Below are positions 1 through 64,000 of a stretch of DNA of 64,000 nucleotides, piece after piece. The notes below the pieces were generated by a model that made no database searches, was not told where the DNA came from, and worked only from the letters and a program-made list of their open reading frames with translations. This DNA is from Utricularia gibba (taxonomy: Eukaryota > Plantae > Magnoliophyta). Where the stretch lies: NCBI GenBank assembly GCA_002189035.1, contig CM007989.1, positions 7,192,001 to 7,256,000 on the forward strand, written 5' to 3'. The first letter of the stretch is position 1; each line of letters begins with the position of its first letter. The position numbers and the translations under genes were made by a program.

Positions 1-463
1 TTTTTCAATAATATAATTTAGGAAAATTTTATTATATAATAAATAAATATTATTATTAAAAAATACGATACTTATCCTAAAATAGTATATTTTATAACTC
101 GAGATAACCCGTATTCCATATCCACATATTAACGTGTTTTCATGTACTGTACTTGTACTCTTCCTTGGTGAAGGGCTGGAGAAGATGCTTGAGGATGAAG
201 CTAAAGAAGAGCCAGCAATGCATTCATTATTTCCTGGTCTACTCCAAACAATGACTGACTTTGAACTTTGCGTGGGGGATCAGAGATATTCCTTCCTCGC
301 CCTCCTCCTCACCTCCCACACACAGACCAGACTGCATGCTTCTTTGACCAGGGAATAAAAACACCCCCACCCACCGCTGCTCTGCAACGGAACCTTGGAA
401 CAGCAGCGGGATGTCTGAGTGAAGAAGAAGATTGTAGTGCTTGTTCCTCTTCCCTCTCCCTCC

Positions 464-470
464 TATAAAA
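464..470 (+). promoter_or_regulatory. TATA box upstream of the 514-771 small ORF
   Basis: TATAAAA follows a CT-rich tract and lies 44 nt before the ATG at 514. Confidence 0.5.
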
Positions 471-513
471 GGCTCTGCGCCTGCTCTCGCCTTCTCAGAC
501 CTGACAGACAGAA

Positions 514-771
514 ATGGAGGCACCACCCAGCAGCAGCAGCAGCAGCGCGGGGAGCAAGGGAAGCGTCTTCCCCAAGGAGAGGGAGAAGGTGATCACAATG
601 GTGGTCAAGAACATCGCCAAGGGGGTCTCCGACGCCTACTCCGAGCACAAGAACAAGGGGAAGGTGACCCAGAACAGCCCTGATTCGGTTCGCCTTCTTC
701 GCAAAATAACTTCATCTGGAGTGGAGCAGGCGACTGCCCCATTTAGCAGTGATCATAATGGTCCATGTTAG
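514..771 (+). CDS. Small single-exon protein of unknown function (85 aa; Ser run and GSVFP..K.V.TM motif)
   Basis: ORF with GC3-rich codons against an AT-rich background, an upstream TATA box and a (CAG)n-encoded Ser run. GSVFPKEREKVITMVV resembles a motif I recall from small uncharacterised plant proteins. Confidence 0.5.
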   Translation: MEAPPSSSSSSAGSKGSVFPKEREKVITMVVKNIAKGVSDAYSEHKNKGKVTQNSPDSVRLLRKITSSGVEQATAPFSSDHNGPC

Positions 772-2155
772 GAATTAGGATCTTCTCATCCAAACCCTTT
801 TTGTTTCTAGGAAAACATTTAATAATCAAATTTATTACTAAATATGGACCATTTTTATTTTTAAGAAATTATAAAGTCTCATCTTTCAGAATTAATTCTT
901 GAACATTGCTCTTTTAAGAAGATATATTAAACAAAACCCTAGATTTTTCGAAAAAGATTAAATGGAATAAACCATACATATGAGATATTTCTATATTACA
1001 TTTTAGTTGCCTTATATCCCACAAAGTCTATCCAATCTGATAAAAAGAGGTGAATAACATGTTGCAGAATTTATATGATGGTAAAATGATCATTTAAAAT
1101 TATATATATATGGTATCCATTTTTCTCATATGCTTAAAAAACAGTGTCTACTTTTATAATACAGCATACATCACCAATTTGCTCGTCCACAACAAAATGT
1201 AAGAGTGGAACGAAAACACAAATACTTAGTTGAAGTGACAAAGGGGTTCTTGCCACATACAGTTTGGGGAGGCAATATTAGCAGCGACATAGATTATCAT
1301 ACTGATGAATACAGTTTCAGAAGGTGAAGGCATGAGGGTGTTTGGTTACTTTTCCGGCGGATATTGAATGTTTTACTATCTCTGTTCGGTCGGAGCCACT
1401 GACGGCCCTCGCTCAACGATCACTCCTCCCTCAGTACGCTGTCGCAATTTTCCAATTTTGTTTGTAAAATGCGCGCTGCTTGAGTGGATAGAGAGATTAG
1501 GGTTCATTTGATGAACAATTTCTACTTATTCCTGGTAGGGGATGTATTTAAATAGATAAACCTCTTCAATTTAGTATGGGAACTTTTTATTGAAAGAAAA
1601 AAATATAAAATTATGAGGATTGAATGTTCGAAATAGACAATATAATGTAATGTGAACGTAAGGCGTGACATTTTTTATATTAGATCTAAATTCATACTTA
1701 TGCCATGTGGAATAAGATGACATTGGGTGTTTAAAAAGGATAGACTATAAAGTTAAGTATGTTGTTATGATATATCACATTAGTTACGGATAGTGGAGAA
1801 GATGTAATTAAATAGAGAAGTTATTCTAACTTTACATGAAATTTTTTTCTAAAAAAAATGTAAAATTATAAGAATTGGATTGTTAGCTCATGACAACTTC
1901 TAGTTAGATTTCCCTACTTGGTTTCAAAAAACTGAAAAAAATGCCTTCTTTTTAAGGTTGCCATAGCAGCAGTAGGGAGTCCTGGGTGGGCTTGTTGTGT
2001 CGATCCAATTCTGTTGCTTTATCCAAAGATGTGAAAAGAACACAGACGTGGCTTGATATCAATGAAGGAACTTTGCATGGGTGCAACGTGTAACTACAGC
2101 CAGGGTCCTTTAAGAAGTTGCTCCCATGTTTCACTCTTACGCAGCTTAGCATCAA

Positions 2156-2789
2156 ATGGAGTTCGCCGGAGCACGATCAGCCCTCGTTCTGGTTATCATC
2201 TTCCAGTTGTTGGCTCACCCCGTCGTCTCCGATGGTAAATTCTGTGTCTTTGAATCCTTGTCTTAGTGCCGTCAAATGAATGATTGCTTCCCTGTTGTAA
2301 ACAGATGAAGAAGACCATCTGCTCCAAGGGCTCAACAGTTTCCGGCAATCGGCAAACGTCCCCGCCCTGTCGAAACACGCCAAGGCGAACTGCATTGCGG
2401 ATGAAATCGCCGACGATTTCGAGGACCAAAGATGCAATTCTTCATCAGTCGGGGCGAGGACGGAGCCGCTGGCGAACCATCCCAACGCCCTTCGGAAGTG
2501 CAATGTCGACGCCAGCACCACTGGGGGCGCCGTCGTGCTCCCCGTCTGCGTTCTGGATCGGGTCGCCACCCTCGTCCTCACCAACTACACGCAGTCCGCA
2601 AACTCACGCTATTTGAATGACTCGAGGTTCACCGGAGCCGGAATAGGAACGGACGACGACTGGACCGTCCTCGTCTTGACGACGAGCACACCGGGTGGCA
2701 GCCTCGCCGGCTCCGGCGGCTCCACCATCGCCACGTCCGCCGGATTCACGGCCCTCTTGATGTTGATCGTGCTATGGAGCTTGATGTAA
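2156..2789 (+). CDS. Uncharacterised GPI-anchored protein, At3g06035/At5g19250 family (2 exons: 2156-2234, 2305-2789)
   Basis: Spliced 187 aa product: signal peptide MEFAGARSALVLVIIFQLLAHPVVS, then DEEDHLLQGLNSFR...NCIADEIAD...LVLTNYTQS..YLNDSRFTGAGIGTDDDWTVLVLTTSTPGGS, then a hydrophobic GPI tail. The GT-AG intron phase is consistent. Confidence 0.88.
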
Positions 2790-3365
2790 AATAAATTGTG
2801 TGGAACTTCAACGAAATAATAGAGTTCAAATTGTTAGAATCTCTTATTAATTAATTTTGTTAATATAATAATGAGGATCAATTATTGCATTTGACGTTGA
2901 TTTTTAATTATATTTTGTTTAAGATTTGTGTTTTGTAATAGTTTGATGTAAAATAAATTAAAATTTATTGAAAGTATATAATATATTTTATATTAAATTA
3001 TATATTTAAACCAAACTTTTCTTTTTTCTTCATTCACTTCAAATAATTATAAATTTAATAATTTAAAACCGTAATACAAATCATTTTTCATTATAAAATA
3101 CAATATATTTAAATACCACTAACAAACATATTATACATGTAAAATTATGAACTACATTTTATCTTAAATCATATATTTAACATCTTAAATTACTTATAAA
3201 AAATCAGCTTAATATTTAAAAATATTAACTTCTTAAAAGAATCGATTGTATTTACAAATAAAACTACTAGTTTTTTTTTATCCTAAGTTTTAGAAACAAA
3301 ACTGTTAAAATTATATTGAATATAAATATAAGTAAATTAATATTCACACTTAAAATTGTTGTTCA

Positions 3366-3524
3366 TTCGCGAAATACAAATAAATCAAAATTCACTCATA
3401 AAAAACCGGTACAAACACATCCCGTTCTTGCGCTAGATACAAGTAAATCAAGATTCACACACAAAAAAACCCACTCAGAAAGTGTACATTGCGATAAATA
3501 CAAGTAAATGGAGATTCAGACACA
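3366..3524 (+). repeat. Degenerate tandem repeat, 3 copies, period about 61-62 bp
   Basis: The unit core tt(c/g)gcg..a.atacaa(a/g)taaat..a.attca recurs at about 3366, 3428 and 3489. Confidence 0.7.
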
Positions 3525-4711
3525 GTAAATTCACTCATTACCGTGTTCTCCTTGGGCCTGATCTCCATCCCCTGGATAACCAGGCCTCTTTTCCAGTTCC
3601 CTCCTTCCACCTCCTGAAACACCATCTCCAAGTCTCCATATTCATCATTTCCAACAAAGTGTTCTCCCAACTCAACCTCCATCCACCCGTCATCTCTCCT
3701 ACGTGGTCTCTGAATCCTGGTGTTGTTCGGCCGCCGCCCCATTGGTGTCAAATAGAAGAGACGTTTGGGGGACTCCTGGCCGTTGACAAGCAGGTGGCCT
3801 TTGGTGGGGTTCCGACGGCCAAATCCGTCAGCGGAGGGGGATGTGGTAAAGACCAGGTAAACAGCGTAGTTTGTGGAAGGTGAGAGCATGGTGAGACTGA
3901 TCCTCCCCTTTATTTCCAGCCAGCAAACATTCCGGAGCTCTGCTACCTCCGGGAACCTGAATCAAAATGATTGCCATAAGTACGGAAACCATGAACACTT
4001 GTTAGTTTGCCAAGAGGGTGGAATGACGAATACCTAGAGGCTGATGTTGAGTTCCATTGCCAGTATTGTGGAGTATCCCCCAGCAGATGTAGAGTTGATA
4101 TCATAAAGCACTTCTTTCCACTTGCCTTCTCCAGGGAAAAGCTCTGTCCGCAAAAGGAAAACAGGACACGCCATGACAGAAAGGTGAGACTTTGCTCAAT
4201 ATCTACATCATGATCAACACATCAGTGCCACTTCAAAGCTAGAAGTCAAAATTCCAAAACCAAAGGAACTTTTACACGGAATGCTTTGCATAGTCCATAA
4301 AGTTCCTTTAGAAAGAATCTAGATGGTTCAAATCATTCGGGCCAACGTGGATCTTGATATTGAAATGATAACGAAAAATTCAATTAGGGAAAAAATTCAA
4401 TTAGGGCTCCATACATTGCGTCCAGCGTCGAGGAGGACAGGGTGATCACATATATGAAGATAAAGATCCTTTTTCTTCCTCGACTCGAAACGTTCCATAA
4501 GCGACGCGTCGTCGGCGCGGGAAAGGATTCGACGATAATCCGGTGGGAGGAAGCGCTCCCAAACGCCGTCCGACTTGGCGGCGTCGCGGAACGTGGAGTC
4601 AACCGCCGATAAGCGGCACGCATCTTTGGGAGTCGTGAGCGGCAAGACTTCGGCCCACACGTCCTTCGGGAGCAGTTCGCCGGACGCCGTTGAGCTCGTA
4701 TTGGAACCCAT
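3455..4711 (-). CDS. PP2-B: F-box / phloem protein 2 (PP2-B type), tandem copy 1 (exons 4711-4415, 4143-4034, 3956-3455); integrity uncertain
   Basis: F-box LLPKDVWAEVLPLTTPKDACRLSAV; PP2 motifs GKKCFM, GDTPQYW, EVAELRNVCWLEI, RDDGWMEVELGEHF, GNWKRGLVIQGMEIRPK. In frame as assembled, but with an 8-bp exon-2 deletion relative to copy 2 and a displaced stop codon. Confidence 0.88.
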
Positions 4712-5055
4712 CTCTGAAGAGAACCATCTCCCCCGACGGGGCTAAAGAGATGGGACTCCCTTCGGTTTCTTGACCACTTCAAACCTTTCTAGCCAATCAA
4801 AAGAAAAGTCGCCCTTCCCATTCACCAGGAAGCTTCCTCATTTTTTTACATCCAAAATTTAAAAATTAATTATCTCCATGTCCAAATCATATTAAAAGTG
4901 ATTAAAGAAATTGAATTAAATATAATACAAACACTACCTGGCCCAAATAAAATGGGCTGGATCATGGCTTCCCAGCCCACAGGCAGGCAAATAGACACCT
5001 ACGAACAGTAGTAGTAGTTCATACCAATCAAAATTTACCACGAGGCTTCTCTGGT

Positions 5056-6618
5056 TCACGTCTTCTTCTCCTTGGGTCTGATCTCAATGCCCTCCACCAC
5101 AAGGCCTCTTTTCCAGTTCCCTCCTTCCACCTCCTGCAACACCATCTCCAAGTCTCCATATTCATCATTTCCAACAAAGTGTTCTCCCAACTCAACTTCC
5201 ATCCATCCGTCGTCCCTCTTCCTTGGTTTCCCAACGTTGTTCTCAGTGTCATCCTCTGTGTTGGGCTCAACGTGGCGCAGGTGGCGGAGGATGGGATGCC
5301 GGTACCTGTGAATCCTGCCGATGCTTGCCCTCCTCTCCTCAGGGTTCAGACACAAGAGGCGTTTCTCGCTGTCCTGGTTGTTGGCGAAGAGGTAGCCTTC
5401 GGCGGGGCGGAGGCCGAAGCCGTGGGCGTCGGAAGCGGTTTGGAAGATGAGGTATGCACCGTAGTTTGTGGAAGGTGACAGCATGCTGAGACTGATCTTT
5501 CCCTTTATTTCGAGCCAGCAGACGTCTAGAAGCTCTGCTACCTCAGAAAACCTGAATTAGAGGATGGGGATAAGCAATGGAATGGCATGGACTTTGTACT
5601 TGAGCAAGAGGGATGGAATCATTGCGTACCGAGACTCTGCACTTGAGTTCCATCGCCAGTATTGTGGAGTATCCCCCAGCAGATGTAGAGTTCTCTTGCT
5701 GATAACATGAAGCATTTTTTTCCACTTGTTTTCTCTAGGGAAAACGTCTGTTCACAAAAGAGGGCAGTCAAACTGAGATATTGTCAATAACGTGAGGATG
5801 AATAAGCCAAGTCCCCTCCCTCATCTAATAAAATGATTCTTCGCAGATGGAATGGTCAAGAAGCAGAATCATTTCCAACACAACTCTTTGCTTTTGGCTA
5901 ACAAATCATATCACACATAAGACAACAACACTTCCCCAACGCAATGAAATGAACACTATGAAATCAGAATACCAAACATGTCAATGAATTTAATGGGGGT
6001 TTGTATCACTTTACAGATTAACTTTTTTTGCTTCTCGAAAGGAAAAATCAAAACCACTTTCCGGTTTTATTAGTGAGTTTTTTTTCCTAACCAGAACTAG
6101 GTTTAATCATATCATCATCAAAATCCATTTTGTGTTTAAAAAAAGTTGAAGAGTAAAGTGTAGGCGCAGCTTCAAACGAACGAAACTGAAAGCTAAGGGG
6201 AATCTAGAATCCATAAAGTACATTTAGGAAAAATCTAGATATTTCCGTCCATACACAAAATCCTAGGGGCAACTTAAATCGAGATAATTCAAATTAAGCA
6301 ACACAATGAACAAGTTGCTGGAAAAAAAAATCGTACCATTCGTCCAGAATCGAGAAGAACAGAGTGGTCACAGAGATGAAGATAAAGATCCTTCCTCGAC
6401 TGGAACCGTTCAACAAACGATCCGTCATCGGCCGCGCGTGATAGGATCTCGCGATAATCCCCTGGGAGGAACCGCTCCCAAACGCTGTCCGCTTGAGAGG
6501 CGTCGCGGAACGTGGAGGCCACCACGGATAATCGACAGGCGTCTTTGGGGCTCGTGAGCGACAGCGCGTTGGCCCAAACGCCCTCCGGCAACACGTCTCC
6601 ATATTTCTCTACCGCCAT
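5056..6618 (-). CDS. PP2-B: F-box / phloem protein 2 (PP2-B type), tandem copy 2 (exons 6618-6337, 5747-5630, 5551-5056); one -1 frameshift as assembled
   Basis: Same domains and intron positions as copy 1. Exon 2 is 118 nt where 119 is needed: the G5 run at 5673-5677 must be G6 to read W-G-D-T-P-Q-Y-W. Confidence 0.88.
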
Positions 6619-7432
6619 TTCTTCTCCTGATGCTTCTCGAAACAAACACCGTACCCCTCCCCCTCCCGGCATTTATAAGTTGTTCATCCTTCCATTATTT
6701 TTAAATAATTAAAATAAACAAGTATTATATTTTCTTTTTTAAAAAGTATTATTTGCATACTTTTATTAAAATAAATAAATAAATAAATATATATCTAAAT
6801 TTTAATTTTCCAAAAAAAAAAAACCTTTCCCCCTAAGAAATGAAACTCCCAATATTTTTAATGTGAAAAAGTCAACTTTTTAGCAAGCTGCTAGTCTCCC
6901 TACGAATCCAAGTGGCGAATCAAAATAAAGTGATTATTAATATTATTATTATTCAAACTTAGCCATGAAGGGTTGCCGAAATTCGCTTCTTTTTTGCGTA
7001 TTTTATTTTATTTGCATCACGGCCCCCGGGGAGCAAATAATAAATACGAAAAGTTCATACTTTGGTCCCAGGTTGCAATTCGTAATATCTAAGAAACCCA
7101 ACCTGCAAATATTTTTGCCTTTATGTAAAAGCAAAAGTGGAGGAGGTGAAAGTATCTCAGAGAGATGGAGATGCATGAGTTTTCATGTCTAATTCTCCCA
7201 GGAAGGATGTCGCCGCAGTAAGACAAGGCGAGGAGACAGACAAGAGGATGATGATGGAATATGAGATAGATGTATTTTCAAGATGGGGCAGTTTGCTGTG
7301 CTCAGAAAGGACAGGGATGGTAATAGCGCCATAATCCAATGGACATCATATGATAGAACATGTTATTGGGATAAAAGTAGGAGACATGGAAAGCATAAAG
7401 ACGCACCCATTATTGAGTTCTTCAAGGCTAAG

Positions 7433-9241
7433 CTATGAGGAGCCGGTAAAGGAGATTTCCAGGCCTCTTCCACCGATTCCAGCGATGAAACATTTGAATC
7501 CAGTGGACTCCAGCTCTGCGATGACTTTATCCACCACTGTCCCTGATAGTACTTTCAGCATGTAGTCAAGGAATTGCATATCTCAGTTACTATAGCAGAG
7601 CAAGCATGGTTAAAAGAGGAGAACATCAAGTTTAGAAATGAAAATGTGGAGGATACATGTTGGCAGTAGTGTTAAGACGCAGCCGCCACCGCCTGCTCCT
7701 GTTAGTTTAGTTGGGAGCTTGTATTTGGAAGTAGTCCGTATCACGGTTTCGATTGAGGCATGGCTGACTCCCATACAGTTGAGTAATCCATGATTCATTT
7801 CCATGAGCTCTCCAAACTTGTCCTCTTTCTCTGTTATGGCAAGATCATCATGAATGGGAGACTGTATAATGTCAGCAAGCTCGTTGCTGATGGAATCAAC
7901 CGCGTTGAACACAGAAGCCATGGTAGCTGGATGTCTCAGAGCCCGTTTAGAGACACTGGCTACCAAAGCTTTTGTATTTCGTCCAACGTTTGTGTTGGTG
8001 ATCAGCATTTTGATGGGCATGTTGCTTTTGACATGTGTGAGCTCACCGGATCTGAATTTTATCATGTTCCCTGCCAACATAATCACAAAATCAACTGTTC
8101 TATATGCTGTGCGAACTCTTTTCCCTACCCAGAATCAAAGGATCATAGACAGTGTAGAAGTTTACTTACCGTAGGTGCTCACTGTGTTGTCAATGCCGGA
8201 TGGCTTCCCATGGATTATCTTTTCACCTTCAAAGGCCCATTTGTTCACCAGATCCAGCTCACTGTTTCCTAACGTTTGCCAACCTTGATGACTGAAATCT
8301 AGTTGAACTGAATCCGATAGGGCAAGGAGGGCAGCAGAGAGTGCAACACAGAAGGCAGCAGATGAACCCAAGCCAGCACCTAATGGAAGCTCAGACGACA
8401 CTGATGCAGTAGCTGGCTTATGACTGGTAAACAAGAAAACAATTTAGGCAGTTGCATCGAATATTTCCAAATGAGAAAGCACAAAACAGTTAAAATAACA
8501 TACCCATGAATAGAAGTGTAAAGCCAAAGAAAAGCTGAGAGACCTGAAACAAGTCCACTCTTATTTTCAGGGATAGTTTTTTCCTCAACTAGAGAAGCAA
8601 TTGCTTTCATTGCCTCTATTGAATATAATGGAATTTCAGTAGCACTGAATCCAAGTTCCGGCATGACTTCCTTGAGTTTTCCAACCGGCCAAGAGAACTC
8701 CAAGGCCATATCCTTGAGTTGGAGTTTGAGCTCATCATCATTGTCTATTACATGGATTTTCAAAGAACACAAAAGATTAAGAGTATCCATTTCTGTAGCA
8801 TATTACATGGCATCAAGTTGTAAATATCTCTACCAGACAAGATCCAATTTCAGTACAACCAATCATAGCATTAAATGTGGTGAGGGCAATTTCATTAAAC
8901 AACCGGTACTGAAAATCCGATATAGCATCAGACAATCAGTCTCAGATAAATCAACAAGAAACAGCTAAACTGTTCGCCATCAAGCCGTTCATACAAAAAA
9001 CAACACTCATTTAGCCATCAGGAACAAAAACCCAACAACTAGAACAAAATTATGCATTTGATCAACCAATCGCAATCACATCATTCCAACGATTATCTAG
9101 AACAGCACCTTCAGGTGTCGGAAACCGAAGGGAAACGTAAGTGTAAAGATCCACAGCGGCTGCAACTGCTGCTGATCCGTGAACAACCGCGTGCTCGCCG
9201 GCTAATATGATCTTCCCAGGCGCTCGAGCTCTGACCTCCAT
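7433..9241 (-). CDS. MVK: Mevalonate kinase (5 exons: 9241-9109, 8744-8504, 8423-8170, 8070-7657, 7551-7433; 386 aa)
   Basis: GHMP kinase motifs [38 protein letters not shown] and [10 protein letters not shown]. Exon lengths sum to 1161 nt in frame. Confidence 0.97.
7552..7656 (-). other. U12-type (minor spliceosome) GT-AG intron in MVK (intron 4)
   Basis: 5' site GTATCCTC; branch site TTCCTTGAC about 14 nt before an AAG acceptor; no polypyrimidine tract. Confidence 0.85.
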
Positions 9242-9921
9242 CCTTCTCTAGGAGCCAAACGAGAATGCCAGTGATGCACAAGACTGATACGAACAGAGTC
9301 AATGAAATCCGCAGCAAAACCCCGTCAACGTTGTGGAATAGTATACCATATAATTGCCCGTGGCAACCTAACCAGCGTTTCTCCGGTTGAGTGGACAGCG
9401 GCAGTGGAACGTTAACGTTTCGTTGCCCGACTTGTACCCGAATCACCTGATCCACCTTTTATCAGCCCTGGGCCGGGCTTGCTGAACAGCTATGTCCAAG
9501 ATAGATGCCCATCTGATGAACACGTTATTTTGAGATTTTAGTACTTGCAAAATTCAACCATGATCTTGTCGCTTCTTGTTAAATTCCTCCAGTGTCTCTT
9601 TTCTCTCTAAAGTCTTTGCAAGTGCTCATCTTTTTATATCATGGTTGAATCTAGCAACAAGAAGAGACAAAACAGAGAAGAAGGAACTCAAATGATCAAT
9701 AGGTGAAATCCCTCAACAACAGCTTTCTAATCCCCACAAAAAGGCAAATCAAAGAACTCCAAGAAGTCATTGAACTCAAAGTCACCCCACAACATCTAAA
9801 GAACCAGATTTGACAAGAGGGGCACTGTTATTTCACTGTGAAATAGCAACAGAAACATCAACTCGCAGAGAAAGAACAAATAAACAATGTGAGCAGCGTC
9901 AATAGGTAATACTCAAGCAGC

Positions 9922-10475
9922 TCATCTTCTTCTCCTCCCATTCTTCTTCATCCCCTCAACACTCCATACAAGCTCCTTACTTAAAAGCAAACTCACCAAG
10001 CCTGCACAACAACAGAACCCTAATACCCAGTCCATGGATCTGCTTGTCCAGCTTCCCACACAAATTCCAAACAAAAAAAACACCAAATTTCCCAACAATC
10101 CATCATCAACATTCGAACCCAATGATTTTTTCATAACAAATATTAAAAAAACCGTAGAGATTATCAAAAAACCAATCACCCATGATTTCATTCTCATCCC
10201 TCTTCTACTCCCATCGGAATCACCCCTCCCAAACCCACCCCAAACCCCTTTACCGCCTCCATTTCCCCTCCAAGTATTCGAAATATTAGGTCCAATGGCT
10301 CTGGGAGAAGCTTCAATTTCGAAGCGAGGATGTAAGCGGATTCGATTATGATTTTCCCTGAACGCGCAGTGCCGATATTGCTCCGTTTCGCTCCACATAG
10401 AACACGTCTTCTCACGCATAATCCCCAAGGAGTAAGCCCTGGACTTCCAACGTGGATTAGCGAAGCCCTCATCAT
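9922..10475 (-). CDS. Uncharacterised probably plastid-targeted membrane protein (single exon; one -1 frameshift at 10265-10268 as assembled)
   Basis: ORF 10194-10475 (transit-peptide-like start, ..SAYILASKLKLLPEPLDLIFRILGG) joins ORF 9922-10503 (GNGGGKGVWGGFGRG, then hydrophobic helices, WVLGFCC) if the G4 run is G5. The join matches a conserved plant motif I recall as LPEPLD..REFGGGNGGG. Confidence 0.7.
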
Positions 10476-10720
10476 GCATTCCGAACAAAGAGCTCAAATT
10501 CAAGATTTGAAGTTGGGGAAAATTTCATCATTGCTGCGAGCCTGCAACTGTGCCGACCGTTACGATACATTAATGTTATTGGGCCTCAAAAGCATGATAG
10601 GCTTTTTCTGGTTAACTGGGCCGTGAAGAGGCCATTTCATTTACGGAGGGGGAGGAAACCATCTTATCGTCTTCCTCGCCAGACGTCGGAGTTGAGGAAA
10701 TCTGTAGTTCTACAGTAAAA

Positions 10721-11962
10721 ATGGCGTCCTTAGCGACTCTTCAGGGAAATTTGGCTTCTCTGAGTATTTCCTCAAGTTCTTTCCACGGCCAGACTTTCCT
10801 TCCTTCTTATCGACTTCCTTCGGTTTGTCCACTTCTCGTTTGTTTTGCTGAATCTGTCGATGTTTCGCAGCGTTATCTTGAATTGTTGTTCATTGGAGGG
10901 GTTTGGAACCGTTTTTGTATGTTGAGTGTGGCGGTTTCTGTTGCGTCGCCTTAAGATTAGGTTTTGTGTAGCAGACTGTGCTTACAGAATCTCGAGTTTA
11001 AAAACACCCTCATTGCGTCTTGAATATAGCAGTTTCTTCGCGAGTTGGCTCGATAAATGGAGCCTGTAAGATTGAAGGCGGATACGTGGAGATGATGACC
11101 TCTCCTCGAGCAATTCTTTGTTGAACTAGAACTTTTAATCTTTCTATGGAACTATGATTAGACCAGGAAGCTGTGGCATTAAGGATAGGTGCAATGCCCT
11201 TTTAATTTGGCAAATCTAGCTACTCGGGCTTCCAATCAAGGAAGCTTGGCTTTGTTTTCTGTGTCATGTTTGTAAATGACCGATTTCAAGTGCTGAAAAC
11301 CTTGCTGAAATCAGCGTTTTTTTTATCAAGTTAGGTGTAATCTTTTTCTCTAAAAGCCATGGTGGTGTATGTGTATTGATATATCCTTCAACTGTAAGCA
11401 GGTTAAACCGAGAGAACCACCGAGTCACATTGTCTGCAAGGTAAAGAACTCTTGGAGCATTCACATTCACATTGTTTTCCTCTCAAAACTTATGAAATGC
11501 CATGCCCTGCAGGTTAAGCGATGGGAGAGGAAAGAGTGCAAGCCCAACAGCTTACCGGTGCTGCATAAAATGCATGTAAACGTTGGAGACACTGTGAAAG
11601 TCATTGCTGGAAAAGATAAGGGTAGAGTGGGGGAAGTCTCCAGGGTTATAAGGCACAGCAGTACGATCGTCGTCGACGACATCAATCTAAAGACTAAGCA
11701 CGTAAAGAGCAAGGGAGAAGATGAACCAGGGCAGATCATCAAGATAGAAGCACCCATCCACAGTTCAAATGTGATGCTTTACTCCAAAGAGAAGGATGTT
11801 GTGAGCAGGGTCGGCCACAAAACTCTCGAAAACGGTAAGCGTGTTCGATACCTGCTGAAGACGGGAGAAATCATTGATGGCCCGGAGCAGTTTCAGAAGA
11901 GGAAGCTGAAAGAAAAGAAGAAGGAAGTGGAAGTGGTAGCTACTCCTGCTACCACTTCCTAG
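10721..11962 (+). CDS. RPL24: Plastid 50S ribosomal protein L24 (exons 10721-10822, 11402-11440, 11513-11962)
   Basis: Ser-rich transit peptide, then KRWERKECKPNSLPVLHKMHVNVGDTVKVIAGKDKG (KOW motif) and IEAPIHSSNVMLYSKE. Confidence 0.96.
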
Positions 11963-12118
11963 AAGAGTTGAGTATCCTTCGTGCTATCTGTTGTAAGTGT
12001 TGAAATGGTCGACCATGTTTTAATTAATTTATTTATAATTTTAAATAAATAAAATTATGATTTTAATATATAAATGAATAATAAATAGCAAGTTTTTGGA
12101 AAACGTAAGTCCCTCGGA

Positions 12119-12444
12119 TCAGGTGTATCGGAGGCGCCGTCGAGGAGCAGTGCCCAGTTTCGGGTCGGCCGTATTGCATGTTTCCATGTTTCCTCAAAAC
12201 TGGAAAGTACGCTGATAGCGTCGGCGCCGGAGCTCCGGTTAGTCTCGCTGATGTTTTCGAGTACCTTGCCGCTGAGGTAGCTTTGCGTTTCCGTGAAAAT
12301 ATCGCCTGCTTTTAAGTTCTGGTGTGAGTTTTCCTGGATACAGATCAATTCAATTTCATATTCTCTGATTCCACATTTGAGGTGCGTGCAGGTTCTTGAA
12401 TTGGCTGGAAACGCCGCCCAAGACAACAAGAAAACAAGGATCAT
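12119..12444 (-). pseudogene. Probable decayed GOLVEN/RGF/CLEL secreted-peptide gene
   Basis: Signal-peptide-like start (MILVFLLSWAAFPANSR), an acceptor-like TGTATCCAG at 12334, and a 3' end ACT GCT CCT CGA CGG CG- CCT CCG ATA CAC --C TGA that restores to TAPRRRPPIHN-stop. The DY dipeptide is not recognisable. Confidence 0.4.
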
Positions 12445-12550
12445 TCAGAGACTATCTGAATATGAGGCGATGTGCATCCTTTTTTTTTCGCAGGGAAAGG
12501 TCTGGTTTCAGTTTTCAGACTTCCGAAGCTTGGTTTGTACAGAGACGCTT

Positions 12551-15500
12551 TTAAGTATCTGAATCATCGTCGGAACTTGAATCATTCCTTCTCTGTTCGG
12601 CGAATGCTGGTATCAGCTTCTGCCGGATATCGTTGGGGACCTTCGGCGTAGGTACGGAACTTGTATCTATAGATTGATCCTTTTTCGGCATTGACCTAAT
12701 TGGTGCATTCCTCACTTCTTTGCATGCTTTGTCCAGCATGATGAGGAAATCACGAACAATGCTGAATAGTCTCAGGCCTTCCTCTTTCCCGGCGTTGCCA
12801 TGGAAGTAATCGGCCGTGTTCTTAACCAAGGCGGTTATTCGCTTCTCTTCGTCGAGCATCCGTTGAACATCATGTTCAGCGCTCTGCACAAAGCTCCTCA
12901 ATGCTTGGTGAAAACCATTGTCTTCTGGGATGGTTGACATGTCGGAGTTTAGAAATTCTTTGGCTTTCCTTAAGCTGTGGTCAAGCCTGGCGACAATTCC
13001 AATCATGCCATCAGCGTCGATAGCTGCGGCCTTCCTGACGTTCTCGAGATCGATACTTAGGTTTGAGACAACCTGGAGACCAAGGCTTTTTATGTCTTCT
13101 TCGGATTCATGGGTAGAATCGAGGGAAAGGTCCTCGGACTTGAAGCTGGAAATGCTCCTCATTTCCTTGGCTGCCCTGGCTACTCGTAGCCCTTCTGTAC
13201 GGATTACTTCTTGAACAACAAAGTGCAGAAGTGTTGTTTTTCCATCTACCCCCTTGACGTCTGCTAACTTTAGAAGTGTATCCAGCTTGAAAGCTTGCGC
13301 ACCGCCACGGTATGTTCCATCATTCATCCTGTTTCCAGTCTTGAGAACAGCTTCAAGAAGTTTGAGAAACAACCTGCTTTTTCGTAATTCAGTGCAAGCA
13401 GCCTGCAAGTACAGTTTACTGCATGACAACCCGACATATCACAGAGCAGAAATGGCATTTAATGAGAACACATTTTGACTCGATTTCCGAAGACGACACT
13501 TTTGATGCACTAGGTAATAAAGAACTCATCTCATTTACCTCCAGTGTTCTAAATGACTCCTTCAGGACTGAGGTTTCCTCCTGTAGAGTGCACATGAGGA
13601 GCAGAGATTCTAGCCTCTTAAAAGAGAATGGAATCTCTACCAACTCTTTTAGAAAGCGGTCAGCTGAACCCAGAAGAGATAAGTTGCCATTGAAGAGTCT
13701 TAATTTTAATTCTTCATCTGTTGTTGGCGCCATTTTTATCAAATTCTGAATAAGTTCATGTGGTAGCTCGTTACCTGATTGATAAAAAAATGGTTAGAAG
13801 TATTTTCACATGACATCTCCATCTATGACATAGTTCATGCTTGAGAAGGAAAAAACCTTCTTCAAGGGCATCACGAACTTCTTCAGAGGTAACATTTAAT
13901 GCCTTGAGTAGAATCGACAGATTCTGTGCCTTCTTGGGATGGATAATTTGAATAGCTTGATTTGAAGAATTCTTGGATGAAGATTCATTGGGGGTACCAT
14001 TCTTGGTTTTCCCAGCAGCAGTATAGCCAAACAGGCTTTCAATCATCTCCTCACTGAACCTGTTTCACAAACGCAAAGCTATTCTAAATACAGTGATATA
14101 TTCCTTGTTGAAAAATGCATGTTGCTAGAGGACTTACTGGAATGATCCACCTTTTATCTGTTGCCAGACCATCGCATCATCAGGTTCAGCTGAAACCTTA
14201 TCCCAGAAGAAAGGTTTTAGCTTGGTTTTAGAAGCACCAGCATCACTGCCTTCTGATGCAGCAGATTCTGATGTGTTCTTCGTTCCTGACAATCTGGACC
14301 GGGGCCTTGAACCCATCGGGGGTGGTGGGTGTGGAGGAGGATCACCACGAAGTGGCGGTGGTCGTGGAGGAGGAACACCGCGGACCGGGAGCGGTGGGGG
14401 CGGTGGTCCAGGAGGACGAGGCGGCGGTGGCACACTGGGAGGTGGAGCCAAAGGTGCTAGAGGAGAAGCCACACTCGGAGGAGGAGGCACATGAACAACT
14501 CTTCCAGGAGGCGGCTTTAGTGGCGGAAGGCCATGTAAGGCAACAATCGGAGGTGGCATGCCAATGGAATCTTCAGCAGATTTTGGAGCAGCCTCAGCAA
14601 TTTTTCCTTGAGAGATGACTATCTCTGAACTGCTAGGAGGATCTGAATCGACCGATGAGCTTCCACTGTAGTTCATTTTGCTTCTGAAAGACAGATTATC
14701 TTGCTTCTGTTTTTTCATTGAATTTTTTTGACTGGATGACTTCAATGAAGACCCTACAACACAAAAACACAGATTAAAGTAAACTCAAAAGAGTATCTAC
14801 AACAATGCAAAACCTTTTTGCAATGAAGAAAACCATCTACAGGGTAAGAACTTCAAAATGACAGAAAAGAGAAGAAGGTACCTGCGGAGCTGTTGCTTAA
14901 GCTTAAGCTAAGAAGGGGATTGTCATCGTATTTTCCCTGTGGAGAGCCACGCCTACAGCAGCAACAACAGAGAATCACCAGAAGAACAACGGTAACTGAT
15001 CCTGATACAACAATGGGAATAAACATTTTTGGCAACTGGTTCCACTTTTTCTGATGCTTCCCGCTGGATTTTTTTCCAGATTTCCGTTTAGCTGTTTCAT
15101 ACAATCTGTGAACTCTAGAATTGAAATGTTGGGGCAATGAATATCCCATGTATCTGTCATCCAACCCATCCAAATCCTCTTCGTCGTCTGCACTTGGAAG
15201 TCTGAGTTTCTTTCCCCCTGTACACTTGAGAAGAGTTTGCTTGACATCAGAGCAAAAAGAATTGAAACCACCGTCCATTTTCCTATGCAGAGAGCTTTCA
15301 GGCAAAGGTCCTTTGCAACAACTTCGCAGGTAGGAATGAAATTCTACGTCCTGCATAATATTCTTAGATTGCAGTAGCTGAAGCCGGCAGTCGGTCTTCA
15401 CAAACTCGGCCTGCAGAAATACTTCTGATCAATCAAAAAGTGCAAATAAGGAGAAATTTTAAAACTTGAATACGCATTTACATAAACAGCAGCAACTTTT

Positions 15501-15724
15501 GAACATTGCTATATAACAATACAAAATTCTGAAGTTAATCAAAAGTCTTTTACCATCTTCTTATCGATGATTCCAGAATCAATCAAACAAGCAAGTAAAG
15601 ATTCTTCCTCCTCTCCATTGCTTTCGAAGCTGATAACCGCCACGACCAAATGAACAAAAACAAGAGTCACGCAATGATAAGTCCCCTTCATAATTCTATT
15701 CATTCGAACCGTCGTCCCCCACAT
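12551..15724 (-). CDS. FH5: Class I formin, FH5-like (exons about 15724-15554, 15410-14882, 14753-14138, 14059-13857, 13774-13539, 13402-12551)
   Basis: Signal peptide, TM helix with CCCCC, poly-Pro FH1, and FH2 motifs KLKPFFWDKV, LKTGNRMNDGTYRGGAQAFKLDTLLKLADVKG. The start could be 15724 or 15703. Orthologue assignment is tentative. Confidence 0.93.
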
Positions 15725-16027
15725 GCTTCCGCATCGCATCAGACCAAATGCAAGATATAATATGGAAATCAACTACGATACCAAAATTCATCCATTTATT
15801 CCAAGAACAGCTTCCGGAGCTTCGACAGCACACGCCAAACCACCAACCCGCGAAGCATTTCCCGAGACGATTGAAATTATTCCAATAAAAGGGGGACGTC
15901 TGCATGCACCCAAAATTCCTGCTCATGCATGAAATTCATAAATCCTTCGATGGCGAAGCCACTCAAGAGCACGATCCTGGATGGCGATTTCCATGCGTGC
16001 ATAGGAATTTCGAAGGTAGAAGTTTTA

Positions 16028-16426
16028 CCCAACGGCGGAATTCCGGCACCTTCATTCCCGAAGAGCAAATTCCTATTTTTTTATTATCAAAAATTGTTTT
16101 ATAAAGGTACTTTAATTCAGCTGGTGCTATCGAAGAAGTATCATTATCATGGGGCCCACCACTGTGGGGTCCCTATCCGTGCCCGTGCGGAACCAGAGTT
16201 ATGGTCCACGGGGACCAACACCTAACCCTGGTTAAGAGCAGGCTAACTCGTGTAATTTTGAGGGGAGCGCAGGGGCATAAATGCCCAGAGATTCACTACA
16301 CTGGAATTTTCCAACTCCCAACGGAAACTTTTCAAAAAATTTCAAAACCCTCCTCCCCCCTCCTCTCTCTCTCTCCTTCGCAGTGGCCGCTCCCTTCTCT
16401 CCTCAATTGAATCTCTGTCAACGGTC
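16028..16426. promoter_or_regulatory. Shared divergent promoter (formin / kinesin-14) with three MSA-like CAACGG cores and an inverted pair of TCP-like sites
   Basis: CCCAACGG at 16028 and 16317, TCAACGG at 16418, and GGGGCCCAC-cact-GTGGGGTCCC at 16151-16173. Confidence 0.5.
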
Positions 16427-16702
16427 GTTCTGAGTTTGGGGGTTGTGGATTTTCTTCATTCGTTTAACAGTTTTTTCGAATTCTTGAGGTCATAGACTGG
16501 TGGGAATCACAATTTTTTTTTTCCTTCAGCTTCATCGTCAGTGATTCATGTCGTCTTTGTGGATGCTGGGATTCAAGAATAATGGATACCTGTCTGTGTC
16601 TTATCTTCCTTTGCAATAAACGCTGGTCCCACCAGTAAACTTTTTCAAACTTTCATCTCTTTCGCTTCAGCAACTCTGTTACGCAAGACTTGCTTCGCTT
16701 CC

Positions 16703-19700
16703 ATGGTTTCGAGGCAGACAACCAAGGCCGGTGTTCCTTGTGGGACTCAGGTGTGCGAGCTTTTATTTCTTTTGAAAGGGTGTGGTTTGGAGCATCTAGG
16801 CTTGTGCATTGAGCATTGTGGGCGTTTAGAGTTCGATTTTAAATTTTTTGGATACTTGACTTGCTGGTGGGTTAATGTCTTGCTTAGTTATTCGTGTAGA
16901 TCTGTCGTAAAGGGAGTGATTATTCTTCTCTTTTACTTTTGATTACCGTGACTTATGTTTCGATTTGTCTGTTTATACAGAACAAGCTGGCTGCTAATGA
17001 GGTTCCGGGAGAAAAAAAGAGAAAAATTGGGAGCGGTAGAATGCCTCCGTTGCCTCCTATGAATGGTAGAAAAGCGCAAACGAGACAGGCATTATCAGTA
17101 GTTAATGCGGGCCAAGATGGGTCTGTGAGTAGCGGTGGTAATTCTGCTTCCGATTGTATTGCCATGGATTTCACGGCCGAGGACGTTGAGGCACTACTTA
17201 ATGAGAAACTGAAAACAACCAAGTTTAACCATAAGGTGTGTGAGTAAAATTATGAATTTATAGGAAGCGCCTCGATTAGCTTTGAATATGTATCATGTTT
17301 TTTGAGCAACTAATTAATGTGATGCGAGTGTGGGATGTGGTTTTCCTTTTGCAGGAAAATAGTGAGCAAATGGCTGGATCCATACGACGTCTCAGGATCT
17401 GCATAAAGTGGTTTCAACAACGAGAAGGAAACTACATTTTGGAACAGGAGAAACTAAAGAATCTGTTAGAATTGGCAGAAAAGAAGTGTGACGATACTGG
17501 TAATTGTTACTTCCGGTTCATTGCATAATTATATTCTCTTCCAGAATGTTTCGCAAGCTGGGTAAGTTGGCAATGTTCATTCAGAGGTGGCATTGAAGGC
17601 CAAGGAGGATGAGCTGAATTCAATAATCAATGAGCTTAGAAAGAACTTGCAGACTTTGCAAGAGACCTTTAAAAAGGAGGAGCTAGATAAATTGGTATGT
17701 TCCAATGGGTATTTGTTTTATGATTTTCTTCTCTATTTATTTTTTGCACCAAAAAAATATTGTGAAAATAAAATTTCCAGGAAGCACTAGATTTGTTTGA
17801 GAAAGAGAAGGAATCCAGGCTTGCAGCGGAGAAACTGCAAGCGTCCATTTCAGATGAGCTCAGGCGAACTCAAGAAGAAGTGTCTAGTGCCAATCAAAAG
17901 GTAAGTGAGATTATCTATATGATTGCAAGCGGATACATGCATTTCACCAATTCCTTCCTATAAATGAATGTCGGAAGCCTCTTTTTCCATCCGCAGCTGA
18001 ACTCCCTTAATGACATGAACAAGCGCTTGCATGAATACAACACAAGCTTACAGGAATATAATAGTAAGCTTCAGTTGGATTTGAATGCAAAAGATGAAAC
18101 ATTGCAGCGTGTTGAGAAAGAAAAGGCTTCTATTTTGGAAAGTTTATGCACTGCAAGGGGGGAAAAGAGATCCTTACAAGAGCAATTGGCTTCAGCACAA
18201 GTACACATTTTGCTGTTACTCTATTTTGCTACTCCACGCCACAGTGGATATAAGAATAGATTTGACTTAGCAGCATTGGTTGTTATCAGAACTTGATATC
18301 TGTACATTTTATGCATGTAAGGTCATGCGGGAAGAGGTTATTAGAGAGAAGGAAACACTTCGCAATGAAGTTGCGTCCATTAGAGGTGATATGCAACAAG
18401 TAAGGGATGACCGTGACCGCCAGCTTTTGCAAGTTCAACATTTGTCATCAGAAGTATCGAAATACAAGGAATGCTCGGAGAAAACAATGTCTGATTTAGA
18501 TCGCATGACTGTCACATCAAATGAGCTGGAGGTTTGTTTCTCAGGGGCCCTTTCTTATCATGCAATCCAACTTACTTTATTGAATTTATTTTTCCTTTCA
18601 TAGTCCAAGTGTGCATCTCAAGGCGATGTAATAAGAAGATTAACAGAACAACTTGCTGCTGCTGAGAGGAAATTGCAGGTTGGAGTTGGAATGCTCATTT
18701 AAAGTTTAGGGAAATACTGTCTGCTAATAGTGTTCTATCTGTCACAGTTGTCGGATGTGTCAGTGACTGAAACAAGATATCAGTTTGAAGAGCAGCATGC
18801 ACTGGTCGTTGATTTAAGAAACCGCCTGGCTGAAGCAGATTCAAGAATTTTCGAGGGAGAGAAGCTTCGAAAGAAATTACATAACACAATCCTGGTAAAA
18901 CTTAGATCTGATCTTCAAAATAGCCATCCAATCAAAGTTCCACTTTTTTTTCCGTTAAAGAAAAGTTGAATGTGGATTTCATTGGTTATCTGTGCAGGAG
19001 TTGAAGGGAAACATTAGAGTGTTTTGTAGGGTGAGACCCTTGTTGTCTGAAGACCGAGATGGAAATGACGCAAAAGTTGTTTCTTTCCCGAGTTCAACTG
19101 AATTACTTGGTCGAGGTATCGACTTGATTCAAAATGGTGAGTGTCCAATCACAGCTTAAAAATATTTTCCAACTGAATTTAGTTCTTTAAACATATGTTT
19201 CTGCCTGCTGACAAATAGTTTCTCTATTTAGGGCAAAAACACTCATTCACTTTTGACAAAGTTTTCGTGCCGGATGACTCTCAAGAGGGTGTTTTTGTGG
19301 AGATATCACAGCTTGTTCAGAGTGCTCTCGATGGATACAAGGTCATTCTTGACTATAAAGTCCAGTGCTATTTGAGATGATTATTGGCTTGGTTGTTTTC
19401 TTCGGAAATTTTTTAGAAATCGGTTCACCAGATCAAAAAGTTTTGTATTGCCCAACAACGTTTTTTTTTTTAAATTACCAAGCACACTGATATGACTAAA
19501 AATTCTATCAGGTTTCCATATTCGCTTATGGGCAAACAGGTTCTGGGAAGACGTACACAATGATGGGCAAACCAGTGCCATCAGATCAAAAAGGGTTGAT
19601 TCCCAGGTCACTGGAACAGGTCTTTGAGTCAAAACAAATTCTAGAAGCCGAAGGATGGAAGTATGAAATGCAGGTATGGCTAAGTTTCCTGTTTCCCTAC

Positions 19701-20735
19701 TCTGCACACTCCTCAATGTTACTTATGAATCATCATTTCCAGGTGTCAATGTTGGAGATCTACAATGAAACAATAAGAGACCTCTTAGTACCTAGCAAAT
19801 CAAATGTTGATGGAAAGCAGTATTCTATAAAGCATGATGCCGGTGGGAACACTCATGTCTCTGATCTCACCATTTTGGACGTCCGGAGCAGCAAGGAGGT
19901 TTCGTATCTACTGGAGCGGGCAGCACAAAGCAGGTACCATTCTCTATCTTCTGCCGTCAATTTTCTGTTTGAATTCATCACTAACTTGGGTGATATTGTT
20001 TTCTCATCGCCTTCAAATGCTTTTGTGCAGGTCCGTTGGAAGGACCCAAATGAATGAGCAATCCTCAAGGAGCCATTTTGTTTTCACATTGAGGATCACA
20101 GGCGTTAACGAGGTATCGCTCCTTCAATGGAGATTATGATTCCACGTCTTGCAGTCAGCTGACATGCCTTGGCATATCATTCCAGAGCACCGACCAACAA
20201 GTTCAAGGTGTTTTGAACTTGATCGACCTGGCTGGCAGCGAGCGTCTCTCCAAAAGCGGGTCTACTGGAGATAGGCTAAAAGAAACTCAGGTATCCCCCC
20301 GAAGCCTTTTTTATTTCTTCAGGAAGCTATTCTATAAGCTCGCATTGCTCCTCTGTTCAGGCCATCAACAAAAGTCTATCCTCCTTAGCCGATGTCATCT
20401 TCGCTTTGGCTAAGAAAGATGAGCACGTCCCTTTCAGGAACTCAAAACTAACCTATCTTCTCCAGGTAAGAAGAAAATAATCACCCCCTTGGCGAACACC
20501 CGTATTCCACAACCCACATCGGAGCTCATTCTGTTTCTTGTTCCGCTTTCAGCCATGTTTAGGTGGCGACTCGAAAACGCTGATGTTTGTGAACATCTCG
20601 CCGGACCCTTCATCAGTTGGTGAATCACTGTGCTCACTGAGGTTTGCGGCGAGAGTAAACGCTTGCGAGATCGGCATACCACGGCGGCAAACCAGCCTGA
20701 GATCATTTGACAACTCCCGCCTGAGCATGGGATGA
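16703..20735 (+). CDS. KIN14: Kinesin-14, C-terminal motor (ATK1/KatA-C class), 17 exons
   Basis: Coiled-coil stalk, neck [24 protein letters not shown]-loop [14 protein letters not shown], switch motifs NEQSSRSH and DLAGSER, and [13 protein letters not shown]. All exon phases were checked and are consistent. Confidence 0.96.
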
Positions 20736-21144
20736 TCGGAGCTCCTGAAATCAATCACTGCTTGTGGTAAATTACTCCCATTTCGATCAGCTGTGTGTTT
20801 TTCTTCAGGGGAAAAGAGTGTATTTGTTTGTACCACTCACTGACGCAGGAAGAGCATTTGGTTGTACTTCTGAGTTAGGTTCATATGAATTTGGATTTTC
20901 CTCTTTTGTGTTCGTTGTGACTAATTGGACAGGACAAAAAAAGAAGTCTTTTCAGACAATTTCTATTTCACAATTTAAGAAAAGGAGACATTTTTCAAAA
21001 TTGCAATTTTTTATTTGAGAAAAATTTCCGATTGGCAATTACTCTGTCAAACGCGGCGTCTCCCGGATTCTCGGCTTGATTTCCGGCGGGAGGAGGAGTT
21101 TTCCGTTTGTTTTCGTTTTTTGCTGTTCCTGCTCGTTACTGGGA

Positions 21145-22269
21145 ATGATTAATCTGGAAAATACAAGCGTCAATTGGCTGTACGATTACGGGGTCGAGGA
21201 GATTCCGGATTTTTCTGCTCAAAATTCTGGGTTTTTGTGGTCAACACAAACTTTGAATGCGCCATCAAGTGCAGGGTACACGTCTGATCTTGTTTAGTTG
21301 ATCAGTGCTTCTATTGAATTGTTCCTTGTGATTCTTTTCGAAACCCCCCCGTTTTAGGGCTATGATGAATTGATAATGGATGTTCTGATGGCGTACGGAA
21401 ATACATGCTGTTCTTGATATACGCAAAATCAACTGATCCTTAACTGTTATTTCCCTCATCTAATAGTGCCGAAACTGATGGAACATTTGGAGAATCAGAT
21501 GCATCGAGAGAAACTGGGTCGAAAAAAAGGTATGTGTTCTTTATTTACTCTTGCAAGTTTGAAAATTTTCTGGTCGTTATGTATTGATGATGTATTCACA
21601 GAGCTAGAAATGATTCGCTTGCTTCCTCAAGCTCAAAAGCATGCAGGGAGAAGCAACGAAGAGATAGACTAAATGATCGGTAATGATTCTGTTGCTTTTA
21701 CTATTGTATGTTGATGTTTTTGGTAGGTCTCTAGAGGCTTTTGACCTCTGCAGGTTTGTGGAGTTAGCTGCTATTCTTGAGCCTGGGAAGCCTCCAAAGA
21801 CAGATAAAGGTTCTGTTTTGGTTGATGCAGTTCGGGTGATAACCCAGCTTAAGGATCAAATTCAGAAGCTGAAAGACTCAAAACTCAATCTCCAGGAGAA
21901 GATCAAGGAGCTGAAGGTAACAAAGATTCATCATATAGATTTCATGCTGACTGATGATACAATTTCCTCTGTTTTTTTTTTTCCTCTCCATTTTTGCAGA
22001 CTGAAAAGAATGAGCTTAGAGAAGAGAAACAAAAATTGAAGGCTGAAAAGGAAAAGCTTGACCAGCAGCTAAAAACATTGAGCGCCCAGCAACCCCACAT
22101 TGTACCAGCCCATAATCCCATTCCGGCTGCATATGCCAACCCAAGCCAGCCTTCTCACAACAAACTGGTGCCTGTTATCAGTTACCCCAGTGTCGCCATG
22201 TGGCAATTCATGCCACCTGCAGTAGTCGATACATCTGAAGATCATGTGCTTCGCCCACCTGTTGCCTAA
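21145..22269 (+). CDS. ILR3: bHLH-ZIP transcription factor, subgroup IVc (ILR3/bHLH105-like), 5 exons
   Basis: NWLYDYG N-terminus, KACREKQRRDRLND basic region, EPGKPPKTDKG, ZIP EKNELREEKQKLKAEKEKL, and C-terminal MWQFMPPAVVDTSEDHVLRPPVA. Confidence 0.93.
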
Positions 22270-22853
22270 TTTGGCTGCTAATTCCTATGATTGCATGTTT
22301 GTAGGGTGTCCCTTGTCAGACTAGTTATTTTTACTTCACAAGGTTAGTCTTTATCTGAATGTTGTAACCTGATGTTTGATGGGTTATGGAGATTTCGTTG
22401 TTTTCCTGAGAGTCGAATTCATACTCTCTAGATTATGCTTGTTCGTAGCCTCGTAAATTGCTAGAGGTTTGTTTCACTATGGGTTTCATTTACTTGGATA
22501 GGAGGTCCTTGACTTCCAGAATTCCTGTACAAAAATGGGAACCTCAAATGCTGTGTGAACTATCCTAAACTAACTAGAAAGTTCATGAAGGTAAAGCATC
22601 TTAAATACAGGTTGGAATTTAATGACCCCCATGCTGGACCGGTACTAGTGTTTGAGGGCTACTTTGCATATTTTTGGGCATAGCAATTGTGATGATACAA
22701 AAGCTGTGTGGTGCATAGGTACACTGCACCTGCATAGCTAATGAGAAAGCATGCTCCTTATGCTGAAGATGAGGGAGGTTGTGATTGGAGTGATGTTTGA
22801 GGTGTATACTGATCATTTGCAGGCACAGATTCTGAAGCAACTTTTGATTCTTC

Positions 22854-24938
22854 CTAGGAAGATTTAATGTGGCAGCTCTGAATGAATCTATCAGAGAAAT
22901 CCACATATTTTGTCCACAGAGGTTTAAGATGAGGGAAAGCTATATCTAGCCAAGGCTTTGCTCGGCCATTGAAATGAATCACACCTGCACCTTCAGCACT
23001 TGCAGCAGTTGAGTTCTCTTGGTAACCGAGTCCGAGCATGTGCCAAAATGGATCAATAATGTGGACATAGCCGTGGAATGCTATAAGCCCTGGTGGTAAT
23101 GTTCCCAGCTGCCACAAACTCAGGTCTGATCTTAGATTCTACAGATACAATGAGAAAAGCTTCATTAGTAAACCATATACTTTTTTGCCTTGTTTTATTT
23201 TACAGCTTGTTTTCTTCTAGTTTTGTGTATTTGAGCAAAGGATGACTAGTGATCTGATAATCTGTAGAAGGGTTACCTCGTCAATCCAGTGATAATATGT
23301 CTGTGTTATATTAGATCTCTTCCAGGCTTCAAGATCGAAAATATTCATGCCGTAAGCCCATGCACATTCGTTAGGATCAAAGTTCTTTGATATCAGGGGA
23401 TGTGAAAAGTTAAGGTAACTTTTTAGCTTCTTGGACATCACGAATTTATCCTGTCCTCTACATGTTTCAACTGCTCCATTCACTTTCCCATTCATTTGAA
23501 TGTTCCAAAGAGGGGAAAGATCTGTTTGAACTACAATGTCATCATCCAAAAAAACCACTTTGTTAAGACTTGGAAACAGCTGCAAGAAGACAGTCGCAGG
23601 GTTGAATCAGTAACGGTGGATGGACATTTGTTAAAAAGATGTTATCAATGAAGCTGACCTCAGGCAAATGGATCCGAATGTGATTCATCAGAGAATTGTA
23701 TTTGGGGCTCAGTGCTTGCAGGTTGGCTGCAATAATATGAGGCTTTTCGGTGTTTTTCGCGACTATATGGGATGAACCTCCCCTGTACACTGAACGAACT
23801 CGCTGGTCCTTCTCCATAGCCTCCAAGACAGGGACTTTCCCCTTTGTGAACCAGTCAAAATGGTGCAATGCTTTCACTTCTATGATTGCAGGTGCTGAAG
23901 GATGCAATGAGAACCATGCCTGCATCGATGAATAGGTCTTTCCATCTGTAATTACATGCAAAACAACCTTTTCAGGGCGCAATGAATTTTGAACAAGTGA
24001 TGAGGCGACCACTGATGCTGCAAGGACATTATCAGATGCAAGGATGAAGTGAAAGAACGAGTTATCGACTAGTGCAGGGACCAGCTCTGCAGAAGGAAGC
24101 TGGTTGCGAGCATTTGCGTTGATCGTGTACTCATTTGCTAGCTTTAAAATGAGACAATGGAGCTGCTTCGGGATGCTGCTTGATGCCACATGGCGATACA
24201 GGTACTCCTGTATCTTAGCTGTTCTTGTTCTTTGCTCAAAAAGTGTAACCTGTAAAGCCAATTTGAAGCTATAGCTATTGCATGAACATTAGGAGAAAAA
24301 TACATGTACCATTTCTTTGAGCTCAGTGGCAAAGGTTTTAGCATCAGGCCTTCTGTTTTTCATTTCAGCCACGAAATCCTCCAGTGTCTGAGGGATTTCC
24401 CGGTTCGGTTGCGGTGAAGTTTGATTCAGGGGCTCTTCAAGTACACGATATATCACATCTGGAACCTGTCACAAAACCAGGTATTACTTCTTTATATTAA
24501 ACTGAAAGTATAATGCATTGGCTGGGTATGGGAAATGAGAAGAGGATGTCTCTTACAGTCATTTCTAGCCTTCTTTCTAAGAATCTTGGTCCTAGTTTCT
24601 TCCCTAAGCATCCTGCATTGAATCCAAATGACACTGTAAGTAGAAATCTACATGAAATTCTCCGAAGAGTGATTGATTCAGCATCCCATCTGCAGTGTTG
24701 TGAGTATTAACAAGAGGCAAAGACCTATCACAGAGCATTTCGTTAAACCATCAGATGTTTCAACTGCAGTCAACACAAACATGAACCGGAAGAGGAACAT
24801 GAAGAACAGAAGAGAGTAAAACATTGCTCCATAGGACCATCTCCTTGAGCCAGATTTCACTTTCAGGAACTCCTGGAAGCTTTTCGCGTGCATCACGGTG
24901 ATTCGTTGCAGTTTTGGAGATAAATGTAGCTGGTGCAT
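22854..24938 (-). CDS. GAUT12: Galacturonosyltransferase GAUT12/IRX8 (GT8)
   Basis: EQRTRTAKIQEYLYRHVASSSIPKQLHCL, LFPSLNKVVFLDDDIVVQTDLSPLW, LWQLGTLPPGLIAFHG and HFNGRAKPWLDIAFP. Confidence 0.95.
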
Positions 24939-25601
24939 CTTTGAATTTTCCCCAGGAAGAAGCAGCAGCAACTGCCTTTGGCTTGAAAGAGCAAGAAAGT
25001 GAACCCGGGAAACAATATGCTTTTGATGATGCCTGTGAGTTGCTATCCATCACCTAAACTTGCTTTGGATTAAGGCTACCAATGGAGCAAGAGCAGTTCT
25101 GTAGAGGGAACGTTGTTTCAAGGAAAATGACAGTCAGCTGAGGGGCGCTTCTCACATCAGTTGGCTTTCTAAGGATTAGGTGCTGGTGTTGCTTCACTTC
25201 TCCTCAACATCATGTTTGTCAAAAACTAAAAATTTTACCAATATCAAGATGCAAATTATCTTCATTTCATGCAAAATACCTCATGATCCAAACATCAAAA
25301 TCAAAACCATCAAAGATTTAATGTTGGATTCTCTAAAGGTTGCGTCTTTTTTAAACAATATCAGAACATACAAGAAAACTCCACATATCACCAAATGTAA
25401 CTGTAATGAATGGAATGGTTGAGGGGTTTATTTTAGGAGAAAATGAGAATAAATCAAGTTACTTGATTTACAAAGCACCAGAGAGTAAAACCCTCTCACG
25501 GCTGCACACACTAGAATAACCACTACCCCAAACCATAACTGTTTCCTGGTTCTCCAACCAGAAACCTGCGCTACGCCAATCAGCAACACCAGAAGGATTG
25601 C

Positions 25602-28600
25602 TCATTTCCAGAGATAACGAAGGGAAGGCAAGCATGTAGCAAGCTGCTTACAGTTTTCATGGCCGTGGATTGATGACTGTTCAGTGGAAATCATCATCCT
25701 CCCCAACTTATTTTTGATATCTGTACTACGTATATTATGTACAGTGGTCAGTGGACTGTCCATCCCGGCGTCCCCTCTAGTATTTACAGTCTGCATAACT
25801 GGGGTATCTTTAGTGCTATTTACATGGCTCCCCAGGCTTGGCCAGTTTTCATCAGTACTATTGTCCAATGCGCCGTTTAAACAACCATTGGAAGTGGAGC
25901 TGACTGAACTGGAACTGCTGCAGCCTTGGGAAAGCTTGTTGATTCCGGAGATGAAGCCTAGTCTGTTAGGCTGAAATTGTTCGTTGAGTTTGCTGTGTGT
26001 GACAGGGACCCTGAACACAAGAAAAACGGTTTAGCTTGGAACGCAGTTAGACACTAAACACATCCGATCATATCCACAGTACAGACAAAAATTGAGTAAA
26101 CTTAATTTAAACGATGTAGATAGCCACTGTGGCTGCTGTCTTTGTGCATTCTTTAGTTCACATAAAACCAGCACAGGTTTCAAAAAAAAAAAAAAAAGTG
26201 AGAAGCATATTCAGAACAACGCCAATAAATCAAGTGTATGCATACGAGGAAAACACAACAATTTCTTTGCAGTTGTTGTTGTGAACATACCTCCCCTGCT
26301 GAAACTTTGATGTATGTAGACAATTGTAAACTGGAATCAATTCTTTTGACCTTGCTTCTAACGTACGGATGGGGAACTTTTCAATTTCAAGTTCTCCCCT
26401 GAATAAGCTTCTTCATCTTCATCAGAGCCACTAGTCAGCAACAACTGAAAGTATACCTACCAGGAACCCAACAAGCGTGAGATGCAAAATTCTTGGTGAT
26501 AAGTAGAACTATTTCAATTTCCTAATCATAACGAAGTACCTCTGATCTTAACCAAAGGGGATTAGTGTTTTGATGCATTTGAAGTTCAGCTTCAGATATA
26601 TGCATATTATATTTTTCTTCAGTGATGATCTTTTCTTCAGAAGTTAAATCAAAGTTGGAGGATGAGTGATTCTCATTTTCCTTGCTTGAAGAATATACTC
26701 TTCCGTTAACACAAATACCATCCTCTTCATACATGTCCAGGTTACCAACACCTTGATCCTTGCGTGTCTGCTTCTGGAAAATATTCCATTTTTGCAGTGC
26801 CTCTACCATCGATTTTCCATCACAACTGAGACTTGGCTCATTGTCAATATTAACTCCTGGAGAGATCATCTTACCATCACAAGAAGCAAAATGCAATACA
26901 TATTGCATCAAACATCCAGGTGTCGAAAAAACAAGAAGATAGTAGTTCCTCTTCAAGGAATTAATGTCATTTTGCAACTCATTGCCTTTGCACTTGTGAA
27001 ACACTGATGCAATTGCCCCAGAAAAAGAGTTTAAACGCCCTGCTGTAGCTGCAGCGGCGCTACTCACACTGCTTATCCATCCATCACTTCCATTTCTTAT
27101 TCGGCTAACAGCTGGAAGGGTGATTGGTGAACTGGACTCACATAAATTTTGCGGGGTTAGCAACTGCAGCCCAGAATTCGATGGCCTGTGGATAGCAGGC
27201 TTTCCCACAGTGCAAGGTCCACTGCCTCTACAGTCAAGAGAATCATCAGCAAACTGAAAACTAGCCATTCCACCTGATGGACAAATGGCAAAAAGGTGGC
27301 TTGTTCCTCTGGAGGTACTCACCATAATCCATTGGCTATCACTACTAAAACTTATGTCTTGTATCACCTGTGGAAGCAATTTGAAAAATATCAGAATGAA
27401 ACATTGTAAAAAATGCGAGTCAGTAAACAATAATCAGTAGCCTTACAGCATCTGTAAAACCCCGTTGTAGACTATAAAGATGGATATGAGACGGTCCTGA
27501 AGTTCCAGTGGAGTTAGACAGCCCTGGCATTATCCGGAAGACATTTATATTATGACCTTTAACTGAGGCTGTGACTAAAAGCATCCCGCTTGGATCAAAG
27601 CATAATGCTGAAATAGGACTTGAATGTGCTTTAAATTGTGCAACCACACTTTTGTTTATGATGTCCCTGACAATGACCTGAAAATCGAAGTAGAAACATC
27701 AGAGGGTCAATAAAACATGAAACCATCAAGACAAACCTAGCAGAGCGACAATCAGGAATACTAAGGATACCATGCACTTAGACAAGCTGCATACAAATAT
27801 GTGATAATGATAAATATAGATACCATGCCCACATTGTCTGCATCTGCAGGATGCCCACTGGAGACTCCATTTATCTTAGTAACCGACGTTCCAGAAAGAA
27901 CATCCTTGCCATCAGGCAAAAGACCAGAACAGTATCTCAAGAACTTCTTGCATCCCATATCACCTAAAGTAGCAATTCCAGCTGCTATCTGCTTGCTGGT
28001 CTCTTTTGCATAATGAGCAACAAGGCTACCATTTGACATTGAAGAAGGGAAACTGCATGAAGAGGTGGGGTGCTGCGGATTAACACGGCCTGAATTTGTC
28101 ATAGCAACCAAACTTCCACTGTATGCCATCCAACGAGGTCCCACTGCAAGTGGCCCTAATCCCATATTCAAAGGTCCGTAACATCCAGGGGTTACAGTAT
28201 TTGTAAGGATTGTATACTCTCTTTCCAGTGTAGCAGCATTCAGACAATGAATCTGTAAAGATTGCGTAAGGACAACAATAAATAATGAAACATACCATGA
28301 GAGTCATATTGTAAGTTTATAACTGAAATCAATCATACCTGTGTCGATTGCAAAACACAGACAATGCGGCTGCTAGAACGTACTAAATGTACAGCTGATC
28401 TAAATCTCAAAATATGTATGTAAGACTGGGACTTTAATGAATAAAACCAAACTACAGTCGGCACATGACTCCCGTTGATTGACAGATTATAGGGCCGCAC
28501 GGAACCATTGTAAGGAGCAACAATCCCTTCCTGAGGACGATGAGTATCTTCAGAAACAGATACGTCTGCACAGATAATCAACAAAGGTCGACTATCTGCA

Positions 28601-29377
28601 AACTTGTCCTCAGATCTGGCAGAAGTCAAGGGTGCTGGTTGCATTTGCATGAAGGAAACAGCACAATCCTGCCTTGTGGCTAGCTTACAAACTTTGTCTG
28701 CTGCTTCGACATCCCAGACCTGAAACCCATGGCTGAACCCAAGCAAGAGAACCTGCCTTGTCACACCTTTTTCCAGTTCTAGTTTGTCGAACCCAGCCCA
28801 CAAAACCTTCAAATTTGGAAATAGAGAACATAAAAATAGTAACTAGGAGGCACCAAATGCATGAAAATCTGCGTTTCATATCAAATTAACAGTAAAAGCA
28901 TAAAGGCACTGATTAAATCCCGCGTCCCGTGACATTTGCTATCAGTTGCACAGTACATATTCAGTTTCAAAACTTTACAGAACACAAACAACTTAAGACT
29001 GGCACAAAATATTGCATACAATAATACAGGTGGATTCAAAATTAATAGAGACATTATTTTGCTATAGTAACTGAATAAAAAATACAGCAAACTAGAGGTG
29101 CAAATACGAAAAACAGGCTAGCTCAAAGTTACACAAGCAATGCATAATTATTCTTTCATTGTTTCACCTGATCATGATGAGTTTCCACATCTCTCTCCAT
29201 AACAGCTGAAGCTGCAGATGCAGCAGACCGCATGGTAGAAGCAACGGATGACGCACCTGAGGAAACTATCCTCGAAAGTGTCTTGAAAGAGTGCGGAATA
29301 AGCCCCGTATTAATTCGGCTAGACCGAGCCACCAAAGCTCGGTCACCGCTTTTCTGGCCATCATTCCTCATTCCCAT
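25602..29377 (-). CDS. ATG18F: Autophagy-related protein 18f (WD40 + BCAS3); one -1 frameshift at 26396-26399 as assembled
   Basis: RIVSSGAS...HHDQVLWAGFDKLE, PLAVGPRWMAYSG, QFKAHSSPISALCFDPSG.LLVTAS, VIQDISFSSDSQWIMVST.RGTSHLF and ISEAELQMHQ. Confidence 0.93.
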
Positions 29378-30496
29378 GGCCAAGGAAGGTGCAAATTATT
29401 CCGCACCAAAAGCGCACACTGCAACCGCTTCTTATCTCCTTCACCACATTAATTAACATAACATCCACCAAACTATTGTTTCTACGGTATCTACAATTCA
29501 ATAACCCCAGCTAATCTGCCTCTGGTTCCATTTGTAATCATCCAAAGTTCAAACTTTAGCAAAGCAAACCTTCAAATTATGCACGTTCGCCACCGGTCAA
29601 GAAACCCATGAGCTCACGAAAGAATCCCAAACCGAAAGAAACAATACCCCTTCGGTGGGTTATCAAACGATAGGGAAAAAATTCCAGAAAAAAATAACCC
29701 CTTTTGTTTGTATATCACCTCGTGGGCTGAATCTCGATCAGCAGCCACCTCTACTTTATCAGCGAAACAACTGCTGACTAATCCAAGAAAAAGAATTTAC
29801 CGAAGCTAATAATCATACATTAACAGGAGCATGTACAGATTGAATCAAGAATCGAAGGGTTAGAGATTTGGAGTTCTGAATGCTAGATAGTCAAACATGA
29901 GAAGCGCCTAATTGGGCTGAAAGAGAGAACGAAGAGAAGACGGAGAGGTAAGGCATATACCGGTGATTGCGGACGAAGAAATGTAGAACAAAAACATTAC
30001 ACCATCCCACTACCTCCCCTCGATCACGACTCTCCCCCCGAATTTTCTCCAGTCTTTCTCCTTTATGAAACCCCACGAGTCGTCCACTACCACACGTCTT
30101 CCTTTACGCCGCCGTCAAAACCCAGTTTTCACCGTGGCCGGTAACGGTGAAACATGAGCCAGCCAGAATCCCCAGTGGAGTTCTGTACACGTGGGCTGAG
30201 CGAAGAGGAACGCGAGTAGGTGGAGAATAGGAGAGATGTTTCGTATGGATTTGATCGTGCGGCGGGCAGTGGAGGAGCACGGGAGGATATGGACCCGAGA
30301 AGCACGTGATAACTTTTTGTCATCACCCTGGGGGTATCCGATGAGAATCTGCAGGGCATCTTCGCATTTCCCTTCGAATGTCTCGCCGATTGCAATGACA
30401 ATGCAATCCCTTTTCCAGGTGGTATTGCGGAGTTTGCAGGCCCGGCCTCGGATCAGTGTTTCCGGTGCCATCGCCGGAGATTCCTTCGGAAATTGT

Positions 30497-31008
30497 TAAA
30501 ACGAAGACTGCATAACGCAGCGACGCAAAATGGAAGGAGAAATTTGTTACCGCGACCCCGGTGGGCACGCACCTGTCTTCAACGCAATCTTCTTCGTCTT
30601 CTTCTTCGGTGTCCCACCGGAGGCTTCCACCGTGACATTTCCGCCGACCGCAACTCTACAGCGTTTGACGTGAAACGAAGCATCCGGAAAGGCTTGGCGG
30701 GCATTCAGTAGCCTGGAGCTGTTATCGAAGTAGAAGCAAGTGAGATTTGCGGCGGCGTAGTCGACGAGGCGGCGCTTGCTGCTGTTCCTTTGACCTGGAG
30801 ATCGAAGACTGTGGAGTGGTTGCTTTTTTCGTTGAAGGATCGGAGTCAGTGAGGGCAGAGACGTCGAATTGATTGATTGAGAAATGGAGATCCGAAGTAC
30901 GAAGGCTGAGGCCCAATATCTGGGCGATGAGGCCACTACGAAGTATGAGGAAGAAGCAGGACCTGCAACAGCAACCACAACCGGCGTCACCGCCCTCCGC
31001 CGCGTCAT
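30497..31008 (-). pseudogene. NDR1: NDR1-like (LEA_2/NHL family) relic with four one-base losses and an internal deletion
   Basis: Frame-hopping translation: M(D)AAEGGDAGCGCCCRSCFFLILRSGLIAQILGLSLRTSDLHFSINQFDVSAL / NHSTVFDLQVK / NSSKRRLVDYAAANLTCFYFDNSS / [gap] KRCRVAVGGNVTVEASG...KKIALKTGA / hydrophobic tail. This is collinear with the NDR1 motifs CC.CC.SF..T.GL..LF.WLSLR, KGIYYD..NLTF and R.V.VGADVEV..G.K..KK.IKLK. The FYQGHKK..FRVDL..RFK block is absent. Confidence 0.75.
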
Positions 31009-31244
31009 CACGAAAGGTATAGTTTGCGTGACTAGTGTTGCCTGTGCATTGTATTAACAAATATCAAAGTTCACATTTTGAATCAAACCCATGACTTGAA
31101 AATTTAGATGGCAGGTGGGTAAGTTCAGACCAACAAAGAAGTACCCGGGGCACTACAAATAGAGTACTCTGCCTAGGAAGAGCTTATAACGATGAGTAAT
31201 AATCTCAAAGTATCACCATACGCGCCCTTAATGAGACAGGATGG

Positions 31245-32531
31245 TTACTCATCGTCTTTGTAGGGATACTCCTCCGGACTTGTTTCAGTAACTTCACCTG
31301 CAACTCGAATACATCGTCCCCTCTAAGCATGTCACGCAGCCATGTGACCTCCGTTTTCATGGAAACCTGATGTTCAAACACGAACTTGGATTAGAATGGT
31401 GGATTAAACTGGTTGAGGGAGGGATATGGAAGATGTCTCACCATTTCAAGTGCTCCTCTGATGACTCCACTTAGAATGTTGCAGTAATGAAGGCCTTGGC
31501 AAATATCAGGGAGCTCCACAAAATCTACAAGAGGATTGTCCTCCAGAATGAGGCTGCAGGTTGTGCCCTCAGCATCCCAGTTTGTCACAGATGCTGTCAC
31601 TCCAAGGAACAACTTGAATCCCACCTAGCATTAACATGAGGATACTAGATTCAATTTTGATTCAAAAGATAAAGTGACTCGCAATATTATGATGAACTTG
31701 AGCATCATGATTCTGGGTCTAATTCATCAACAAAACAAAGCATACTCATAAAGATTGCATCCATGACCTGTGAGGATGGATTCATTTCTTTTCTGCAACC
31801 ACTCTATAGGCGAGTAGATGAGATGATCGACACACACACTGAATGGAATTGTTTCTTTGATGCAATTTAATCCATACGCAAACGGCTAGAGTAACAGAGG
31901 GCAGAAGTTCATTTCTATGCAGGAACTTAGTTATTCATTTTCAGGGCTAATAGTGATCAGCATAACATTAAAATAGCAATTTACTGTGCAAAATTCAAAC
32001 AAATAAATTCATTCAAGAGTAAAAGAAAAACACACTGATACAACGAGTAATAAATACCGTGTACATATACCTTGGCAATGACTTCAGCAGTTTCTCTAAA
32101 ATCAACACATCTGGAGACATTAGATTTAGCTAGAAACTCGTCCACTAACCGGATACCGATATTATAACCCCTGAAACAAGACATTAATCAACGGATAAAA
32201 AAACCAACTTTACAAAACCAAAGAAAAACACCCAAAAGAGCAACTGAGTACATTTGGTCTAGCTGCTTATTAACCTCCTCCACCTCCTCTAGATCCGTCA
32301 GGAGCTGGCGTACCATTGCACCGTAGGTAAGTGTAAACAACTCCGCATTCTACGAAATCGAAACCAAATATTACACAATTACCCGACCAGATCCATCAAA
32401 TCTTCAATAAAAATTGGGGAAAACGAAAAGAAAACAAATATATTAGCCGACTTTTAGTTCTATACACTACTTACCACGCGATCAACACTGGCGAAAATTG
32501 CATCCCCGGACTTAGGAGCTGCGGGAGCCAT
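31245..32531 (-). CDS. BET3: TRAPP complex subunit BET3/TRAPPC3 (5 exons); -1 frameshift near the C-terminus as assembled (shifted stop at 31205)
   Basis: MAPAAPKSGDAIFASVDRV, NAELFTLTYGAMVRQLL, GYNIGIRLVDEFLAKSNVSRC, LVDFVELPD.C.GL.YCNILSGVIRGALEMV. The tail reads KQVPEEYPYKDDE only if CC at 31276-31277 is CCC. Confidence 0.95.
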
Positions 32532-32724
32532 GGCTATGGAAAGGAGTGCGGGAATCGTCGGATTTGTGGAGCCGGCTACAGATGCAGAACCAAATCGGGA
32601 GAAAAACGGCCAATTTTGTTCAGATGAAGGCTTACAGTTTTTTTATATAATGTTTTATATTTTTAATTATAAATTTACATAACATCATTTTTAATTCAAA
32701 ATATTTATACATAATATATTTTTT

Positions 32725-32963
32725 AAAAAATAAAATAATAAATGTTGAATAAATAAATGTGTAAATATGTTAAAGATACTTGAAAGTATAGTATTATTGA
32801 ATATTTTTAAAAAATAGTTACTATAAATTAAATATTATATTTGAAAAAATAAAATAATAAATGTTGAATAAATAAATGTGTAAATATGTTAAAGATACTT
32901 GAAAGTATAGTATTATTGAATATTATTAAAAATAGTTACTATAAATTAAATATTATATTTGAA
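32725..32963 (+). repeat. Near-perfect AT-rich tandem duplication, 2 x 119 bp
   Basis: taaaataataaatgttgaataaataaatgtgtaaatatgttaaagatacttgaaagtatag... starts at both 32731 and 32850, with only a few mismatches. Confidence 0.92.
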
Positions 32964-33259
32964 TTTTTTAACGTGTAATCTCGGCCGTCGGATTTGAATG
33001 ACTATGGTCGTTTATATGTAAATTATTTAAATAGGTACGTCGCCATTAATTTTAAATATATTAATGGTCACGTCAACTTGCACAAAACGACAAGTTACGT
33101 TGCGTTTCGTATTTGATTTCTTTATGCTACGTGGAAACGTTTCATTGGTTGAAGACATAGGCGATTTTTCCGCATTGTCGGTGCCCTTGGCCTATATGAG
33201 GGGAGCTCCTCGCCTAGAATCCTCATCCTGAAAATTCTAGTGCGTTTACGTTCGAAAAG

Positions 33260-34847
<1,588 letters not shown>

Positions 34848-35364
34848 AACTCCTGATCTCTATCTTCTACATCTGTAATTCCCTTGCTCGCTCGTGTATG
34901 GATGGACAGGACAGGCCTCTTGCGCTTGTGTTGGGGCGTCTGTTCCCCTTTTAATAAATCTCTTTCAACGTATATTCATGAATTACTGACGGATAGCTCA
35001 AGGCTTGCCCATTCGATAATTCGTTATATAAAAATAAAAAAGTTAAAATTTAAATGACTATTTATATTTTTTTCATTTTATTTTTACAATCGATTAAATT
35101 CAATTTAATAATGTATTCTAAAAAATTTCAATTGAAAAATCATTAATAAATCAAAAAATAGTTTGAATTCAATTTTTCTAAATAAAAATACTAAAAAAAT
35201 TATAAAATACAATAAAGTAAAAAGCCCAATGGAAATCCTCCGGCCATTAGACGTGAGGGATTCTCTGGTTTGAGACCGGCCGGCCGGCCACAAGGGGGTG
35301 TCGACGGTCGACTTGGTGCGGGACAGTTCTGTCTGATTGTCCTCGGTTTCTGCGTTAGGTGGAT

Positions 35365-37552
35365 ATGGGTTCAGAGATGGAGACCGTTGAACAGAGGCTT
35401 AAGTCCTTCGTTTCTCAGTTGCGGACGGAGTGTGGGATTTTTGAGAGACTCGTGTATAAGCACAAGAATCAACATAGGAGATCGTCCTACTTTCAGTATA
35501 TTCTAAAGGTTTTGGTGGTTTTCGTGAAAGATTGAAGCTAATCTTACGTACCTGTTTGCAATAGTTTTGCTGCTTCACGCGCAGGTTAGAAGGGACCTAA
35601 AGCTTCTGAAATTGGCCAACTTGGGGGAGATTCTAGATTCCTGCTTTATCGTCATCAACGGGAACAAGCCAAGGCAGAAACTTATGACTTTGGAAACGTA
35701 TTTTTCCTTCTTTTGCAGCATTACTTTACTCTGCAAGTATTTTTTATGCTTTGTGCATGTACCGCGTACTTATTCGCTGTGCATAGAGCAATATTTATCA
35801 AATTGATTTTGTAACTATTGAGGGAATTGAGTTCTGTAGTATGGCATTGAAAGAAATGACATCTTGGGAGATGACTTAAACCAAATGCACCATTATTGCA
35901 GGAGTTTCTTGCTTGATATCTTGGATCACTTGGAAATCGGCTATGTATCATGAAAGTAAAGAATATGTGATGCCAGTTTCTTGTCTGTGATGTTTTCATC
36001 TTAGTCATGAATGATTTTGGGTCATAGTTGATAATATTCACATGGATTAGATGGTTACATGCTTTGTATTCTGTGGTACTATATTCATTTGTTCATTTTT
36101 TGACAGTTTGAAAAGAAAACGATGTGGTCGCCTCAAATATAACTTTTTAGAGAGGCTTGTGGGAGTTATGCGGCTGTTGTCTGAGGTTGGATCATGTTAC
36201 CTAACTTGAAACTGTTATGGGTTGAATGCATCTCATAGTGACTTAATTGCAGATGGTTGAACCTTTACTGAAGGCAGCTATGTATCCTTACTTTTGTTAC
36301 TTTTCAGTGGTGCTGTTGATGATACGCAGTTCGAAAGTGTGTTATGTGAAGTTCTTGCGTTTTCTTGATTATTTTTGTGTGTGTGCATTTGAGTTTTGAT
36401 AGTTCATGGTGTAAAATTTCTCTTTGACTCGGCAAAGGCAGATATCCACACTGTTTGCTCAGTCATTTTTCATGAAGTTTTCTGTAACAATTTTGGCTGT
36501 TCTTGGACGTATTAGAGTACTGATTCAGCAGGTAAGTTTCGCCTTCGGTAAACCATATTGATATCTTGGTTGCCACCGTTATTTTGTTTTTTGACGATTT
36601 CTTATGCCTGAGTGTTTTGCGTTTAGTGCTAAAATTTCACGTTTCTTCTACTTATAGATACTTCATGATGGTGTCCTTGTGTACAACACCGTGAGTTCAC
36701 TTTCTCAAAAGCATCATGCAATTAAACTTAATCAAGATGGCATTGAGGTGGATTCTCCAGTTCTAGCTCTAGCATCAAATATCTCTTTAAGTATTGCTCA
36801 TTTTCACTGAGTGGCTATCATTTTCATATAATGCAGGTATTCCGAGAATACTTCCCTAGCAAAGAAGCTAGTACTACAGTACTTGAATGTGTTTGGCAGA
36901 CTGATAAATATGTGCTAGTTGAGAAATCACACGAGTCTGACTCTAACGACCAAAGCAAGAATGACCAAGATGTCATGCCATTAGAGGAGCCAAAAATACA
37001 GTATGACAGCATGGATGTTGTATTGGGAGGTACATTCTGATGCAGCAAATATTCACGTTTCCTAGTTTTGTTGGTGATGTAGAAGGTTTTGCAGGTTTTG
37101 AGTCAGAAAATGTCGGATTGGATGTTAAATTAGAAGATCCGGACCTCGCTCATGACAATAAGGTGGATGCTCAGTTGAAGATCAATGACACGCAAGTTGA
37201 AGACACCGGGAGTGGAGTTGAAACCTCATGCATGAAGACACCTTCCCCGAGTCATATTAGCACACCATTATTTGGTGCTAACGATGGGAAGAACATTGCA
37301 GATGCTTCGTACAGTTATGACAAGATTCCAGAGAAAACAAGCACTTCCATGCACAAGAACTTGACTGCCAGTTCAAGAGGCGTTACGCATTCAAAAAAGG
37401 AGAAGAATAAGGTAGCTTTCATAGCTGTTCAGCCACAGCCAACTCCATCAACCAGAAATGAACCCCTGTCCTCTTCCATTGAAGTTGAAAGGAAGGAGGG
37501 GGGTAATCAAGATACAGTTTTAGATCTTTTGGCGAGAGTTAGACCCTTGTAG
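35365..37552 (+). CDS. DUF4477 / NEPRO-like N-terminal domain protein (8 exons)
   Basis: FERLVYKHKNQHRRSSYFQYILKVRRDLKLL, FLERLVG..RLLSEMVEPLLKAA, QDGIEVFREYFP and LECVWQTDKYVL match the plant DUF4477 family as I recall it. Exon phases are consistent. Confidence 0.82.
36282..36437 (+). other. U12-type GT-AG intron in the DUF4477 gene (intron 4)
   Basis: Donor GTATCCTTAC; branch-like TCTTTGAC at 36421-36428, about 9 nt before an AAG acceptor. The reading frame requires this acceptor. Confidence 0.85.
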
Positions 37553-37851
37553 AATGTGACTGAATCCAGGACCACAATAGATATTTATTTAAGTATCACA
37601 TTTCTATTCGTTTTCAATTCCTCGTTTTCTCTTACTCGAAGCCAACATGATGAACATGGAAACGACAATTCCCACAGTTCATCTGTGTTTGCAACATGGT
37701 TAATTGTAAAGAAGTTTTCAAACAAAACCTGAATGCATAAACCACCATGAATCTCGGAGTAAATATAAGAAAGATGAGAGATTCACTCTGTTCCTATGGC
37801 TGCAGAAAGCAGACAAATTTCTCAAGTTAGGAGAGTTTTCATGGGATGGAA

Positions 37852-38313
37852 CTAGACAGCACCTTCAGATAGTTTAGAGAATCCAAGCTTCTTCAGCTTG
37901 TTAGCTATGGGATTCACCCATGCCTTGTCAGGATGTCCGCATTTTATGTCAACAATCTCAACAACGCCGGACTTCTTCACAGGCTTACCTCGCCTCTGAG
38001 GAGTAGCATCCAGTGAAACATTATCACCTTTCAGCATTGGGATTTTGTTGCTACTTCTTGATTGTCGCCTGGTTCTCTTATGAGTCTCTTCCAGCACTTT
38101 TGGATTCTTACAACTGCTTTTGCTGCTGCTTGCTTCATCAGACGCGGGTCTGGTTTTCGTTTTTTCAAGCATTTCTGCCCCAGCAATTGAAGAGGAGGGG
38201 GGTTGTGGTGCACATGAAGACAATTCTCTGGACATGAGGGAACTGATCGTCCCTGTGGTTCCAACTTTAACAGATCCCCCACCACCCCTTATCTCTTCAA
38301 GTGACTGAGCCAT
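37852..38313 (-). CDS. Conserved plant protein of unknown function (153 aa, single coding exon)
   Basis: Conserved-looking termini GGGGSVKVGTTGTISSLMSREL and VEIVDIKCG...KLKKLGFSKLSE around a low-complexity middle. Confidence 0.8.
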   Translation of the reverse strand: MAQSLEEIRGGGGSVKVGTTGTISSLMSRELSSCAPQPPSSSIAGAEMLEKTKTRPASDEASSSKSSCKNPKVLEETHKRTRRQSRSSNKIPMLKGDNVSLDATPQRRGKPVKKSGVVEIVDIKCGHPDKAWVNPIANKLKKLGFSKLSEGAV

Positions 38314-39137
38314 TCTACACTATCAGTCCTAAAAAAGAAACTAATCTGGTAACAGATCCTGCAACAGGAAAGGAAAGCATCGCATCAGCTTCAAATTAAG
38401 AACATTGCTCCCCCACAGAGGATTCTAGCTAACATTTTTCACTTTCCTCCTTACTCCCAATATGAAATATTTCTTTCTCTATGGGTAGGAGTTCACTTAT
38501 GTTTCCTAAACGCATACATGAATCTACACAACAAACAGAAGGAGCATCGGAAAGCCCAATGCTAGTTAAGTCCTAGGACCATCTCAAAACTATTTGGTGA
38601 AAAATTTGCCTACTCATTCTGTTAAAAAAACCAAGACCCCTCAAACAAGAATCCCACAAGGAAACGAGAACCGAGCACAAAAAATTGAGCGTTACCCACA
38701 AAACCCAAAAACTCCAGTTTCCGAGGAAAGACGTAAATCCAATCTTCAGAACCGAAACTTGAAGCCAATAACCAGAAATGAGGAAATGAGAAACGCCCAG
38801 ACGCCAAGCAGAAAAAAAAATGTGAAAGAAAAAGCTTCCAATCCGCATTGCTACTTCAGGTAAGACTGATGAAATCTTGCACTAAAAACCAACCTTTTAT
38901 GCGAAAACAACCAATTCAGCAACCACCCAAAAACGAGATCCGTCCGCGTTTGGTTCTCCGGTGTGTACTGTTGGGTGGTATTTTCTCTGTAGCCTCTTTC
39001 CAGTTTCCAATCAAAAAGCCTGGCTACCGTTCCCTATACGATGTCTTCAGGTTCACCTTTTTCAGCAGGAAAGCAGAAACATCAAATCCCAAATTACTAT
39101 TTTATCCCCTCCAAAAAACCAGAAAAAGAAAGTCAAA

Positions 39138-39350
39138 GCCGGCACGTGACTCCCCAGCCAATAGGCCTCCTGACGCACTATACTTGTGGGCCAACTCGGG
39201 CCCACACAGTCCCAGTCGGCACAGGCCGGGATGGGTCAACTGTAAGTATCCGGCCCGCCCGAAACGTTTTTCCAAGCCGGGCCGAGTCACAGCACTTGGA
39301 CCCAGGGCCGGGCCTGACACATGAACGGTGGGACCCGCGCCCTGCGGGCT
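39138..39350. mobile_element. Possible decayed non-autonomous DNA-transposon fragment (GGCCCG/GGCACG-rich)
   Basis: An isolated GC-rich block with repeated GCCGGCAC, GGGCCG, CGGCCCG and GGGCCC motifs in both orientations. No TIR or TSD could be found, and it could instead be a site-II/TCP motif cluster. Confidence 0.3.
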
Positions 39351-39617
39351 AAATAACATTTTATTTCTTGCAATAAATATATATATTAATTATTCTCTTT
39401 TATCCCAGAGCTGTTTTCACATTCCTTCTCATCGCTGCAAACCTTTTGCCCTTGGCCCTGAAAGGTATTTGTAATAAAAACCGTACCACAGACTTCAGAT
39501 AAAGAGTGATTAAGATTCAAAATACAAAATCTGATATACGAGAAACAGGGCCTAGTCTTACAAAATACCACAGATTAGCGTTTGAAGGGTAACAAAATCA
39601 GCTCTTTGGTCCACAGT

Positions 39618-40713
39618 TCAGGTGTTGGGGTGAGAGGCTGAAGTCCCCAATCCTTTGAAGTCTAGGTTGGAAGAGGATGGCATCTGGGGTTCAGAAATTT
39701 GCATTTGTTTGTCTTTGATGTCCTCCTGCACAGCCTGAAACAAAAGTATCCATGGTTCTACTCTTTGAAAGCACGGTCTTGGTAAGCAAATGCGTGGATG
39801 AGTATGGTGTTTTTCAAAATACCTGTAGGAGTTGTGTCATTCTCCCAGTTCCATAACTGAACAATGGATTTGAAGGAGAGTTTGATACAGGAGCATGTTC
39901 GGCCGGAAAGGCTACTCCAGAGTTGCTGGTATCTTCATTAGCTTCATTACCTGAATCATCATCGTCTCCAGAAGATTTAGACTCATCCTCCCATGTTTCT
40001 GAAGACATCAGATCATCAGCATCAGTAGATTCTGTTGATTCGGCCTTTTCTCCAACTACAGTGTTAGATGTGTCTTCATTGACATGCATGTTGGCATTTT
40101 GATGGCTTCCCTGGTGAACTTGGTTGCTAATAGGCCCAAGAAATCGTTGGCCAATGGCTTGATCTGGAGGAAAAACAGACAAAGGCTCGACATGGTGCAC
40201 ATCTTTGTCACCTTGAGGGGTCTGAGATGGATCTGGAAGCAGACTGGTTGAGCTCAGCACCTTGAAAGGAAAATCAACAGGTTGAAGCATGACAGGAAAT
40301 ATATTACCAAATGGATGAGCACACGCAGTTGGTTGTGGAGTTGCATTTCGGGGTTTCGTAATCCCGAGCTTTCGACGGCGAGACAGGCCTCGTTTTTCAG
40401 CTGGGAAATAGACATCATCCCTTCTGATCATTTCTAGGTGTGGAGCAATGTCATTTTCGGCAGTAACGGGAGAAAGATGTCCTGGCTTGAAAACAACACC
40501 CCTCAAACTTGTGGCTGAGTTGTCAATTCTAACGGCAAGCAAATAGCCATCATCAAAGGAGGCCTCTACAAAACCAGCTACAGTCCGGCCAACAACACAC
40601 TCTGTTTCATCAATTCCTTTCAGGTTAGGATCTTTCCGTGGATGGCTCCGCCTACGCTTTTCAGGAGGAACTAGCGGATCACTTGAGCTCTCACCTTGAA
40701 TGAATGGATTCAT
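39618..40713 (-). CDS. AT-hook-motif / Metabolic Network Modulator 1-like protein (exons 40713-39823, 39734-39618)
   Basis: VVGRTVAGFVEASFDDGYLLAVRI.N..T.LRGVVFKPG...PVTAENDIAPH..MIRR and the C-terminal GTGRMTQLLQAVQE motif. Confidence 0.8.
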
Positions 40714-42989
40714 TTCAAGAGTACTAAAAGGAACCTGCTAGTCTCCAGGGAAACACCATGAAATTATTCACTTGTATCCCAGATCTTTATATTCCTGCCA
40801 AAGAAATTAGAAGTTATCCTACAACTGCAAGCACAAAGGGATAAATACCATGGAGGAGGACACAGGAGATCTCTTCCACATAGCTACTGAACCAAGTGTT
40901 CATAAAATTAGGAGATCAGACTCTCAGACAACATCCTTAGAACATTAACAGACAAAAAAGATCTTGGAAAATTCTAACAAACCAGCAAAGAAAATAACAG
41001 CGTCGTAGGTACTGAAGTATACAAATCAGCAATGCCTTAAAGAGGAATATGTGCAAAGAACAGCCAGAAAACAGCGGATTAGAAACCTTATGTTCATTTT
41101 TGCGAAGCAAATGGATAGTCCAATTAGACAGCAGCAATCAGAACTTTGCATAAAAACTGTATCCAGTCACTGCCCCTAAACCCAAAAGACTGATCTAGCT
41201 TCACAAAAATAAATAGAAACTTATTGCAAGAGCTCAAGGAAGCTTATCCTGAATACGATCTTCGTAGATATCTGGCATATGCATACAATTGCAACGTACC
41301 ATGTTTATCATATGGTCAACACAAAAGCAAACTTTCAATTCAACAGAAACCAATAGCACACCTACAAAAAAATCCCAAGTACAATCATATGTTCATTTCA
41401 CTGAAGGAAACCAAATTTATAAAGAATTTTCAGGAATTCAGCTCGTCAATATTTTCATTCTGGGTGCACACACTGATCGCAAAACCTCATATTTACAAGG
41501 CTTAGTGCAATAATCCAAACTATTAGCGAAGTTTCAAAAATTAGACAGATCTCTCAACACCGTCAACGATCCAGAAAATACGCCATATATTCCAAATCAT
41601 ATAACAACAAACTATTCCCATCAGTTGCACCCACCTAGAATACTCCACGACATCTAGAAATGACTGTGATCGGTATCCTTCCAAATCTTTCAACACAGCT
41701 AGGATTACAATAGCACTGAAATCACAAAGAGGGAAAACCAAATATTAACCCATTCCCCTTCAGCGCAAGTCAGGGAAAGGGAAAATTACCCAAGAAAACG
41801 CTGAAGCTCATTCATTCCCCCAACACATAGCTTAAACCCATAGCAAACCCAACACTACCCACACTCTAAACCTTAAATTCAAGCATCCACCCGTAGAAAA
41901 CGAGAAAATAATCACACCCAAAACATTACAGTAAACGACAAAACGCCAAAGAACTTGCAATACCCAAGGCCGAGAATGCTTTGTCTGATGTAAGTAGCAA
42001 CCGTGCAAACAACCCCATCACCTCCTCGACGTGTAGAAGTGAAGCATCTGAAAGAACAGAAATCCGGCTGCGGGAACAGAAATCAAGTCGCCTAAAATTT
42101 GGGGAAAACACTTGCTATAAATATTTTCCTCTCCTCATAGAAATGTAATAACGGTTAAAAAAAGTTGTCATAATTCATTTCATTAGTTGTAGGAGAACTT
42201 TTTCTAAAAAAAAATAATAATAATTATCTAAATTTATATATTTTTAAATTCTAAATTTTGTTTTTAAAAAAATTCTTGTACACCAACCCAAAAATCTTAG
42301 CTTCAATTTGAATGAATTCAACCCTGAATTTTAAAACAATGAGGGCGTAAAGAGCATGGATTGGATCCAACTTTATGATGATGCAAGCACCGAGCAGAGG
42401 CTCGTTTGAGCGCAGGAGCGCAGGAGCGCAGCCTTCTCCGCCGACATCACCGAGCATGTGGTTCCCCTAATCAACTACGTTTAGATCAGTGTTGTTACAA
42501 GGGTGAGGGGTTTCTACTACAGTATCATCATGTAATCATCAAATACTGGTTGGGGGTTTATGGGAAGCAACCGTCATCAACAGTGTAGAAAAAAAGTAGG
42601 AGACCTTTACCAAGGCCAACAAAGCTAAAACCCAACCCGATGCAGCAGCCTGTGCTTTATCCAGGATTCCAGGAGTTGATGCAGAGCTCTTGCAGCAACA
42701 GCCTTTCATCCCAGACTTCCTTCTTCCTGCGTGTGAGGTTGTCTATCATCTTTCACAAAATACATGTAAAAAGAACCAATGGGCAAGCCACTCAGCATTG
42801 GTGCACACAGAGAGAAGGGATTTTTTTTAAAGAATTGAACTAAAAAAAAAAAGAGCAAGGAAGACCAGTGTTGCTGTGTGGAAGGTGTGTTGATGAAACT
42901 ACATTTCATCCACAGCCACAGCAAAATAAAAGGTTTTGGTGGCTTTCTAGTTGTCTCCCACAAAGAAGTTTTTGACTGAGCCACCGGCA

Positions 42990-43513
42990 TCAAGATTCAA
43001 AAAGAAAATCACGACAAGGGTTAAGTTTTTGTTTCACTTGCATTAAGGCTATCCAAGACAACGGATTTTCAACCTACAAGCTGAAAATCTCTAGAATCCA
43101 AATCCTAGTCTCTCAAACTAGCAAACAATCATGATGTATATCCAAGGGTTTGACTCAACAGCATTTCTTGGCAATGGTATTCCACCTCATTCAACACAAG
43201 AACCAAAATACTGACTCATACGAACCGCAGATGAAGGTGTGTCAGCGGTAACGACTGATTCAAGATTCGCAACGCGAGTATCCAACGACCTGAACCTCTT
43301 ATTCAGCTGCATCATCAAATCAACAAAAAAGGAGCATTATAGCGACATGTAATGGACGAAAACAGCATGTACGTGAGATCCAGAGTAGATTGTTACACTG
43401 GAAGCCATAGAATCGCGCTCGATCCATAGATCTTTGACGACGAATTGAGCAATTGCCGCAGAGGCGGAACCGAAACCTAAACTGAACCAGAATAACCTCG
43501 TTCGAATCAACAT
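42990..43513 (-). CDS. Small single-TM / coiled-coil protein of unknown function (exons 43513-43397, 43306-43226; last exon uncertain, probably from 43073)
   Basis: MLIRTRLFWFSLGFGSASAAIAQFVVKDLWIER..LNKRFRSLDTRVANLES resembles a small conserved plant family (MLRVRL.WF..GF...DLW.DR..F..LE.RV..LE). Canonical splice sites. Confidence 0.7.
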
Positions 43514-44231
43514 CGCCGTTCCCAATCTCCCTTCTCCCTCGGTATCCCAATTGTTCCCCCTGAGACCTCTTCATAAGGCTTATATTGCAGATTTTTTTAG
43601 TATTTTTCTAAAAAAGAAATTTATTTTACTATATAATAAGCAAAAACCAAAAAGAAAAAAAAAGAAAGAGAAAAAAAAGGTTTAATTTCCATTTGATTTT
43701 TTTTATTTGGTTTTGTAACGTTTAAACGTTTTGAAATGAACTAGAAGAGAAGAGCCCCCGCCTGCGCTACTCAAATCAAGCCCGTACTCAGCATCTTGGA
43801 TCTCTCTTCGAAATCAAATTCATCGTGATCCGAGGTCGTGTATGCGATGCTTTTTGTTGTTATTTTGGATTCTCGCGTTCACTTGGAATTTGGTGGATTC
43901 TATTCAAAATTGTTGATGGCTCTTTTTTTGTTTTAATCTGCAACCGATGGGAGATTTTTGAAAATCTGATGATCATTTCTTTTGTTGTTAACTTCGGTTG
44001 AGTAGAAGTTAAGGCTATGGAAGGGGTACTCGTGATCTTGGATTGATTATTAATGCCGGCGTTTAGTGTGTTCTTCATATTTTCGGAGGACTTTGTTGCT
44101 GAAAACGGTTACATTGCTTGTTGTGCTGTGTTCGACAATCATTGAGATTTGATCTTATTTTAAATGGCAGGCTCCGCAGTTGCTATCCAGCCATAGAATC
44201 CGCTGCTTGATTTTATTTGGAAGTCCTAGTC

Positions 44232-46097
44232 ATGAAGATTACCAAGCCGCTCAAGGAATTAAAGCTATCTGTTCCAAAACAAATTTCACCCATCTCAAGC
44301 TTTCTGTAAGCAAACCTTAAAAAGCAGCTATTTTTCCCAGTTGCAGTAGTGTGGGAGCTGATTCATATGTTTTTTTTCGTCTATTGTGTTGATAAAGGAC
44401 TGCCAGCGGTACCTTTCAAGATGGAGATTTATTGCTGAATCAAAAGGGTCTCCGACTCATGTCACAGGAGAAAGAAACCACTGTAGGTTTTCCAAATGCC
44501 TTGTACACTTGCTCAAATCTAATTATTTTATATAGAGAATGGTTATCTAAATCAGTCAAGCAAGAGCTGTTCGGTTTCTGATACATCTCTTGTTTATGGT
44601 TTATTAGCAATCAGGGAAGCCTCTAGATATGCAGTTCTTGTTGGAAGATCTTGAGACCGTCAAAGTTATTGGGAAGGGAAGTGGTGGCATTGTACAACTC
44701 GTTCGCCATAAATGGGTTGGGACCCTGTTTGCCTTGAAGGTTAAACCGGAGAATCCTTGTAGAGTTTTCGTGTGCGTTTGTCTGTGTGTTGATGTCGACC
44801 TTTTTGCGTGCGCTTCCTTGTTGTACTTTTTTGAAAAAAATGTCACTTCCAGTTCAAGTTCCTCTGCAGGTTATTCAGATGAATATACAGGAGGATATCC
44901 GCAAGCAAATTGTTCAGGAGATAAAAATAAATCAAGCATCACAATGTCCACATGTTGTGGTTTGCTATCATTCCTTTTACCATAATGGAGCAATTTCTCT
45001 TCTCTTTGAATATATGGATCGTGGATCGTTGGTTGATGTTGTCAGACAAGTGCACACAATTCTAGAGCCTTATCTTTCTGTTGTCTGCAAGCAGGTTATT
45101 TAATATCTCTCGCTAAAATTCAGTATCTTTTTCCTATTTATCTCCATTCTAGCTTTCTGGTGCTTATTTTCAGGTTTTACAAGGTCTGGTGCACTTGCAT
45201 CACGAAAGGCATGTGATTCATAGAGATATAAAACCTTCAAACTTGCTTGTGAACAGTGAGGGGGAAGTCAAAATTGCCGATTTTGGAGTGAGTACAATGA
45301 TGGCTAGTTCCATGGGCCAGAGAGACACATTTGTTGGGACTTATAATTACATGGCCGTGAGTACTCTAAATTCTTTCTCTAATGGAGGTTCACCTTTTAT
45401 AAATCTGTATCCTTAACAAGATCATGAATTACAACGCTCTTGTCCTTTTTCCTTGTGAAAAGCCTGAAAGAATAAGTGGGAAGACTTACGACTACAAAAG
45501 CGATATATGGAGTCTTGGCATGGTGATTCTTGAGTGTGCTGTTGGCCATTTTCCCTACAACAAATCTGAGGATCAACAAAGCAGCTTAAGCTTTTACGAG
45601 CTTCTGCATGCAATTGTTGGCGGTCCATCACCTTCTGCTCCACCAGATCAATTCTCTTCCGAATTCTGCTCATTTATCTCAGGGTGGTAAGGATATTTCC
45701 ATTTTCTTTCATGGTACACTCGAAAGGCATCGTAAGATCGATGATCAATGACCCTAGAGGTGGTTCCATGTTAGGGTGAATGGCTTCACTCACCACTAGA
45801 TTGCACCTTTGCATTGCAATATTACATTTTTTTGTCCTCCAGTCTTAAAAGTGTTTTCCAACAATGCAGCTTGCAGAAGGATCCTAAGGATAGATTGTCA
45901 TCCTTGGAACTCCTGGTCAGATGTTTCTTTCGTTCAATGCACCCATACCCCTCGTTTCCTCAAATTGCATACATTCAACTAACAAACTGAAGCATTACCT
46001 GCAGAGCCATGCCTTCATCAAGAAGTTTGAAGATACAGACATCAATCTCAGGACCCTTGTCTGCAGCTTAGAAACACCAGTGAACTTTTCAAGATGA
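44232..46097 (+). CDS. MKK6: MAP kinase kinase 6 (NQK1/ANQ1 cytokinesis MAPKK)
   Basis: [11 protein letters not shown] docking site, [34 protein letters not shown]...[20 protein letters not shown], and C-terminal LE.PVNF.R. Confidence 0.95.
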
Positions 46098-46993
46098 TTA
46101 CCCTTGTCTACATATCATCAACTTCAGGTTCAGGAAACTCTGCAAGTTGAACTCTATAAATCCTGAACTTTACGTGATCATGTTTTCTTACTCCCCTTGA
46201 TCTCCTACTATCTTCTAACCCCTGTCAGTTACATTGGACTGGTTTTCACAGGGTATACAAGTCTGCGGGATACATTGTACTACCACCGAGTGTCTGCTTT
46301 ATCTTACCTTCTTGCTTCAAGAAACTCAACAGATGTTACATTTTCCAGATGGGCATATCTGACTATCTCTTTTTGTGAGTTCTGTTGATAAATGTGTGCT
46401 GGTGGATTCCTGATGATGCAGTGAGTATTTCTGTAAGTTCTGTTTTCAATAATGAATTTTTTTAAAAATGAAAATAAAAATATTCAATAAAATGAATTAA
46501 AAATATTAAATAAAAATATGTTTTGTTGTAAAATAAGAAATTATTTTGTAGTACTTTGTAAATGAATTGAAATAGAAAAGTAAAAATGATATGATATAAA
46601 AAAATGATGAGAATAAAAATGAAAATTAATTCTCAAAATGATTTATTTTATATTAATATGTTATTTTCTAAAACAAGAGTTTATATTTTCATTCTGTGTT
46701 ATCATTTCATGGTTTTTTATTATAATTATTTTTATTATTACTCAAATAATATTTGTTAAATAACATACAGAAAAAGTAAAAAAAAAAAAACTAAAAATAG
46801 CTTATGATGGAGGTGTAATAACTCATAAGGAAATTCACGTTCAGAACTATCGCAGTTTTTGACCGAGTTGTGTTCCTGGATCCTGGCTGCGATTCGCTTC
46901 CTTGGCAGTCATTCTTCAGAATCCCTGCGTCAAACCCCAGTTTAGGTTTTATTTCTGTTGAAGCTTCCTTCTTCAGCACACATCGTTTCATCA

Positions 46994-51503
<4,510 letters not shown>

Positions 51504-51949
51504 GTCTGAGTGGGGGCCGGTTCAGAGGTCTGGAGTTTTGGGGTTTTGGCCAGCAAGCTGATATGGAGATTCAAGGGGTTGGTTGATGTCTGTCTTTTGT
51601 AGCATACAAGAGTGGGAAGTGTACAGGCACAAAGGAGAAGACGGAAGAGTCTGTGTATCCCTGCTTTCTGTGTGGTGAGATTTTCCCACTTCTTGATCTT
51701 AGACAATAGACATATACTTGTGTTATGCAGAGAGACACGATTTAGATTCAAGACTTCAAATGAAAACTGGAGTGATCTCCGTTTTGTGTCCAGCATTTCT
51801 AGAACATGAGATGATCATCCCAAGTTCCAGTAACCTACTCAAACCATCTGTCATTGCACAGAGTTGAAGATCCATCAAAGTTTGTTTCTGTCTATTGAAA
51901 GAATCGCATCAAAATCCAGCAGTTAACGCAGGAGTGCATAGATTCAGTC

Positions 51950-52385
51950 AAGCCCTTCTGCAATCTAGCCGCATTGTATTCACGTATCTGAATGCACAGG
52001 CCGTCGACTCTCCTCTCCGGTGAATCCGTGGGTTGTCGTCACCCTCGAACACTCTCATAGAGGCTGTAGCATCAATCCCGTCAGTTACTGCCCAGAAAGT
52101 TGTGAAATGACCCAAGGAAATGCTCGTAACCGCAGATTCAGACCTATGCAACGAGGTCATCGGCTTTGTAGGCTGCATCCAGCATCTCCTAGGTTATCAT
52201 TATAGTACCGGAGACTGCTCACCGTCGCGGAGGCTGGTATCGAATATGCAGACGTATTTGGGATCCGAAATGTACTCCAACCGAGTGACGGTGCAGCGCG
52301 TGCCGGGAATCCGGCGGCCGTGGGTTAATCGGCGAGCGCCCGCAAGCGATGGATGACGGCGGCCGTGACGGTAGAAGTCACGTCT
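51950..52385 (-). pseudogene. IPMS: 2-isopropylmalate synthase relic: start of the catalytic domain fused to the C-terminal regulatory domain
   Basis: RLEYISDPKYVCIFDTSLRDGEQSP(G)TIMIT*EMLD runs directly into AAYKADDLV ... AVTDGIDATASMRV. Both are IPMS motifs (DTTLRDGEQSPG.T.T.KEKLD; VD.AYKAVDLIV..AVTEGIDAIA.TRV). There is a frameshift and in-frame stops. Confidence 0.85.
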
Positions 52386-52446
52386 TTGACATTCCGAGTT
52401 CTTTTCGACCCAGGGGCGGATATTACAGCTCAAATTAGGGAGACAC

Positions 52447-52454
<8 letters not shown>

Positions 52455-52481
<27 letters not shown>
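52455..52481. repeat. (AT)n microsatellite, about 13 units
   Basis: Direct reading of atatatat... Confidence 0.95.
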
Positions 52482-52486
<5 letters not shown>

Positions 52487-53360
52487 TTATTTAAAATATT
52501 ACATTTTATAAATTCGTTTTAAGTTTTCAATAACATCATCATCATAATTATATTTTTTATGTAATTTCATTTTTAACATAAATTATTTATTGCCAATTAT
52601 TTTCTATTTTATTATATAATTTTGTCTTAATACTCTTCAAAACTAAAAATGCACGTTGAACGTTAAAGCATAAAATGTTTTAAATGAAATTCAAATTCAA
52701 AAATCTGTTGACTAATAAAATCTTATTAATTATATTTCTGTATCATTAGAGCAACTTTAGTGATTTCCGGAAATACTAACATGGATTTTAAGAAATCACT
52801 TTTATTTTTACGAAAATAATTTATTTGAATAAATTTTATGTCTCGTAAATCACTTTTATAAAACTCTATTTCCTTATGAAAACTCAATAAAGAAAATCAT
52901 GTCATCATTTGCGGAAATCAGTAAAAATGTTTTTATTCCATATTTCAACTATATAAAATGACTTAAAACAATTCTTGAAAATCGATATAATCATAAGAAT
53001 TAATAAATTCATCATATTTTCATTGAATCTAAGTTTTAATTCATACAACAATGTATCACTCGTAACTAAAAATATATCAATTCGATAATATATTTCGTTT
53101 GTAAAATGATAGGGAGGCTATTGCTCCCATTCTATTTACACACTTACGAACCGCCCCTGGTTCGCCCAGCCGTCACTAGTTAATGGTTTGAGAGTTGGAT
53201 GAGCTCAAAGACTGATTAGTCGAACAGATCTGAGATTTCCACATAACAAACAATCCCCCATCTTCGCTTCTCTTTGACTCTCTGTGAATAAATACTCGGG
53301 GTTTTGAGGAGTTTTCTCATCTTCATCCAGAAAAAGGTTGCCTTCCTGCTGATCGTAAAG

Positions 53361-55124
53361 ATGGCAGGTTCCAATTCCAGTCTCATCGTATCTTTCGGCG
53401 AGATGCTCATCGATTTCGTGCCCACCGTATCTGGAGTTTCTCTTGCGGAGGCGCCGGGATTCCTCAAGGCGCCTGGCGGTGCACCGGCGAACGTGGCCAT
53501 CGCCGTCGCTAGATTAGGAGGAAAAGCGGCATTCCTCGGAAAGCTCGGTGATGATGAGTTCGGCCATATGCTGGCGGGGATCCTTAAGGAGAATGGCGTC
53601 TCGGCAGCGGGAGTCAACTTTGATAAAGGCGCGAGAACGGCGCTGGCGTTCGTGACTCTACGCCACGATGGAGAGCGGGAGTTTATGTTTTACCGGAATC
53701 CTAGCGCAGACATGTTGCTCACTCCCGAGGAACTCAACGTGGATCTCATCAGATCTGTGAGTGACCTAACCTGAATTCTCTATCGGATTTGAATTCTCGA
53801 TCTCCATTTCGATTTCTCGGTTTGCGTCGATTGACGAGTTGATTGAATCGTTTGAAAATGTGCGGCGTCTGAATCTATCCGCCGTTCGTTTGGAGAAAAT
53901 TCTGCGACTGATTGTGCATTGTATTGTAGGCAAAAGTCTTCCACTACGGATCTATAAGTCTGATTGTCGAGCCCTGCCGATCAGCGCACCTAAAAGCGAT
54001 GGAGGTTGCGAAATCTGCCGGCGCTCTCTTGTCCTACGATCCCAATCTGCGGCTCCCTCTGTGGCCCTCAGCTGAATACGCCAAGGAGCAGATTCTCAGC
54101 ATATGGAACAAAGCGGATCTGATCAAGGTCAGTGACAACGAGCTTGAATTCCTCACTGGCTCCAACAAAATCGACGACGAATCTGCAATGTCCTTGTGGC
54201 ACGACAATTTGAAGCTCCTCCTCGTCACTCTCGGCGAGAATGGCTGTCGTTACTATACAAAGGTAGAATACCCCACCACTCATCGGCCTTCTCTTTTACA
54301 GATTTTTACCATTTTCACATAACCCTGCATGAAATCCCAACAACAATAGACGGTCCAATGTAGCTAAGAGATTCCTCCATTATGACCTGGAATCTAAGCA
54401 AGTTTTAGGCATATGTAGGTAAAAAAACATTCCTGATTTTCATTGCATTCTTGCACCGATGCTTTTTTGCTAGAGTCAGCTATCATCTGCATCATTGTAG
54501 ATGTTTGATTGAGATAATAAGCATGTGGGTAGGTAGCAGATTTACTTTTGGTTGTTGGGGTGAATGAATCGGCATAAATGAGGGAACTTGATGCAGACTT
54601 TCCGTGGATCAGTCCCTGGGTTCAAAGTTGAAACTGTGGACACAACCGGTGCTGGCGATTCTTTCGTAGGGGCCCTCCTCGCCAAGATTGTTGACGACCA
54701 CGCCATTATCCAGGTATCTGAAACCATACTATACGATCCATGTTTTTCAGTCAAAATATCACTATTTCGGTCGCCATACAATCGCCTTCACCATGGTTTA
54801 GATGTTTATCCGCATAATGGTTTCTGAATGCTGTTTGTTACGCTTTGAAACATGATGCTTAGCAGGTGTTTTTGGCTATGCAAAGTTCCATAGTTAGCCT
54901 TTTTTAGAAGTTATGCAGTAGCTACGCTTGGGACGAGGCGCGGGTGCTCAAGTACTAATGAAAATTCTGTTCTGTGGATGGTTGGTCAGGACGAGGCCCG
55001 GCTGAAGGAGGTCCTTAAATATGCTTGCGCCTGCGGTGCCGTCACGACGACGAAGAAAGGGGCGATCCCGGCGCTGCCCACTCCTTCTCAGGCAGATGCC
55101 ATCATCAAGGGAGCATCCAAATGA
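53361..55124 (+). CDS. FRK2: Cytosolic fructokinase, pfkB family (exons 53361-53756, 53930-54262, 54597-54713, 54990-55124)
   Basis: [62 protein letters not shown] and [11 protein letters not shown]. Confidence 0.96.
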
Positions 55125-55402
55125 GCTTTTTAACCCTGTGGCTCGCTCACTCGGTTAACCTTCGTGTCTCCCCCATGCGGTTCCCTTTCCTTTGGTTCCC
55201 AATAAGCGAAGCTGAAGCAGCTACAACGAAGTCCTTTTTCATGGAGGCGTGTGCTCATTGTTTCTTAACATCATTTAGGGAACCTTCTTCTCTAGCTTTT
55301 CGAACCAAAATGTTCCACATTAAGGAATTGGAAGACTTGAGCTTAAAAACACCACACTGAAAGTTCCCAATTGCCTGATCACCTTGTGGTGTGTGGTTCG
55401 TC

Positions 55403-56330
55403 TCAGCCAAGATCAGGAACTGTGAACATGTCTTCTTCATCATCTAGAATCTCGATTCTGGGCTTCTTGTGGACTGGATGATGATGATGATACTTGGCCT
55501 GTTTGTTACAGTTTGTGCTTTGAGGCTGATACGCTCTCAGCTCCGGTACTTCAGCAGCAGCTCCGGACTTCTGAGACACTTGTTCTCCGAAGAAATCAAT
55601 ATCCTTCAGCCATTCCAGCTCGTTCAGTTCCAACCCCCCCTGTAAATATCAGCATCCCATTAAGTTATATCCTTGTTTTGAAGCTATCTGCATGCATCAA
55701 ATTGCTACCTTTCCGGTGGAACCATGCTCTGGAAGCTGCGGCAAGTCGTCCACAGCCCACGACGCAGGCGCAAAGGAAGGCACTTGTTGCAGCGATGCTT
55801 TCGGGGGGTCCGGTTGCTGGTAGTGTTTACCAGTGTCGTCGCAGCCGCCGCCGCTGCTGGAGGCTACTCTTATTCCGGTAGCTAAAAACCTCTGATGCCC
55901 GGCTGCTCGCTTGTTGGCAGAGTGAATGGGCTCATCGCAGTCCTCGCAAAACAGCGCCCTGTCTTCTACACAGAAGATGAACGCAGACTTTTCCTGCAGT
56001 CACATACGACAACGATCATCATCAAGGAATTCGATACAATCACCAACTTATTGCTACTCATTCAGATCAGGAAAAAAAGGAGTCCGTCCTCCTCGAGCAG
56101 AATCGCCATAGAAACTAAGTTTTGGGAAGTGGGTAAGATTCAAGTACTTGGCAAATGTCGCAGCGTGGGAGGACATTCGAGAGGCTCTGGAGCAGCAGCC
56201 TCTGATGCTTACTAGCGAGCATGTTCGCCGCGTGGACTTCCACATCGCATGCGCCGCACAATGCGGCCTCGTCGGCACAGCAGATCACCGTCGCCGGCGC
56301 CTTCTCACACACATCGCACTGAATCTTCAT
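55403..56330 (-). CDS. BBX24: Double B-box zinc-finger protein BBX24/STO-like (exons 56330-56148, 55993-55709, 55639-55403)
   Basis: MKIQCDVCEKAPATVICCADEAALC..CD.EVH; second B-box CDICQEK.AFIFCVEDRALFC; COP1-binding VP motif EEDMFTVPDLG at the C-terminus. Confidence 0.93.
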
Positions 56331-57055
56331 CTCCCAGAAACCAAACACCAAATCCTCACAACCAAAAACCCCAAACCGATGCAAAAACAGCAGGACCCAA
56401 TAAAGAATCTAAAGCAGAACTTTAGTTTCGGTGGGCTAGAAATGAGTGGAGGAGGAGAAGTAATAGAAAAGGAAGCACTGGAATTGGAGATTCCGATAAT
56501 GATATGGATTTCACGAATCAAATACCAGAACACGAATGAGACACCGAGGTGGTGGGTGGTGACAATTGATTGTATGGCTGAGGATTGACCAAGGAACCGG
56601 CGGCCGGCGTGTCCGTACCTTCTCCATCGCGTGGTGCAGACTTCAAACCGGAACTTTCTCTCGGTTAAATTCGGGCCGTCGGATTTTCGCGATGACATCA
56701 ACGCCAAATGGTTGCAAGTCGTCACTTGGGGCCCACATGTTTCTTCTCCCCACATAGAAACTAATTTTCTATTTAGTTCCTTCATTAATTATATTATTGT
56801 TAAAAATTATATAAAAAGGTTATGGTATGGGCCGGCCTGCAAGCTCAAACCTGCCTTGACTTCTGGGCCTGAGTTTGATCGACTATGGGCTTTTCTTGAG
56901 CCTACACAGGCCCAATCAGGCTGTATCAGGAAGTATGGTGTGATTGGCATTTGGCAAAATCTGTATCTGCTCGAGTCGAGAGAGGCGTACCTTCGAGGCG
57001 GGAAGGCTTCTGTCCAGTTTTCTCCGGCGGCGGAAACAGTGACAAGGAGGAGACG

Positions 57056-57971
57056 ATGAACGCCCCCGATCGCTACGAGCGATTTGTTGTTCCGGAGGGA
57101 GTTTCCAAGTACTCACTCTTTACTTACCTCCGCACTAATTTCCGATTTAGATTAGTTTGATTATGTGGAAGACGCGTGCCGTCCTTCGTTAGCATCCCTT
57201 CGCAGGAGCTCGAGCTTCGCGATGCGAATTTTTCTGATATGCGAACACTGACCCTGGAAGAATGGTATTTTCTGAGCAGGGTATCGTACGAGAGGGACAC
57301 GAAAATCATCAACGCGGCGTCGTTTACCATCGAGCGCGAGGATCACACCATCGGCAACATTCTCCGCATGTGCGCCTTCCATCTATACTTGATTTTCCAT
57401 CTTTCCGCGTTTCTAGGGTTTGAGTCCAGCACTGATTAAAAGCCCCGATCTGTCGAAACAGGCAACTGCACAGAGACGATAATGTGCTGTTCGCCGGTTA
57501 CAAGCTGCCTCATCCTCTTCAGTATAAAATCATCCTAAGGGTTGGTACTCCTGCCCTTTGATTTCCCTCTAGCTATTCGTATCTTCTCCCCAGTAATCTT
57601 TTACGCATGCTTTATATGATGCCTTCTTGCTTTTGCTTGTTGGTCTGCTTCTGATAGTAGGAGCTGCATAGTGGATGACTATGCTCTCAACGCTATTTTG
57701 CTTCCAAGAGTCTTACGCATGTTGAAGCAACCTGCCTAACGAACTCTTTATGGTGATGAAATGTCCAGGTCCACACGACGAGCCAGTCTTCGCCAATGCA
57801 GGCGTACAATCAGGCCATCAACGATCTGGACAAGGAGCTGGATCACCTCAAGAACGAATTTGAGGTATCACTGACTGCTTCAACGTGCATTATAATAGGT
57901 TTCAGATTGAATCTTCCTCTGCTAAACCCACCTCGCAGATGGAGTTGGCAAAACATGCGGGAAAGGCATAG
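57056..57971 (+). CDS. NRPB11: RNA polymerase II/IV/V subunit 11 (5 exons)
   Basis: [58 protein letters not shown] and [18 protein letters not shown]. Confidence 0.97.
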
Positions 57972-58486
57972 CCGGTGCACCATGAAAGAAGGCACACTTG
58001 CCCAATATCACTTGCTGCAAAATGGAGGACCGGATTTGTTGCTTGTAGTAGGGAAGTGTGGTTAGAACCAGCTGAATTCTCTTTTGCTGTAGTAGTTGCT
58101 GTCACTTTGTTTTAAGTCCTAGAGAAAAAAACCAAACATCATGGCATTTGGTCCTGGTCCTGGTCCTGCTCTGGGCGAGATCGGATCATCTCCAGACAGG
58201 CCAATCACCAACATTCATCTGGGGCACCATACGGGCATGCAGAGAAGGAATGAGACTAACACAAGCAACTTGGTAATCAATATTATGCCCAAAAGAAATA
58301 GCCATGGAATGTTGATCAACAATAGTGGAGCTAAGACTACCTACCGGAGGAGCAGCATTGCCTTGTAGTTTTTACCTAAGCAGGCTAGTCGACGTAACTG
58401 ATGCGCGAGGGTAGGAAAATTGCCGCCGATGGTGGATATGGCTCAACGGCTTTTTGATTTGCTCGTCTTCAGGTCTACTCTTTTTG

Positions 58487-60111
58487 TTAAGCATCAGGTG
58501 CGAGGTCTTTGTGAGAGGATGAGGGCATGGTGTTTCTGAGCTTTCCATCTCCAACCTGCTGCAGCTGCAGCTCTTGACGCTGTAATGATAACTGAGGGAG
58601 CTGCTGCTGTTGCTGAAACGGGTGGAGCTGATGCGGCTGAAACTGCTGCGGCTTCTTCTGAGGGTGAATCTGGAGTTGCTGTAGTTGTTGGGCCGTCAGC
58701 AGCGTGTGCATGGCATGATTGTTGCCGAAATATTGCTGGTTAGCGCCGAAGGATGCGGATAGATTCATCACGTTTCCACCATTCGCAATTGTTTGGCCTG
58801 TCAACACTTTCAGATGATGGATCTCTTCCTTCAATGCATCGTTCAATGCTGCATTCCAAGAATAAAGCATCAGATGGCATCGCATTGCTTCCTAGATTTT
58901 CCAGAATTTACAAAACCTACCATCTTGCAAGTGCACTTGCTGTTCCATTGTTTGCAGACGTAGCTTGAGTTCACTATTTTCAGCGGTGAGTCCACTAGTA
59001 TCTCTCTGTTGAAGAAAAAAATAATTAACAGACAGTTGTCAAGAAGTGAGTGGAGAAAGCTAACAATTTGTCCCAAGTTGTTATGGGGTGTGTGTTCCCA
59101 ACAGAAGCCACTAAAAATCAAAGTTAAAAACGTTGGAGAAAAAATAGTCGGATAACCTGCAGCAAGGTCAGTTGAGCAGATAGGGAAGTAGCTTCTGTTT
59201 GCAATGTCTGCACTTTCCTTTCAAGCTCTGCTATGTACCTCATCTTCCTTTCCTTGGACCGAGCGGCTGACTGCCTATTTGCCCATATCCTGCAACAAGA
59301 GAAGTGAGGGACATCCACCACAACACCAAATGCATTGAAAAGGAAAGGGGTTGTGGTGCTGATGAGTTCGATTTCCTATATGATCGGCTATGGTGTGAAA
59401 ATGATACCTCTTAGCACGCTTTGGATCAATGAGAGCAAGCTCGGCAAGCTTGGCAGCAGAAACGGCTTTCTTTGTGTCAGCAGGAGATATATCCTCGGAA
59501 CCTGACATCAGCATCTCTGGTTTGATACTAGTTGATCCATCCATTGATTGACTATGCTGATGCCTAATTCTGGGTTTTTCGCTTAATCCAGAAGCTACAT
59601 TGTCCAGAGACTGGCCGGATATTGGAATAGTAGGAGTAGATGCATTGCCCAGTTCTGCAGCAGAAGACGAAGATTCACCTATGTGGAGTGCAGAAGTTGC
59701 AGATGCAGAATTCAGCTTATCCATATCCAGAAACATAGAAAACATATCTTCATCTGTTTCATCAGAAAAAGACGGTCCTTCAAATCCACCAACAACACCA
59801 AGATCACTGTCAAAGCTAATATCATCTGGCAGGGTGATAATCTCTGAATGTGCACGTCGATGCCCCATTTTCTTGGGTGGATTATCAGGCATCTGGCTGA
59901 TGTCATGACTGAAATGGCTAGAAACTGAATTCATGCCATGGCCAAAATGACCCTGATCAGAGGAGCTGCCTGGTCCCAACGGTGGAAGATTGGATTGTCC
60001 CAACTGCTCAGACTTCACACCGTAACTACTGCCAGGCGGTGAGAAAACAGAGTATCTCCCCAATGGTGGCAACAAGCTATTGCTCCCGTGATGAGATTTG
60101 TCCTTCTCCAT
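58487..60111 (-). CDS. POSF21: Group I bZIP transcription factor, PosF21/bZIP59-like (4 exons)
   Basis: [82 protein letters not shown] and a Gln-rich tail. Confidence 0.9.
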
Positions 60112-61112
60112 TAATCAAAATCTCCAAAAACCTAACAATTTCGAATCACTCGATGACTTAAATTCTGCTGTCAACCCAACGTACACAAAAGGCATCTGCA
60201 TTGCAACATGAAACACAGCAAGAAACATCAACGGAAAATCAACACAAATGGAAAAGTTATAAAACGAACAGCCACGCAAAGTAGGAAGAGCCCCAATTTC
60301 TATTTCCACTAGATTAACCAGTACAACAGCGTCATATACAAAAAGTTGCGATTCAAAACCCTACGAAAAACGCCAAGGAATTAAAGAAATCAACAGTAGA
60401 TCAAATAGCAACAAAGAAACAAATACAGAAATCCAGAAAAAAAATCACGACACTCAACGAGACAGACTCCATCGAACACCAAATAAGAGAAGAAAGCGGT
60501 AGTGCACGAAACTTGAGAAGCATATGACACCACGTTCAACGTCCATCTACCGACCACGTCTCGGATTTCAGATCTCCGATGAGAATTAACTAAGATCAGA
60601 TTACTCAACTTCACCAAACAGTAAGACAGCTCCACGAACAATTACAAAAAGAAAAGAGGAAAGAAATGACATCGCAGAATCCATAAAAAAGGCACTTACA
60701 GAGCATAAGTTGGCGAATGAACTGCGAATCGGATTTCAGATCTCGGAATAGAATCGGATGGATGGAGACCTGACACAACAGTCACAGAATCCGAATGGCG
60801 ATCCACACAAGAAACGGAGAGGAAGCCGGAAGAGGAGAAGAACACCGCAGCAGCAGGAGCAGCAGCAGCGGCAACAAACCCCAGAGCGAGTGATGGAGAT
60901 TTGATTTGATGTGCACACGCAACAATTACAATAAGGAGCCGAAAAATGAAATGAATGGATTGAAGTAGCCATCCGATGATTATATTAATTAATATTTAAT
61001 AATAGCCATCCCCCACTCCATTTATGCGCCTAATTTGACATTACAATAATAATAATTATTATTATTAAATCTCTCAATTCTAAATTATTATTTCGCACTG
61101 TTTTAATAATAA

Positions 61113-61364
61113 TTAAAACGAATATACATTGGCTAAAAAAAACTCCACAAAAAAACAATCAAATCCGAAGCATCGTACCACCGCACATGCTACAACCCTA
61201 CAACTCGACGCAGCTACCTGCAACGCTAACCGCCAAATTGCCTGCCGGAGAACGCAACCGCCGTTGCGTCTTCTGCGAAACGCAAAGCTCTCAGCATCAT
61301 CGCAACTGCTGAACACAGAGAGAATCAGGAGGAGGAGCAAGTGAAGCACGCCGATCAAATGCAT
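61113..61364 (-). CDS. Candidate small secreted Cys-containing peptide (or relic of one)
   Basis: TATAAAA at 61456-61450, a CT-rich leader, then MHLIGVLHLLLLLILSVFSSC (signal-like), RRRR and several Cys. No family is firmly recognised. Confidence 0.3.
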   Translation of the reverse strand: MHLIGVLHLLLLLILSVFSSCDDAESFAFRRRRNGGCVLRQAIWRLALQVAASSCRVVACAVVRCFGFDCFFVEFFLANVYSF

Positions 61365-61941
61365 TGGAAACTGGAAGCTAGAATTGGGTGATGGAATGGG
61401 GAGAGGGCAATCGGAAGTAGGGTATAAAAATGGGTAAAGAAACCTGCTTTTTTATAACGAGTCAACACCTGTACTGCTGATCATTACGAGGCACGATACG
61501 GAGATGAAAGCAACAGTCTCTAGCAGAAATGGCCACCCAGACAAGGAGCAAGGATGAGTTGGAGAACGGGAAAAAAGAAGAAATTTTGGAAATGCCAGTA
61601 ACTGGCTGCATGGATCAGCTCTCTATACATTCCTGATTTCAACACTATCAAAATGCCATCACTTTCTTGCTCAATGGATGACTCTAATTACTCATGAGGT
61701 GGATGGTCTAGAAAACAATAAAGGTATTCACACAGTTTAAATGTCCTAACCGGAAGGAGAAGAGGAAAGGATCATCACGTTGGCAAATAGTTGAACGCAA
61801 ATGAGAGTATTTTTGATGGGTGGTTTTGGAAAGAATGAAGAGTGCTGTATCCACACATCCCCTCCACGAAGCATGCATGTCTATGTAAGGAAAAAATTCA
61901 CAGAAGGAAGAAGCAGGAATTACCTAGATCATACTCCATGA

Positions 61942-64000
61942 TCAGCTGCTTGCACCCTGGCCTGGTTGATTACTAGAAGGTTGCTGTATTTTGGATAGGA
62001 GATTAGCAGCAAGCAGAAGTGTCGACTTGTAACGTTCATTTTTATCTGCTTCAGATTCAGCACCCTCCTGTGCCACAAGTGGAGAGGTCTGGTTTGATTT
62101 TGTAATGTTTTCAGAGTACAGCGGGGTATACTGCTGTGGCAATGAAATGCCTCCACTAACAGGAGCTTGATTTGACAATCCCATAGGATACGCAGGCTGT
62201 TGAGTATAGGATGAGTTATACAATATTTGAGCATCCGTTCGATCATCTTGAGCTGCAGGGACAGAACCAATATGTAATGGATTTGAAGCTGGCTGAGAAA
62301 TAGACGATGCTACGCTATGCGTCAAGGCCGTGGAGCGCTCATCAATTTGGTTATATGAATACATAGGCATGTTGAGCTGGTTGGCAGAACTTGAAACCGC
62401 AGGAGCCTGGGCAACTTGCAGATGTTGAAACTGCGAGCCAAACTGCTGTTCATGATGCCAATGGCCTGTATTAGGCTCAACTCCAGAGGCAGCATTTGGT
62501 GTTGCAACAGGCACTGAGGAATTATGCTGCAAACTGGAAGTGTTTTTAACTGGCAGCAAGGAAGATAATGTGGCAATGAGCTCAGGCGTCAGTGATATGC
62601 CAACTTGGGATCCTGCTGTAGTTGTGGAGACTGGTTGTGCAGGTAACAATCCAGAGACAGGAAGAGGAGCCCTTGGAGGGACTGTGGCCTCCTCTACCGG
62701 AGCCTGAATAGAATTGAAGGATACAGGCCTTTCTTCAGAAGGAAAATTGGCATAACCCCTTTGCAGCTTTGTCATGTTACGTGGATCAGACTGTGAAAGA
62801 CGGAAAGGTTGCGGGTTTACGGACATAACATCAGGCACCGCCGGAGGGAACTTTAAAACAACCCCATACAGGCGTTCAGGGCCAGAAACCTTGAGCACCT
62901 TCGACAGAAAAGTAGATGGAGGTACCAAGAAAAGTGTGGTGCCATCATCAAACTTAGCAACTCCAGCCCGATCATTTGAGCCAAGATATCTCAGGAACTC
63001 TGTATATGAGGCGAAGTCGTCCTCACTGTCAGGCAGGAAGAAAACAACGTCGAATCCTATTGCATCCTCATAATGCTTGGCGAGTAGATCCAAACCAGTT
63101 CGTGCAGAGCAGTTAACCATCTTTGGACTGAAATACAAAAGAGGTTCATAGGTCATACGAGCATACACAATAAAATATTGAGGCGGGACAGGTTAAAGGA
63201 AGCTTTTTCTGTGGGGGCAGATACCATCTGCTATAAAAGAAAATCGTGTGGTGTGCCGGGGCTTGGGGAAGAGTTGAGAAAACTGCATAACCATGTGATA
63301 AGCCCAACTACGGATAACTAGACATCTTCTCTGACAAGTTTTGCTTGCCAGAAAGGGAAAAAAAAGAGTAAATAAAGTATAAAGACAGCAGCTGTAGTAC
63401 TTACATATCAGAATCCAGCCCTTCTCCAATGGCAACACATCTAGCATGGCAAACAGGTGTACCACCCTTCGCAATTAGACCACGCCATATGCAATCACCA
63501 TCAGAGTGGCGTCTTCTAGGTGCAACCATAGAACTTAGAGATTCGATATTATTTGGTGGATAAGAGCCATATTCCCCATCCACAGCTCCAGGAGAGGCAG
63601 CTTCAACCCTAACCCTTTTAGGATCCCTGCTGAGCAGGTTAGCCTCATGGACATCCCATAACCAGATGCAGGTCTTTTTGACACGTTAAACCCGAGTTTT
63701 GCAGAGCCAGCTATTCCATTAGTGGGAGAAGCTCTCCAGTTTGCTTCCCCCATTAGCAACTGGGGCCCACCGTTTTGCAATTTATGAGCAGCTGCTAAAT
63801 CGAGAAATTCCTGACCATGAAGGGGAGGTTTAAAGGCCCCTGGGACATCAAAGTTGACTGCACATACACATCAGGCTCATGGATCCCAAGGGGTAGAAGA
63901 CCAGGGTTGTTTCCCTGGGGAATAATTCGATTGAGAGCAAAAAGATCAACCTGGCCTGGTTGAATTGGATATTCACTAATTGGACCCCTTGCAAAAGGCT
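61942..64000 (-). CDS. FPA: Flowering-time RNA-binding protein FPA, 3' part (SPOC domain); 5' end outside the window; two -1 frameshifts as assembled
   Basis: [57 protein letters not shown]...[19 protein letters not shown], and C-terminal [14 protein letters not shown]. Intron 63404-63128. Confidence 0.93.

Follow-up and report, generated by a model that had tools for sequence, protein, structure and literature searches.

A probable NDR1 pseudogene beside BET3 in Utricularia gibba as the physical trace of a published immune-gene loss

Introduction

NDR1 is a plasma-membrane, LEA_2-like protein that is needed by several CC-NLR immune receptors. For coffee, it has been demonstrated that CaNDR1a, which lies one residue apart from CaNDR1b, restores AvrRpt2-triggered resistance in the Arabidopsis ndr1-1 mutant, that CaNDR1 groups with NDR1, NHL16 and NHL38 and separately from other NHL proteins, and that the omega site of CaNDR1a is located at S189/G190 (PMC3212813). 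Loss of the gene has been described as well. According to Baggs et al. (bioRxiv 10.1101/572560), NDR1 is absent together with EDS1, PAD4, SAG101 and the RNLs in the humped bladderwort and the corkscrew plant, as established by reciprocal blastp and tblastn searches and by the lack of transcripts in three Lentibulariaceae transcriptomes, and the same EDS1/PAD4/SAG101/RNL/NDR1 module has been lost in duckweed, eelgrass and asparagus. This work confirms the loss of NLR-signalling genes, NDR1 included, that a preliminary description of the locus treated here had cited. The text of Baggs et al. (bioRxiv 10.1101/572560) makes no mention of pseudogenes, remnants or NDR1 synteny, and our full-text literature search revealed neither another paper linking NDR1 with the bladderwort or corkscrew plant genera nor a description of the relic reported below.

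Here we analyse a 64,000-nucleotide stretch of the Utricularia gibba genome (the window), in which an NDR1-like coding sequence lies on the minus strand at 31008-30550, spread over three reading frames. We consider it, at a probability of roughly 85%, to be an unprocessed NDR1 pseudogene that is decaying in its ancestral slot.

Results

Genomic position and comparators

Comparators were reached by way of the neighbouring gene: a conserved BET3 exon led to metagenome loci, these led to a full-length plant BET3 ORF, and this ORF led to annotated asterid genomes. The order in the window is polyubiquitin, BET3 and relic, in the same orientation as in the corresponding block of Coffea. In Coffea arabica, polyubiquitin on the minus strand is followed by BET3 on the plus strand and by a 214-codon gene, likewise on the plus strand, that is exactly CaNDR1b (ABC86707.1). 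In Sesamum angolense, BET3 is immediately followed, without a change of strand, by a 212-codon ORF that has no intron; the cluster to which this ORF belongs is named 'protein NDR1' or 'NDR1-like' in RefSeq and UniProt for five Sesamum species (among them the RefSeq entry XP_011095334.1), and NDR1 follows BET3 in this way in two S. indicum assemblies as well. An NDR1-like sequence in the same slot after BET3 was also found in Rehmannia, where it is distributed over three frames. A position downstream of BET3, on the same strand and with polyubiquitin beyond, is accordingly what Coffea, Sesamum, Rehmannia and the window have in common.

No NDR1 was detected beside BET3 in Forsythia, Salvia, Striga, Nicotiana or an Arabidopsis-like metagenome contig, nor in the metagenome loci around BET3; as BET3 stands without an adjoining NDR1 in the four named genera, the synteny is not universal. 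An ATG18f-NDR1-BET3 order, which the preliminary description had proposed to look for in relatives, did not emerge either, since tblastn placed ATG18f away from NDR1 in both Sesamum and Coffea. The conserved block is therefore polyubiquitin-BET3-NDR1, and the trio with ATG18f is specific to the bladderwort lineage.

The surroundings of BET3 differ in further respects. An opposite-strand ABC-B transporter follows the NDR1 slot in Coffea and Rehmannia. The transporter is also found after BET3 in Salvia splendens, with only ~1 kb between the two genes and no NDR1 similarity in this spacer, and that Salvia copy has therefore lost NDR1 cleanly. The Rehmannia glutinosa sequence (L085:15681-16281) is unannotated and its two main pieces are 66-76% identical to Sesamum; its three-frame layout is due either to frameshifts introduced by assembly or to NDR1 having become a pseudogene a second time, independently, within Lamiales. 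A 2S-albumin (Tryp_alpha_amyl) gene is located just upstream of BET3 in Sesamum (L082 and L088) and on the Arabidopsis-like contig. On the latter, ATG18f is arranged head-to-head with BET3; the order in the window is tail-to-head.

Homology to NDR1

Direct searches with pieces of the relic gave no identification. Word searches with the 113-codon frame-A ORF and with the 154-codon frame-B ORF were blank, an exhaustive phmmer search with the 62-residue N-terminal piece (frame A) against 1.8 billion proteins returned 0 matches at E 0.001, and a protein atlas queried with the relic pieces yielded unnamed clusters only, at scores of 0.75. Pfam analysis of four relic pieces revealed no LEA_2 domain and only a chance SnoaL match, and Rfam gave no family match in the relic region. 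The identity of the relic therefore rests on the comparators reached via synteny.

Nine NDR1 proteins of Sesamum and Coffea were combined into a profile, which was searched against all 2655 six-frame fragments of the window. Frame A of the relic ranked first (E 6e-11, positions 6-58) and frame B second (E 4e-4, positions 72-94 and 155-191), and frame C produced a weak match at positions 58-73. The only significant tblastn match of Sesamum NDR1 in the window was 30964-30830 (E 1.4e-4, 47% identity). Placement of the three pieces on five NDR1 proteins by MAFFT was collinear, with identities of 42, 38 and 41%, and a frameshift-aware protein-to-DNA alignment comprised 70-71 identities in 157-163 codons; against Sesamum and Coffea NDR1, the relic is collinear at about 42-44% identity over about 140-160 codons. 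The score of the frameshift-aware alignment (197.5) was compared with the scores of 60 shuffled proteins, which reached 38.5 ± 11.2 (maximum 75; z = 14), and with those of 54 other segments of the window, which reached 28.3 ± 13.1 (maximum 67).

These values, together with the positional counterparts in Sesamum and Coffea, bear out the NDR1 identity assigned in the preliminary description, and homology to NDR1 beyond the wider NHL family is supported by these counterparts, the profile input being Sesamum and Coffea proteins only and the clade placement being made via CaNDR1 (PMC3212813). The NHL family is large, with a common N-terminal transmembrane segment and common motifs, so a relic of another of its members could resemble the one described here. 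Such an origin is highly improbable, as the positional counterpart in Coffea is a functionally validated NDR1 orthologue, CaNDR1 is placed apart from the NHL proteins other than NHL16 and NHL38 (PMC3212813), and three NDR1-type features persist, namely LSLRTS, KR..V.VGG..V and the CCC cluster ahead of the membrane segment.

Reading frames and lesions

Frame A, read on the minus strand from 31009 to 30833, translates as DDAAEGGDAGCGCCCRSCFFLILRSGLIAQILGLSLRTSDLHFSINQFDVSALTDSDPS and ends in SINQFDVSAL. This N-terminal part of the relic includes the ancestral ATG, itself one base out of phase, as well as a stretch rich in Cys, the transmembrane segment, LSLRTS and the region of the first NHL motif. 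Frame B (minus strand, 30786-30565) reads NSSKRRLVDYAAANLTCFY ... FHVKRCRVAVGGNVTVEASGGTPKKKTKKIALKTGA, and its second part takes in the final strands of the LEA_2-like domain together with the GPI omega site region (Table 1). The presence of NDR1-collinear segments in three frames, as first noted from the letters of the window, is thus upheld by the three-frame translation and by the MAFFT collinearity with Sesamum and Coffea NDR1.

Table 1 Features of the NDR1-like relic and its neighbours in the window.
Feature	Position	Strand	Evidence and remarks
Polyubiquitin gene, divergent from BET3	33681..34847	plus	Pfam; tblastn; synteny anchor common to Coffea and Rehmannia
BET3/TRAPPC3, intact upstream neighbour	31076..32500	minus	Pfam TRAPP; CT..AC joints in X5 and X11; 96% identity to Sesamum BET3
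Putative NDR1 relic, N-terminal part	30833..31008 (frame A read 31009-30833)	minus	profile E 6e-11; tblastn E 1.4e-4
Frame C short segment KSNHSTVFDLQVK	30789..30829 (codons 30827-30789)	minus	weak profile match, positions 58-73; collinear with the other pieces
Frame B segment NSSKRRLVDYAAANLTCFY plus ~15 poorly alignable codons, up to the deletion scar	30687..30786	minus	profile positions 72-94; MAFFT columns 76-100
Deletion scar	30685..30687		profile positions 95-154 absent; 63 other letters for base 30686 in X3 and X11
Frame B segment FHVKRCRVAVGGNVTVEASGGTPKKKTKKIALKTGA	30550..30684	minus	profile positions 155-191; stop 30549-30547 in frame B
Possible remains of the C-terminal hydrophobic tail, other frame	30480..30561	minus	homology not demonstrable; Coffea and Sesamum alignments differ on the frame
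ATG18f-like gene (BCAS3-family WD40), downstream neighbour	25600..30039	minus	Pfam BCAS3 and BCAS3_WD40; RNA contigs of X5 and X11

Four one-base frame losses had been proposed, and a break was recovered near each of them. Between the sole ATG (31008-31006) and the NDR1-like frame A, the phase is off by one base, and the corresponding break 1 is confined to the interval from 31006 to about 30985 (near 31005-30999 in the frameshift-aware alignment). Break 2 leaves two leftover bases in the A-run at 30829-30828, and break 3 leaves two at 30788-30787. The fourth shift (~30561-30549) is weakly placed, the C-terminal tail being too variable. LKTGA is kept and is followed, eight codons on in the same frame, by a stop, and the frame of the tail is ambiguous. 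The frame that starts from the ancestral ATG is open for 153 codons (31008-30550) up to the stop at 30549-30547.

The missing LEA_2 block that had been noted was recovered with all three alignment methods. MAFFT opens a gap of 48 columns, which correspond to Sesamum residues 95-142, the frameshift-aware alignment one of 47-56 residues, and the profile leaves positions 95-154 unmatched; from the FY anchor to the KR anchor, the net shortening is about 43-44 codons. By these comparisons, the gap is real and has removed about 48-60 codons of the LEA_2-like core, its size varying with the method. The Pfam LEA_2 match to Sesamum NDR1 is weak (residues 71-160, 19.8 bits) and falls below the Pfam cut-off even for this intact gene; its extent, set against the internal gap, leads to the conclusion that about half of the LEA_2 domain is gone in the relic.

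Comparison with Sesamum and Coffea by MAFFT also confirmed the reported erosion of conserved residues, with WLSLR changed to GLSLR and KP.C to DLHF. A short-repeat scan of the relic detected nothing. Of the attributes of a functional NDR1, the relic lacks both an uninterrupted frame of ~210 codons from the ATG and a complete LEA_2-like core, and it cannot encode an NDR1 protein.

Independent sequencing runs

Over 29500-32500, the window was compared with the contigs of four public runs, each from a separate study, namely X1 (DNA, 2013), X3 (DNA, 2019), X5 (RNA, 2020) and X11 (RNA, 2017). The contigs of X1 (30251-30963 and 30938-32125) and the contig of X5 (30382-31046) showed no mismatch or gap anywhere in the relic. 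Elsewhere, contigs of the same two runs correct the assembly by one added G at each of 30329, 31275 and 31714. The G missing behind 31275 was seen in all four runs; the assembly consequently frameshifts the last nine BET3 codons, and addition of the base restores the BET3 C-terminus (...KQVPEEYPYKDDE then stop). As the contigs detect homopolymer errors of the assembly yet reveal none in the relic, the breaks in the relic are not assembly errors. This removes the earlier reservation that the small losses could partly be such errors, and the X1 and X5 contigs are likewise without the missing block. Breaks 1-3 are unchanged in all four runs, and disabling changes are present in all that were sampled. 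At position 30033, a further single base occurs in read sets without a counterpart in the assembly.

The same data bear on the idea of an intact NDR1 that looks broken because a region was collapsed and single bases were lost from homopolymers. Single bases are indeed missing from the assembly at the three positions given above, and breaks 1, 2 and 4 do lie in short runs. This explanation is nonetheless barely credible and already largely refuted: the X1 and X5 contigs run across 30382-31046 without a gap or mismatch, X3 and X11 also leave breaks 1-3 as they are, conserved residues have been substituted too, and the 62 bases that X3 and X11 have in addition, a number not divisible by three, would leave the frame broken.

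Variation between runs

X3 and X11 bear the same species label, are 95-99% alike and differ from the relic by six to eight indels. Both carry 12 additional bases at 30980, a loss of 3 bases at 30594, another loss of 3 at 30562 and a gain of 1 at 30568, and in both, 63 letters replace base 30686 (net +62), at the very position of the deletion scar. X11 alone has also lost 4 bases at each of 30636 and 30641. The lengths of several of these indels are not divisible by three. Since the additional 62 bases would put the two halves of frame B out of phase, no run possesses an open NDR1 frame.

The single internal deletion of the preliminary description thus has to be divided, as the loss of the core stands and its interpretation as one fixed event does not: the internal deletion is composite and variable between runs. 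The indel differences between runs fit ongoing erosion by small deletions in a very compact genome. A more specific proposal, which we regard as doubtful, is that the core of NDR1 was removed stepwise and recently by small deletions, so that the relic would document, while it is still under way, the loss of DNA from a shrinking genome. If this were true, a comparison of the locus among further bladderworts, and with corkscrew plants and butterworts, could be used to order the loss of the NDR1/EDS1 module and to obtain a direct estimate of the deletion rate. In a weaker variant of this proposal, the spacer may be kept as a carrier of the distal BET3 3' end. Among the sites listed, X3 differs from the window 14 times in the 446-base BET3 intron (31623-32068) and 4 times in the 512-base relic, and the relic is far richer in indels than this intron.

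Substitution rates

A Nei-Gojobori analysis of 115-138 shared codons revealed saturated dS (pS 0.6-0.77), for which reason the locus provides neither an omega value nor an age against Sesamum and Coffea, and the suggestion that the loss could be dated did not hold in these comparisons. In a three-point estimate, the relic had a nonsynonymous branch of 0.43-0.52, compared with 0.06-0.07 in Sesamum and 0.10-0.12 in Coffea. Identity to Sesamum at the first, second and third codon positions was 0.59, 0.68 and 0.49, from which we conclude that a residue of past constraint remains. A crude protein-distance lineage ratio against Sesamum reached 3.7 for the relic and 2.9 for BET3, the latter being noisy owing to few BET3 differences; as the two values are close, the rate evidence for relaxed constraint is suggestive and not decisive. 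Overall, the rate data are compatible with a long relaxation, and it is the frame breaks and the deletion that carry the case.

Neighbouring genes and transcription

The BET3 protein of the window is 96% identical to those of Sesamum and Orobanche and is closest to Lamiales. Its spliced exons lie at 32475 onwards, 32251-32349, 32069-32169, 31440-31622 and 31364-31076, and the RNA of X5 and X11 supports four BET3 introns by CT..AC (GT..AG) joints, with zero depth inside the large intron. Introns in the window measure 75-446 bases, and the genes are ~1 kb apart. X1 contains a second BET3-like contig, matched to 31276-32125, that is 90-95% similar, has different intron lengths and is unrelated downstream of 31276; it probably represents a paralogous BET3 from a genome duplication. 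The 5' end of the ATG18f-like gene falls near 30025-30039, where RNA contigs of X5 and X11 end, ~450 bases below the relic, and depth is zero between 30106 and 30307.

The relic DNA is transcribed. In X5, which has zero depth in the BET3 introns, the 665-base contig at 30382-31046 spans the relic with roughly one third of the depth of the BET3 exons. In X11, one contig reaches from 30482 across the relic and continues into spliced exons of BET3. Rather than an NDR1 message, the transcript most likely represents passive read-through from BET3 or a BET3 isoform with a long 3' UTR, the contigs being blind to strand and ends.

Transcription at this depth, and the one contig that joins BET3, would also be expected if the relic had been retained for a new role, be it that of a distal BET3 3' UTR, of regulatory DNA upstream of ATG18f or of a newly arisen 153-codon frame (31008-30550). 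That the frame from the ancestral ATG is open over this length and that few substitutions separate the runs inside the relic can be read in the same way. The 62-, 1- and 4-base indels of X3 and X11, however, would break the 153-codon frame, which is not conserved within the species label, and six to eight indels in 500 bases look unconstrained. Moreover, the frame A piece had no protein match among 1.8 billion representatives, the 154-codon frame-B ORF gave no match in the word search, and no Rfam family matched. We therefore regard exaptation as very improbable.

Discussion

The observations are best accommodated by an NDR1 gene that has been decaying where it originally stood. Comparison of Coffea and Sesamum shows that the common ancestor of Lamiales and Gentianales possessed an intronless NDR1 of ~210 codons directly downstream of BET3 on the same strand, with polyubiquitin beyond BET3. 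In the bladderwort lineage, the constraint on NDR1 may have been lost together with the EDS1/PAD4/RNL module, and the gene would then have decayed by way of deletions and small indels and not in one large excision. The present copy has its start codon out of phase, at least three further frame breaks and ~48-60 core codons deleted. Decay appears to be continuing, with X3 and X11 keeping breaks 1-3 and varying by further indels, including the one of 62 bases.

Alternatively, the relic could be what remained after the loss of a duplicate. The polyubiquitin-BET3-NDR1 block would in that case have been duplicated by whole-genome duplication, and another NDR1 copy would have been functional, or would still be functional, elsewhere. 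Bladderwort genomes have passed through several rounds of duplication, and the second BET3 contig of X1 points to a BET3 paralogue. Just past the BET3 stop (loose end 31276), this paralogous contig no longer resembles the locus, and Baggs et al. found no NDR1 in either Lentibulariaceae genome, nor transcripts in three transcriptomes (bioRxiv 10.1101/572560). Loss of a duplicate is an improbable explanation in our assessment, and we retain that of an NDR1 pseudogene decaying in its ancestral slot.

By our own arithmetic, the tblastn E value of 1.4e-4 obtained in 64 kb scales to roughly 0.2 in a genome of ~100 Mb, and the failure of direct searches is probably the reason why genome-wide scans in the literature recorded NDR1 as missing. 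The relic was exposed by synteny alone. Its location turns a result of 'not found' into positive evidence for the published convergent loss in aquatic and carnivorous plants, and it indicates that the gene was lost by decay in place and not by removal of a chromosome segment. The lesions of the relic provide specific markers that can be sought in related genera for timing the loss.

The loss of NDR1 as such is already published; the relic contributes its physical trace together with usable markers, is an ordinary pseudogene in kind, and requires no new biology to be explained. Compared with NDR1 itself (Arabidopsis At3g20600, CaNDR1a/b and Sesamum XP_011095334.1), it occupies the same slot as in Coffea and Sesamum and preserves the same order of segments, and the Cys cluster, the membrane segment, LSLRTS, NH.t.FDL, LT.FY, KR..V.VGG.V.V and LK.GA remain recognisable. 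Unlike NDR1, the relic has no in-phase start and at least three further frame shifts, 48-60 core codons and the in-frame C-terminal tail are gone, and the conserved W and KP.C have been replaced. With the loss described by Baggs et al., it shares the gene concerned and the small, local nature of the events, as inferred there for duckweed; whereas that study scored NDR1 as absent, here the remnant itself has been located, in a form that varies between runs.
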